From positions 236,024 to 300,023 of the forward strand of contig MU008190.1 of NCBI GenBank assembly GCA_010909165.1: DNA of 64,000 bases, written 5' to 3'. Below the pieces are notes generated by a model. The model was not told the origin of the DNA, did no database searches, and saw only the letters and a list, made by a program, of their open reading frames with translations. Each line of letters opens with the position of its first letter. Positions within the stretch are counted from its first letter, which is position 1. A program made the translations under genes and the position numbers. Source of the stretch: Anthoceros angustus (taxonomy: Eukaryota; Plantae; Anthocerotophyta). Below are positions 1-64,000 of the stretch, piece after piece.

Positions 1-1504
1 ATCCCCGGTATTCCCATTGTGATGTTAAGGAACTCGTCAGTATATGCTGCAATCGTCCCATGCTGCGTCAACTTAGCCAAGCGGTCTCGCGCCAACCTGG
101 AAGACTCCCGTGGTGTAAATTGGTTTCTGAGGGCTGACACCAACTGATCAAGAGTGACAATTGGAGGGGTGATGCCTTCTCGATTGAGTTGTCTCCGGCG
201 TTGCCACCACAGACGTGCTGTTCCTTCGAGGAATGTTACATTCTGACTACACATAGAGGGTACAAAGGACAACTCGAGATCTTGCTCAACACAGAAAACC
301 CGGTTTTCAAATGTAGCGGTCTCGTGACCCTCAAAAGGTTTGGGTTTAGGAGGTTTTGCGATGTGGGTCGCAGACCCTCTCGATGTCAGTATACCTTGGA
401 TTGCTTTATTCAACCAAGGCATACCTAGTATGCCATCACAACCGACATGCGTTTTGTAACAACAAAAGTGCGGTTTTCTACAAGCGGAATGTCGGCAATG
501 ACACCTTGGCTGCTCCATCAGTGTGTCCATCCGCATAATACAGGTCCTCCTTCACCTACAAGAGACACAATTTTGAGTGGCAAAAGGAAATCATTTGTGG
601 CCGGTCGATTAAAAACTAGCAACCTTGTTATTGATCAAAGCATGGACACGCAACAAATTTGATTTCAATACTCCTAGCGAGGATACCACGGTTACCATAC
701 GTGTTGTGCAACATCTTTATCTGGTACGGAGATGGAGTCTCCTGTAGCATCTTCAAGAGTTAACGTTTGCTTCTTTGTCTAGCTCTGTTCGGTTCTTTGC
801 GTCCTCGTCCTTTGCCCATTGCGGCATTCATTTGCCCTATGGCCAAATCGGCCACATGAAAAGCAGCGTCCTTGAAAGCGGGTTGCGCCCAACTCCATTA
901 GCCTCGGACATTGTTCCACGATGAGTCACCGTATTTGGAGCGGTTGTCCGGAAATCTCGCCCGACGTTGTGGTACCCATGGTCCCATAAAATATGTGCAC
1001 TGTGCATCCATTCGTTACGCCACGATGACATCAGTAATGAAGTCATATCGCTCTTGTTTCAACTTCTCCTGGTAACCCTCGGCGTAGTCCCCGTGCGTCA
1101 ATCATCTCCTCCTCTGTGATCCCGGTATTCCCATTGTGATGTTAAGGAACTCGTCGATATATCTTTGCAATCGTCCCATCTTTGCGTCAACTTAGCCAGC
1201 GGTCTCGCGCCAACTGGAAGACTCGTGGTGTAAATTGGTTTCGGTGACACCAAGCGATCAAGAGTGACAATTGGAGGGTGATGCCTTCTCGATTAAGTTG
1301 TCTCGGCGTTGCCACCAGACGTCTTGTTCCTTCGAGGAATGTTACATTCTGACTACATAGAAATGTACAAAGGACAACTCGAGATCTTGCTCAACACAGA
1401 AAACCGGTTTTCAAATGTAGCGGTCGTGACCCTCAAAAGGTTTGGGTTTAGGAGGTTTTGCGGTACACAGTGAGACCCTCTCGTGTCCGAGTATACCTTG
1501 GATT
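1..1504. repeat. Direct duplication of gag segment: 1-402 matches 1119-1504
   Basis: Near-identical sequence from atcccc/atccc-ggtattcccattgtgatg to agtataccttggatt. The second copy is about 16 bp shorter, mostly through 1-bp deletions. Confidence 0.92.
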
Positions 1505-2894
1505 CTTTGCTTGTGATGCCTCATGCGCGCCGCCCGCACGTTGGAACTTCATTTCTTAATTCCTCCATCTGTTGATGTTGGAGTTGTTGATCTTGAAGCA
1601 TCCTTACCGTATTCAAAATGTGGTCGTGGGCTCGATCTCCAAGTGCTCCATATTTGGTTCAATTGCTCCATTCGCACTTCTCGGTTTCCACCTCCTCGAG
1701 ATACCCACACCCTAACTAATCGTTCGGCCAACTCTTGTTTGTGTTGTTCCCTCGCCGCTTGGTGTCATTGTGCCTCTCTGCGGGCTTGTTGTACCGCTTG
1801 TACTCGGACCAGGTTCCCTGCCCTTGCAACCAAGTCCTGTTCCTCCACCGATGCTGTAGGAATCCTCGCCTGTGGGTCAAAAAGATAGCATTCAGCGTTG
1901 TGCTCCTCAAAGAAGCGCACAATTGTGGGCACGTCCTGGGTGCCCGCAGATCGAAACCACGCCTCGGCTCCGCGTGAGGTGGTAGCGAAAAGCTTCCCCA
2001 ATTCCAACTGTGCGAGATTCCAAGCTAGCTTTTGGCCGATTGTCCACTCCTCCGACAACCGCAATCCTTTTTGGAATAATACCTCTATCACCAACCACCT
2101 TACAGGCGGTCCCTAATCTTGGCCGCGAGAGGCGATGGTCCGGTCTATTTTCTCTGCGTCGGGATTGTGATTTTGCCCAGCTATCCGTGCTTCATCTGCT
2201 TGGGAATTTCTATATCATATTGCGGACTAGCACATATGGGTCTCTCACCATCTACTATGACGTAATCAACCTTGCAAAGCTATCACGAAGCTTATTTGGA
2301 GGTCTATCGTAGTCTTCTAACAACACTTCTCCGATGGCTCTTGGCTTCCATGATGTCCGTTGCGCCTTCAAGGCGAGACCCAATGCCGATTCAAGTTGAC
2401 ACAACAGCGATAAGCTCCCGTTGTCTAAGAGTCCATGGGCGCGCTCGATCGGTCGTTACTCGCAGGCATAGCTCAGACATCAACAATGCCCACATGAAAA
2501 TACGCCCACGATAGATTTTGCCCAACCTGAGCAACTTCTCGACATAACGGGCGGAACATCTGAACTGGCTGCTTGTGAGGACTAGAAACCAAATCTGGTG
2601 TCTTCTTATCTCGGAAAAAGCACTCCCGTCCTGGCTGGCTAGCGTCGGGGCTATCGACAACACCCGCTCCCTGAGGTTCCGATCTATCCCCAACTGCCGA
2701 CCAGGTTGCATTTGCCACCACGCTTCGCCTCGTGTCAGGCTTCCAAGTCCTATTGAGCTTTCCCAGCTGAGGGGGGGTTTTCCATGGCTAGGAGAGGGTG
2801 TATACAACACCTATCCGATCCTCCACACCCTTTCCTGCCATAGGAAACTTCACGATCACTCGTGAGTCATCAAGCGCCACTCTCAAGTGGTCAA

Positions 2895-2906
2895 GGCTCG
2901 ATACCA
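2895..2906 (-). promoter_or_regulatory. Primer binding site, iMet-tRNA-like (TGGTATCGAGCC)
   Basis: Reverse complement of ggctcgatacca, 3 bp inside the LTR end. Differs from canonical TGGTATCAGAGC by lacking one A. Confidence 0.75.
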
Positions 2907-2909
2907 AAA

Positions 2910-3088
2910 TGTAATGGCAGGAAAGCTGCCCCTCCGAGCTCGGGGCGTGTATTTAACATCCCAGGACTGTTACTCTAAACTTAGCATATGACTCACTACG
3001 GTGAACTGTACTTCCGATCCTATCCGCACCGTACCTTTTATATGTGTCCTGTATATGTATCCTATACATGTAATATTATATCATTACA
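2910..3088 (-). mobile_element. Putative 5' LTR (179 bp) bounded by TGTAATG...CATTACA inverted termini
   Basis: The plus strand has tgtaatg at 2910 and cattaca ending at 3088. The PBS abuts the inner edge, and the outer edge interrupts a LINE ORF. Confidence 0.75.
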
Positions 3089-3670
3089 CGAGCGCTTACA
3101 AGCAATGTGAGCGCGGAGAAAGGAAGATTGAACCCTTTCCACCTTAGCCCAAGAAAAAGGGGAAAGATCCGGGCCCCAAATTTCAGCGCCATACAAGGCG
3201 GAGGGAATTACCATAGTGTTGAACAGCTGCTTTCGAAGATTGATATCCTGAAGATTCATCCTATATAAAGAACAGCACAAAGCACAGACAGAGCCCATCC
3301 TGTTGGTAGCGCGGGAGGAGGCAGAGGAGGTTTAGTTAAATTTAGGACCGAAAATAATGATACCGAGATAAGTATAGGATCGGACCATCTCCACCTCATG
3401 ACCATCATAATAAAATTTGCAATCACCCTTGTAATCCCAGTTAAATTTAGGATCGAAAATAATGATACTGAGATAAGTATAGGATCGGACCATCTCCACC
3501 TCATGACCATCAGAATAAAATTTGCAATCACCCTTGTAATCCCAGTTAAATTTAGGATCGAAAATAATGATACCGAGATAAGTATAGGATCGGACCATCT
3601 CCACCTCATACCTCATGACCATCATAATAAAATTTGCAATCACCCTTGTAATCCGAGTATTGAACAGCAT
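3089..3670 (-). mobile_element. Non-LTR retrotransposon (LINE, RTE/CR1-like) reverse-transcriptase C-terminal fragment
   Basis: VRSYTYLGIIIF matches the RT YLG motif. KQLFNTMVIPSALYGAEIWG matches the conserved LINE thumb-region pattern L-x3-V-x-P-x2-L-Y-G-x-E-x-W. Frame is broken and cut by the LTR at 3088. Confidence 0.75.
3334..3652. repeat. 105-bp tandem repeat, about 3 copies, inside the LINE fragment
   Basis: ttaaatttagga recurs at 3336, 3441 and 3546. The unit encodes 35 aa (EVEMVRSYTYLGIIIFDPKFNWDYKGDCKFYSDGH). Confidence 0.92.
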
Positions 3671-4679
3671 AATCTAAACTGACCACTCGACCTAAGCTGC
3701 ACCATGTGACATCTTTTATTAGCTTCTCTCACTTTGTTTGGTTTTTCCCCACTCCCGCTACGTACTGATGATAGCTCATAGCCTCTGGTTTCTGGTGGAG
3801 GACCTGGAGGGATTTTCTGAGCCTCGTGTGGACTTGGAATCATACTTACCACTTGGACGTGGCGTCTTTGGACCGGGAGCCCGGGACATATCTCTGTGCA
3901 AGACTGATTCCGGGAATCAGATGTACCTCTGGAGCATACCTTTCTTAATTGCAACAGATGGGACTCGACGTTGGCTCAGGTCGACTGGTTGTCTTTGCGC
4001 CAACACTCTGAAAGGTTATCGTCGCTCACGGAAAACGGAGTGTCACCTTCACCGCAACGTATTTGTCCGGAAGTTGGTGAGTGTCATTCCAAGAGGCTGT
4101 CTCTATCCGCAAACAAAATCATGTGGGGAAGACCTATCTCAGAGCTATACAGAAAAGGCAAGAATTTTGATAAGCTAAGGACGATGGGTCGTGGCTTCGT
4201 ACAAAGGGTAGATTCCGTGTAGAATGTCCAGCACCATGTCTCTGATTACTCTGGGAAGGGGATTCCAGCACTTGCTTGCCCGCATCGGTCGGCCCCAGCC
4301 GCTTTGTAAGGGCGCGCCCGTTTCCGAAGAGAGAGACCTCGAGGCGCGAGACCTTCTTTCAGGATTCAGTCTCTCCTGCTGCACATGCCCCACACACCTT
4401 CTGGCTGGAGGTTCCAAGCTACAGTCGCCTCCTGACATTAGTTTCACAGCAAAGGAAGACCTCGTGAGTTTGACCACATGTGGTGAGAACGATTCACGTT
4501 CGACGACTCACGAGGCCCTGATGCTTATGTTGCTGGAGAACATACATACACACACGGTGTCACAGTACAGTATCGACGATTCCGGGATACTGCCAAGAGC
4601 TCGTGATGGGTAGATCGGGACAGAGTGACCTTGTTCTTTAGCCGCAGTCCAATGGCACGAGTGAATCTCTAGAGGGTTG

Positions 4680-5222
4680 CGTCATTGGAATATTGAGACA
4701 GGCTGAAGCAAACATCCAAGCCCTAGGGATGGGAAAGCAGCAGATTATAGTTTTCTTAGAAACACATCTCGTGAAGGACAGGCCAATCTTTTGCTACGGT
4801 CCCGACGGAATTCCGGACACGGCAAATGTGAGATTGGAATTGGCTCCAGCATCAACCTGATGAAAATACCTGAGCCCATGTTATCAAAAACTCGAGGATG
4901 CTGAAGGAAATCAAGCGCAACCAACGCCCGGATGCTTCTGGTGCTGGCACCAGGAACCAGCTAGTCTTCATTCAGGTCACCAATCCCGACCGAAATTGCG
5001 AGTCGCCACAACGTCAAGTGAAATCCCACGAGCAAAAGGCAGGCAGTTACCGCGAAGAAGGCCGTCACCGGGGACCAAAGAGTTTTCCCGGGCTTCTTCT
5101 TGATGAAGCCTTCTCCGCTCGTTCATGTAAAGTAGAAATGGACAAGTGGCGGTGGTATAGACTGGCCAGGAGAGATCGAAGACGCCAAGATCGAGTTGTT
5201 TCTGAAATTTAAAAAAAAAAAA
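4680..5222 (+). mobile_element. Possible degenerate LINE relic (APE-like motif, terminal poly-A)
   Basis: QIIVFLETHL near 4741-4770 resembles the APE endonuclease DII-L-QETH motif, and an A12 run lies at 5211-5222. Support is weak. Confidence 0.25.
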
Positions 5223-5472
5223 CTCCCTCATGCTAAAAATAGCAAATAGGCGGACCCGGTCCGTGTTGGAGATTTGCTTGTGGGCGCGAAGCAGCGCCAA
5301 CTGCCGACAGCTGCGGGCCTGGGACACGGATTCCAGAGATGCCTCATCCCCTGGGCTGGAAACGTGTTGCAAATTCCATCTGGGTTGTGGAACAGCTGCA
5401 TCCGCACGACAAACACATGCATCATATGCGATTTGGACCAGCTCGTTGCCCTTCCGCATGGCGATCGATCAC

Positions 5473-5478
5473 TATAAA
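5473..5478 (+). promoter_or_regulatory. Candidate TATA box of the GH3 gene
   Basis: cTATAAAg about 245 bp upstream of the GH3 ATG. Confidence 0.4.
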
Positions 5479-5719
5479 GCCGCTGAGGACTTGGACATGG
5501 ACATCTACCGCAGCACGCGCCCCGGCGGCTTGCCTTCGACCTCGGATTTCCGAGGCAGCGCTGCGTTGGCAGGCGGTGAGCCGGTCTTCCAGTCTGCCCC
5601 TCGATCAGCGCCTGGTTCCGAGGCTGGTCTGGCTCGGGGCTGTTCTGGGTGACCGAGACTGGTGAGCTGCTGGGCTGTGAGTGCCGAGGATTTATTTCTG
5701 GGATTGGAGGTGGACAGAC

Positions 5720-8192
5720 ATGGTGTTGAGAATGGAGTGCCTCCCGGCAGACCTGACCAGCCAGACGCTCTTGGAATTTGTCGACAAGATCACCCACCAC
5801 CCCGATGCGGTGCAGGAGCGGGTGCTGTCCGCCATCCTGCAGCAGAATGAGGGGTGCGAGTACTTCTCCAGGCACGGGCTGGGAGGCGGTGTGAAGGTTG
5901 ATACAGCTGCATTCAAATCCAGGATTCCTGTGATCGAGTACGAAGACATCAAGGGCGATGTCGAGCGCATAGCTGACGGAGATCGGTCGCCCTTGCTCAC
6001 CGGTCCTCCGGTTGCGGAGCTTTTCACCAGGTGTGCTAGTGTGCTGCCATGGCAGACCAATCTGCCATAACTAGGGTTTGCGAGAGGTTTGTCTGTGGCG
6101 TGTTGTCTTGGGTGCTTTGCCGGACAGCAGGAGGTGGAGGAAGTAATTTCTGTCGCTGGGCGGTTGTATGGTCCCTTTGTTTGTACAATGCTATGATGAG
6201 GATGGTTGTCGTCACTGTAAAGCTGCAGCATGGACAGTAAACAAAAGGTTGTTGAAGGAGTCTGGGCTTGCTGTGGGCTGCTTCGCTTGTTTTGACATGC
6301 CTTGGACCTGGCTCGCTGCAGCTCGGGAACATCCGGCGGGGCCCGCAAGCTGTTTCCCAACGTTGCACGCGACGGGTTTCGTAAGTTGGTTCATGATGCC
6401 ATCGCTACAGCCACCCTGGACAGGTCGCTGCACTTCCTTTCCATTCGTTTCTTTCCTTTCTCTGTGCTTGCCTCGGTGGAGTTGAGCTGAGCTGTGCTGT
6501 GCTGTGCTGGGCTGGGCTGTTGTAACCTGGAATCCGCTGTTTGTGCAACAGAGCTGTGCCTGCCTTGCGGAATGGCAAAGCCCTGTACTTGTTCACCATC
6601 AGGAGCACCAGCACCACCAAGGGCGGGCTGGTGGCTCAGACCACCCTGACCAGGACTTTCAAGGACATCTTTGCTCCCGGAGCCAAGAATGCGTACACGG
6701 ACATTGTGACGAGCCCGGGAGCGGTGTTTCTGTGCCCGGAGGACAAGAATCAGATCATCTACTGCCACCTCCTCTGCGGCCTGCTTCAGCGGCGGGAGAT
6801 TGTGAGAGTGCGAGCCATCTTTGCTTCCTTCTTGGTGAGGGCGTTACGGTACTTCTTGGTGGCGTGGCCTCTGATGTGCCATGACATCCGCCATGGGGAG
6901 CTCAACCCGATCGTCACAGATCCAGAAGTCCGAGCTGCTGTGGAGAAGCTGTTGCACCCTAACCCTGCCCTGGCAGACGAGATCGAGGCCATCATGTCTT
7001 GTCAAAGGTGAGTCACACATGAGGTTGCAATCCTGAAGCTGTGTCGTTTCCTTCAACATGGCTGTGCAGACAAGGTGGGTTGTTGTAATATGTGCAGCCC
7101 GCCGTGCAAGAACCTTGTCCCAAGACTTTTCCCCAAGGCCCTGATTGTGGAGGCCATCACGACCGGAGCAATGGCAGCATACGTGCCTTTGCTGGAGTAC
7201 TTTGCAGGCGAGCTGCCCATCGTCTGCATGCCGTATGGGGCCTCGGAAGGCTACTTTGGCCTCAACTTGGATGCCCTGTGCGATCCCTCCAATGTCTCAT
7301 ACACTATCATGCCCTTTGTGAACTACTTCGAGTTCATTCCCCTTCGAAGGGAGCCGACTACGGGGCAATTGCGTGCTGCCGTGGAAGACATCGTGGATCT
7401 GGTGGACGTCGTGCCCGGCCAGGATTACGAACTGGTGGTCACAAACTTCTCAGGTAAGCAAGCAGCGCTAGCGTGCAGGTCCTTTTCCTGCAATGCTAAT
7501 GTTGCGGTGTGCTGGGTGAAATCTGGGAGGCCAATGCCTTATAAGACCTTTGGGTTTCTCTCGATCCGGCTGCAGGTTTGTACCGCTTTAGAGTGGGTGA
7601 CATTCTGAGACCCTGCGGATACCACAATGCAAGCCCGAAGTTCGAGATGATAGGCAGGAAGAATGTGCTGTTAAGCGTCGACACAGACAAAACAGACGAG
7701 CACACGCTCTTCACCGCAATTACAGCGTCTCTTGGCACCCTCTTTTCACGGTTAAGACAAGAGCACAACGTTGTGAGCCACCTTCTGGACTATTCCAGTT
7801 TCCCAGACGTGAGCCAGAGCCCGGGCCGGTACGTGCTGTTCCTGGAGCTGGCCAACCTCCCCAAGAAGGAACAGGAAGAAGAAGAAGCCGGCTCTGGAGA
7901 AGGCCTTCAAAAGCTCTTGGAGCTTTTCTGCCTGAACGTGGAGCAGCGGCTTTGCCCCATTTACCGCAGGAACCGAAACGAGGGCGTCGTCGGGCCTCTG
8001 GAGGTGAGGGTGGTGAAACCCGGGAGCTTCGAGCAGGTGGCGCAAGCTGCGGTGAGCAGGGGCGCAGACATCGGGCAGTACAAAACGCCCAGGTGCTTGA
8101 AGATTCTTTCCGATGTAGAAATCCTGAACAACAACTTGCTACTGCCCAGCGCGTGCAGCCAGGCACTCCATGTGGAGACAGCTTTGTTATAG
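5720..8192 (+). CDS. GH3: GH3 acyl acid-amido synthetase; exons 5720-6030, 6322-6423, 6552-7007, 7098-7453, 7576-8192 (613 aa)
   Basis: Motifs SSGTSGGARKLFP, TGAMAAYVP, YGASEGYFGLNL, GLYRFRVGD and QYKTPRC. All introns are GT-AG with compatible phases; 1842 nt total, divisible by 3. Confidence 0.95.
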
Positions 8193-8199
8193 ATGTAGC

Positions 8200-11100
8200 T
8201 TTGTAGGTGAACGTTGTCGGTTGCAGATTCCATAATGTATAGACTATAATGCCAGGACAGATTACCTGCTTAGCTCCTGCAACTGCAGCACTGGTTATTT
8301 CAGGCAGAGTGTGATCACTCCCCTCAGAGGTGGTGGGCAGTGCATTTGCTTGCGCACAGGAATCACGGCGGGTCTGGTAAAAGGCGAGGCTGGAGTCGGG
8401 CGTCCGCGGGGCAGGGAGGATTAATGGCGAGCGGGGGGAAGCAGGAAGGAGGGAGGGAGTTTTTGCTTTTGTGCTGCGCTGTGCAGCAGACTCTTTTATG
8501 ACAGCTTTCCACGTTTGTGGACGGCAGTAGACAATGAAGGAGGGAGCTAAAATTGCCTCTTGTTTCATGCTGAGAATAAGTTATTCTATTTGCTCAAGAG
8601 GTGAGCGTGGGTCAGTACAATGAATGGACGGGGATCGGTGCAAATCACCCATGGCCTTTCCTGAATCCCCCTCTCCTCGGTCATATTCATAATGGCCGCG
8701 GCCTGCAAGCCAGCCAGCTTGCTGACACCCAAACGTAAAACGGGCAATGCTGATTATTGCAAGATGCCTGCTTGCTGAATTCAAGCTTGCTTGCAAGCAA
8801 GCTTCGTCAATCCTTTGGATTCCTTCCTCTGCCCATGCTCCTCCTTGCTTGCAAACTGCATGCTTGTCCATCAAGTTTGCGTCCCGTTTTCCTCCTCCAG
8901 CTCCAGGACCTGGGTCCTAGGAGGATCCGGGGCCAGGGGCCCTGCTGGCCCCTGGCTCCTGCCTCCTGGCTCCTGGCCCCTGACCCCTGGCCCCCTGGCG
9001 CCTGGCCCCTGATGATGAGCCATCCAGGCGGCGAGCTGTGTGTGTGTGTGTGTGTATATGTGTGTGTCTCCGAGAATACCTGGCAGCTGCATACTGGGCG
9101 GGGACCCACAGCCCTCCAGACTGATTTGCACTGAGAGTTGCAGTTAGTTACAGTTGGAGGGGAATGTGCGGCTGCGATTCAGGCAGCCCCAACACGGCGG
9201 TAAAGTTTTGAACCACGCTGCACCATTCCTGAAGCCCGGGATTTGGTTGGGATTAGCGAAGTTTGTGAGCCACATTGACAAGCAGCTCCGGGGCGAGGAC
9301 ATGGATACTCTAATCTACAAGCTCGTGTCGCACAAAACATGCGCACGCACACCGAAGCCATTATGGGATTAGCAGCATGGCAGAAGCTTTTAAGCCAAGT
9401 TAAAGCATCGCAGCGCAGGCCCAGCTGCGAGCTGCGAGCTGCGATCTGCGACATGATGACGAACGCCCGTTACCTACATCCATGTTGCAGCAGGCAACGG
9501 GCGTGCGGGCCCGCGGCCGCGGTGACGCGCGCCACCGATGCGCATCCATTTACTGCTCTGCTCTCTGATGCATATCCATCCAAAGCTCAAATGCACTTGG
9601 ACACATTTGTATTTGAGAACTAAGAATCAATTCGGTGATGTTCTAGTTAGGTCGTAGAAAGATAAAGTAACACAAATTTGATAACTAGTAAAGAACAAAA
9701 GTCTAAAATATTATGAAATTTCAATATAGATACATTTCAGTAGTATTGGAGGAGTGCACAACAGCTTCCTAGATTCCAATATTGACCACCCAGCGGAAGA
9801 ACTTTCTTACGTTGGAAGAAGAGTAAGAGTGCGATTTTGAATGAAGCAGCAGGAACTGACACCCGTTTTGAGAACAAGGGGATAATGTTATGTAGCTGTA
9901 GCTGTAGCTGTAGCGGGACTTGTGCTAGAGTTCAGCTGACATGTATTTGAGGAACAGAAACTGACATACATTTCGTGGAAAGGAAAGGAACTCTAGCTGA
10001 TATTTATTTGAGGAATAGAAACTGACATGCATTTGATGGAAAGGGATCACTTACTAGATTGAAAAGCCTAGCACAAAGAGTATGTAGTATGTAGTCTTCC
10101 ATAGGAGCCAGTGTTGAGGTAGATATATTTCTTCTTTCCTGCACCACGCGTGAGATGACATAAAGAATTAATAGATACATATACAGCTGGAGAAATGGGG
10201 CCCATGTTAGGATACGCTATGAGGAGTGTGATGCAGTGCATGTAGTAGTAGGATATTTGGGGCGGCACGAAATGAAATGGCTTATAAAATTGGATGGGTG
10301 ACCCAAGTAATATAGAAAGAAGTAAGTATATGTAGAATATATAAGCATGAGTAGCGGGTAGTTTGCATGAGCACGACCAAAACCCGAGAAGACGGGGTAA
10401 TGGGAGCGGTACTGGGAGGCTAATTCCGAGGAGAGGAGAGATAATTGTAGGGGTTACGGGGTACAAGGGGTTTGATGGGCTCGATCAGCGTGATCGAAGC
10501 GGAGGAGGAGGAGGAGGAGGAGAAGGAGGAGGGGAGCAGAAGGATGGACACCAATCACGTGCTTGTTTTGGGGGGTGATTAAAAAACAGGAAGGTTGGGG
10601 TTTGGTTGGCGCGTGGTTGGCGAGAATCTAGCCAAAACCGTAGCAGTGTACAGGGCAGGAACGGAGAGGAGGTGCAGCAGCAGAGAGAGCTGCAGAAGGC
10701 GCAGAAGGCGCAGAAGAGCAGAGCAGAGCAGAGCAGGAGAGTGGCAGGCCAGTCATAAAGGGGTCCCGGGACCGACACAGCCAACGGGACAGGCCTAGGG
10801 TGTGTACCGAAAAGGACCACACGCTGGTGGAGAGGAAGCAGTGAATGATGGATGCCGTGGCTTTGGCTCGCTTGCTTTTTTGCTTTCCTGCCTTTTTCTC
10901 CTTCCAGATTTGTCGGCATTGCTTCAAGTTGCAGAGAGTTGGGTCGGGTTGAGAAGTTGGGGGCGAGCGGCATTGGAGGGCGATTGTGGAGGGGGAAGCG
11001 TTGTCACACACGATGCGCATTGCAAATTGCAATTGGGCAGCACAAGTCGGAGGAGAGGGTGGTCGGTTGGGGTTGCGTGGTGAGGCTAGGTGCCGTTCTC

Positions 11101-13047
11101 GAGGCTGGAGGCTGGAGGCTGGAACCTGACGAAACCTGGATGCTGGGCCGCAGATCGCTCGCGCGACCAACATTCTGGCTGGCTGGGGCTTCGCTGCCTG
11201 GCCTGCCCAGAGCCCAGAGCCCAGAGCCCGGAGCCCAGAGCCGGCTGCCGGGCCTGGCGAGCGAGAGGCCGTGGGCAGGAATAATAACGGAACGGGCATG
11301 GATAACGGAACGGCGAGCCGGGGCACGGGGCGCGGGGCGCGGGGCCCGGGGCCCGGGATCCGGGGCCGAGGCTGAATGAGGGAATGAGGCTGGCCATATC
11401 CTGTTGCCAGGACGACGGCGCATGATGAGCGTGTAATTTGATGTGGGCTGTGTGCTGGTGGGCCCCGGACCCTGATTTCCAAGCGCGTGGGTTTCTATTC
11501 TGGCTCACGCCACGGTGCGCAATGATTTTTTAAGTCCCTTGGCGGGCCACAAAATGCAGAAAATGAAAAGCGAGGGCAAAAGGCAAGGCTGCACGGCTGC
11601 ACCCGAACCTCCCTGCGTCGTGCCCCACCGCCAGGCGAGCTTTCCTCGCCTCCCGCCTCCCGCCTCGGCTCCCCTTCCCTTCTCCTTTCTGCTTTCTCCA
11701 TGCTCCATTCTCCACTCTCCTTTCTCCACTCTCCTTTCTCCTTTCTCCTTTCTCCAGTCTCCATTTTCCATGATCATGAGCGCGCGCGACCAAGATTTGT
11801 GCGCTTTTGCTCTCCACCCAATGACCCACATGCATACATATATATACATATGTACATACATGCATCTGCAGGCTGCAGGCTGCAGGCCCCAGGCCCCAGG
11901 CCCCAGCCCCCAGGCTCCAGCCTCCAGGCCAGTATGTGCAACCGCAAGTACATCCCACATAATAACATGGGCATGACACGAGCGGTGGTGGTGGTGGTGG
12001 TGGTGGTAGTCGTGGTGGTGGTGGTGGTGGTGCTATGTGCATGGGGCCAGGAGGTATGGAGGGCGAAATGATGATGCATGGCACAATGATGACGGCCCCT
12101 CCTGGTAGGCTGGTACCCTGGTCTCTGGTATCTGGTATGCGCGCGCGGAAAGGGTAACAAACCGGTCGGTTAAGTCTGTTCCGCCGGGCCATCAGCCATC
12201 AGCGCTTCATCATGAGGGCGCGCGGGGGCCGGGGGCCAGGGAGACCGAGACGAGCGGTCAATGCAAGCAAGGCCACATCTTGGGCTCAGGCTCAGGCCGA
12301 GCGGCCTTTGGCTTTCCCTCCAGCCTGCCAAGCCAAGGCACTCGTGCGAACGCGGGCTTCGCTTGGCTCGCATTTGTCGCACGCTGTCTTTCCCCCTTCC
12401 CTCCCCGCTCCCCGCTCCCGCTCCCGGTTCCGGTTCCGGTTCCGGTCCCCCGTCAACATCGCCCACCTACCGCCGCGTTTAACTTTATCCGCGTCTTAAC
12501 TTCCCCCCTTAATGCCGCGCCATGGATGCATGTATGTACATCCGTGTACCGGACACGCGACACGCTCCGCGCATACCCATCATCATCATGACATGACATG
12601 GCATGGCATGGCATCGCGTCGCATTGCATTCAAGGGACTGCATCGGCACACGCCATGCCCATGTCCATTTTGCACAGAAGCGAGGAAGCGAGGGAGCCAG
12701 GAAGCCAGGAAGCCAGGAAGCGAGGTGCGCGAGCGAGCGGTGGTGTGGGATATGGATCCCTCTAAATCAGCAGGAAGCAGATGCAAATCGCGAGATGGTG
12801 CCCCCCTGCCCCTCATTCCAATCACACTTACACGCCGCGCAAGGGCACTGACGAGACGAGCCTGCTGCGCCTGCGTAGGCGGTCGGCCTTGGCCTGCATT
12901 ATGGGCTGCGGCAGTCCGACTAGAGAGACCAGAGCAGCAGCGGGGCCGGGGCCGGAGCCGGAGCCGGGGCGGAGGAGAGGTCAAGTCGCATTCACTCTAC
13001 CGCAGTCTGTGCCAACCGGATTGGATGTGGTGGAAGGAGCAGAGCAA

Positions 13048-13078
<31 letters not shown>

Positions 13079-13975
13079 CGCAGGGAGAAGGGGGCCCGGG
13101 CCCCTGGCCCCGGCGCCCAGGGCACACCCAGACTGTATGTACCACACAGCGTCCAGAGGCGAGAGCAGAGCAGAGCATCCAGCGGTGGCAGGACCGAGTA
13201 CCGCGACAGCTGCATCCACGGAACGGATCCCGGGCCCCTAAATCTGGAGCTGCCTGCACAAGCGCAATTACCACATCCTGTACCAGGAATTCAAAAAACT
13301 GGGAGCGACCTTGTCTCTGCGACGCAATTACACTTCCCCTCACACTTCCCGTACCAGTACCGACACAAGGCGGGGCTCAGCTCTGCTCGACTACTCTTGC
13401 CTACTGCACTCTACTCTACTGCGCAAAGCCCGAAAACATACATACATACATACATACATCCATACATAGGACCCAAGAACTGAAGAAATCCACGGCAAGG
13501 CATGGCCGACGGCTGCCGCTGCTCGCCCACTGACAGGACAGGCTACAGCCCAGCCAGTAGGAGTACTAGTGGTCAAGTCCCCTTCACCACACACAACAGG
13601 CAGACAGACCAGAAGAACAAAGCAGACAGCAGCACAGAGCAGCAGAGCAGCAGAGCTGCAGAGCAGCAGAGCACGGTCTTCCAGCTATAAATGTCAGCTC
13701 AAGTGTGCGAACCAACATGTGGACCACTGCCGAGGCCTCCCAACCGGCCCGCCTCAGCCCCAGCTCCAGCCCCAGCCCCAGCCCCGCCTTCGCCCCGCCC
13801 CAGCCCCTGGCCGCGGCCCCGGCCCCGCCCTATTTTGTCTTCTTTTCCCATTTTCGAACTCTCTTCCCTTCTCATTCTACCGCCTCCGGCTAGGCTACCC
13901 TCTGCCCCTGCCTTCCATGCTTTCTTCGTATAGCCATGGCGTCCCAAACGACTCGAGTGCAAACAGGAAATACTA
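8200..13975. repeat. GC-rich, microsatellite-dense non-coding stretch ((GT)n, (GGT)n, (GCAGA)n, (CAGGAG)n, (CATA)n, (CCTGGC)n etc.)
   Basis: For example (GT)n about 9037-9066, (TGTAGC)n about 9891-9913, (GGT)n 11984-12032, (CATA)n about 13436-13466. ORFs here are low-complexity translations of SSRs. Confidence 0.8.
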
Positions 13976-14703
13976 ATGCATGCCAATATACCTAAGTTAG
14001 TTTTAATATACATCTATATTCATCTTTTAAAAATAATAGATAAACTAACTTTAAAACAATATAGGTTACTAAAATCATTATCATCCTTCTTTTCTTAGAT
14101 AGAAAAATAAGCTTTGTTTTTTTTTTACAAAATTGCTATGAGAAAAGATTGTGATCATTGTTTTGAATTCAAGTTCATTTCAAAAACAAAACAAGGCTTA
14201 CATTTATCAAAGAACTTGATTTTAATTTAATAAATTATCAAAATTAATATATTATATTATATTGATGTACTACTCACACTCATTACTTTCAACTTAGATC
14301 ACTTCAAACTAGAATATGATTGAGTGCTATCTTCACAAGCTTCTTATGCAAGGCTTAAGTTGAAATTCATAGAGTCATATCACCATCAGTAAGCATTACT
14401 CATCAGAACAAGCCAACCTTCATCGCAATTGAACATAGAGGATGCAACATCATGCTTTAGCATAGAAACTCATCAATGTTTAATTGTTTTTTGTGGGTTT
14501 CAATAAAACGATACAACCTAATTACGACATATTTTGATAACAATGTGCTCTACCAAGTATACTAGTTTTAGGTGATGAGACTACATTCAACAACTCGCAA
14601 CAAACTTACATTGAACTATACAACATTCTTATTCAATCTTATGATATGTGGAATCCTTCCAAGTCAACAACGACAGGGAGGATAATACCCACACCGAGCT
14701 ATC

Positions 14704-16452
14704 ATGGGATGTGCTCCTTCAACTTTTGTCACTCCCTTCTTTCCTTTTCAATCTTCAAATTTAAGCAAAAACAAAGCATGGGCAACTCAAGATACTCGCA
14801 AATACATGACCACAACGACTAATTGTATAAGAACCCAAAACATGTGTTGTCAACTAGATTCGCATCGAACCATTGATGCTTTAGCACTCAAGCCAAATGT
14901 CGCCATCGTCGGTTTACGGGCCACTTGGATAACACCATTTCTGCTTGCCATGTGTCACCCTTGTGATGTTTTAGTGGCAAAATATAACATCATTAACCAA
15001 TTTCAAGAAAGTAAAATTGTTGCTCTAGTGAATTTACAAGTTCCTGGTGAACATTCATTATGCAGGACTTCACATGTCAAACGAGATAGTGGTTTTACTT
15101 ACACACCAGAGTTGTTCATGCAAAGCAATATCCAATATTACAACTTTCCATGGATGAAGGAGAAAACACGCAACCTAGATTACACTTTGTCCATTATCCA
15201 AATTGTGGATTCTAGGGTTTGCAATGGAGGGAAGGTGGCAATTCATTCTTATTCAGGTCGCCGACGTAGTGTGTTGATTATTGCATGTTACTTAGTATTT
15301 TCTCAAAAATGTAGTGCCCTTGAGGCTGTGGATTTGGTGCACAAGACAAAACCTAAGTTTATAACTTCAAGTCAGCTGAAACATGTCAGGTTGTTTGAAA
15401 AGTATTTGTCAAACTTGAGGTATGTCTTTGAGCAGCCCTCAAAGCCTCTCAAAATTCATAAAAAGAATAAATTCCAATCACTAGAAAGTTTCATGGAAAA
15501 ACAAAGAAAAATTTTACATGGAGAAGAAATTCGGATTTTCTATAACACACCTAAAATCTTACATTGTGTGATAAAAGAATCAGTACAAAGGGCAAGCCAA
15601 TATAAAAAAAATAGAGAGAAATTGGCACGAGCTTTTCTCCATGAGCTTGAGTATGAGGTTGGAAGCGAAGTAAACCCTATTCTTGAGGAAGATGCCGCTA
15701 TAATCCTGAGAATAAAACGTAATATGGATAGTGGTGATTATAGTGGTTTGCAACATCTTGAGATACATAATCTTTTAAGACTAATCCTTGACTGGATCTC
15801 TTTGCTAAGACAACCAATTGTTCCTGACTGGATTCTCACTACTGCATTGAGCAAAGGAGAGATATTGAGCTCCATTACCGAGCTTCAAAAATGTACTAAA
15901 TCTGCATTTGCAACCTTTCAAATTTTGGCTTGTTGGATGTATCAAATTGTGCCTAGTAAAGCACGTCTCACTCGAAGACTTTATGGGGGACTTGCTCATA
16001 TTCTCCTAAGGCACACAGGCTTACATAATTTGCCAGAAAGTAAGATCATCCCTATTATTCAAAAAAGGCCTTCTAAAATGAAAGAAAGATTTTCCATTAT
16101 ATCAAAGGTAACACAAGGTATCACTAGGTTCAAACCAACCATTCTAGAAGTAGAATTTGGTCTACTATTGGAGGCAACAGCTCGCCACTGGTGTAAATTG
16201 GGTACGTCAAGCATACCAAGTTCTAAAGCAAGCACTAGTGGACTAGCTGCTCTATCATCGGCCCCAAACACATGCAATCACGGACCAAAAATTTATTTAT
16301 CAAAAACACTTAATGTATCATATATTATCTATGTAGAACCTTTGTTGTTAAATCGGCCTAGCTTAGATGTTGAGCCATTAAATGAAGAGTTGATTAAAAA
16401 CTTGGAGAGAACTTCTTCCATAGGCAATAAAAAAAGCTCATTATGGCCATAG
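14704..16452 (+). CDS. PTPDC1: PTPDC1-like protein tyrosine phosphatase domain protein, predicted catalytically dead (C to S), intronless, 582 aa
   Basis: ITPFLLAMCHP..KYNIINQF..NLQVPGEH..CR..DSGFTYTPELFMQ..YYNFPW..GKVAIHSYSGRRRSVLIIACYLVF parallels human PTPDC1 (ITDNILAMARP..NLQRPGEHASCG..ESGFTYLPEAFM..GKVAIHCHAGLGRTGVLIACYLVF). LDWISLLRQPIV resembles the PTPDC1 C-terminal WLEQLKEPV block. Confidence 0.85.
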   Translation: MGCAPSTFVTPFFPFQSSNLSKNKAWATQDTRKYMTTTTNCIRTQNMCCQLDSHRTIDALALKPNVAIVGLRATWITPFLLAMCHPCDVLVAKYNIINQFQESKIVALVNLQVPGEHSLCRTSHVKRDSGFTYTPELFMQSNIQYYNFPWMKEKTRNLDYTLSIIQIVDSRVCNGGKVAIHSYSGRRRSVLIIACYLVFSQKCSALEAVDLVHKTKPKFITSSQLKHVRLFEKYLSNLRYVFEQPSKPLKIHKKNKFQSLESFMEKQRKILHGEEIRIFYNTPKILHCVIKESVQRASQYKKNREKLARAFLHELEYEVGSEVNPILEEDAAIILRIKRNMDSGDYSGLQHLEIHNLLRLILDWISLLRQPIVPDWILTTALSKGEILSSITELQKCTKSAFATFQILACWMYQIVPSKARLTRRLYGGLAHILLRHTGLHNLPESKIIPIIQKRPSKMKERFSIISKVTQGITRFKPTILEVEFGLLLEATARHWCKLGTSSIPSSKASTSGLAALSSAPNTCNHGPKIYLSKTLNVSYIIYVEPLLLNRPSLDVEPLNEELIKNLERTSSIGNKKSSLWP

Positions 16453-19400
16453 CGCTGTAGAGCAGAGATATTTTAATCAAATAATTATTATTATAGGTAC
16501 TTATTGCCAAAGAGTATTTTGAATACATTAATAGTACATCGTTCTACTAAATTAATAGTATTATGTTTGCATGTTAAAACAAATGGTTCCACGTTTTAGG
16601 TCATAGACACACATACATGGGAGGCCATCGGGTACATTGACGGCAACCTCTAGCCTCTCAACCTCACGCTAGCGCCGACAACATCCACCAATTGATATTT
16701 TTTGCTACCGTATATCCGACCGTGGCTGACATCCAAGACAACAGTTGAGAGAATTTAGTGCACACGCTTGGATACCATGTACCACGCTGCGCTTCACCTA
16801 CCGAGTTGGTCAATGTTTGATGTTTGTTTCACGACTCTCTTTTTATGTTCGTCCTTTGGTTTTCAAACTTATTTCTTACATATTTGATTCAAGACTCACT
16901 TATGTTTCGAATATGACCTCATAGGTCACTTCATTGAAAGAGGAGAGATGAGGTGAACCTATCTTACTTCTATTCGTCCTTTAACTTATTTATGTTTGTC
17001 CTTTGCTTTTTGTACTCAAGGACACTCGTGGTATAGTTAGAGCTTACGTGTACTTGTCCTATGGTTGCTTACTTATACTTGTCTTATGGTTTTTGAATTA
17101 TGTGGTATAAGGAACTCACTCATGACTTTTATTTTCTTTGGGAGTCTTCGTTCGAACTCACTTGTAAGGTCGTTTATTTGTAAGAGCTTTGTAAGTTTTA
17201 GTGGAAAGCTTTGAAAGTTGCTATTCTACTCATGAGAGCCTCGAGAGAAGAGTGGTTTATCTTGCATGGGAGAAGGGTAGGAAAAGGGGCCACTCAGGAA
17301 AGGCATTTTGTGTGAGGAAGTTAAGTTGTATTGGTTAATAATTAGGTGTTATCTTTTTGTTAAGTGGAGGGTTGCACCCCATGACCTGAAATGCACTAGG
17401 GAATTGGCGCGTCAACTTTGCAAAGATGCTGATGAGAGGAGGTGGCTGGAGGTGAAGCCCTCGGCCGAGGTGGAGGAGGAGGTGGATCCATTGGTGAGGA
17501 TCCTAAGTCCCTCTCCGGCTTGCCTTAGTCCCTATGGCGTGCAAGCCGGAGAGAGAGAGAGAGAGGAACGAGGAGAGTGTTGCTGTTGTGGGTTGCAGGC
17601 AGAGAGAGCCAAGTCCCAATGTCCAAAGCAGAGAGGTTACAACTTCCGGGAGGCGAGCAGATGCCGTTAAACTCTTCCATGCTCCACAGCCTGGAGGGAG
17701 AGCAGGAGCAGGAGCAGGAGCAGTGCGAGAGTGAGAGAGAGTGGAGTGACTAGAGTCCAGTTGCGCTGGACACGCAGCGAGAGCAGGCTCCACGTTGTTC
17801 AGTCCCCACCCTCCTCTCTCTCTTTCCCAAAGCTGGTCTGCTGCTACGGCTTGCTGCTAACAGCTTCTTCCTTCCCTCGCTGCCCCAGAGAAAGCCCAAG
17901 CCCGGTGCCCAGTCCCCGGGCGCCTCGTGGACGGAGCCCCCTCCTGCTGCACACACTCTGGGCTGCGCGCGGACGGGACGGGACGGGTCAGGTGCGTGAC
18001 CTCGGTTAGCTTGCTGCTGCTTTCACACCGCCTCACCCCTGCTGCCTGCTTCCGCTTCGTACTTGTGGCCTACCACTTACCACTTCCCACTACACTACTT
18101 GGCTGGCTTTGCCCTCTGCCTCCTCCCCGGAGTCTAATCGGGTAGCTCCGCAGAGCAAATCAGGCAGACCCACCGCCTGTTTGTCCCAGCTCCAGCACCC
18201 AGCCTCCTTCCTTGCCTTCCCTCCCCCTCCTCTTTCCGGTTTCAAATCTTTGCTGGCTGCCTCTGCAGCAGCAGCTGCTGCTGCACCTGCACCTGCACCT
18301 GAACCTGCACCTGTCCCTGCCCCTGCCCCTGCCTCTACCCCTACCCCTACCCCTGCCCCTGCCCCTGCCCCGCCCCTGCCCCTGCCCCTGCGCGCTCGCA
18401 TCTGCATCTGCCCTCCGCTCCGCCCAGGAAGCTCCCGGAGCTGCCACTAATTCGGAGCCCAGGCGGAGGCCCAGGCGGGAGATCCCACATTTGTGCTCGC
18501 CGGGGCGGCCTCTGCCCACCAGCTCGCTGCTTCGCTTCGCTTGGCTTCTTGCTGGTACCACCACCCTCAACTGCCCTGCTTGCCCCGCTTCTTGGCCCGA
18601 TCCCGGATCCGATGGCTAATTGCCACCCGCCCTCTATGCCGCTGCAATTCATGGCTCCGCATCCTTAGTTCAATTTCCTCCTCCCTCCGCGCATGCGCAC
18701 TCCCTAGATCTCTCTCTCCGCCGGGCTCTGCTCCTGCCACTGCCCGCTCTTTCCTCTTCTTGGCCTGCCTGCCTTGCCTGGCCTGGCCTTGCATGGTGGG
18801 CGTGCGGGGTTTGGCTGCACCCGGGATTGCGATTCTCCTGCGCGACTGCTGTTAGCGGACTGGACAGACTGTGTTTCTGCAAATCTTTATGCTCAGCCTC
18901 TTTGCTTTCGTCTGGCTCGCACCCTCAGTCTATCTGTGCCCGTGAGTGTGTGTGTGTCTCTGACGTTTGCAGCTTCTTGTTTTCCTTTCCTCCCCTTTCC
19001 TGTGTGGTGGGTTCCGGTGAAGGCCCATCCACCGCATGCCCTGCAAGCCTCCAGGCCTGGCCTGGATAGCAGCGTAGGGTTTGAGCGCCTTCTTGGAGCG
19101 GACTTCCGTGAGTGGCATGGAAATTTTTTTTGGGATGTGCTGCGGTATTTTTAGTTGCTGGGGAAAGCTGTTCGAAGCGGACGGGGAAGCGGAGCAAGGG
19201 CTTTTGTGCTCCCACATTTTTGTGAAAGAATTGGATTGCTACAGGCCTGCGCTTGTCAATCCTTTGTGACTGTGACTGCACTCCGCTCACCGCTGCCTCC
19301 GGATTCCAACTCCTGCTCTCCAGATTGGGCCTGCCCAGTTCTGTCCAGCCCAGCCCAGCCCAGGGCGGTGATGCTGCTGCTGCTGCTCTGCTCTTTCTTG

Positions 19401-20309
19401 CCGCCTCCAGGAGGCTCTTGAATTTGGTCGGGCCGAGCCAGTCGGGTTCTTGACAGGATTGGGGCTGTGCGGAATAGATTGTCGCAGAGCCGAGCAGAAT
19501 TTGGGTCGGGTGGGGCGTCGAATGCTTGTACCCAGCGCGAGTGTACAGGCCAGGTCGGCGGCTTGTGTCGGGGACTCCCCCGGCACCTCAGAGCATGAGA
19601 GATCCCTGGGCACCCGTGAAGCTGCGGGCTTGAGCGAGCGGCAAGAAGCGGAATCTGCGTGGTGCGTTGCCACCGGATGTTCCCCCCGCTGCCAGGGCCC
19701 TGGCTCCACCCGCTGGGAATTGCTGCTGGCCACAAGCGCCGGAGACGATGTTGGTTCGCCTCCTGCGGAATCTGAACTCGGGCGCTTTGGAGATAAGATT
19801 TTGGGACTTCCCGCACGTGCAGCAAGTTCACTAGCTGTGGGTATTCTCCTGTCGCCGCCTCTGCCTCTGCTGGAGTATTCTTGTTGCCAAGGCAGGCAGG
19901 GGATTTAGTAGTCTTTTCTTTGCAGACAGACAGACATCACCACCACCGTCGTCGTCGTCTGCCACCAGCAGAAGCAGCCTGTGTGGGGCAGGCCAGGGGC
20001 TATCTCAACTGCCACCAATGTTGTAAAGAATCGGACGAGTAAGTCGAGTCCCTTGGAACCACTCCAAGGGTTTGCCATCTTCTGGTGGGTCGAAGAAACG
20101 GAAGGATTGGGCGTAGGGTTGGCTGGTGGACAAGCATCTCAGCGCTCTGGAGACCCAAGACCTGGACCTCGGTGAAGAAGTGTTCTTCCAGGTGTAGGTG
20201 AAATGGAGGACAGGTCTGTAAAGTAGGCAGAGTCTGCTACAGGCCACAGGCACAGGAAGAGCCACAGGGAGGCTACAAAGCCTAGGAATGCTGGTGCCCT
20301 TCACCTGCT

Positions 20310-21412
20310 ATGGCTGAGTCTAGCCAGGCGCTGGTGCCAGTCCCAGGCCCCTTGGAGGAGTTGGCACCTCTGTCGGGCGAGGTGTCGGGAGGGGACAAGG
20401 GGCGGGAGTACCGTAAAGGCAACTGGACTCTCCAAGAAACCATGATACTCATATCGGCCAAGAAGCTGGACGACGAGCGCAGGCTCAAGGGAGGTGACAA
20501 GGAGAAGAGCAAGACCGCCGAATTCCGGTGGAAGTGGGTGGAAAACTACTGCTGGAAGCACGACTGTCAACGAAGCCAGAACCAGTGCAACGACAAGTGG
20601 GACAACCTGCTCAGGGACTACAAGAAAGTGAGGGACCACGAATCCAAGCTGCTGCCGGGCCAGAAATCCTACTGGAACCTAGAGAAGCACGAAAGGAAGG
20701 AAAGGTCTCTGCCTTCCAACCTCTCCCCTCAGGTCTACGAGGCTCTGCACGACATCATCGACAAACGCCACAACACACCCAAGCTCACGCATTCCGGTGG
20801 AACTGCTGGGACCACTTCCGTTCCCATGCAACCCCTTCCCCCACCACCGGAGCACCAGCAACCCGCTTCTGGTGAGTTCCCTCTCACACGCCTCACTTCC
20901 TTCGTCCCTGGTGTGTCTTTTTGTTTCGTTTTTTCCTTTTTCTCGTGTCCCAGCCATTGTTGGGGTTGTGAAGCTGAGCAGAGGGCATGTTCTGTACAGG
21001 AAACAACCGGGAATGTCTGCCTGCCTTGGAAGACGGGATTTCCCTGTTGCTGTCTCACATCAATGCTGTACCATGGCTTGCAGATGGGGATGACAGCTCT
21101 GAGAATGATGAGAGTGGCGGAGTGCAACCATCACCGGCCAAGAAGCGGAAGTATACCCCTTCTTCCGAGGGCATTGGCCCTGCCCTGTCCAAGAGCACCT
21201 CAGAGTTGTCCCAAACTTTGTTAGCCTGTGAGGAGATGAGGGAGAAACGGCACAACGACATCCTAGCGGTAAAACAGGAAAAAGTCCGTATCGCTCAAGA
21301 AAGGAAAGAGATCAAGCGGCAGGGCTTTACCGGGCTCATCGAGGCAATGAACAATCTTGCCCATGCCATTCGGGTACTGGCCTCTGATAAGGCAGGCGCA
21401 GGTCATGGTTGA
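20310..21412 (+). CDS. Trihelix (Myb/SANT-like) transcription factor, SH4-like clade; exons 20310-20871, 21084-21412 (296 aa)
   Basis: YRKGNWTLQETMILISAKKLDDERR...WKWVENYCWKHDCQRSQNQCNDKWDNLLRDYKKVRDHE, plus a C-terminal coiled coil. Phase-1 GT-AG intron; 891 nt total. Confidence 0.92.
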
Positions 21413-22196
21413 GCAAACCCAGCAAGCAGCAACCACCCAGCAGCAAGCAGCAACCACCCAGCAGCAAGCATCAGCAGCAAGCATCAGTCAGCAGCAGCAG
21501 AGGCCATCCCAGCGCCCTGCCCTGCCCTGCCCAGCCATGCCCTGCCCAGCCTAGGCCGCTTCCCCGAAGCCCCGTATGGTCGATCCATTCTTTCAAATTG
21601 CTCACTAGGCGTGTAGTCTGCCGTCCATTGTTGGTTAGATTAAAGCCGCACGCTGCAGATTGTTGTCATTCCCGATCGTCGTATAGATTTTTGTACAAGA
21701 ACCCGTAGGTGACACGGCTCATCAATGGATCCATTCCATTTTTTGGCATCCCCTCCTGGTGATCTGGTTCTTCCTTCATGCGCCATGTCGTTGCTTCAAA
21801 CGACAAGACCTTCACGTACTAGTTCGGATGTACATACATAGAGAAAATGTGTAGAGTTGATCAGCGATGTCAGGTCGGTAATGCCTGTACCATCTCCACC
21901 TGGTGCAGGACAGCAAGAATTTTCCCATTCACGACAACGTGTGTCAGAATTTAGAAGCCCTCCCGGCTTCTATCCACTCTGTGACGTGCTGTCCTGCTCC
22001 TCGAACAGAGGAACTGCTTATCAGATTCCATGCGAAGCATTTTCGAGATCCTCACTCTAGGCACCTTTCCTCCGCCCCTCGTAACGAAAAAAGAATAGAC
22101 CTAAAAACTAAAGCGCTTGGAACTTGGCCGTAACGAGGGTTTCTTTCTCTTCCGTTCCGCGCATCAGATGTGACGGTGTTGCACTTCCTGCTCTTC

Positions 22197-24713
22197 TCAC
22201 ACGTTGAACCGAAACAACATGACGTCCCCTTCTTGAACCACGTATTCCTTGCCCTCAGATCTTAGCTGTACAGTGCCAACAGGGTCCTGTTAGAAGGTGG
22301 AGAAATTGGACTAGCACAATCATCGTCCCAGTTCTGTAAGGCAGAGAGGAGGCTTACCAAGCCCTTCTCCCTGGCAGCTGAAAGGGAGCCAGCTACGACG
22401 TAGTCCTTGTAAGCTACCTGTGAGCAGGCCAGTCATGGCAGTCGTAGCCGTTAGGAGTACACTTATCTTGATAAGTGACCAAGAATGCTGTTATATTGCA
22501 ACAGAAGGAATACTTACGGTCTCGGCTCTGATGAATCCCCTCTCAAAGTCGGTGTGGATGACACCTGCGGCTTGTGGGGCTGTCATGCCTGGATGAAAGG
22601 AGCAGTGCGGTTTAGACACTGTTTTGCTAAGAATCTGAAGATGCGTGCATGCAGCTGGAGAAGTTTAACTACCTTTGTGAATTGTCCATGCCTTCGTTTC
22701 CTGCATCGAAGAAGGCACAGAAGAGCTCCAATAAGTGGCATGAAAGGAACCTAGCTTTTGCCAACAGTGGAAATGTAGTGAGGTGACATACGAAAAAACT
22801 TACGGTCTCTGTCCACACACCTTTTCTCCCGAGGTGAAGTACGTTCGTAGACCTAAGAGGTTGTATGTGGCGCGAACAAGTGAGCCCAAACCCCCTTCAG
22901 ATACTCCAAGAGATGTCAGGTACTCTGTACGCTCTTCAGGATCGAGCTCCGAAAGTTCGGCCTCTACCTACAATGTGATTCGACATGACCACATTAGGAG
23001 ACATGTAAAGACGTAAAAGGGGAACCATTCTCAGTCAAGTAGACCACCAGATGGACAGTAGAAGCTGCCAGCTAACGACGAGGGGACATACCTGCGCTGA
23101 AACAACCACCACCTCCGAATTCAGGCTGTCAGCCACTTTCATCACTTTTTGAACATGTGTGTTGCCTGAAGGGTCAGCCAAGTCTGACTCTGCCACATTT
23201 GCTGCAAAAATGACTGGCTTCATTGTAAGCAGGCACAGCTGCTCCACTGCCTTCACCTCGTCCTCTGAAAGTGGAACTGCTCTTGCAGGCTTTCCTTCCA
23301 GCAAGGCATCGTTTATTCTCTGAAGAGCTGCAGCTTCCATCTCTTCCTGGAGTTGGCAACAAGGTCAGAACCGAGGCATTATACAGAGAAATTTAAATCC
23401 ATGCTCGTGTCGAGGTCAGAAATGATTTCATGACGTTTCAGCAGGACATAGGTTTCCTCCTTCGTCAAAAAAGACTTATGAACACCTTCTCCACACAACA
23501 CAGTTAATGAGAACCATACCAAGGAAATGGGAGCTGTGTGTACCTTTGCTTTGACCAAGGGATCTTTCACCCTTCCTTTCTTCAGCCTTTCCAATCTCTT
23601 CTCAATCTGCACTCACTTTCACATAAAAAACTTGCACAGTTTATACAGGAGACTAGTATCTGGGCTTGTGATTGCCAGAGAGAAAATGAAAGTCCTTCAC
23701 TGCCCCCACCTGAGAGAGATCAGCGAATGCTAGCTCCAAGTTGATTATATCAATGTCTGCCTCAGGATCCACCTTGCCGTTAACATGTACTACATCGTTG
23801 TCTTCGAAACACCGGACCACCTGCACAACAGCCTTTTGTCAAGAGTATAATTCCCCCGTTGACTGCAAGTTTAGATTATCTGAGGCATCTGGAGCAATGT
23901 AAAACCCCTAAAGAGCAGCACAACCTACTGTAGCTGCTGCTGTGGAGGTGTCTGACCTGTATGATACAGTCAACTTGTCGAATGTGCGAGAGGAATTTGT
24001 TGCCGAGACCCTAACACACCAAACAAACACACGCTGTTTATGGAATTGCAAGGAAGATCCATCATCAACACCCAGACCAAGAAGAAAATGGTTCACAAAC
24101 AGACCTCTCCTTGACTGGCACCCTTCACAAGCCCAGCGATGTCCACAAATTCTACACTTGTCGGCACTGTCTTCTGTGACTTGCTAAGCTGGGACAGGAC
24201 GTCCAGACGAGGGTCTGGCACCGCTACCACCCCAACATTTGGCTCGATTGTGCAGAAGGGGAAGTTCGCTGCTTGTGCTTTGCCATTTTCGACCTGCAGG
24301 CACCTCCATGTCACCAGAAAGAGCACCGAGATTGCAGATTCCATGCAGGGTTCAGAACTGGTGCATCGGGCCGTCAAGAACATCTAAGTGCATACCAAGG
24401 CGTTGAACAGCGTGGACTTCCCCACGTTTGGCAGCCCAACTATGCCAGTCTTCAAGCTCATGCTGATTCTATCGCTGCCACCGGATGACCATCTCATCTG
24501 CTCCGAGAACCTGAATCCTCCTCTTAAGCCATCACACCACGGTAGCAGAGAGCTGGCTCGGTTGATGCCCGAGAAATGCTGAGAAAGGGAAGAAAGGGAG
24601 AAACAACCAGCCGAAATCCTGACATGCTGCCTTGCCAATGTTGCCACAGCTGGAACTCCACGAGACAAACACTGAATTGGCAGCTGCGCAGCTGCTCCGG
24701 CAGCAACAGCCAT
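22197..24713 (-). CDS. YchF: Organelle-targeted YchF/OLA1 Obg-family ATPase/GTPase (multi-exon)
   Basis: Transit-peptide-like N-terminus, then [63 protein letters not shown], and C-terminal [19 protein letters not shown] (stop 22197-22199). Confidence 0.95.
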
Positions 24714-25572
24714 CGCACCCACAGCTGCTATCCCCGCGGGCTATGCCTCTATCCACTGGCTGGCTTCAGTGCCTCATCCTTGGAGGACGCCTCCATCGGT
24801 AACGCTCTGGACGGAGGACAGCATTGGACGCACTTGTGGATTTCCAAGCTCAGATTTGATGGGTGTTTGATTAGCGTACCCAAAAAAGACCATGTGGAGC
24901 GCGTCAGTTTGTGAAGGATTTTCAAGTGTCCCGGCAGCTATCATCAATATCTACCAAGATCGCTGATGAGCCCACGCAGGCTCCACAGAGTACATACATT
25001 TCACGATAAAGGAAAGGGGAATTCAACTATATTACGTACATGATCTGTCTGCCAACACGAGGATGTGGGTCTGCATGTTCCGACCAGCTGAAAATTCACA
25101 GCTACTGGCATCAACTACCTAATCCATTACATCATCTAGCTTCGACAGCACAGTGTGAATGAACGGACGTCCGTGCTCGTCTCAAACTTGGGCTTGAGAA
25201 AAAATCTGGCTGGTCCAAGGAACTGATAAATATGAATTGTGTGCACTCAAAGAAGTACCTGTCGGTACTGAAAGATAGACGGAGCAGATCGCTTCCAGCA
25301 CTTGGGTTGAGAGGGAACTCTTCGGTCTGGGGGAAATCCTAGACCATTCTCAACACCGAATCAAACACAACGAACCAGTGTACAAGTCCTGATCAACATG
25401 ACAGGAGCTCAAAAACCATGACAGTCCCTCTGACGCAACCACCCAAAACTTTTAGCATTTGCACGTCTCTGGGAAGAGATTCAGATGAATGGCAGGCTTT
25501 ATTCACGGTCCCATCCGTGATCAAATTAGCTTACGAATCCATGTAGATACAAGTTAGATAGGGGAAGGCAGG

Positions 25573-28500
25573 CTAGGCAATGAGAGGTGGAGGTGGGGGA
25601 GTGGAACCATGGGATGCTTTGGGTGGTGCCGTCCAGTGACGTCCAGGAGGACGAGCTCGAGGAGGTTCTTGGGGTGGAGGAGTCCACTGACGTGGTGGAG
25701 GAATCCTGTGATGTCGGGGAGGACTAGCGTGAGGGGGATGTGAGGGTGGTGGAGACTCTTGTTGAGGTGGCGGGGTGAGTGGCGGGGGAGGGGAGAGCTT
25801 GGAGGTTCTGCATGTGGTGGAGGAGGCGGGGGTGAGGACACAGGACCTGGTGCAGGCAGGTGACATTGACTGGTGGAGGTGGCGGGGGTGGTGGAGGAGA
25901 AGAAACAGGAGGTTGTGTTGGAGGCTCCACGACTGGTGGAGGTGGTGGCAGGGGAGAAGAAACAGGAGGTTGTGTTGGAGGCTCCACGACTGGTGGAGGT
26001 GGTGGCGGGGAGAAGAGACAGGAGGCGGAGGTGGTGGTGGTGGTGAGGTAGAGTTGGATGGCGGGGGTGGTGGTGGGGAGAAGAGACAGGAGGGGTGGTG
26101 GTGGATGGCGGTCGTGTTCGGGTGGAGGTGCAGGAGGGTAGAGATAGATGGCGGGGGTGGTGGGGGAGAAGAGACAGGAGGAGGTGGTGGTGGTGGTGAA
26201 TGGTGGTGTTTTGGTGGAGGTGCAGGAGGGGTAGAGATAGATGGCGGAGGTGGTGGGGGAGAAGAGACAGGAGGAGGGGGTGCTGGTGGTGAATGGTGGT
26301 GGTTTGGTGGAGGTGCAGGAGGGGTAGAGATGGATGGCGGAGGTGGTGGGGGAGGAGGATGACGATAGTGCTTGGGTGGTGGAGTAGGAGGTTGGACTTG
26401 AGGAGTAGGCACCGGAGGTGTCAGAGGCACCGGTGGAGGAGGAGACGGAGACTGAGGTTGAGGAGAGGGTGGTGTGATGGTCGGAGGTGGCGGAGGTGGC
26501 GGAGGTGACGGGGGAGAGGAAACAGGAACGGGCGGCGGAGGTGGTGGTGAAAGCGGGGCGACAGGGCCAGGTGCTGGTGGGGAAGAATTGGTTGGAGGAG
26601 CCGGGGGAAAAAAGGGAGTGGGAGTGGGAGTGGGAGCCGGAGTGGGAGAAATGGGAGTAGGGGCAGGAGCAGGTGGAGAAACAGGGGGAGCAGGGGGAGA
26701 CACAGGGGGAGCAGGAGGAGAAACAGGGGGAGACGCAGGAGACACGGGCGGAGCAGGAGGAGATGGGTTTGAAGGAGAAGGCGGGACAACGGGAGGAGGG
26801 GCAGGAGCAGGAGAAGTAGGTCCTGGAGCTGGGGCTGGAGCGTTTGGTGCTGGACCTGAAGCTGGCACACTAGGGTATGGAACTGGGGTGGGAGCACTTG
26901 GGGCTGGAGTGGGAGCACTTGGGGCTGGAGTGGGAGCACTTGGGGCTGGAGTGGGAGCATAGGGGGATGGAGCAGGAACTGGCGCGGGAGAGCCAACAGG
27001 TGGAACATAAATCGGAGGCCCTCTTGGAGTATGATGGTGAGGAGGGGGAGGTGGGGGATTAACAGGAGGTGGAGGAGGTGGAGATGGTGGTGGAGGTGGT
27101 GGTGGGGGAGGAGGTGGAGATTGCACCGGCGGAGGAGGTGATTTGTGTCCATGCTGCGGAGATTTAGGGAGGAGAGAGAACTGGGACTGGAGGTGGAGGA
27201 GAAACTGGTGGGGTGGAGGAGGGAAACAACAGGCAGTGGTGGTGGTGGAGAAAGGACAGGTGGTGGTGGTGGTGGAGAAAGAACAGGCAGTGGTGGTGGT
27301 GGTGGTGGTGGTGGTGGTGGTGGTGGTGGTGGTGGAGGAGAAAGAACAGGCGGTGGTGGTGGTGGTGGAGGGAAAGAACAGGTGGAGGTGGTGGTGGAGG
27401 TGAAGGAACAGGTGGTGGGGGAGGAGGAGAGTAAACCGGAGGAGGTGGTGGAGGAGGAGAGTAAACGGGTGGTGGTGGTGGTGGAGGAGGAGAGTAGACG
27501 GGTGGTGGTGGTGGAGGAGGAGGAGGAGAGTAAACAGGAGGCGGCGGTGGGGGAGAGTAAACAGGAGGTGGACGAGGAGGAGATGGGGACTTGGGACTAG
27601 GAGGGGATGGCGGGGAAGGAGGAGCCGGAGGCGGAGTGTTGTAGAATTTCTGGCATGTCTTCTCAGACTTCTGGTCTTCAGAGCCTGGTATGCAATTACC
27701 CTGAAAAACAATGATGCCGCTGACAGCAAGAGGATCGCACTCCGAGCTGGCTCCGTTGAAGAAGTTGTTGGACAGCGTCAGGTTCTGGATGTTGGGCAAG
27801 GTGCACACATCCGCTCCCACAGTCCCGAACAGCTTATTCCCAGCCACATTCAACACCTCCAAGCTGGTCATGTTGCCTATGGAATCCGGCAGAGCGCTCT
27901 GCAACTTGTTCTTGCTGACGTCGAACACCGTCACATTCTGCAAGTTCCCGATGGAGTCGGGGATGTCTCCGACGATCTTGTTGTTGAGGAACAGGATCTG
28001 GTTGAGCGTTCTGGACATGTTCCCGATGGTGTCGGGAATGCCTCCCTTCAGCTTGTTGTTGGCCAGCACCAGCACGGACACCGGCGAGCTGCCCAGCGAG
28101 TCTGGAATCCCCCCCTTGAAGTGGTTGTTGTTCAGAAACAACGCATCCAGGTTCTTCTCGAAGATCTCGGGAGGAATGTCGCCCTTGAACTTATTAAACC
28201 TGATGTCCAGAAAGATGAGGCTGGGAAGCTCCAAGACCACCAGGGGGAATTTCCCCGACAGCTGATTGTTACTCACATCCAGCTCGTACAGCAGCTTCAG
28301 ATGCTTGAAACTCTCCGGCAGCGTCCCCGTGAAGTTGTTGGTGTTGAGATGCAACAGCGCCAGATCCGTGAGCAGGCCAAGCTCCTCCACCAAGCGTCCC
28401 GCCAGCAGCGCATGGTTCAGGTCGATCCCCGCCACCACATCAATAGACGGATCATCCAGCGCAGCCTCGCAGAAAACTCCGTCGTAGCTGCACACGTCCC

Positions 28501-29096
28501 TGCCCACCCAGCTCCCTGTGATGTTCAAAGGATCCGCCGTGATCGCCTTCTTCCATGCCTGCAGCGCAATGTAGGCATACAGCAACCTCCTGCTCTGCCT
28601 GTGATGCCCCACCCCAGGCGGGTGATGCCCCACGCCCGGCGGATGGTGTCCTACACCTGGTGGATGGTGGCCTACGCCTGGAGGATGATGCCCCACCCCA
28701 GGCGGGTGATGCCCCCATCCAGGAGGACCGCTTACCCCTACAACTCTAGCCTTTACACTACCTTCTACACCTGAGAAATCTGCAGCATCCCAACACATGC
28801 AGACAAACAAAACACGAAGCAACGATGGATCAGCACACGAACAACACAAAAAGAAAATCAAGACCGACCCACACCGAGATCCGTATGCAAGAAACAGCGC
28901 AAGAACCGGAGCCCAAGGCAACGCTATGCGACAGCCTCCCCCTCGGGGGAAGACAAGAAACCCACAAAAACCCACATCGCCAAAGAAGCGAGCGTCTCCA
29001 AAGCACGAGCTGGGTACCTTGCGCAGCAGCAAGAAAGGAAAGCGAGCTGCAGATGAGCAAGAGCACCACGGCCAGAGCGCCCCGCTGGGGCGTCAT
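25573..29096 (-). CDS. LRX: Leucine-rich repeat extensin (LRX): signal-peptide exon 29096-29017, exon 2 from 28779; apparent frameshifts in the Pro-rich tail
   Basis: Signal peptide MTPQRGALAVVLLLICSSLSFLAAAQ. LRX N-cap AYIALQAWKKAITADP..VCSYDGVFC, then LRRs and a Cys-rich linker. SPPPP/VYSPPPP extensin and AP-rich blocks follow. Confidence 0.9.
28601..28726 (-). repeat. Six 21-bp units encoding PPG[W/V]GHH in the LRX N-terminus
   Basis: Units start at 28601, 28622, 28643, 28664, 28685 and 28706. Differences between units are mostly synonymous. Confidence 0.92.
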
Positions 29097-29947
29097 GGGA
29101 GGATCTGCCAGCAGCCGCGGCAGCGCCGAGCCCCGGAGGCAATGCAGGTCCGCTGCTGCAGCTGTTTGTGCTCCACACTCTCCCCGGCTACCACATCTCA
29201 CGCCGCCATCGTTCTTTCTGCTTCGACATGTCGCCGCCCGAGCTCCTGGGCCTTCCGTCTTCCTCCCTGCCTCTCCCCGCTCCCCCGCCTCGCCTGCCCC
29301 TGTACCGGCAAATCGGTAGCAGCAGCGGCGCTGCTTCCCGGGCCTGTGGGCGACTGCGCCCGATCGCGTCCCTCCCTCTCCCCGCAACTCCGCGCTTGCT
29401 TCACCTTCTTCGATCAATGCGCGCACCGATCTTTAGCCCGCTCTCCTCGCCGCGGCTTCGTCTTTCAAGGAGCCATGGCGCCTTCTGCACTCACTGCGCC
29501 AGGCCTGGGCAGGCCCGGGCCCGACACTGGAGCTGCTGCGACCGGCGGTCGCCGACCCGCTCCCGCCAGGCTGCAGCCCACCGGGGCCGGCCTGCCCGGG
29601 ACGCCGGGACCGGGTGGCGGGCCTCCCCGGGCCGCAGCTTCGGAGCTGCCGCCCCACGTAGTCCCACCTGCGAACTCAACGAGCACAGTAAGTCTAAAAA
29701 CTGCATTTACCGCAACCCGCCCTCCCTTTGACCCGCGGTAGGCGCAAGCGCGGTGTTTACCATCGCCGGGAAGCCCGGCCCCGCCAGGCGCAACCGGCGC
29801 AACCGGCGCAACCAGGCGATGGTGCAATGATGGGGACTCGCCCCCCGTGCCCTGCGGCGTCCCGCCAATTCAATTCGCCCTCGCCCCCCATTATGGGCTG
29901 CTTCAAACGTTTACGCGTCCTGTGAGTGGCTAGGATCGGCTACATGC

Positions 29948-30022
29948 GGCACTGTGCTTACCGGAATGGTTGGGACCCCAGCCTGCGAACCCAGGCGTTC
30001 GCGGTTCGAATCCCGCAACGCC
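29948..30022 (+). pseudogene. Degenerate tRNA-like sequence (tRNA pseudogene or SINE head)
   Basis: 75 nt. A-box-like TACCGGAATGG (29959-29969) and B-box GGTTCGAATCC (30003-30013). GGCACTG/CAACGCC pair at 5 of 7 acceptor positions. The anticodon arm does not fold canonically. Confidence 0.35.
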
Positions 30023-31060
30023 ACGCGCTTACGCCACGGTGCTGTTGACCTCATGACTGACCTTGACAAGTACGACTGGCTAACTTTCCGTTATAGCCTC
30101 CCCCTCCTTAACTGTAATAAGGCAGCTGCACGATAGTTAGAGAGGCGTGCACGAACAAATGATCATGCGAGCTGTGCAAACTAACCTACTCGCGAGGCTC
30201 TGTTTGGAGAGAGGCTCTCTCTGTTCGGAAGGGAAGGGAAGGGAAAGGAAAGGAAAGGGTAAAGGGTGATGAAGGAGCCGAGCGACGAAAAGAGCCGAGC
30301 CCCACCGACAAGAGCGGCAATGAGGGGCATGCGCTGCAGGGGGCTGTGCGCTGCTCCGCTCACTGCCCCGCCCCGTGCTCACCTACCCTGTTTATGACCT
30401 CCCCCACGCCCCCGTCCCGTCACTCCCGTGCCAGGCACTGCAATTGCCATTGCCATTGCCATTTCGGCGCCACCACATTTTCATAATTTGTAATTAATAA
30501 TTCTTCGGAGCAGGGACACCGACACCTGCCAGTGCTCTGTCCTCCCCATGTGCCTCACGAGTACCGGCTGCCACCAGCTGTCAATTGGGAGCACATGGCT
30601 TGTCTCTGGTTCGATCTCGCCTATTTCGCTGCTTTTCTCCTCAAAATCGCAATCCACACGGATCGGCGATCGCCCGAGTGCTTCTTCTTTACAAAATTGT
30701 GGGATAAAAGTTTGGGGCAAGAGAATCTTCTGTCTTAGACTGAAAACGTGTTATAAATTTGGACATGAAATCTGAAGGTGAACAATATGAGCCCCCATAT
30801 TCCTTTTGGTGTTCGGCTGGTTCTAGCTTGTGAAGAGAGGTGGGCCACTCTCTTGTCCAATAACATGTTCTTCAAGATTTTCACAATTGCCTTCAACTAT
30901 TATTTGTTTGAAGCATTTGCACCACCCTTACCACCTACTACTAGAACATCTTCTTTGGCTTGCGCTCCATGGCTATTTTAAAATATGAAGGAAGGAATAT
31001 TCATTGACTCCTCAAAGATTTGTACAATAAGAATTTACTAAAAAGAGAGACTATGAATTC

Positions 31061-33897
31061 TTACATGCGACTTGAATCTCTACCAAAAATAAGTTTTTTT
31101 GTCCAATCAAATACCACAAGTGCTCTCGTACGCCAGCTTACTTGCTTGCTGATAAATTTAAATATACCATTGATAAGATTTTTTATATGTTTGATAAAAA
31201 AGAAAAATTAAGTAAAATATTAGCAACAAGATTCTACCTTGCATATACTGAATACCATAACCATTGGGTGCTATGACCAATTGACACCCAATCTCCAGGA
31301 AGTTCTGCAGCAGCTTGCTCTCCTCCTAGTGGAGCAAATTGTCCAAAATGCTGATATCTAAAACGGAAAAAAAAATTGTGTGTGCTTAAACAAATAAATA
31401 TATATATTTATGAATACATATCAATTCTACCTTTCATAAAAATCATAAAAAGTATGTCAAATTAGTAACAGTACTGAAAGGGCTGAAATCGATGTCTGCC
31501 AGATCCTCGTATACGCATAGGACCAACAGGGGCCTCACCAATAATTGCCATATGGTTGAAACAACTTGCAAGATATGCACCTTGTTGAGAAGCTACCTAT
31601 AATCAAAGTGACATGGTTATAATCAATTGGAAAATTATGAATAAAAATATATCTATTTAATAAATCATAATTTGGACTGGTATAAAACCTGAGCTGTGGC
31701 AGGTAGAGTTTTCATTTGTGAATCTACATGACTTATTGCTTTCTTGAACTGTTCAATATTAAGTTGAACTCCATTATTTCTTGCAAGAGAAGGGTCCAAA
31801 AGCTTTGTAATATCTTGTAAATGACTACGTTTGAGATAAATATCAATTTGTGGATATCTTCCTCGAATGTCGTCTACAACATCAGTAAATTCTTGCAAAC
31901 TAAGTGTTCCAGATTTATCTTTATCTGCCAACTTGAAGAGATACGATATGTCTTCCTACATACATGGAGCAATAAACTCTTTTCATTATCAATATCATGA
32001 CTTTGGTTTCAAATCGCTTGTCATTTCTCCAATTCTCATGTACCGTGATTCTCCGTTGTTCAATTGTTGCACAATCCCCAATGGCAAATGCCTCATTACT
32101 CCCTTTTACTCGAAGCCATTCATCAGTTGCCAGAGCTCGTCTATCTGTCTGTATTCATAGCAGTTTTATGTGATTTTTATTTTTAAATACTGAAAATAAG
32201 AATTATATGATGAAGTTAAGTTGAGAAAACATACTTGACCAATTTGTGCCATAAAGTCAGCAATCATTGGTCGTGTTCCTATCCCTGTTGACCAAACCAC
32301 CATTCCGTATGGAAGTTTTATGTTCGTTTTGGTTGCCTTTTCGATAAAGCTTATTTCTTTATCACCAATGGCAAGAACCCTACAGCCTAGCCGTACATCC
32401 ACACCATCCCTTCTAAACTTCCTCTCTGCAAATTGACTAATCCGTTCATCAAATCTGCAAAATGTAAGAACTGATATCATGTGATTGACATAATATGTTT
32501 CAATATATACACAAATCAGATAAAACCCAATGATTACTTACGTATTAAGAATATGATCCGCAGATTGTAGCACGGTAATTTTTACATAATTTAGTAAGTG
32601 TGGATAAAGTATTAACAAGTCATCTTGAATCAAATCATGCAACTCTGCACCAAACTCTACTCCCGTTGGGCCACCTCCTACTATGACAAAATGTAATAAT
32701 TTTGATTTCTCCTCTTTTGACAAATGTGGCAAACTAGCACTTTCAAAACAATCTAGTATGGTTTCCCGTATCCTCTTAGCATGTTCTACTTCCTGCATCA
32801 ATATAGAATTGACTAATTACCACATATGCAAACTTTGAAGCCCACTCAAAGACATTATTAAGTTATACCTTTAGAAAATGACAATATTCAACAACGCCTG
32901 GAGTGCCAAAAGTGTTAGGCTCAGCTCCAACAGCAACAACCAAATAGTCATAGCTCATAGAGAATTCTTCTTTTCCTTCAATTTTGATAGCTGATACATC
33001 CCTACAGTGAACTTTTTTATTTGCTGCATCTATCTTGAAACACTTGGCTTCAATAAATGAAGCCTGTTTATCAGTCTGTCAAAATATCATAATCAGGGTT
33101 AGAATTGTAGAGCCTCAAAAGTTTTTCTTTTTCCCTGTCATTCATCAATATATACACTTTGAAACAAAATCAACCAACATTTTGGAGAAGCCTTCGAATT
33201 GGTTCAACAATACTTCGTGACTCCACAGTCCCAGCAGTAACACTGGGTAGTAAAGGAGTGAAAACAAAATAATTGCGAGGGGAGATGATATAGACGTCAT
33301 ATAGAGTTGTATCTAGTTCCTTTAGAAAACTGATGCCACCCCATCCTGTGCCTAAGAGAATAACTTTCTTTCTATCTGCAGGGTTCTTGACAAGTTGGTC
33401 ACGATGCTCCGTAGGAGCCCCATCTGCCAGCCCAAGATATCCGCCAATTAACCCACTGCCAAGAAAAACCAAGCGTCGGTTTCTTGTGAAAATCAAACAA
33501 CGTGGAACTTTGTTTCTCCGCTTTCCATGTCCCTTTAGAAGATGCCAAATTTCGCTCTAGTGTGTAACCTGTCAAGAGAGAGCTTTTCACGATCTAGACT
33601 TTTGCCGACCTGGGTGCGGTGAAAGATTTTGCAATTGAGGCAAAACTCGTCTTTCCTGCTAATTGATCAACATTCATGCATGAGGTGGGGGACGACATGG
33701 ATAGTGCACCTAGCTGCCACGGCCAGAAGCCAGGAAGATCGTCTTCTGTGAAACGGTGGTTTTGAGCGTCCAACCCATCCGGGAGGAGGAGGCAAAGGGC
33801 GCTGCAGTATGACTCCTCCTCTTGCATTTGCAGAAGTGGCATGAAAGTAGCGAATGGTAGTGACAGCGCCACGGGCTTTGAGAGCGCACGATGCCAT
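31061..33897 (-). CDS. NDB: Type II NAD(P)H dehydrogenase, NDB (external, EF-hand) type, multi-exon
   Basis: [37 protein letters not shown]-hand [23 protein letters not shown], and C-terminal [24 protein letters not shown]. The first exon (33897-33710) is inferred from splice phase and is less certain. Confidence 0.9.
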
Positions 33898-35473
33898 GGC
33901 CAAAGCCGCCAAGCGAGGCAGTTGAATACCTTCTTGTCAGAGTAAAGCAGGGCTGCAAGGATCCATGACAGCCACACACGGTCACTAGGGAACCTTCTCC
34001 TGCACCCTGTTCACGGTCTGTGTGGGTTTGGAAAAAAAAAGCCAGAGGACGATCAGGAGGAAGAAAGGGTTGAGAACTTGAGACCCGGGTTGGCCAAGCT
34101 GACACAAGATATGGCAGCACACGCTCCGTCTGGAGGGTTGGGTCAAACCAGGCTCCAGCCGCTTGTACAAGTCTGTTGTCGCTTAACGCTTGTTAAGCTC
34201 TTAAGCGAAGGTGTTAGAGGATGCGGCTACCTGGTGGGTCTCGACCGCCCAGTGACCCAACTTGGATGGACGCATGTTGCATGGCGAATAGGAAGCCTAC
34301 GCCGTGACCGAGTACGCCATGCTTTATCCGGAAGCGCTTCTGTTCCTGGTGTGGCAAAAAGCGAGCATTCGCAGTGGCCATTGTAACAAAACGCGCACAA
34401 TCGGACTTCTGTGACACAGACGATGATGTATAAACCGGAAGAATATGACTCCACAAGTAGGATGCAGGTGTAGGCTGACCCCACCGAGATGAGAAAGCGA
34501 GGACCTGGTATGTCAGCCTTACGAAAGAAACGTGACAGTCCATACGCGGTTGTCAGTCCTTGCAGCCACAAGTCCTCATGCCAAGATGGATGTACAACAC
34601 ACAATCACAATTACAAATCTCAATTCCAGCCTTTCCTCCGGTCCAGCTCCGGCTTCCATTTCGGGAGACCCGGTCCTCACTGTGCTTTCCTGCAGGGACA
34701 TCGTGGGCTGGAGGTCGGACTGTTCGCACGGTGGGAAGGTCAGGTGAAAAACTTCAGGGGTGAGACCCTGGATTGTACATTGTACTCTAGTGTCCTGTCT
34801 TGTCCTGTCCTGTCCTGTCCTCGCCAGCAAAATGGGCCCCGGTGGCCACCAAGCTTCACTTGGTAGGCGGGCGCCGGGTGGTCTCTGTATTCCACTCTGA
34901 CTTGGCCTCATGCGACCTGGATCCAGCTTGCCAGGGCCGCATCTAGACCACTGTATGAGATCCATGTCCACGAGAACTCCAGCTTTCCAGGTCCGGTGTC
35001 ACTGGATGTTCGAATACAGCTGGTACCTGCTCCGTGTAACACACGCAGTGCGCCAAGCAATGCTGGTGGGGGAGATCACCTTCCCGCACTCTTTGTCCCT
35101 CATTGGGAGAGAAGCTTTTTCTTTTTCAAGCCATGCAATGACCCAGCCCGATTGCATCGCTTTGCCTTTGCCTTTGCGTTAAGGGAGGAAAGGGAAAAGC
35201 TGCGCTGCTGGCGAAAGGGGGTAAGAGATCCACCATCCACGCATGAACTGGTCCCACACAGCTGGTGACAAGGGAACTCCTGTTCCCCACAAACTCCGTC
35301 ACAGCGGTTATTACACTTTACAGGCAAGATCCTCCTCACTGATTGGCTCACCGGTTACAAACGGCGGACATAACAATGAGAAAACGGTGCGAGGATCAGT
35401 CATCACTGTACCTATACACACTTCTTATGCTGCATCTCCAACTTCCGGGATTATGCGACCTTGTCCAATGATC

Positions 35474-38400
35474 TCAACGCCAGCAACTCATCTTCCTCTG
35501 CACGCATAGCATGTGCAGACCGTGTGTAAGTTGCAGGCAATGGAAGGATCAAACTGGCTGCTGTTTGCTGGACCAGCTCCATTCAACGTACCACAACTCT
35601 CTGAACCTTGATGGCCTCCAAACTTGCACCCAGTTGCTCCTGCTTCACTAGGGCGGATTGCAGACTCTGTGCGTGAACAACACAGACAGTTGAGAACACA
35701 GTTTCGAACCTCATCAGCACACATCTTGGAAAAGAGCTTACCTGCTTCGTTTCACCAAGCTCAGCTTTAAGTGAAGCTATGTGATGTGTAGATGATTCCA
35801 GATCCTTAAGCTTCACACACAGTTCCTCATTCAGACTCCTCATCCGACTCAATTCCCCTTCAACAACTTGAACTCTTCTCGCAGTGGAAATTGGTTCCGG
35901 CTCAGATTCCGTTGGCTTCTTCAAAGTAGGTACAGGGGAGGAGCACTGGAATAAACGCATTGGTAGGAATAATAGAAAGAGGAGACCGCTGATTAGCAAA
36001 TGAACTTGAGTCCCAACGCTTAGAAAAGTATAGCCCTTGCCCCCAGAATCCGACCTGTCATCTTCAAAGAAGGAAAGGGGCGGTTATTTGATAACCAGGC
36101 TTCCAGAAAACAATCCAACAATACAAGTCCAAACACCAGAAAATGGTCCGAGCTAAATGAAACAGGACAACAGTGGTGGTTGATAGGACTGCCAGTACCA
36201 GCTGTCTGGGACAACTTAACATCAGTATCACTCTGGCCTCCATCGACTTTCTTGTCCTCAAAATCAATTTGGCTTGATTGTGAGGAAACAGCCTGCCAAA
36301 AAATCAAGTAAAAAAACAATCTCTCTACTAAGCCCGCTCTCATACTAGGTTTTGCAACACCGAAAACCAGGTGTTCTGGTATCATCGTCAGAGCTTTGGA
36401 GAGAGAAACCTGTTCGGCTGGTCTGCTGGTCCAAGAATCACTGTTGACTGGATCTTCTGCACTGTCTACTGATCGAGTTGAGGCGACACTCTGCAATAAC
36501 AAAACACTCTTGTCACTAATGTGGCAATCCCTTATGCATGTGCAGTCTCCAAGCATGGGGACATGACGATTGACGAATCAATGTGCACTTTGAGTATGGT
36601 GACATCCAAAACAGGACAACACCAAAGCACTCACGCAAACAACTTACATCTTCTAGCACGTCCCCATTTGACATGAGAACGACATGTCTGGCACTACGAG
36701 CTTTCCCTTCGTTTACCGCCTGACAAGAAGGACAAACAGCATCAGCACTTATCTACCTGAACACATCACAAAAGGCACTTCAACAAGAGAGATGCCGAGG
36801 GTGCTACACACTTATGATACGTAAGTACTGTAATTGGACACATTTCTACTGACTTAGTGATCTTACGGTAATTCAAATGGTTTCAATGAGCTGAAGCCAT
36901 TATTTCCAGTCTCTTTGTCTTGCTTATTTAGTTATTGAAGATGCACAAGTGCCCAGTGCTGGGACGAGATGTGATGCCAAATATTCCAGTCAGAAAGGAC
37001 AAATCCAGAGCAGCAATGTCTGTTATCCACCTTCATGATATCCGGGTCGTTCCATGGACCTTTGTCAGAAGATAGGCAGCCACCTTCATTCGGGCAGGTG
37101 CATGTGCCACCAAAAAATTCAGGCAACTCACTGAAAACAAGAACACCATTGAGTACTCCGGATGCACCTTACAGCTATCCCATTAAATACTGAAAGGTAG
37201 CAGGGGAAAGAGAGGGTAGAAACCTGGCTTCAATAATTTCGAGGAGCTTGCTCTGGTATTTATTACCAAGAACCTGGTAACAGCAGAAACATACCTGAAC
37301 TCCAATCCCTTGCCAGCACAGGGTAACAGGAAATGCAGAGAGACCTCAACCTCAACCAACTAAACTGGTCTACCTGAACCTTCTTGACGGTGTCAGGGTC
37401 TATAAAACCTTTGACTGTGTTCCAAAGCATCTTAAAACCAGGTCCAGCGTTGATGATAAATAGCCTGCATAAAGTCTGCAAATCAGATGTTCAGCCAACC
37501 CATTGGGTTTTTTTCTCAAGATTCGCTGCAATGTAATACATTACTTTACTATGCTGGAATATTAGTAGGTTTCCTAATAGAGGTTATAATGACATGCATT
37601 CCGTCACGAACCTCCGGATAATTGTCACCATCCACTTTCTGTATCCTCATAATTAATTCTCGAGCATCCTTGCTGAAATTTTTGAGACCCTGCACACACG
37701 AGGATAAAAGTTGGACGCGTGATGCCCAGTAAAACCCAGGCAGCTACCCAGGTTAGATTGCATGCCAAGGCTAAATGCTGTGCTCCGCCCCCTGCAGTAC
37801 ATTCTACTCCTACAGCAGGGTTGACTGGACAACCGTATGAGATTCTGAGTGCCATCCAGCTTCAGGTTCTTGCTACTACCTTCTCAATCAGCTATCAGAA
37901 ACTTACCACACCACCAACATCCAGAATGGTTGTGGTCGAATCAATATGCTTCTTGCATGCTATTGAGCAGGCTGGAAACTTCTTCTTCAGTGTCCTTTCA
38001 AATTCTAAAATGTGGTACTTGATATATCTATCCATAGTTGTTATCTGCATCAGTTTGCTCGGCTGGGCTTTCCCAATTCTCTCTATGTAAACTGGCCTTC
38101 CCTCCTTGTCAACACCATGATGCCCCTGGGGATAATAGTTCTTCACCTCGTGAAGCTCTTGATAGTCAAAATCCTGCATGTGGTCATACACATCACGTTA
38201 CAACCGAAGGGGGGGCGATTAAAATCCAATGCAGCGAGGCAAAGACCTTACTTCCTCTAATGTGTCAATCGAGTCCGCTGCTCTCCAGGCAAGCATGTTC
38301 TGCCACATCTGCTTTGCTTTTTCGACGTCATATTTTCGAGCCCGAAGAAAGCTGACAACAGGGTGTTGAGGTGAGTTGTACATAACAGGAGGAAGAAAAT

Positions 38401-38840
38401 CATACCATTTCCAATCCCTCAAGCATAAAATCCATAGCCTAAAGTCATCCGACTTCATTGCAATGTTGAAAGAAACCCGAAGCTCGGCTACTATCATGAG
38501 AACGATCAAAACACAATACAGACCGGAGAAGGGAATGATAATCATCATGGGCCTCCGGAAGCAGCTGGCTGGACAGAAGAACTTGACGGAACCGTTCTAC
38601 AGCTTGGTGATCGGTTTCTTCTCTCCGATCCTCAATTGACAGCGACTTATCATCAGCCTTGGACTTTTTCTTCCTCCCTAGGCGCTTGATCCTCGTGGCA
38701 AAAACAGCAGCTCGCATGGCCCCTATAGCAAACTTTTTTTTCTTGTCCTTCTCCGCAGCCTCCATATCACCACTGCCACTGACGGATCCATTTCTACTCT
38801 CCGACCTCCTACCCTTCCTCGATGACCCTCCGTCCACCAT
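35474..38840 (-). CDS. SFH: SEC14/CRAL-TRIO phosphatidylinositol transfer protein (SFH type) with C-terminal coiled coil
   Basis: [82 protein letters not shown]-terminal coil ..[18 protein letters not shown], then RKMSCWR*. Start codon uncertain. Confidence 0.9.
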
Positions 38841-39766
38841 TGCACACAATGTACCCGCGCGGGAGAAAAATGGCCTCTCGTTCCCACCGCCACAGGTGCT
38901 CCTCCCACCACTAGCTTCTGCAAACACAATGCTGCTCTCAACACTTCGCCACGTCGCCAGATTCAGGCCGAACAGAAGAAATCATGTCAAGATGCTACTC
39001 TGAAGAACATAGACCACCACCTCAATTCACGACCGCCGGTGCTGACGGCGCCCACACTTCGCCAGTACTGCCCGATCATACTGAGCCGGTGGGCACCCGA
39101 TTCTGCAGCTGACCCAGAGCCACCGCCCACACGCTCAGATTGAAGGCAGATTCTACCTCATCGAACCGAAATCACGGCATCCAGATCCGCGTTGGAAGTA
39201 CCCACCTGGAGCCTGGAGTTTCAGCTCGCACGCCGAATTCATCAACTTCTGGAATCCGGGAAGAGTCGCTCTTCCTATGGAACGAGTACCTGTTCAGTAG
39301 AGTTTGCATCTGCCCAGAATGGAGTGACAAGCCAAAGAGCTGTAGACACGCTTGCACAGTGTGCGATATCTCCAATTAGGATGCAACACACCTGCTCGGA
39401 GTACTAACGAAGTAGCCTGAACAGGGATGATCTGACACAGATCCGTAAACAGTATGACAAGAAAAACAACCAGGCTACGGTGATCTCTAGGGCTCAGGTG
39501 TCCGATTGCGTGGCAGCATCTGCCAGTTGCTGATGCTACCTTGCCTCCCTAGAGCCTTGTCAGTCAACACTGGAGCTGGAGGTTGCTACAAAATTCTTTT
39601 CTCTTCTGTACGTACTATGACGACTGCTTCTTTGTTGGTTTACTAGTTCATCACCCTTTACCTACATTTGTACGGTATTCCCTTGCTCCCGTAGGTCAAC
39701 TCCAACATGTCAGACAGCAGAACGAACATGCTCCTGGCTAAGCAGTGCTGTACATCATATACAACC

Positions 39767-43610
<3,844 letters not shown>

Positions 43611-43925
43611 TACCAGCAGCAGCAATCGATATGCCAGTGAATTACAGGGGTACGTACGTATAGGGTTTACAAGAGGAGCATTACCAGGTAGACCTTCCGT
43701 TTTGGTGGCTTCCAGATTCAAATTGGCGAGTTCAAAGTCCGAGACTGCGCAGTACATGCATCGTGGTGCCTTTGGAGACAGACTAGTTGTGTCTCACGCT
43801 AAAGCCTCCTGCTTAACCTAGCTCGAGGCTACTACTACTGTACACTCAGCTAATCTCGGCCCTAAACACAAAGGTCGCTCGTCTGAAAGGGGCCAGCATA
43901 GTTTCGCGGTTTGCACCAACAGCGC

Positions 43926-45671
43926 TCAGTCCTGGCCATCTTCTTCTCCAGCGAGACTGGCAGTCTGTGAATCCACACTGCTGGCAGCTTCCTTCAATGC
44001 TCGGGATAGTGCACTGGGTGATGGCGGAGTTGCACTCTGATGGCTTCGGGCAGGCCTAGGAGACACTTCGCGTGGAGATCCACTTGCTCCGTCCCCAAGG
44101 CCAACCGCTTCTGGAGTGACGTCTTTTGAGGGCCGACGTCCGTTCAAAGCATGACAGTGAGGGCAGTAGTACGTGATGTACGGGAAATCTTCCTTCTTTG
44201 CAAGCCCTGAGAGACAGAAAACATTCCACCAACATGAGCCTGAGTGAAGCTTCAGGAATGAATCCGGACAATTAAATAGCATCTAACACGTAAGACAAGG
44301 CCATAAGGTTGCCTTCAAGCGAAGTCTACCATTGTGCATGAGGCAATTCTTGCAAATGAGAGCGTAGCACTGACTGGGATCTTCCCCGACAAGCATTGCT
44401 GCAAAACGAGCCATCCAACCTCCTCCGCTTCCACGTTCTTTGTTCAGCTGCATCTCTCCATCATCCAGAAAGGAATTCGTGGAGCCTTCATCATAGCCTG
44501 CTTCTTGAGGATAACTTCCTGCATACCTATCCGCCAACGTGAATTGATTAGCCTCTGCCTGGTCAAGTCTCGGACCCCTTCTCCTCCTCAGGCCAGAAGG
44601 ATCTGTGGTTCCCGCATCATGTCCCTTGCCCACTCTGGGAGACTTATTCCCATTCCGTTGGGCTTCTTCCTCGTGAGGTTGAAAAGCAAGCTTCAAACCG
44701 GATTCTACCCCAATCTTGGAAGCTAAAATAGTTGCTGCTGCTGCTTTGGCTGCTGGGTCGGAATCATATTGCTGACAAAGGAAGCAAGGGATCAGTTCAA
44801 AGCAGCAAACGTAGCTGCCCAAGTGCCATGATATCCGTTTTCATTGTCGTTAGGAAAGAGCAGAGATTGAAAAGTCAGTCGATAAGCACACCTGAATGAG
44901 TTGTTGTAAAGCATAATAGTTTGTCTTCTCTTTCAACTCATCAATTTTTGCTTGCCGCTCAGCTTTCAGTCGCTCCAGTGTGTTCTGATCCTTGCGCTCA
45001 CCTGCAGAGACAGAGAGGTTAATTTCTCCAGCAGACATGCACAGAAATGAAACCTAGATGCAAGCAGCATCTCGATGATTCAGTGTCCAAACTTCCATTG
45101 CAAAGGGGGGTGTAGCCTCAACAATTATACTTCATTCAGATTTGTTTGAGAAACACCTACAGAACAAACAAAGATGAGCAGATACGAGGGGAAGTGAGAC
45201 TCACGCATTCTGTAGAATCTTGCCAACCCAGAATAAACCAACGACACAAGGACTGGTAGTGCAAAACTAGGCAACACCCTCATTCCCCGGATTTTCCATG
45301 GCAGGTCCGGAGACCTTGTTGTCCATATTGCAAAACCTAGTAACAAAATCTGCCATTCCATGTTAACCTTGCCAAAGTAGAGAATTTGACGATCCCACGG
45401 CAGGACAGGAAGCACATAACCCCACCTCAATGACGATGGAGTAGACAAGAAGACCCCTGGCCAACTTTGCCCATGTCCGGGTCCGCCTCTTGAGACGAGC
45501 AAGAACAGCCCTTTCCTCCTGAGACAGATGCTGTAACCTCTTCTCAAAGTCACTGTTGCTGCTCCTCGAAAAGAGACCAAAGAATCGGCTCAAAACTCCT
45601 CTCCGGGGCTGGGGAGCCGGCGATTTCTGTTCAGATGGCGTCGGCCCCTGGGAGTTCCCTTTGTCACCCAT
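43926..45671 (-). CDS. LNP: Lunapark ER-junction protein (TM segments plus zinc ribbon)
   Basis: DFEKRLQHLSQEE, ERLKAERQAKIDELKEKTNYYALQQLIQ, YDSDPAAKAAAATILASKIG, and zinc ribbon LICKNCLMHNG / YYCPHCHALNG. Confidence 0.92.
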
Positions 45672-46470
45672 GTTGCCTCCGCTGAACTGCGAGAATTCGG
45701 ATGCGAGCTTCATTACCTCGAACTACATTTACGATCTAGAGTCGAAATGAATCGGCAAAGCCCCTCAGGTGTACCTTGAAACAAGCGACCGGATCAGATC
45801 AGCTGCCCACAGCAGTCAAGCATCGGCCCGCACCTGCGGTCGTCGGTCTCCCTTCCGCACTAGCTCCGGGCCCGCATCAGATCGGGTGCCCCGGGGCCCT
45901 GCCTGACTGAACCCAACTAGGCCCCGCCCCGTGAAGCTCGCCTCAACAGCATTGTCTGTGTCCTGGGGATCCGCAACCACGACCCGGAGATATTCCCCCC
46001 TCCGAATCTCAAAGCCTGAGAGCCCAATTCTAACCGGCCCCAATCGGGCACCGGTCACACGACGAGACGCGACAGTGCCGAGACAAGACCAAGGATCAAG
46101 GCGCGACAGCTCGCCCACTGGCTTGGGTGGTTTGGTGTGAAGAGGGTTAGATCGAACCAGCCTAGATGGAAAGCTCTACAATTGTGCGACAACGGCCAGG
46201 GGTGGCTCATCGGCCAGGTGCCGCTACCCGCATTGTAGAGCGTGGCAAACGCCTGTTATCCCTCTATACCGTGCTAGGGTTGTGCCTCACGTCGTAGGCG
46301 GCGAAACTGGCGAAACCAGTTCCCGCCATTTCTGCCGGTTTGAGAGTTCCGGCGTCCTGCTCGGGCGCTTTGGTTTTGCGGACATTGCGCTGTGCTGTGG
46401 AGGAATCTGCTGGAGCTGGATGTTTTTTTGTTAGAATTCGGAGATCGTTGGGAGGAGGTGGCCGGGCAGG

Positions 46471-48709
46471 ATGTCGCTCACGTTTCCCACTTTGTCGACT
46501 AAGAACATTGTGGAGTTCCTTGTTGAAGGCGGCTATGCAATTGGAGAGCAGGATCTGTTGAAGCCAACCCGGGATGGCATGTGGCCGCTGTACGAGTATC
46601 TGATGCAGTATCTCATGGGCATTTCGAGGTGAAATCTGTTGTGGTGCTTGTCGCTTGTTGGAAAATGGAGAGCAATGCATGACGAGGTGCTGCAGTGTAC
46701 GGTTTGGTGCAGGGAAGAGCTTCAGCAACCTGTTTTCAGCGCCTTGGAGCATCTGGAATTCGCAGAGCTGCATGAAGATTCAGTGGGCTGCCTGGCGTCT
46801 TTCCGCAATATGGCACAGCTGATGCAGACTTGCAATGTTCCCAATTTCTCTATGAATGACATCATCAAGCCGGACCCCGACAGAACCATCCACAACCTCA
46901 GTGCCATCATCAACTTTGCCAAGTTCAAGTATGTCTCTGTGTTGACTGCCCCCACTTGGCTTGGTTCATCTGATTGAACGATAAGTCTGACATGGTTCGC
47001 TGTTATCTGGCACCAGAGAAGAGAGAGACCGGAAATTGTCTGAGCTCACGAATCGGAAGGACAAGCTGCTGGAGCTGAGAGAACAAGCTCAGATGAATGC
47101 AGCTCGGGTACCCAGTCTACCAAGTGAGGTTTTGGATTGCAGGCTTCGTGAGTGCCGTTGGCCTAATGCTTGTGCTGTTCTCTAGGTGAAGGCCCAGGTG
47201 CAAGCACTCCAAACAGCCAGGCTAGCCGAGCAGCCTGCTGTGCTGGCACTCCAGGATGAAATCAAACAGATGAAACAACAGATTGTCGGATACAACAAGC
47301 AGCATGCTGCCTTGCGTACAGAACAGCGTGGCCTGAAAGAGGAGTATACCAATATCTCAGATCAGGTAGGCATACTTGAACAGCTTTCCAACTATTGTTA
47401 GCTCATTTTACTACCGCTACCAACAAGGTCGCCTACTTTATCTGCATCTGACTTCCTTCAATGGTGTTGGCTTCGGCGGCAAACTGATATCTCTCATTCC
47501 ACAGATATCGCACGAGAAGTTCTTAATCTCTCAAGCCAAACAATTGAATGCAGATCTGAAAGGACAGATCGTTCAGTCTCCTGAAAAGTTGCAGGTGCTG
47601 TTCTTAGTATTGTCGTGAAGCCCACCTCAACAGTTGGGGGTGCAATACTTCTTGATTGATGCCGTCTTGTTGCAGAAACTGGTGGAGGAAAAACAACAGA
47701 GTCTGGAGAACGCCAAGAAGTACGTCGAGGAAAGGAGGTTATCTGTACGATCATTGAAGAAGAAGCAAGAAGCTTATGGAAAGGTATCAAAAGACGACCA
47801 AGGTCTCCTTCCTTAGAGCGCTTCCTCTCGTGCATAATGATCAACAGCATGCACTCCGGATGTGCAGGCGGAAGAGAAAGTCAAGAAATGTGTGGCCATG
47901 TTGAATGAGTACGAGAAACAGGTAGCCAAGTGTTCACCTTTACGAGTTGGCCGAGTCACCGTGGGCATTTTGTTGAACCGCAATTGCTTGACTTGCAGAC
48001 GACAGAGCAAAAGCAGGTATCCAAGGAAGTGAAGGCGCTCAAAGCCAAGGTGAAGGAATGTGAGAAAGAAAGGCGGGGCCTCGAGACTAGGTTGGCACAG
48101 TCTAGGCTGGAAGGTAACCATCGATAGGCCTAGTATGATCTGCTGAAAGTATAGGCTATCTGAGGTTCTTTGGGTCTGTTATGACGCAGGTCAGCATTTA
48201 ATGGAGCAGGCGGAGAAGTCTGGACGGCAGGCAGCATTGAAGCTTTCAGAAGCACACGGGGAATTGCAAACCTGCTTAGCAGAAAACACCCCTCTTCTCA
48301 CGAACCTAACAGCAAGGATTGCCCAGATGTCAAAATTGTCTGACACTCAGGTATGCCCTAGTTCACTGTATTCCTCGTTTCCTCCGTTATACCAAGTTCC
48401 TTGACTGTACGGGAGGCACCCCGAGTATGTCCTTTGGTGAGATCAATAGCTGTTATGTCGTCCCAGAATCATCAGTTGGCTCAGAAGCTTGCACAAGCGC
48501 ACGTTAAGAAGGAAGCTGTCCTGTCAGAAGGCGCAGCGGAGATTGCGAGGCTTCAAAACAAGGCAATTCAAAGCTGTTCCATCTTACCATCGTCCTCCGG
48601 GAGTCCCGTTAGATGAGCATGCGTCGTCTAAACTTGCATTGCTGTCTATCTGCAGGTTCGAGCGTACAACAAGGTGGTGATGGAAGAAGCAAGTCGCATT
48701 ACCATTTAG
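46471..48709 (+). CDS. NUF2: Kinetochore protein NUF2 (Ndc80 complex), multi-exon
   Basis: MSLTFPTLSTKNIVEFL..DLLKPT. CH-domain core DIIKPDPDRTIHNLSAIINFAKF. Long coiled coil with IVQSPEKLQ. Last exon VRAYNKVVMEEASRITI*. Confidence 0.9.
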
Positions 48710-49316
48710 CTCTCCACGCGGCGTTGTGAGTGTCCGATTTAACTGTTCATTCGATTTGACGAGGAGCTTGGCTCTGCGGGCAATTCTGTTTGATCAACAG
48801 TGTACATATGAACAAGATCTGCGGATGTTCAGAGGTCCTGCAGAATCGCAGAATCATGGTATGCATTGGTATCTGGTAGTTGTAAATGTCTTTGGTTGGA
48901 AATGCTAAGATAGTCTATCCGTTGATAGTAGTCAATCACGTGCAGCAATTTGTCAAATATCGTGCTCACCCCAATTAGTTCGTACGTGGGCAAGTCTAAT
49001 TATCAGTTCCCTGAAGTAAGCAGTCTGCCGTTGTCACGTACGTGTATCAGAGTATGTAACCTGCAGTGCTTGAAACTATCCGCGCATATCTTCAAAAATT
49101 GGTTCATCTGTAAGATAAATTAGTGTACATATGCACAAGAATCTTTGTGACACACTTTCCAGTGCGCCCACACCTGAAGAGGAGATGATGCTCGGTATTC
49201 AGGCTCCAGACCTTATAGAGAACGATATTCACGTTCACGACCTCACCTAAACAACCAAAACACTGTAAATATTGAACCTCTGGCAGCAGCTAGTGCCAAG
49301 GTTTTGTCGATAGGTC

Positions 49317-52300
49317 CTATTTCCTCATTTGAGTGAATAGCGGCGTCTGAGCAGCAGCACCAAACCCAGGAGAACCTCCAAAACCTCCAAACCCAGTGAA
49401 ACCTCCTGATCCCGACGCACCAAAGCCACCACCCCCTGCAAAACAAGAAAAGCTGTATCAGACTTCCAAGAACCCCACTTGAGAATCTGGGAATATTGTC
49501 AAAAGTCGTCTATTTTTTGAAAGACGCATTCCAAAACTTCTACTCAATAGCTGGATGTCCTCAAACCTGAAGGCGCACTGGCAAATCCACTGCCTGCTGC
49601 AGCACCAGAGAAGCCACCGCCAGCAGCTGCACCAGCAAACCCTCCTCCGGAAGCTGCAGCAGCAAACCCTCCTCCAGAAGCTGCAGCAGCAAACCCTCCT
49701 CCAGAAGCTGCAGCAGCAAACCCTCCTCCAGAAGCTGCACCAGCGAAGCCTCCTCCAGGGCTTGATGTGAAGGCACTACCAGAAGCTGCACCTGCAAACC
49801 CAGGAGCCCCGACAGACCCAAACCCGGATGCTCCGAAACCAGAACCCAGTTGCCTAGTTTGTCCAAATGTACCAAGAGCACTCCCAAGTGCATGCTGCCC
49901 TTGGCCAACTTGAGCTGGTTGGCCAAACGCAGTAGCAGAACCAAAGCCTCCACCTCCGCTCCCAGCGCTTGAAGACCCTTGACCAAATGCAGGACCAGAA
50001 GCAGGTTGGAACCCACTTCCAAAAGGACTCGCACTGCTTTGAGGCGAAGACTGAGCAGGAGGGAGACTGAAGGAAGCAGGACGGAATAGTTGCCCACTGG
50101 GTACACTCATTCCAAATCCAGGGCTTGATTCGACACCAAAAAGATTCACTTTCTCTGCTGGTGGTGCTGTAGGGGTTCCCAGAGCCAGTCCACCGAATCC
50201 CCCAAATGCTCCAAATCCAGCTGATGTGGTCAGTACTTCCTCCTCCATGACCTCTTCATCACTATCAGTAACCAGAGCTTGAGGCAAACTCGGAAAGGAC
50301 AAAGTTGAGGGAATGGCAGCTGGACTGGGACTGGGACTGGAGAAATCAAACTGTGGTGCAGGCGCAACTTGTGTGCTAGCTGGTTGTCCAAACAATGCAG
50401 GAGGCGTTGAGCTAGAGGCTGTTTGAGAAATAAAAGAGGTGGCAAATCCTGAAGATGCTACAGAAGTTGACATTGGATTAGTAACAGATGGTGGAAGAGA
50501 GCCAAAGCTTGGAGTCAGTGAAGCAGCAGCCATAGCTGTAGATGCTGGAGTAGTTGACGATGCACCAGCAACAGAGGCTGGAAGGGAGCCAAAGCTCAGA
50601 GTTGATGAGACAGCAGCCACGACTGAAGGGGATGATGGGCGAGGGCGTTCCTTGGGTGGCAGAGGCACCCATGGAACTTCCCTGCCCACAGGTGGAGGCA
50701 CCTTGGGTTCCGTTGGTGCTGCTTTTTCAGGTGATGGTGGAAGTGAGATCTCCTCTACAGCTGGGGAGGGAGTGGACGAAACTGATGTCTCTGAATTTGC
50801 TGCCATAACCCTCAGACCAGCAGATTGATGAACAGAACCAGAGCCTGCAGGATTACTTGGCAAAGCAATGACAGGCGCAGGGGAAAATGGAGACATTCCA
50901 GGCAGTTGATCTGTAGAGATAGATGTACTGCCAGTCGTAGTCTTCACTGGATCTTTACTTGGGAGAGAGCTTGCCGTTGTGGAGAAGGCAGGTGCCGACC
51001 TTCCTCTCTGAGAAGGTGCAGCTGTAATGCCATCACTGGGACTAGAGACTGAAGAACTTGGTCGATGCCCAGTTTTCCTTCTCTCAGAATCAGCAGTCGC
51101 ACTAGTTGAGGTTGAAGCCCCAACCACCATGGGGCCTGAAACAGACCTGTCAATATTAACTGGTGCTATAGCTGGTGAAATGTTGATCTGCTCAGACTTC
51201 ATTGACATAGACAATCTGCTGGTAGTCCCAAAGAGTCCTGTGGTTCCAGTCGTACTAAAAGGACTTCCACCTCCATTACTGGATGCTGATCCAGTTTCAG
51301 ATAATGGATAAGACGTGGCAGATGAAGATGATGTAAAGGAAAATGAAGGACCTGCAAGAGCTGAGCTTAGAAGTTGAGATGAACCTGCACTTGCCCATTG
51401 GAACACACTAGCTTTAGACTGATCACTTGATCCTGGTTTACCCAAGGCTGGTGCAGGAATGAAGCTTGCGGTGCTATCTACAGCAGCTGCCAAAGACCTA
51501 TCATCAGCATCATGTCTGCCAAGGACGAAGGACATGGACAGGTCTCCACAAAAAACCACATCGAGAAAAGACAAAACGGGCTGGTAACTGTGAATTAGAA
51601 ATACCGAAAGGCTTCCAAAGCTCTTCTCCAACGGGCTGGGGTGGCACTGACAATGACGAGACTCTAGAAGCTGCAACAGCCTTGTTTTGCTTGGGCTGAC
51701 CACCGGTGGTTGCAGGTTGCGTACCCTCCACACTTGCCTTCATCCCCCGAACATATCGTAGAGGTTCATGGAGCACTTCTGACGAAGTTTGTCGCTCAAC
51801 TCTGGCACTTCTCTTAATAGTGGTTTTGGCTGCTCCTGCTCCGACCCAGGCCTGTCCTTGCCAGTGTCACAATCTCAGAGAAAGTCACGTCTCCATGTGT
51901 CAAAATCACAGCTCTGTACAATTATAAAAGTAACCTACCATATCCATTGAGTCCCTTCTCCTCCTTGTGCTCTCTTGTTGTGCAGGATCAGATTCAATTG
52001 GCAAATGCTGCCAAGGAGTTGCAAGTGCAGATTCTCCGGAGTCCTGAGAAAAATTTGACCTTGGCTTCGAACTAGGACTTTGAAAAGCATCATCTTCCTC
52101 AACTGATACACCCAATGACTTCAGAATTCCGGCTGCAGCCGGCTGGACAGATATGATTCTTGACGGAGTGGAAGATATGTTCAGCACTCTCATTTGTTGG
52201 CTTAGACACTGGGCAAGTTGCTCAGCAATAGCCATCTGAGCATTGACTGTGCTATAAAGGTTCTGGACAGCTTGGAATTGCCTGTTTCCCCAATAAGAGA

Positions 52301-55300
52301 CATCACAAGGATAAGCAGACAGCAATCTGGGCAAGTCAGGTACAAAAACAGAACCGACAAACAAATACTTACACAGGACTTTGCCTGTTCACTGTGGTTT
52401 GCTTCCTCGAAAAGGCCATTTGCTGCCTGTGGTTGAATTCCAAGCTCTGTAGGTGTCTTTCCAGATCATCAATTTGTTGCTTCACCACCTGCAAAAGCAA
52501 TTGCTACTGGTTTCAGTTTCTAGCCCCGTATCCAATATTGTAGCCGCCAAACTCGGAGCAACCGACCATGGCAACAACCTGATCTGCTTCAACCACAGCT
52601 TTACGTCTGATTTCTAGCTCAGGGTGCAGATTTTGATGCATCCAGAAGTCCCAATGCCGAATGTCGGCTGCCTGCTCAGCTAAACTTTGGGCATGAATTC
52701 TCCAAGTATCCACTGTAGAGCCCGCAAGGCATTGCCAGTCAGCACGTCATCATAAAGGAGAGAATCCAAGTTGAAGACAAGCACCAGCTCTTCTGTCAAT
52801 CTGCAAAGATCAGCCAAATGTAAACGGTTTAGGTTGCACACCTTTCATGGTATCATCGGTAAGTTCTTCGACTTCTAGTTGCTGTTCAGCAATTATTTTC
52901 TGCATCCAACAATAGATCAGACATCTATTTTCAAGAGATTGCTTAAATAGACATCCATGAAGGACACGTGTATATTATCTAAACTCAAAAAGGAAAAATG
53001 CATTAACTGTCTTTCTGGTGTAGACAAAACAGAACAGGGAGAGGAACTAGATGACCTCACAGGCAAACTAGATGTGTTTCTACAATCACCTTCAGTCGTT
53101 TGGAGTTCTCTGAGAGATTGGAAATCCCTTTCTCCAACTCTTCTAGTGATTTCTCTGCATAAGCTGCAGGAGGAACACCTGTTCCGTTCACAAGGTTACT
53201 TTCGAGATAAGACATCAAAGCATCTGTTTGATCTGCCATTTGCCTGACCTGGAGTCAAACGGGGATACGTAAGAAACACTGACTGGAGATTTCCTAACAG
53301 CAGCAGAAACCATCTTTCACAGGAAAATCAAAAAGTTTTCTTCTGCAAAATTGACCAGCAAAAGTAACTTTTTGCCTTCTCAAGCTCCTTGATGAATTCT
53401 GCTTCCATTTCCGAGACACCAGATATCTGAGGCTCTATCTGGTGTTTCTTGGAGCTCCTCTGAAACGCTGAGGGCCTTGAAACTACGTCCATATTCTTGC
53501 CTAAGTTTAGTGCACTCAAGGTGGCAGGGGTTTGTTCTGGTTGACTTCTAGAAGACAAACTTGACCCTGATGATATAGGTGGCTTCACAGTGCTCGGTCC
53601 CTGAAGACGTGGAGCAGTAAGGCCAAAGACAGGAGATGGAGAGGTAAAACCCTCTTTTGCCGGCTGGGGCATCTGTGATGTCTGACTTTCCTGAGCCAAC
53701 AGGCTCAAAGAGGTACTACTGCCATATGGTCTGTATAGGCCCTCCAGATTTTTCGCAAACCCTTGCTTCTCACCTCGTTCCACTTGAGATGGCTGACTTT
53801 TACTTCCCCAACTAACCGGGTCCCCCTCTCCAATGTGCTCAGCAGAGTAGAGCTCAACATTGGCCTGCAAACTGTTTTTTTGCAAGTAACCCTTGTCACT
53901 TGGCTGAGGGGCAGCCAGGGTAAAGCGCTCAAAGATCGATTTGGATTGTGCAGCAAGAGGTTCAGTTGCAGGCTTAAGCCTTTCAGGAATAGTTCCAGCC
54001 TGCTTCCTGATGTCCTCTGAAGTGTCTGCTTTCCATGGCGACTGGATTGAGGCTGCATAGGTCAACCCAACCTCTGCATCAGGGATAAGACAGTACACAT
54101 TAACGAATCAGCTCTACTAGCAGCGGATCATACCTGACAACTCTTTCCTGGTCCTGCTATGAGGACTTTCAGATCGCAACGGGGAACCATCCCAGGATTG
54201 CACAGGAGTTTCTTCAGACAGATCACTTCCAACTTCTAGCTCAATAGGTTCTTCACCATCAGACAAGCTTGCGCTTTCTTCACCCTCTGTGCTCACTGCA
54301 TCTGCTTTCCTGCGGGTGATTTCTGACACTGCTTGCAATTCATCCTCAGCATCTTTGGATGTATCACCAGCAAATGCCTCAGTATTGGAGCTTGATGGAA
54401 CCTCCTGAGGTGTCCTCACCAGCTCCGGAAATCCCCACCTTTCCCAATTCAGTCAGAAACAGTTTGTCAGTGGCGATAATCATCATGAATCCAAACCAAA
54501 GCGAACACCATAGTATGGAGGGCCATTAAACAACCTGGCAAATGAGAAGAGACTAAGCTTCCCTTCCAAAGTCATACACAGTAACACTGGACACGCAGCG
54601 AGCATAGTCATCCCCGTTTCATCGCGTGGATCAGCAAACTTGATCTGTTCAGCTGTCAGATCTACTCCCAGTCCAACAACAGCATTTTCACCCTCTTTTT
54701 CTACAACACAAAAGACATACATGATGGCATTTATTCAGTTGGTTGTCAAAAGCATAGATATGATCCCTGTACATTTGACAGCAGCCAACATGCAACCAAC
54801 CTGGAAGTTCAATTCTTGGGACCCAGGCATCATTGCTAATGTCAATGGAGACTGGTCCCTCATTTGATTGCCAACCCAGAAGAACAATGTGATCATCCAC
54901 ACTCCTTTTGTTGATTGCCAGTGCCATATCCCTGCAGAGGAAACCATGAAGAAAGCATGAATGCTTCATAACTGGAGCAAGTTCAATGCAGGAAATCTCG
55001 GTCCAGCAGAAAACATGATCTTTCTATACCATAGAGGAAGATACTCCACAAGCATGTAGGGTCCACTTTCAGGTGGAACAACAGTAGCATCAATGGATGC
55101 AAAGAGTGTATCAAAGATGATTGGCATCCTCTCCACTCCCTCCTAAAAGAATCAGCAAATTGGGATGGATCATTACAACTTCCTCACTAACAAGATATTA
55201 GAGACTGCCAGTGATATATCAATTCTCTGAGACTGCCCACTAAGTTTACAGGCTGCAGGAGTAGAACCTTCAAGGATCAAACCCCTCAAAACATGCACAA

Positions 55301-56636
55301 TTCAAAATAAGGCACCTACATCACACAGATAATGAAACGACTGACATGTTGGCCTCACCTGGGCCAGGTTTCCCTTAGTACAGTGCACCATCAGCAATGG
55401 GCACTCAGACTCACAGTCTTCAGTAGTCCGTACATAGCTAACCATGATGCTGTCAGGACGCACCCAGTGTATTGTATCAACTGCCAAAAACCAACAGTGT
55501 TTAGACAATCTTAGCCAGTAAAAGGCATGCTCTGCTTTGGAGCGGAAATTACAACGGAATTGATTGCATAAAAAAAGAGCACTTCAATTCTCTGAGCAGT
55601 CCATGCCCACAGCAGCAAAACCGCAGACATCAGATTCAATGCTAGGTCCACATATACCTTGTGCACTTACATCCTCGTCAGGAGCAGATAGATCTGGTAA
55701 CGAAAACTTGAACGTCCGTGAGAGATCCTGAGCCGTGATATTTAAGTGACCATCACGAGTCGCATAGGCTACATGGTCCCCATCTGGACTCCAAGACACT
55801 GCAAAAATGGCAGGATGATGTAACATTTTGAGAAGCTGATCTTATCCCACTCTTTTGAACCATGGAGAAAGTCACCAATTTCCTTAACCTGCAAGAGCTC
55901 CATCCTCCACGACAGTCTTAGCATTTCCAAGCTGTCCGGCCACAAGTTTCCCCCTGTCTGAGAGGGCAACATAAGCCTGTTGCTTGGAAGGGCTCCAACT
56001 GAAATCCTTAACAAGGCCAGTCTCCGGTGCAACAGACACAGTCTTGGAAGAGCTTGAGTTCCCCTGCTAGACAAGAATACAGGAATATGTTAAGACATTC
56101 AACCCAAAGCAAGTACTTGCATCGATGGACAAAGTACGTAGTGGTTGGAAAGGAGCCCACCTTGAGCACAAGACTTGGGACGTCGTACAGATGTACGCAG
56201 TTCTGAGCACTGACAGCAAGTTCAAGCTCATCTGACGACAGTACTAGAGAACGCACTCCAGAGAGCACGACATTGACCACAGACTTATCCAGCACAGTAG
56301 AAGCAGTTTTGGTGTGCTCCTTCAAAGCCAGAGCAAGCTGACACAGTTCGGCGGTTTTGACCACACCGAAACCTGCTTGATTGAAACAATCCATGTTCAG
56401 AGGTGAGAATTTCGAAGACCCCCTACTGCAACTTCGTTCCCAAACATTAATGATCCCCAACACTTACCATCCGGATGCGCAAAAAATGTGTAGCCATAAA
56501 TCTTGGACACCGCCAGCCCACGAGATGGCACTTTTTCCCAAAACACCCCTTCTTCTGACTTGGCAATTCGCACATCCACTCCGATCCTGCGGAAAAACAC
56601 ATCCTCTCGCAAAACCGGAGCCTCTTTCAGCTCCAT
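49317..56636 (-). CDS. NUP214: Nucleoporin NUP214 (beta-propeller, coiled coil, FG repeats), multi-exon
   Basis: N-terminal GLAVSKIYGYTFFAHPDG and propeller exons, then a Ser/Pro-rich middle and ALGSALGTFGQTRQLG. GGGFAAAAS repeats precede the terminal PLFTQMRK* typical of plant NUP214. Confidence 0.9.
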
Positions 56637-57672
56637 ACCAACAAAGTATCACTTCATGAGCGCGGAGCTGCCACCACAGTTCACCTGCAGTCGGAATCGA
56701 GAATGTGCAAAAACATTAACCACAAATCCATCAAACAAAAGCCAACAACGAGGAGAGCACTTCACCCCAGCGGAATCCCAGCTGAAATGAAGTCCAACAA
56801 GCAGGCAGCTCCGTAATTCACCGGTACCTACACCGTCCAAAGCAGGCGTACTCGCCTACCCGCCTGATGAGAGCTCCGCCCAGACTGCGGCACGGTCTAA
56901 TTCAGACAAGGCGATGGCGGGAAGTCCACGAAATTAACCCTAAAACCTGATCACGATCCAAATGCATTACTTTTATGCCGTCCCCGTTATCGGACTGTGT
57001 TTGTACGCAGGTACATACTTTATGGAGCACAGGTTTCCTGTGCCATCCTGAAATTCGTCCTCAGAGTGGACTTCAATCAAATTCTCTTCTCCTTCTGGAA
57101 ACAGCAATATGCAGTATGTAGTTCGAATGGCATTGAGATTCAGCTGACCCAGACACCTTGGAACAAACACCTTTGTTCCCTGACTGGTACGGCGAGGGAC
57201 TCCTGTTTCTCTTTGTTGGTAAAGCAGCCACCAAACCAAAGTGCCGCACGGGGCCTACTCAAAACGGGCCGTAAGGCGTACGCAGGGATGCATTGCATGC
57301 ACTTTGCAGTGATGTAGTGAAATCTTTTGAATGTGATAAATTTCATAGCTTACTGAACACTGGGTGGCAGCCCTGGATTGCGAGTTTGCCACATAAACGG
57401 TCTGTGCATTAGTCTACCTCGTGTGTTCTGTTGAGATGAAGGGTGGAGGGAACTTGGACCTTGGACGGGACGCAGGAATGGGATCAGATAACTCGTAACA
57501 AAGGGCAGCAGGAAATACACCCCGTGATCTAGCACAGTAACAGGTACAATATCCTGCAAACCTTATCCGAAATCGACCCCAACTGTCGCGGAAGTCGAGC
57601 GGCGTCTCGAGCGGGCTTTTCACAGCCCCGTAACGCTTCCCGGTTGTGGAACTTGGAAGGCCGGCTGTTGAG

Positions 57673-60600
57673 ATGAATCTCTTGGGTACCCCCCGGGTCT
57701 CGTCTCCTCCTGTTTCATCGTTTCACAATTGCTCGACCCAGAGGATCGTGCTGTCTCGGTACGTGGGGTGGAGGAAAGCGTGCAGTGCAGCTGTCTTTCC
57801 AGGGATCTCAGGACCTGGGGCCGGTGGACTGTTTTGTGGGACTGCAAGGCATCGCCCTCGGCAACCTGGGAAGATTTTTTGGTAACCCAAATTGCTTTGA
57901 GATTCGCCTGAAATGTGTAGTTTTAATTCATTCAGTCATGAGGTTGCAGGAGTGGACGTCAGGTTGTGATTGACCATTCGTGGTGCAGTGTCAGGAATGA
58001 GGAACCCAAAACTCCGAAGACGGAGAGGTCTTTTTTTGATAATGCAAGCAATTTGCTGACAAATCTATTAAGCGGGGGAAGCGTGGGAGGGATGCCCATC
58101 GCTGAGGGGGCGGTGTCGGACTTGTTCGACAGGCCTCTTTTTTACGCCCTTTATGACTGGTTCATCGAAGTAAGCCTCGGCTGAGAGGTGTGAGAGTTTC
58201 AGGATTCTCAGTTGTCCAGACCTGACTTTCGATTGTCATGCAGCACGGCCCAGTGTACAAGCTAGCTTTCGGACCCAAGGCATTCGTGGTTGTATCAGAT
58301 CCTATTGTCGCCCGGCATATACTGCGTGAAAATGCTTTTGGTTATGACAAGGTGTACAGCACTTTTGCTTTTCAAGTTGTGTTTCACACAATCACCTTAT
58401 GAGTTTCGGGCAAGGAAAGCATATCATTGCTCCTTCATGATGCCGTAGTGTTTGCTTCTCAGGGGGTCCTTGCTGACATTCTTGAACCTATTATGGGAAA
58501 AGGGCTTATCCCTGCTGATCTAGAGACATGGAAAGTACGCAGAAGAGGTAACTGCATGCTCACTTTCTTGTTTGAATCCGCACAGTGTGTTACTGATGTC
58601 GGTGACCGTCAAGTTTTCCGCTGTTCTTGTACACTTTTCTGGAGTACTTTCACAGTACTCATTGTTTCTGTTCATGTGACCAGCTATCGTGCCAGGATTC
58701 CATACTGCATACCTGGAGGCAATGGTGCAAGTCTTTGATGACTGTGCAGAGAGGACAGTACAAAAGCTTGAGAAGCTCTTAACTGAAGCTAAGAGCAACG
58801 GCAAAGACTTTGTTGAAGTAGAGATGGAGTCAGAGTTTTCAAGCCTCGCACTAGACATCATTGGATTAAGCGTCTTCAACTACGACTTTGGATCCGTTAC
58901 TCAAGAATCTCCTGTTATTGCGGTACTGATCATAAGCTGTTCCTCTGCCTATTTCTGTCCTGCATTTACACCAGAATGGCTGGCGGCTACTTCACAAATT
59001 TACTTGTGAGGCATGTCGATTCCATGGTTTGATGGAGGTGGTGACATTGGTGACCAGGCTGTATATGGGACCCTGTCTGAGGCAGAACACAGATCAACGT
59101 TTTACATCCCATACTGGAAGTTTCCATTATCACGATGGCTTGTCCCTCGCCAACGGAAGTTTCACAATGACTTGAAAGTTATCAATGATTGTCTCGACGA
59201 CTTAATTCAAAGAGCAAGGGACACCAGACAGGCACGTTACTACAAATTCCCGGCCTTCTCCCTCAAAGTTCGGCTTACATTTGCCAAATTCTCCAGCGTC
59301 TAGACATGGTTTCCCATACTTGAGCTTATTAGTTGATCTGCGTACAGGAGGAAGACATTGAAGCGTTACAACAACGGGATTATTCCAAAGTCAAAGTTCG
59401 TACTTGCATACTTCAACCTGATCATGTACTCGACATTAGTGTTTTCACGGGTGTCTGATTGTTTGAAACGCTATTCCACAGGATGCCAGCTTGTTGCGAT
59501 TCTTGGTCGATATGAGGGGGGAAGATGCAGATGACAAACAGGTTGGTTATCTGTTATATATCTACAGAAGAGGATTTTAGCTTGATGCTTTTGTCTTGGA
59601 GTTTCTCATCAGGTGCTGGTAGCATGTCAGATGAATCGGCCCGTAGACTGTTGTTGGCAATGGTCATTGTCCAATGAGAGAAGAGGTGCTGGGTTCATTG
59701 CAGCTGCGAGATGATCTTATGACAATGCTCATTGCTGGTCACGAAACAACTGCTGCTGTGCTTACTTGGGCTACATACATGTTAGCTCAGGTCAGTCTCT
59801 CTCTCCCTCTATGTCGCTCTCTCTCTCTCTCTCTCGTGATGTTGCACTTAATTTCGATGTTATTCTGAGCAATTACTGATTTTTCTGTCACTTTGCAGAA
59901 TCCTGAGAAGGTAGCCAAAGCGCAAAAGGAGATCGATTCAGTTCTTGGTGGAAGAAGGCCGACTCTTCAAGATCTTAAGAAGTTGCAGTAAGTTCTCCTT
60001 CCTACCTCCTTGCCTTATATGCTGGATCCATGGTATATTTTTTGTGTGTACTGCCTAGCGGCAAGCCATTGCCTCAAAGCACGTGGATACTCAAGACTAA
60101 GACAGTGTGCATGACTTTTGACCTTCACGATGCCCATTGGCAGCACATTCACAAGCTGCAAAGTTTGAAAGGCCTATGCAAGCTTGCTTGACAGTTGATG
60201 GAAGGAATCTCGATATCAGGTTCTGATGTCAGGGTTGTGAGATTCTGGGTCTCAGGTGTCAGGTTGAGATGGATGATAACCAGTCCCTACTTGGAAAGAG
60301 AGTGCAGCGCTTCAGAATCGCACACACCCTACAAGAATCTTTGTGGTATTTTGGAGATATGATTTCCAAATACGCGAAGGTCCTAACAAGTACCCATATT
60401 GACCCGCATGTTGAGTATTGCTGGTCAGCAGCATGTGATGTCCCCCAGGTAGGGTGTAGAAGTCATCCACCAGATCGCAGCTGGAAGAATCATGCCTCAC
60501 CAAAGCCTCGTCTTATTCATACCTTACTAAGAAAGAAGAGGGAGAGAACCCAGAAACGGAAGGTGATGGATGGCTTTGGAATCGCTTCACCTGCCCAAGA

Positions 60601-62505
60601 AGGAATTGTTGCTCGCAACGACGATCTACCGATTTTTTCGTTTGCGGTGATAACAGATGTTCAGTATGCTGACATTCCGGATGGCTTCTCTTTTGGTGGG
60701 GTTCCTCGCTATTACCGCCACAGTCTTGAAGCTCTGGAAAGGGCTGTCGTGCAATGGAACCAGAAGGGAGAGCTTGGTTTTGTTGTACACTGTGGGGATA
60801 TTGTGGATGGCTTTTGTCCAAAGGAAGATGCAATCGGAGCTGTCTCCAGGGTTGTGGCTGCGTTTGACAGGTTCAACGGCAGGGTTTATCATATTCTGGG
60901 AAATCATTGTTTCTACAACTTGCCGAGAACTGAGCTTAACAGCATACTCAACATTCCAGTGTCCGAGGATGGGCGCTCCTACTATGACTTCTGTCCCACA
61001 AGCTCGTTCCGGCTTGTTGTTTTGGATGGTTATGACATCAGCGCCCTTGGTTGGCCAGAAGATCATCCGCATACAGAACTGGCCAATTCCCTGCTTAACA
61101 GTAGGAACCCAAATGAGGAGAAAAACAGTCCAGAAGGGCTTAGTGGAAATGACCGACGGTTTGTGAAGTTCAATGGGGGTGTCAGCTCTGGTCAACTCAA
61201 GTGGCTAGATAGCGTGTTGCAGGAATCCACGTCCCTGAGCCAGAAGGTCATCATCCTATGCCACCTGCCCTTGAACCCCGCAGCTGCCTCCCCAGTTTCA
61301 TTGCTTTGGAACTACGACGAGGTTATGATGGTAATCCACAAATATAAGTGTGTTGTAGCATGTTTAGCAGGTCATGCTCATAGGGGTGGGTATGCCATTG
61401 ACTCGCAAGGGATCCATCACCGAACCTTGGAAGCCGTGCTCGAATGCCCTCCTGGAACTGATGCTTTTGGCCACATAGATGTGTATAATGACCACTTGTC
61501 TCTAGTAGGGGTTGGCCGTATGGCATCCACTGATATGTATTTCCAAACCTGATCAAAGAATCTATTTCACAGTTTGGTCTCTGTGGAGGGCTTGGACAGA
61601 AAGCTTCTGAAGTGTTTTCCAAAAGCTCAGGATTGCCATTCCTGTTAGGTTGAAAGTTGCTTATCAAATGTCCTGGGTGGCTGCTGGTCAGGTACATCCG
61701 ACTGATTGTAGCTGAATCACTTCGGCTGTATCCGCAACCACCACTTCTCATCCGACGGTCTCTGAAGCCCGATACGCTACCTGGTAGGTCCAAACTGTTT
61801 GGAAAGATGCCCCTGTGCTCTCAGAGACTGTTTCAACTAACTGCTTACCATCCTCCACAGGTGGTCATCGAGGGGAACCAAGTGGCTATTTCATCCCTAG
61901 AGGAGCTGATATTTTCATTTCGGTAAGTTTCCTGAATTCCTCCACAGGGCACCCGTCTATGATCATTCGTACCCCGATTCTGAAGCGTTTTGTTCCTCTG
62001 GCAGGTATACAATTTGCACCGGTCTCCATTCTTTTGGAAAAATCCGGAAAAGTTTGAACCAGAGAGATTTGGGGAGGCAAGGATGGATGAAGGTATTTCT
62101 GGATGGGAAGGGTTTGATCCGACCAGAGCTGCAGGATCGTTGTACCCAAATGAGGTAAATCAAGCAGCTAAGCTTATGACATAGAAGATATCGGTGTGAG
62201 AAACGTCAGCGTGGTTCTTGATATCGCATTATGTGCAGGTAATGTCAGACTTTGCGTTCCTGCCATTCGGAGGCGGACCTCGCAAGTGTGTTGGGGACCA
62301 GTTTGCCCTAATGGAATCTACGGTGGGATTGGCAATGCTGTTGCAAAACTACGACGTCGAGTTGAGAGGGTCACCCGAGGATGTGGAGCTGGTCACTGGC
62401 GCCACTCTGCACACCAAAAATGGTATGTGGTGTAAACTGAGAACACGAGGACATGTGAACACGGAGGAAGCCAGTATTCGGGTGCAAGAAGTGTCAGCAC
62501 TTTAG
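57673..62505 (+). CDS. CYP97B: Cytochrome P450 CYP97B (plastid carotenoid hydroxylase family), multi-exon
   Basis: [34 protein letters not shown]-helix [11 protein letters not shown]-helix [16 protein letters not shown], and heme motif [10 protein letters not shown]. First exon (57673-57758) inferred from splice phase. Confidence 0.95.
60566..61552 (+). CDS. ADPRM: Mn-dependent ADP-ribose/CDP-alcohol diphosphatase, intronless, nested in CYP97B intron 59988-61691
   Basis: Metallophosphoesterase motifs [32 protein letters not shown] and AGHAH. Family-specific [23 protein letters not shown] and [15 protein letters not shown]. The frame is open further upstream (ATG 60269). Confidence 0.93.
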   Translation: MDGFGIASPAQEGIVARNDDLPIFSFAVITDVQYADIPDGFSFGGVPRYYRHSLEALERAVVQWNQKGELGFVVHCGDIVDGFCPKEDAIGAVSRVVAAFDRFNGRVYHILGNHCFYNLPRTELNSILNIPVSEDGRSYYDFCPTSSFRLVVLDGYDISALGWPEDHPHTELANSLLNSRNPNEEKNSPEGLSGNDRRFVKFNGGVSSGQLKWLDSVLQESTSLSQKVIILCHLPLNPAAASPVSLLWNYDEVMMVIHKYKCVVACLAGHAHRGGYAIDSQGIHHRTLEAVLECPPGTDAFGHIDVYNDHLSLVGVGRMASTDMYFQT

Positions 62506-62822
62506 TGCGTCTATGGCTTTCGATCTTTCACGTGGGTTGCGACACCCACAGAGGGGAGCCATTAGTGAACTTCGTTTGGAAGACTCGTTTTTCAAAACAG
62601 CTTTTATTTTTTTATTTAAATTTCAAAACTGATGAATTCCTGAACATTTCACATGTCCCACAAGTTAGTTGAGCAACCATGCATTTTATAAAAACTTAAC
62701 AACTATGAACTACTATTGTATTAGATTGACGATGTAACTAGTTCTCATTTATGTTATCAATTGAGAAGGTTATGAAGTAATTTTTTTCATACAAGTGGGT
62801 TTCCGAAGATCAATCTTCAAGC

Positions 62823-63296
62823 ATGTTTGTTAAGATTTTCTCTTTGGGTTTTATTATGTGCACACTTGTACTTACATGCATGATGCAAACAATTGAGAAT
62901 GAGAGTGAGATCACTGCTGATACAACTATTGTAGATTCAAAATGTGGGGAAACCATGTTTGCACCCAATAGTGCATATGAACAATTATATCATCTAATGA
63001 AACAAAGATTGCAAGATAAAGCCTCTGATAGGTTCCCTCTAATAGGTGAAACGCGTAATTTCCCTTTTGAGGAGATTTATGGAGAGATCCATTATCGTGC
63101 TTCGTGTTCCAAACCATCTACCTCTATGAAAAACAGAGAAGATTGTACAGTATGTATTCTTACACTTAGTACATGGATAGGTGAATCATATTGCCCTTTG
63201 AAGAAGACTGCTCAACTTTATGCCAAAGATTGTTTCATCCGATACTCTGACTCCCCACTACCACGAGAAACCATGAGTCCTTGGAATGAAGACTAA
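62823..63296 (+). CDS. Secreted single-domain DUF26/Gnk2-homologous cysteine-rich protein (157 aa), intronless
   Basis: Hydrophobic signal peptide, C-G-x3-F-x-P-N-S-x-Y start, DCxxC, and terminal C-x6-AQLY-x2-DCFIRYS pattern of the stress-antifungal DUF26 fold. Confidence 0.75.
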   Translation: MFVKIFSLGFIMCTLVLTCMMQTIENESEITADTTIVDSKCGETMFAPNSAYEQLYHLMKQRLQDKASDRFPLIGETRNFPFEEIYGEIHYRASCSKPSTSMKNREDCTVCILTLSTWIGESYCPLKKTAQLYAKDCFIRYSDSPLPRETMSPWNED

Positions 63297-63624
63297 AGGA
63301 TTATAGATATGTTTGAGAAAATACTTAGAAATATGATTATAGTATTGTAACTATTATATATATCTTCTTTAATCAACTTTAATAAATAGTTTTATATGGT
63401 TAATAGATAGAACCTCGTAGGATCAATACTTACCAAATTGTGTGCAACCAAAAATGTGAATAGTTGATGAATAATTAACAAATAAGTATGTCATATGTTC
63501 TTATTTTCATGTTTCCTACTTCCATCCTTCCAACCAAAGTATTTAAGATTCCATGATATACATTTATTTGAGGTGGGAAGTACAAACTTTACGAGTGTTA
63601 GCTCTCACTCATGCAAATGGTTAG

Positions 63625-63810
63625 CCCAAATGAGGTAAATCAAGCAGCTAAACATGACATAGAAGATATCGGTGTGAGAAACGTCAGCGTGGTTCTTGAT
63701 ATCGCATTATGTGCACACTTGTACTTACATGCATGATGCAAACAATTGAGAAGGTTATGAAGTAATTTTTCATACAAGTGGGTTTAGAAGATCAATCTTC
63801 AAGCATGTTT
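63625..63810 (+). repeat. Mosaic of three locally copied segments (from 62145-62237, 62853-62899, 62758-62828)
   Basis: Direct sequence identity to each source, with joins at the shared 10-mers attatgtgca and caattgagaa. Confidence 0.92.
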
Positions 63811-63820
63811 CCTAGCACAT

Positions 63821-63995
63821 GGGAGCTACACTCTTGAGGATAGGACTTTGGTGCCTAGAGGCCTTGGGAGCTACACTCTTGTGAGGATAGGACTTTGGTG
63901 CCTAGAGGCCTTGGGAGCTACACTCTTGTGAGGATAGGACTTTGGTGCCTAGAGGCCTTGGGAGCTACACTCTTGTGAGGATAGGACTTTGGTGC
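63821..63995. repeat. 47-bp minisatellite, about 3.8 copies (GGGAGCTACACTCTTGTGAGGATAGGACTTTGGTGCCTAGAGGCCTT)
   Basis: Units start at 63821 (45 bp, lacks GT), 63866, 63913 and 63960. Confidence 0.95.
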
Positions 63996-64000
63996 GTCTA

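Follow-up and report, generated by a model that had tools for sequence, protein, structure and literature searches.

A PTPDC1 orthologue with a degenerate phosphatase site, a predicted lipid anchor and a RhoGAP/BH-like C-terminal domain

What becomes of a Cys-based phosphatase gene when the codon for its nucleophile encodes serine, and what might keep such a gene in place? The question is raised by a reading frame at 14704-16452 of the window, by which we mean the whole 64,000-nucleotide stretch of DNA analysed here. A preliminary description had proposed that the frame encodes a dually acylated, PTPDC1-like pseudophosphatase of motile sperm. We put at roughly 0.6 the probability that the gene, which comes from a seed-free land plant (probably a hornwort), is a selectively maintained PTPDC1 orthologue whose product is no longer a phosphatase and acts as a lipid-anchored, non-catalytic adaptor.

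Gene, locus and family membership

The gene and its surroundings are as follows:
14000..17300, no strand: low-GC island with the gene inside (20-40% GC against 55-67% GC in the flanks).
14704..16452, + strand: PTPDC1 orthologue, a complete single-exon gene of 582 codons plus stop (open frame, orthology).
18040..19610, + strand: blocks collinear with the locus of the closest orthologue, downstream of the gene (18040-18076, 19074-19181 and 19516-19610).

The 582-codon ORF was described as intact at the outset and proved to be so, with zero internal stops against 25-49 in each of the five alternative frames over the same interval. At the local composition a random codon is a stop with a probability of 6.8%, and 582 open codons would arise by chance, given the base composition, with a probability of about 1.3e-18. 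The flanking ORFs have no Pfam domains, and the window protein has no entry in a collection of 15 billion proteins.

The best named matches of the window protein were the PTPDC1 proteins of Marchantia (orthologue Mp6g13710), fish and coral, and a spider PTPDC1 was also matched. In the phylogenetic tree the land-plant clade, which includes liverworts, Sphagnum, Selaginella and Diphasiastrum, was monophyletic (98/98) and sister to Rhodelphis (96/95). The closest relative is P0001, a protein from a related species that is 51-57% identical and whose locus (L001) is syntenic; it groups with the window protein at 100/100, and the branch leading to the two is the longest internal branch among the land plants (0.78). 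The named hits, the 98/98 clade and the common possession of a motif behind the DSP domain and of a C-terminal domain bear out the PTPDC1 membership first proposed. Membership of the CDC14 family was rejected, as there is no DSPn domain and the sole DSPn signal (E 0.098) lies inside the DSPc region. The named family members recovered here come from animals, Rhodelphis, Ancoracysta, Pelomyxa, bryophytes and lycophytes, all of them lineages with cilia or flagella, and no named seed-plant protein was present among the approximately 30 best nameable matches. Word-indexed protein searches returned 11 proteins with the whole protein, 11 with a four-sequence plant profile and one with the C-terminal domain alone; they are unfit for claims of absence, since Sphagnum and the lycophytes with split gene models escaped them and were recovered only by an exhaustive search.

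PTPDC1 is among the least understood Cys-based phosphatases. Its ciliary link in the searchable literature consists of one siRNA screen, in which knock-down of animal Ptpdc1 lengthens cilia, and a centrosomal localisation, also in animals (PMC3069013). We found no paper there on plant PTPDC1 or Mp6g13710 and no functional data on the plant members, and a study that combined phylogenetic profiles with expression to find genes of plant spermatogenesis (Koshimizu et al., bioRxiv 10.1101/2021.07.25.453666) mentions no phosphatase in its main text. PTPDC1 and pseudophosphatases are mentioned together in one review.

At the gene, GC content falls from approximately 60% to approximately 37%, a drop that would suit an ORF recently acquired from a foreign source. 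We regard this explanation, like that of a sequencing or assembly error in the serine codon, as extremely improbable. The locus is collinear in a sister organism (organism B), with approximately 91% nucleotide identity over 14488-16493, and syntenic in L001, where blastn against the window gave downstream blocks of 74-87% identity in the same order and on the same strand and where the low-GC pattern recurs in milder form; the protein falls inside land-plant PTPDC1, and no repeat or transposable element boundaries were found.

As for the island itself, an origin by transposon, retrocopy or horizontal transfer was rejected: there are no LTR, TIR or target-site repeats, the flanking ORFs are without Pfam domains, synteny holds in two other genomes and the protein nests in land plants. 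The absence of introns, which is common to P0001, could stem from an ancient retroposition.

Between the window gene and that of P0001, pN was 0.28 overall and 0.17 in the C-terminal domain with pS saturated, and relative-rate counts of 11 versus 8 in the DSP domain and 5 versus 7 in the C-terminal domain gave no excess on the window side. With its frame open, pN much lower than pS and its rate not accelerated relative to P0001, the gene appears still to be maintained, probably by purifying selection, in comparisons where pS is saturated against P0001 and where organism B covers codons 1-44. Over those first 44 codons eight of nine differences from organism B are nonsynonymous, which alone could mean relaxed constraint and would fit a gene in decay, namely a PTPDC1 relic without function in which a disabling mutation has not yet been acquired. 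The drifted composition (GC3 of 0.32 against 0.50 in the orthologue, with codon usage strongly AT-shifted) also favours decay, and among the listed runs with the gene none is recorded as RNA, a possible RNA run (X6) yielding no contig. We nevertheless consider decay improbable, given that 582 codons are open despite the stop probability per random codon, that pN is 0.17-0.28 against saturated pS and that there is no rate excess relative to an orthologue that still bears the Cys.

The catalytic site

The features of the phosphatase domain are:
14896..15438, + strand: DSP/PTP-fold domain, aa 65-245, catalytically degenerate (Pfam DSPc, Foldseek, 10 of 24 invariant positions changed).
15151..15159, + strand: general-acid loop W150-M151-K152, in which Lys replaces the family Asp.
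15244..15270, + strand: P-loop HSYSGRRRS, H181-S189 (Cys182Ser, His183Tyr, Gly187Arg and Thr189Ser; His181, Gly185 and Arg188 kept).

The window protein matches Pfam DSPc at 1.8e-9 and 37.9 bits (cut-off 33.5), and Foldseek aligned the DSP domain to small Cys-PTPs, PRL and KAP with TM scores of 0.70-0.77; CDC14 was matched too (E~1e-4). The P-loop with Ser at the nucleophile position, as originally read, was confirmed at 15244-15270, and six of its ten residues depart from the family consensus [VI]HCH[AS]G[LY]GRTG, with the arginine of CX5R (R188) retained. The WMKEK reported for the general-acid stretch (W150-M-K152-E-K, 15151-15165) likewise stood: of 153 family members 150 have Asp at this position, the window protein and P0001 are alone in having Lys, and the third non-Asp entry (P0134) is an alignment gap. 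In an active-site census of approximately 152 non-redundant members the Cys was present in 150/152, His183 in 151/152, Gly187 in 149/151 and Thr189 in 149/151; the only other protein with Ser at the nucleophile position came from a spider.

The Ser182 codon is TCT (15247-15249), which a single G-to-C difference parts from TGT, a point in favour of a sequencing or assembly error. The contigs of a second read set, run X1 (approximately 99% identical), cover 14811-15254 with mismatches at 14941/14942 only, from a sample that is possibly the same as that of the assembly. Since X1 matches the window at 15247-15249, an assembly error confined to the Ser codon is improbable, and the five other P-loop changes and the loss of the Asp are independent of that base.

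Degeneration extends well beyond the nucleophile. We defined 24 positions that are at least 95% conserved in 147 non-plant family members, and counted 10 violations in the window protein, seven in P0001 and one or two in other land plants, against a background with a median of 0 and a maximum of 17%; no relative among the approximately 152 has as many invariant residues lost as the window protein. Besides the P-loop and the Asp, R85, G121 and R213 depart from their family-invariant states. The loss of 10 of 24 such positions is a further point in favour of decay, but it is the catalytic residues on which the changes centre, the fold core being kept and so too the RhoGAP-like domain described below, a pattern that marks a pseudoenzyme rather than a pseudogene.

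The serine is not shared across the orthologues but private to the lineage of the window protein, a point on which the preliminary description had left room: P0001, the closest, keeps the Cys, and has lost the Asp and four of the other invariant positions violated in the window protein. As P0001 retains its Cys yet already lacks the Asp and other invariant residues, catalytic constraint was most likely released in the common ancestor of the two proteins, with the Cys-to-Ser change coming late.

Could the protein still be an enzyme, with Ser182 as nucleophile or with another substrate (a phosphoinositide or a small phospho-compound), and with Glu153 standing in for the lost Asp? His181, Gly185 and Arg188 are kept and E153 is acidic and lies one residue past the lost Asp, all of which would suit such an activity. 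We rate it as very improbable, for exchanging Cys for Ser is the textbook way to make a PTP-fold enzyme inactive and substrate-trapping, His183, Gly187, Thr189 and Gly190 have changed although they are near-invariant in approximately 150 relatives, and in P0001 the corresponding stretch (WRKTS) offers nothing acidic close to where the Asp was lost. MK-STYX, whose nucleophile position is Ser, shows activity only once its Cys and His have been put back (PMC2873733). In the window protein the fold is kept and the nucleophile substituted, with the P-loop Arg (R188) and Gly (G185) still present; since G187 is replaced by Arg, P-loop geometry may differ. Judged by its residues, the protein would lack phosphatase activity, and the case for a pseudophosphatase appears stronger than was first claimed, with the Cys, the Asp and four more P-loop positions lost.

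The N-terminal motif and the C-terminal domain

Outside the DSP domain the following features were delimited:
14704..14721, + strand: MGCAPS, a predicted N-myristoylation (Gly2, Ser6) plus palmitoylation (Cys3) motif (PS00008 fit).
14722..14895, + strand: N-terminal linker, aa 7-64, poorly conserved and predicted to be disordered (pLDDT, identity).
15466..16203, + strand: RhoGAP/BH-like helical domain, aa 255-500, apparently without arginine finger (profile, AF2, Foldseek, VIA, Atlas).
15499..15555, + strand: RQxxxLHGxExRxxxxxPK, a motif found throughout the family, aa 266-284, with which the C-terminal domain opens (9- and 28-sequence alignments).
16204..16449, + strand: C-terminal tail, aa 501-582, which includes EPLLxNRPSL, a motif conserved in plants (alignments A1/A2; predicted disordered).

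The N-terminal sequence MGCAPST fits PROSITE pattern PS00008 (G-{EDRKHPFYW}-x2-[STAGCN]-{P}), and its third residue is Cys. M1, G2 and S6 are invariant in six land-plant N-termini (window protein, P0001, Calypogeia, Marchantia, Selaginella and Diphasiastrum), among which Cys3 occurs in the window protein and P0001 only. The acylation motif originally noted is thus upheld as a prediction of lipidation, by the pattern fit and by the conservation of MGxxxS. Outside MGxxxS the N-terminal sequence is unconserved among land-plant orthologues; pLDDT is below 50 over aa 1-64, and the linker is 37% identical to that of P0001. The DNA of the window and L001 is 92.6% identical over 14701-14727, although synonymous sites elsewhere are saturated, and MGCAPS is unchanged in organism B. 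Its retention in three genomes is another argument against decay. We infer from the motif that the window protein is lipidated at Gly2 and Cys3, a combination of myristoyl and palmitoyl groups that constitutes a ciliary or flagellar targeting signal (PMC6678300), in accord with what the preliminary description had said of MGC dual acylation.

The C-terminal domain is the best-conserved part of the window protein, being 74% identical to that of P0001 across a long divergence, which again speaks against decay. Profile searches against the PDB matched it to MgcRacGAP (1.1e-6) and the p85 BH domain (3.8e-4), and of the 24 PDB matches listed at E<=10 all but one were RhoGAP/BH. The AF2 model (pLDDT 86.5, pTM 0.85) agreed, with RhoGAP/BH making up all of the top 47 Foldseek matches and 10/10 results of an Atlas fold search; VIA gave RhoGAP/BH Z scores of 12.3-15.8 over 155-186 residues, and the next unrelated fold scored Z 4.3. 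As a lead only, an Atlas feature search with this domain alone returned PTPDC1 clusters at a score of 0.84. Within the motif at its start, the alignment of nine sequences shows no variation at Q267, L271, G273, E275 and P283, and among 28 family sequences Q267 is invariant and G273, E275, P283 and K284 are at least 90% conserved. On these profiles and models, the conserved C-terminal domain of the whole PTPDC1 family is a predicted RhoGAP/BH fold, an assignment that is new here. Our literature search returned no paper linking PTPDC1 to the RhoGAP fold; two papers mention both, with neither term in the title or abstract.

The preliminary description had passed over this domain at aa ~255-500. 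Pfam gave no match outside the DSP domain, and no ASH domain was detected. In the tail, P546, R551, S553, L554 and E557 are invariant in four full-length plant sequences.

The RhoGAP arginine finger, G-x-x-R-x-S-G between helices A and A1, is represented by neither the motif nor a conserved Arg in 28 family members, its position being taken by an extra helix in the predicted secondary structure (aa 301-320). At the catalytic Asn of M-x-x-x-N-L-A, an Arg (RRL of LTRRLYGGLA) is aligned opposite the Asn of MgcRacGAP ANLAKVFGP. With finger and Asn both apparently missing, an active RhoGAP was rejected at the level of sequence, and the RhoGAP-like domain of the PTPDC1 family is probably unable to act as a GAP.

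Proposed function and comparison with known systems

A membrane-bound scaffold is the most likely reading because the catalytic site has been dismantled while the lipid-anchor signal and the RhoGAP-like domain are conserved. Its history would begin with the release of catalytic constraint in the ancestor common to P0001, followed later by Cys-to-Ser. The N-terminal MGC/MGxxxS signal would anchor the protein through myristoyl-Gly2 and palmitoyl-Cys3; the dead pocket, with its very basic loop SYSGRRR intact, may receive a phosphorylated ligand or else the head group of an anionic lipid, and the BH-like domain may bind a small GTPase or another partner, as the corresponding domains of OCRL and p85 do. 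Both the ligand and the GTPase binding are what we would expect from these features.

Where such a scaffold would act is less clear-cut. That spermatozoids use it at their basal body or flagellar membrane is, in our view, about as likely as not, and a sperm role is put forward as a hypothesis. MGC dual acylation is a standard plasma-membrane signal of many non-ciliary proteins. A functional non-catalytic scaffold might accordingly have nothing to do with sperm or cilia, and be a plasma-membrane adaptor, for example in vegetative ROP-GTPase or phosphoinositide signalling; the RhoGAP-like domain would suit ROP signalling, and Src-family kinases are named among dual-acylated proteins (PMC6678300). 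We think this unlikely in view of the restriction of named family members to ciliated or flagellated lineages among the best nameable matches, the effect of animal Ptpdc1 on cilium length (PMC3069013) and the co-inheritance of the related CDC14 with flagella (PMC3038932).

The membrane-bound scaffold reading bears on the family as a whole. That seed-free land-plant orthologues all have a conserved N-myristoylation signal fits the distribution of a flagellar gene, without proving it, and a RhoGAP/BH fold that is not a GAP suggests a mechanism of GTPase or partner binding, in an architecture that parallels OCRL. Pseudophosphatases are common in general. Here the stepwise dismantling of the active site (the Asp and other residues first, the Cys later) with the rest kept amounts to a natural experiment, which suggests that a substantial part of PTPDC1 function is independent of catalysis. 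A broader proposal, which we hold to be rather doubtful, is that PTPDC1 across eukaryotes combines a phosphatase with a non-catalytic RhoGAP/BH module that binds GTPases, as in OCRL; that one bryophyte lineage, probably the hornworts, has switched off the enzyme half and kept the anchor and the BH-like domain; and that the conserved job related to the sperm flagellum lies not in dephosphorylation but in scaffolding, at the membrane of the flagellum or at the basal body. Were this so, the dead variant would be a ready-made separation-of-function allele for the limit that PTPDC1 sets on cilium length.

Animal PTPDC1 has the same order of DSP domain, RQxxxLHGxExR...PK motif and helical C-terminal domain. 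The window protein differs in having lost both the catalytic Cys and the Asp along with several residues of the P-loop, in its N-terminal MGC motif, which is missing from the animal proteins examined, and in being encoded by a single exon.

Among pseudophosphatases the nearest parallels are MK-STYX (STYXL1/DUSP24) and STYX, in which a DSP fold under selection has the nucleophile replaced and the P-loop Arg kept, and which act by binding and not by hydrolysis (PMC2873733). The statement that C-to-S defines STYX-type proteins holds for MK-STYX, where Ser stands in the nucleophile position and Phe replaces the His next to it, but not for STYX itself, which has Gly (PMC2873733). These pseudophosphatases belong to another DSP subfamily, MKP-like with a CH2/rhodanese domain, and MK-STYX has lost the His before the Cys, whereas the window protein keeps His181 and loses His183; unlike STYX and MK-STYX, the window protein has also lost the general acid.

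Of the large DSP families CDC14 is the closest in both sequence and structure. It has been inherited together with flagella and is missing from Arabidopsis (PMC3038932), a distribution of the kind proposed for PTPDC1 in plants; it has a tandem DSPn+DSPc core, whereas the window protein has one DSP domain after approximately 64 disordered residues. The N-terminus resembles the nlCTS of calflagin, RP2 and Lck/Fyn, with Met-Gly-Cys and Ser/Thr at position 6, whose two acyl groups send the proteins that bear them to the membrane of cilia or flagella (PMC6678300). This likeness is confined to a short motif in unrelated proteins, and the motif also targets the non-ciliary plasma membrane.

For the C-terminal domain the closest counterparts are OCRL/INPP5B and the BH domain of PI3K p85, which are binding platforms with a RhoGAP fold devoid of GAP machinery and which were both among our profile and structure matches. 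INPP5B appears in a list of lipidated proteins of cilia (PMC6678300). OCRL also joins its non-catalytic RhoGAP fold to a phosphatase domain; that domain is a 5-phosphatase in OCRL/INPP5B and a Cys-based DSP, with no ASH domain detected alongside, in the window protein.

Reading frame, family membership and synteny

The gene is a single uninterrupted exon, and the preliminary description had correctly reported its open frame, MGCAPS start, P-loop HSYSGRRRS and the WMKEK at the general-acid position.

Features of the window
14704-16452, + strand: PTPDC1 orthologue gene, single exon, 582 codons, no interruption or break in frame
15244-15270, + strand: P-loop HSYSGRRRS, Ser182 being TCT at 15247-15249
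+ strand: general-acid loop W150-M-K152-E-K, with Lys152 at the family Asp position
20310-21224, + strand: Myb/SANT-like ORF, 304 codons (Myb_DNA-bind_4, E = 5.8e-11)
27164-29032, - strand: LRR protein ORF, 622 codons (LRRNT_2 and LRR_8/LRR_1 repeats)

Each of the other five frames over 14704-16452 contains 25-49 stops, and a 582-codon open frame is expected by chance at about 1e-18 (37% GC; stop probability 6.8% per codon). A contig from read set X1, about 99% identical and possibly from the same sample as the assembly, so not fully independent, spans 14811-15254 with only two mismatches, neither in the P-loop.

Pfam DSPc matched residues 139-230 at 37.9 bits (gathering score 33.5). An AlphaFold model had a modest mean pLDDT of 58.6 overall and about 75 within the DSP domain, which resembled the small Cys-based PTPs, PRL and KAP (TM 0.70-0.77); CDC14 was also matched. 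The closest protein was P0001 (655 aa, from a Logan assembly, 51-57% identity), followed by PTPDC1 of the liverworts Calypogeia and Marchantia, a Selaginella fragment and animal PTPDC1. An HMM run exhaustively against 1.84 billion representatives returned 398 family members at E <= 1e-30, supplemented by name look-up with Sphagnum magellanicum, both halves of split models in Selaginella and Diphasiastrum, and non-plant members from fish, coral, spider, Rhodelphis, Ancoracysta, Pelomyxa and marine protist transcriptomes. In a maximum-likelihood tree the seven land-plant sequences formed a single clade (98/98) with Rhodelphis as sister (96/95); the window protein paired with P0001 (100/100), and this pair grouped weakly (81/84) with the moss and liverworts, not the lycophytes. 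P0001, likewise encoded by one uninterrupted ORF, is the positional orthologue of the window gene, its locus L001 being collinear with the window 3′ of the gene (window 18040-19610). The named PTPDC1 relatives, the land-plant clade and this synteny bear out the proposed PTPDC1-like identity.

In both lycophytes, the public annotation divides PTPDC1 into an N-terminal (DSP) and a C-terminal (RhoGAP-like) model: the Diphasiastrum pair (P0029/P0031; O6H91_04G126100 and 04G126300) are neighbouring loci and look like a split gene model, and the Selaginella halves (P0020/P0007) lie on different scaffolds. Marchantia Mp6g13710 has four annotated isoforms, P0003-P0006. P0003 lacks about 60 residues present in P0004 (linker and start of the C-domain), and P0004-P0006 have no precomputed Pfam domain and only partial DSP coverage in the alignment, with the P-loop Cys outside it; alternative splicing may thus yield phosphatase-less forms.

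The gene lies in an AT-rich island (14000-17300; 20-40% GC, flanks 55-67% GC), with a GC3 of 0.32 vs about 0.6 in neighbouring ORFs, and L001:1500-4500 shows a milder form of the dip (GC3 0.50). GC-rich microsatellite-like tracts of GGAGCA and GCCCCA hexamer runs flank the island on both sides (12940-13100, 13750-13830 and 17690-17740). Horizontal transfer or a transposon was rejected as the cause of the island. In organism B, a sister genome represented by read sets X2 and X3, a collinear copy has about 91% nucleotide identity over 14488-16493 with conserved flanks. Because the L001 and organism B copies are collinear, the gene is old and vertically inherited, and a recent insertion is excluded despite the sharp low-GC island. 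Of the neighbouring ORFs, the Myb/SANT-like one may encode a trihelix-type factor or derive from a transposon, and the LRR one, in a region of 60% GC with strong GC skew (0.61 over 26001-28000), is probably a receptor-like protein or kinase ectodomain.

Erosion of the active site

Active-site residues were counted in a DSP-domain alignment of about 152 non-redundant family members.

Conservation of active-site positions (window protein numbering)
His181: 152/152, no exception
Cys182: 150/152; Ser in the window protein and the spider Caerostris darwini
His183: 151/152; Tyr in the window protein
Gly185: 152/152, no exception
Gly187: 149/151; Arg in the window protein, Gln in P0001
Arg188: 151/151, no exception
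Thr189: 149/151; Ser in the window protein, Pro in Caerostris darwini
Asp152 (WxD loop): 150/153; Lys in the window protein and P0001; the third, P0134, is an alignment gap

Across 24 positions with at least 95% conservation among 147 non-plant members, the window protein departs at ten (R85H, G121R, D152K, C182S, H183Y, A184S, G187R, T189S, G190V and R213H), the only member to do so, and P0001 at seven (R85Q, D152K, A184S, G187Q, G190C, R213C and Q224H). The five other land-plant sequences depart at one or two, A184S being plant-wide; the background has a median of 0, a 95th percentile of 4% and a maximum of 17%. The pseudophosphatase call was therefore right on broader evidence than one residue, since 10/24 invariant positions, including the Cys and the Asp, have changed and the losses are partly shared with P0001. 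Five positions are altered in both proteins, with different replacement residues at four, and no internal branch among the land plants is longer than the one to this pair (0.78). Most simply, these data can be read as a release of catalytic constraint before the two species diverged, with Cys-to-Ser following later in the window lineage alone.

Ser occupies the nucleophile position in only two of the approximately 152 members. The second, P0114 of Caerostris darwini (GIY03409.1; IHSHTGLGRPG, Asp kept), could reflect a separate conversion to a pseudophosphatase, or else a mistake in the annotation or sequence. The likeness to STYX that had been drawn needs correcting, as STYX has Gly, not Ser, at this position (PMC2873733). 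MK-STYX does have Ser, together with Phe for the preceding His, and restoring both gives an active enzyme (PMC2873733); the window protein, in contrast, keeps His181.

It is improbable that the gene is a decaying relic. Eight of nine differences from organism B were nonsynonymous in codons 1-44, the sole part of that gene compared, but this region is poorly conserved and predicted to be disordered in every orthologue, and MGCAPS is unchanged in organism B. Against P0001, pN was 0.28 overall, 0.29 in the DSP domain and 0.17 over residues 341-500, with pS at 0.86, a saturated value inflated by compositional shift. Counting positions changed in one lineage alone, with the two liverworts as outgroup, gave 11 changes in the window protein and 8 in P0001 for the DSP domain, and 5 and 7 for the C-terminal domain; no rate acceleration in the window lineage relative to P0001 was seen in either. 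Changes cluster on catalytic residues while the fold core, N-terminal motif and C-terminal domain are kept, a pattern that points to a pseudoenzyme rather than a pseudogene.

The N-terminal motif and the C-terminal domain

The start MGCAPST matches the N-myristoylation consensus PS00008, and Cys3 supplies the customary site for palmitate. Across all six available land-plant N-termini (MGCAPS twice, MGLGLS, MGAGAS, MGIVLS and MGLCAS) M1, G2 and S6 never vary, whereas Cys3 is confined to the window protein and P0001, Diphasiastrum having Cys4. The window and L001 share 92.6% identity over the first 27 bases of the ORF region; over the approximately 55 residues after the motif, four full-length plant orthologues share pairwise identities of only 16-47%. 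Elsewhere, 27/151 non-plant representatives start with MG and 13 carry the full pattern, which was absent from the animal PTPDC1 proteins examined. A non-land-plant protist protein from a JGI metagenome (P0035, 545 aa) starts MGCSPS, a near-identical motif, so N-terminal acylation may be ancestral outside animals. Lipidation of the window protein is thus predicted from a motif that fits PS00008 and has conserved G2 and S6. The ciliary address also claimed for it fares less well: the same Gly2/Cys3 motif is common on many non-ciliary plasma-membrane proteins, and so supports membrane anchoring more than ciliary targeting. Myristoyl-Gly2 with palmitoyl-Cys3 does act as a flagellar/ciliary signal in calflagin, RP2 and the Lck/Fyn nlCTS (PMC6678300).

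No Pfam domain was found in residues 256-582, and three orthologues gave the same sub-threshold RhoGAP match (E 0.03-0.14). A profile of 28 PTPDC1-family C-terminal domains (A3) matched MgcRacGAP (E = 1.1e-6) and the PI3K p85 BH domain (3.8e-4) among solved structures, then ARHGAP11A, OCRL, ARHGAP12/20/35 and p190; RhoGAP/BH accounted for 23 of 24 matches at E <= 10, the last, glutamyl-tRNA reductase (E 1.4), being the exception. RhoGAP was also the sole recurrent Pfam match (14 of the 28 members). Modelled alone with the A3 alignment, the domain was predicted confidently (pLDDT 86.5, pTM 0.85). The best 47 Foldseek matches in the PDB were all RhoGAP/BH, VIA-align placed 43 RhoGAP/BH entries at Z 12.3-15.8 (155-186 residues, rmsd 2.8-4.0 Å; next Z 4.3), and an Atlas fold search returned PF00620 in 10/10 rows. 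By sequence alignment and predicted secondary structure, the G-x-x-R-x-S-G finger loop is absent from the family, a long extra helix (residues 301-320) occupies the arginine-finger place, and Arg aligns opposite the Asn of the M-x-x-x-N-L-A motif; the domain is therefore classed as a BH-type RhoGAP-like fold that probably lacks GAP activity. No other part of the protein is as well conserved (74% identity between the window protein and P0001, 66% for the liverwort pair). Lai et al. depicted this domain as a 'helical solenoid' (PMC3069013), and our literature search found no paper joining PTPDC1 to RhoGAP. In a little-studied, cilium-linked phosphatase family, the analysis brings to light both a RhoGAP/BH domain and the conservation of an acylation signal.

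Possible function and comparison with known proteins

The proposed role in sperm or flagella has about an even chance of being correct. Depletion of Ptpdc1 lengthens cilia and the animal protein is reported at centrosomes (PMC3069013), and CDC14, the sister family, shows co-inheritance with flagella and is missing from Arabidopsis (PMC3038932). Among the 150 matches listed, the approximately 30 that could be named come from PTPDC1 carriers that all have ciliated or flagellated stages, the plants among them being bryophytes and lycophytes only.

We infer three binding steps. An N-terminal lipid anchor would keep the protein at a membrane, the dead and more basic DSP pocket (S-Y-S-G-R-R-R) would bind a phosphoprotein or anionic head group without turnover, and the BH-like domain would bind a small GTPase or other partner. 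Such a protein might serve as an adaptor or might be a competitive 'trap', shielding or sequestering its phospho-ligand, as proposed for STYX-type proteins. This is no new kind of system, as PTPDC1, pseudophosphatases and MGC signals are all known; what is new is an apparently naturally dead PTPDC1, rare in its family and with a stepwise history that can be traced.

Follow-up and report, generated by a model that had tools for sequence, protein, structure and literature searches.

Within a 64,000-nucleotide stretch of the Anthoceros angustus genome (the window; contig MU008190.1), an intact gene of the ADPRibase-Mn family (ADPRM) lies wholly inside one intron of a CYP97B-type cytochrome P450 gene, on the same strand. 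This is probably a stable host/nested gene pair, in which an ADPRM paralogue is kept as a working gene in the CYP97B intron and the host is spliced normally across it. We document the anatomy of the pair, the splicing of the host, the transcription of the guest region, the conservation of the nest and the purifying selection acting on the guest. The initial annotation, drawn up from the sequence, had described a complete same-strand ADPRM gene, with all its metal-site motifs, in CYP97B intron 59988-61691. That description stands: the guest is an intact ORF of 328 codons on the + strand, lying in a transcribed region that the host removes by splicing. The retroposition, intronic polyadenylation switch and pathway coupling that were also proposed are not supported. 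The features of the locus are as follows; L001 is an independent genomic contig from a distant relative, and X1, X6 and X16 are RNA sequencing runs.

57589..62731, + strand: host gene, CYP97B-type cytochrome P450, 14 exons; transcribed span from same-species RNA contigs
59896..59987, + strand: host exon 10, 92 nt, ending ...DLKKL plus CA; from sequence and spliced contigs
59988..61691, + strand: host intron 10, 1704 nt, GTAAGT...CAG, phase 2; joint seen in X1, X6 and X16
59988..60565, + strand: 5′ part of intron 10, with several upstream ATGs; 7-45% identity to L001
60227..60565, + strand: in-frame open stretch 5′ of the ADPRM start, 113 stop-free codons; chance ~0.004
60566-61552, + strand: ADPRM (ADPRibase-Mn) ORF, intact, single exon, 328 codons; from Pfam, structure and protein matches
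61553..61691, + strand: tail between the ADPRM stop and the host acceptor, 139 nt, 55% A+T
61692..61782, + strand: host exon 11, opening with G plus TAC ATC CGA (Q|YIR); from sequence, contigs and exon matches
62257-62295, + strand: CYP97B heme-binding motif, Cys type; from a motif scan
62503-62505, + strand: CYP97B stop codon

At 1704 nt, intron 10 is at least 10.5 times as long as any of the 12 other CYP97B introns (74-162 nt), in agreement with the tenfold excess first reported, and its last letters are ...GGTCAG, ending at position 61691. The host was identified from exons searched singly. These matched a Physcomitrium protein, 'cytochrome P450 97B2, chloroplastic' (P0271), at 62-74% identity; one exon peptide matched Pfam p450, and the best full-length representative for a 79-aa exon was the Physcomitrium 'P450 97B2, chloroplastic' cluster (75% identity). 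The heme-binding Cys motif and this closest similarity to CYP97B proteins place the host in the CYP97B group.

RNA evidence came from RNA-derived Logan contigs of four runs, representing three close species: X1, from the same species (100% identity), X2 and X6, both from organism B, and X16. The contigs are built from 31-letter words, from which single molecules, strand, and RNA starts and ends are not resolvable, and their depth is not a valid measure of expression level. The GT..AG joint from 59987 to 61692 was present in X1, X6 and X16, exactly the phase-compatible join predicted from the sequence, so that CYP97B transcripts spanning the intron are seen in three runs. Every other CYP97B splice was likewise observed, host joints recurring in 3-4 of the runs, and contigs of the three species also span the full length of the intron. 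The depth of the spliced junction was comparable to that of the neighbouring exons in the same three runs. With the ORF at 60566-61552 enclosed in a single intron and the host spliced across it, the two genes form a host/nested pair.

In X1, the locus is represented by four contigs, covering spliced exons 1-10, the spliced junction, spliced exons 11-14 and, separately, a 1761-nt stretch over the ADPRM intron that runs unbroken from 59961 to 61721. The last of these has a depth of 17.8, compared with 25-32 for the host exons. Flanking intergenic DNA lacks RNA contig coverage (none downstream of ~62,915; below 2 in the edge bins), and in X1 no other CYP97B intron and no intergenic DNA is covered. 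Genomic-DNA background was thereby ruled out as the source of the intron coverage in X1. We conclude that the guest region is transcribed, from contigs that carry no strand or end information. As the intron contig extends into the exon on either side, its coverage could partly or wholly represent an intron-retaining host transcript, in which the host frame would read Q then TAA and the P450 would be cut short before the heme-binding region. An assembly join, the objection foreseen at the outset, and contamination were both excluded, since the same arrangement is found in the four RNA runs from three species and in L001.

The ADPRM product matches Pfam Metallophos (2e-12), and among solved structures it is most similar to zebrafish ADPRibase-Mn (2nxf, 1.7e-65, residues 21-321), with the next family at 4e-4. 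Plant ADPRM proteins share 60-76% identity with it (E down to 4e-171). It thus has a full-length metallo-dependent phosphatase domain that is nearest to ADPRibase-Mn among the metallophosphoesterases. In ADPRibase-Mn-like proteins the first motif is conserved as D[V/I]Q, with Gln replacing the usual His (PMC4334965), and the product carries D31-V32-Q33 at this position. The other metal-site motifs (GDxxDG, GNH[D/E], H, GHxH) are represented by GDIVDG (77-82), GNHC (112-115), CHLP (232-235) and GHAH (269-272); GNHC keeps the N and H and has C as its fourth residue, a feature common to the other plant homologues retrieved. Human Phe37 and Arg43 are family-specific residues of the s2s3 stretch that bind ADP-ribose. 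The corresponding stretch here (residues 41-51) aligns with zebrafish s2s3 with one gap, placing an F and an R at plausible positions by sequence alignment. By sequence, then, the guest is a member of the ADPRibase-Mn family, with predicted Mn2+-dependent hydrolysis of ADP-ribose and CDP-alcohols. The literature searched held no characterised plant enzyme of this family, and exact database look-ups of the window's 328-aa product and of a Diphasiastrum protein returned no record.

Upstream of the ADPRM start, the open stretch at 60227..60565 offers an alternative candidate start at ATG 60269, which would give a 427-aa product. It also raises the idea of a fusion protein, made by splicing CYP97B exon 10 in frame onto this stretch through an alternative intronic acceptor. 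Besides the 113 stop-free codons, two X2 contigs overlap by exactly 30 nt (60256-60285), as is typical where graph paths merge, here at 60256; this position follows an AG and belongs to a set of just 10 candidate in-frame acceptors. However, no such joint occurs among the 15 of 16 joints listed, the merge at 60256 is absent from X1, X6 and X16, and the product would contain two thirds of a P450 but lack the heme-binding site. Nor is the open stretch conserved in L001, where the start of the product lies 7-9 residues upstream of the corresponding ATG. We consider a fusion protein scarcely credible. Every indel observed for organisms B and C (at 60162 and 61673-61679) falls outside the ADPRM ORF.

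The nest is conserved beyond these species. L001, whose ADPRM shares 76% amino acid identity with that of the window, carries the gene (10001-11008) in the homologous CYP97B intron, of 1622 nt, between an exon ending ...DLKKLQ and one reading YIRLIVAE, and the upstream neighbour gene is collinear between the window and L001. Nucleotide identity is 55-88% over the ORF and falls sharply at both of its ends; the intron flanks have diverged to 30-45%, and identity over the 5′ part of the intron is 7-45%. The dN/dS ratio, a check suggested in the initial annotation, was about 0.08 (dN 0.157, dS 1.9); the ORF is kept under strong purifying selection. The homologous intron, also compared as had been suggested, is shared at the same codon position and phase by a moss (Physcomitrium, 293 nt), a liverwort (Marchantia paleacea, 244 nt) and a lycophyte (Selaginella, 51 nt), and ADPRM is absent from it in all three. 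The exon preceding it is 92 nt in both Physcomitrium and the window. With the host intron traceable to the land-plant common ancestor, the insertion is polarised, intron first and guest later; on these comparisons, the intron position is ancient and the ADPRM insert derived. In a tree of ADPRM proteins that covered the window, L001, mosses, Marchantia and vascular plants, the window and L001 formed a clade (support 99) separate from the other groups, within an unresolved basal land-plant polytomy. This position fits a hornwort gene and does not indicate a parent copy.

How ADPRM reached the intron bears on a model put forward in the initial annotation, by which a retroposed ADPRM brought its own promoter and poly(A) site and intronic polyadenylation now toggles the locus between CYP97B and ADPRM output. 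The guest does lie on the host strand, and an unspliced host transcript, stopping one codon into the intron, could yield a P450 message that is truncated and heme-less. Such a mechanism does operate in H13, whose intronic polyadenylation is caused by transcription of the nested Mcts2 gene (PMC13309782). Against this, one exon encodes the catalytic core of ADPRM in each of Chara, Marchantia, Ceratodon and Amborella, the ancestral state in streptophytes, so the intronless state is uninformative on retroposition, there being no parental introns to lose. No poly(A) tract or remnant follows the ORF (61553-61691). The sole flanking direct repeat is a 10-mer, TGCTGGTCAG, at 60419 and 61682; about 1.7 such repeats are expected by chance (our own estimate, position pairs / 4^10), and the same scan found another, so the repeat was not accepted as a target-site duplication. 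Age could have wiped out the marks of retroposition, and ADPRM may have arrived as a DNA or an RNA copy. As to the switch, neither a contig end nor a polyadenylation signal is seen in the tail, contigs run on into exon 11, and the spliced junction is about as deep as the adjoining exons in three runs. We therefore regard such a toggle as very improbable.

The promoter and 5′ UTR of ADPRM presumably lie in the 5′ part of the intron. In organism B, contig depth climbs within 59988..60565 (from 8.65 to 35.8 in X6 and from 17.9 to 26 in X2), a weak hint of this kind. We rejected the idea that the intron flanks derive from a repeat or transposon, no second copy of them occurring elsewhere within the window, and likewise that of a non-coding RNA in intron 10, with no Rfam match at E ≤ 0.1. 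A scan for bacterial-type promoters and terminators was set aside as not applicable to a plant gene.

The 3′ side counts against an autonomous guest, as the tail after the ADPRM stop lacks a recognisable poly(A) signal. Its 139 nt contain no poly(A)-signal-like or A-rich hexamer, nor do the 182 nt of its L001 counterpart (52% A+T); A+T content is 55% in the window's tail versus 71% near the host's real 3′ end. Such features would suit a guest without its own terminator, and perhaps without its own promoter, whose transcripts use the CYP97B poly(A) site near 62731. ADPRM mRNAs would then cross the host acceptor and splice the remaining introns, so that CYP97B exons 11-14 become a long 3′ UTR. 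In all four runs, contigs continue unspliced from the ADPRM ORF past the acceptor into exon 11, and none ends in the tail; one X2 contig links 60256-61782 to spliced exons 12 and 13. The depth of the downstream exons in X6 and X16 roughly equals the spliced depth plus the intron depth, and the guest/host depth ratio is almost constant across the four runs (0.44-0.75), which would also fit dependence on host transcription, but contig depths are not valid as a measure of level. The contigs also do not resolve single molecules, and X2 retains another host intron (62153-62236) and so contains unspliced precursor RNA. Furthermore, with three spliced introns downstream of its stop codon, such an mRNA would normally be targeted by nonsense-mediated decay. 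A sense-strand position within a host recurs in the Marchantia polymorpha ADPRM, in keeping with the shared-end reading; that gene, however, has ~885 nt between its stop and the next host exon, compared with 139 nt in the window, and hence has room for its own end. On balance, a shared 3′ end seems rather unlikely; if the guest does have its 3′ exons in common with the host, two enzymes would come from one transcription unit here, an unusual arrangement.

We favour instead a nested pair in which an ADPRM paralogue, its catalytic core ancestrally a single exon, would have entered the ancient phase-2 CYP97B intron in the sense direction in the common ancestor of the window species and the L001 species. 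It would since have been retained as a working enzyme gene, with CYP97B splicing continuing across it and guest transcription probably beginning from its own start within the first ~0.3-0.6 kb of the intron. The guest may be tolerated on the host strand because, being intronless, it adds no competing splice sites. The locus offers a clean, anciently conserved plant case of a same-strand nested gene, and carries a lesson for annotation: an intronless gene is not thereby a retrocopy where the whole family lacks introns.

Our literature search found no report of a CYP97B/ADPRM nest, nor of nested genes in hornworts. Among enzymes, the guest resembles the vertebrate ADPRibase-Mn proteins (zebrafish 2NXF; human and rat, PMC4334965, PMC3407115) in its full-length alignment and five motifs, including D[V/I]Q, and may share the F and R of s2s3; unlike them, it has GNHC in place of GNH[D/E]. 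A close parallel to its setting is the M. polymorpha ADPRM (P0089), a single-exon CDS on the same strand in one long intron of AP-3 sigma, a gene of housekeeping type. That protein differs in its host gene, in a 140-aa N-terminal extension and in sharing 62% identity with the window protein. No AP-3 sigma exons were found near ADPRM at the window, L001, Ceratodon, Chara or Amborella loci. As the Marchantia gene is nested in an unrelated host, the pairing with CYP97B looks incidental. This undercuts the proposed coupling of carotenoid metabolism with ADP-ribose turnover, which, as things stand, are linked here by physical position only. The parallel might be taken to mean that bryophyte ADPRM is a habitual sense-strand 'intron lodger' of unrelated, broadly expressed genes, reliant on host transcription and 3′ ends, an idea we think decidedly doubtful; were it true, the CYP97B locus would yield two unrelated enzymes from overlapping transcripts sharing terminal exons and a poly(A) site.

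Mouse H13/Mcts2 (PMC13309782) is similar in having a protein-coding guest within a host intron. Truncated host transcripts and an intronic poly(A) site, as in H13, were not found in the RNA contigs, which cannot show RNA ends: the intron had neither contig ends nor loose A-runs or signals. Evidence of a retrogene origin was likewise not found. Of the same-strand nested genes in Drosophila, 72.5% have a single exon (PMC3814207), and the CYP97B/ADPRM locus is of this ordinary kind: a whole, unrelated, intronless guest sits in one intron of a host that is still spliced. It differs from the nested genes surveyed in Drosophila in that the guest's family is single-exon by ancestry and not via retroposition. 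Unlike many animal nested genes, which are young and fast-evolving, this nest is found in a plant and has been conserved to synonymous saturation (dS about 1.9).

The CYP97B-type P450 gene carries a complete ADPRM (ADPRibase-Mn) ORF on the same strand inside one of its introns, and the initial annotation of this arrangement proved correct in every particular. It had also called for RNA evidence of a host transcript spanning the intron and of ADPRM expression, a dN/dS value and a comparison of the intron across plants.

Features of the CYP97B/ADPRM locus
57589-62731, + strand: CYP97B-type P450 gene, 14 exons
59896-59987, + strand: host exon 10, 3′ end ...DLKKL plus CA, then GTAAGT
60566-61552, + strand (same as host): ADPRM ORF, uninterrupted, 328 codons, inside the CYP97B intron
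61692 (start), + strand: next host coding exon, G + TAC ATC CGA, completing Gln

The ADPRM-bearing intron is 1704 nt long, and the other twelve CYP97B introns are 74-162 nt. The 328-codon ORF matches Pfam Metallophos (2e-12), and the zebrafish ADPRibase-Mn structure 2nxf aligns with residues 21-321 at 1.7e-65, the next family reaching 4e-4. Plant ADPRM proteins match it at 60-76% identity, with E down to 4e-171. The D[V/I]Q motif, a hallmark of the ADPRibase-Mn family (PMC4334965), is present together with the full set of other metal-site motifs.

Logan contigs from four runs were aligned to 57400-63300 (5901 letters): X1, from the same species and 100% identical to the window, and X2 and X6 (organism B) and X16 (organism C), ~95% identical. 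Every CYP97B intron was spliced with GT..AG ends, and coverage ended at ~57589 and ~62731 with the intergenic DNA outside empty; the runs are therefore RNA, a point on which their records are silent. The joint 59987->61692 was found in X1, X6 and X16; splicing of the host thus bridges the guest, and a CYP97B transcript does span the ADPRM intron. X1 yielded four contigs at the locus: exons 1-10 spliced (1367 nt), the spliced junction, exons 11-14 spliced (797 nt) and a 1761-nt intron contig covering 59961-61721 unbroken. The ends of the latter, 27 and 30 nt inside the flanking exons, are graph branch points (31-letter words) and not RNA ends. This is the only CYP97B intron represented in X1 RNA, and its depth is comparable to that of the exons. 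The ADPRM region is thus transcribed; the contigs carry no strand, start or end information. Elsewhere in the host, intron 8 (59539-59700) has an alternative acceptor at 59628 in place of 59701, which lengthens the exon by 73 nt and causes a frameshift; this joint occurs in X2 and X16 at a depth at least that of the normal joint, and is absent from X1 and X6.

The closest protein to the window ADPRM in a large database (P0001, 76% identity) is encoded on L001, an 18.8-kb genomic contig of a distant relative. Its ORF (10001-11008) lies between an exon ending ...DDLKKLQ plus GTAAGT and a CYP97B exon homologous to that starting at window 61692, within the same CYP97B intron. Between the two introns, nucleotide identity is 55-88% over the ORF and 7-45% in both non-coding flanks. 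Nei-Gojobori counts between the two ADPRM sequences yield a dN/dS of 0.08 (dN 0.157; dS 1.9, saturated), and the indels of organisms B and C (60162 and 61673-61679) all fall outside the ORF. CYP97B has a collinear upstream neighbour in both sequences, and the genes 3′ of CYP97B in L001 (12570-17070; Nuf2-like, Zn-ribbon) match window 44090-48370 upstream in inverted order; this is therefore one orthologous locus with an adjoining local rearrangement. The nest is old, and ADPRM is under strong purifying selection. In an ADPRM tree with a basal polytomy, the window and L001 form a clade (support 99) separate from mosses, Marchantia and vascular plants, a placement consistent with a hornwort.

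The intron itself was compared across plants.

The ADPRM-bearing CYP97B intron in six plants
Window (hornwort-like): split CA/G, intron 1704 nt, ADPRM present
L001 species: position and phase as window, intron 1622 nt, ADPRM present
Physcomitrium patens (L007): split AC/G, intron 293 nt, no ADPRM match
Marchantia paleacea (L009): split CA/G, intron 244 nt, no ADPRM match
Selaginella moellendorffii (L010): split AA/A, intron 51 nt, no ADPRM match
Chara braunii, CYP97B-like (L008): intronless gene, no ADPRM match

In all land plants compared, the intron follows the second base of the codon directly before Y[IVT][KR]L, and the exon before it measures 92 nt in moss and window alike. Position and phase are common to these land plants, moss, liverwort and lycophyte included, and ADPRM is present in none of these three, only in the window and L001; ADPRM thus entered an intron that land plants already had, and did so in the lineage leading to the window and L001. 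The Chara gene (L008:2001-4319) is annotated as one 772-codon exon, whereas land-plant genes have 13-14 introns. Among other CYP97 relatives, the predicted protein P0183 (1189 aa) combines a CYP97-like P450 domain (344-780) with a phytoene/squalene synthase domain (878-1149); either two enzymes of the carotenoid pathway are fused here or two gene models have been merged. The Closterium models P0136 and P0139, in which an O-fucosyltransferase is merged with CYP97, are akin to it.

Retroposition of ADPRM into the intron had been proposed solely from its missing introns. The catalytic core is, however, a single exon in Chara braunii (L005), Marchantia polymorpha (L002), Ceratodon purpureus (L004), where a separate exon carries only the N-terminal extension, and Amborella (L006). 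A single-exon core is thus the ordinary state of the family among streptophytes, which leaves the guest's intronlessness no argument for retroposition. There is no A-tract 3′ of the ORF, and the sole direct repeat bracketing the guest, the 10-mer TGCTGGTCAG found at 60419 and again at the host acceptor, is at chance level: by our own estimate (position pairs / 4^10), ~1.7 exact 10-mer repeats are expected in 1.9 kb, and a second turned up in the same scan.

Upstream of 60566 lie 113 stop-free in-frame codons (chance ~0.004), and translation from an ATG at 60269 would yield 427 aa, about as long as the proteins of moss, Marchantia and Chara. L001 does not conserve this open stretch; its product starts only 7-9 residues upstream of the position equivalent to the window ATG. 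Contig depth in organism B climbs inside the 5′ portion of the intron, from 8.65 to 35.8 (X6) and from 17.9 to 26 (X2), a weak hint of an internal transcription start near 60150-60260. An exactly 30-nt overlap of two X2 contigs at 60256-60285 is what a graph merge at 60256 leaves behind; that position is preceded by AG and belongs to a set of ten acceptor positions that would join exon 10 in frame to ADPRM. Both features provide a lead towards a fusion, with exon 10 spliced through this acceptor into the 427-aa frame, although the pattern is absent in X1, X6 and X16 and the joint is not among the 15 listed.

At the 3′ end, the initial annotation envisaged a switch by intronic polyadenylation, a known type of regulation established for the nested mouse pair H13/Mcts2 (PMC13309782). 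The ADPRM stop and host acceptor are separated by 139 nt in the window and 182 nt in L001. A-rich hexamers resembling a poly(A) signal are absent from both tails, and their A+T contents are 55% and 52%, versus 71% over the final 120 nt of the genuine host 3′ UTR. No contig ends within the window tail in the four runs, RNA ends being information that contigs lack. In a rival, less favoured reading, ADPRM transcripts would continue to the host's poly(A) site: the acceptor at 61691 is crossed unspliced in 4/4 runs, and one X2 contig connects 60256-61782 with spliced exons 12 and 13. However, a contig is not a single molecule and X2 holds unspliced precursor RNA, since a contig of this run retains host intron 13 (62153-62236; depth 23.3 vs 17.4 for the spliced joint). 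An unspliced host transcript reads Q then TAA, a stop one codon into the intron; a truncated CYP97B message is conceivable from it, and none was observed among the contigs of the four runs. Neither retroposition nor a regulatory switch is supported by what was tested. Beyond the host gene, 63625-63810 consists of exact copies of CYP97B 3′-region pieces (62145-62171, 62176-62237 and 62853-62899) and near-copies of 62751-62828, stitched together and followed by a 47-nt tandem repeat at 63828-63995.

CYP97B-nested ADPRM is a real same-strand nested gene, expressed, selectively maintained and anciently conserved. The coupling of carotenoid metabolism with ADP-ribose turnover once suggested for it loses its uniqueness in Marchantia polymorpha, where ADPRM is likewise a single-exon CDS nested same-strand in one intron but of an unrelated host, a clathrin-adaptor sigma subunit gene.

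L002 (AP031342.1) 10001-11380, locus 7898-12613, same strand as host: Marchantia polymorpha ADPRM (P0089), single-exon CDS, 459 aa

The ~2.6-kb intron is bracketed by exons ...ELDIVYNFNK and VHTILDEIVMGG..., and the best solved relatives identify the host as AP-3 sigma (3e-11 vs 2e-3 for AP-1 and AP-4 sigma). By the annotations on record, ADPRM is not a nested gene in Ceratodon, Chara or Amborella. Same-strand nested genes are a minority in Drosophila (29%), and 72.5% of them are single-exon, a bias interpreted as selection against interference with splicing (PMC3814207). A family whose coding core is a single exon is just what one would expect to persist sense-oriented inside introns. The same-strand nested gene is itself a well-known arrangement, to which this locus adds one more case.
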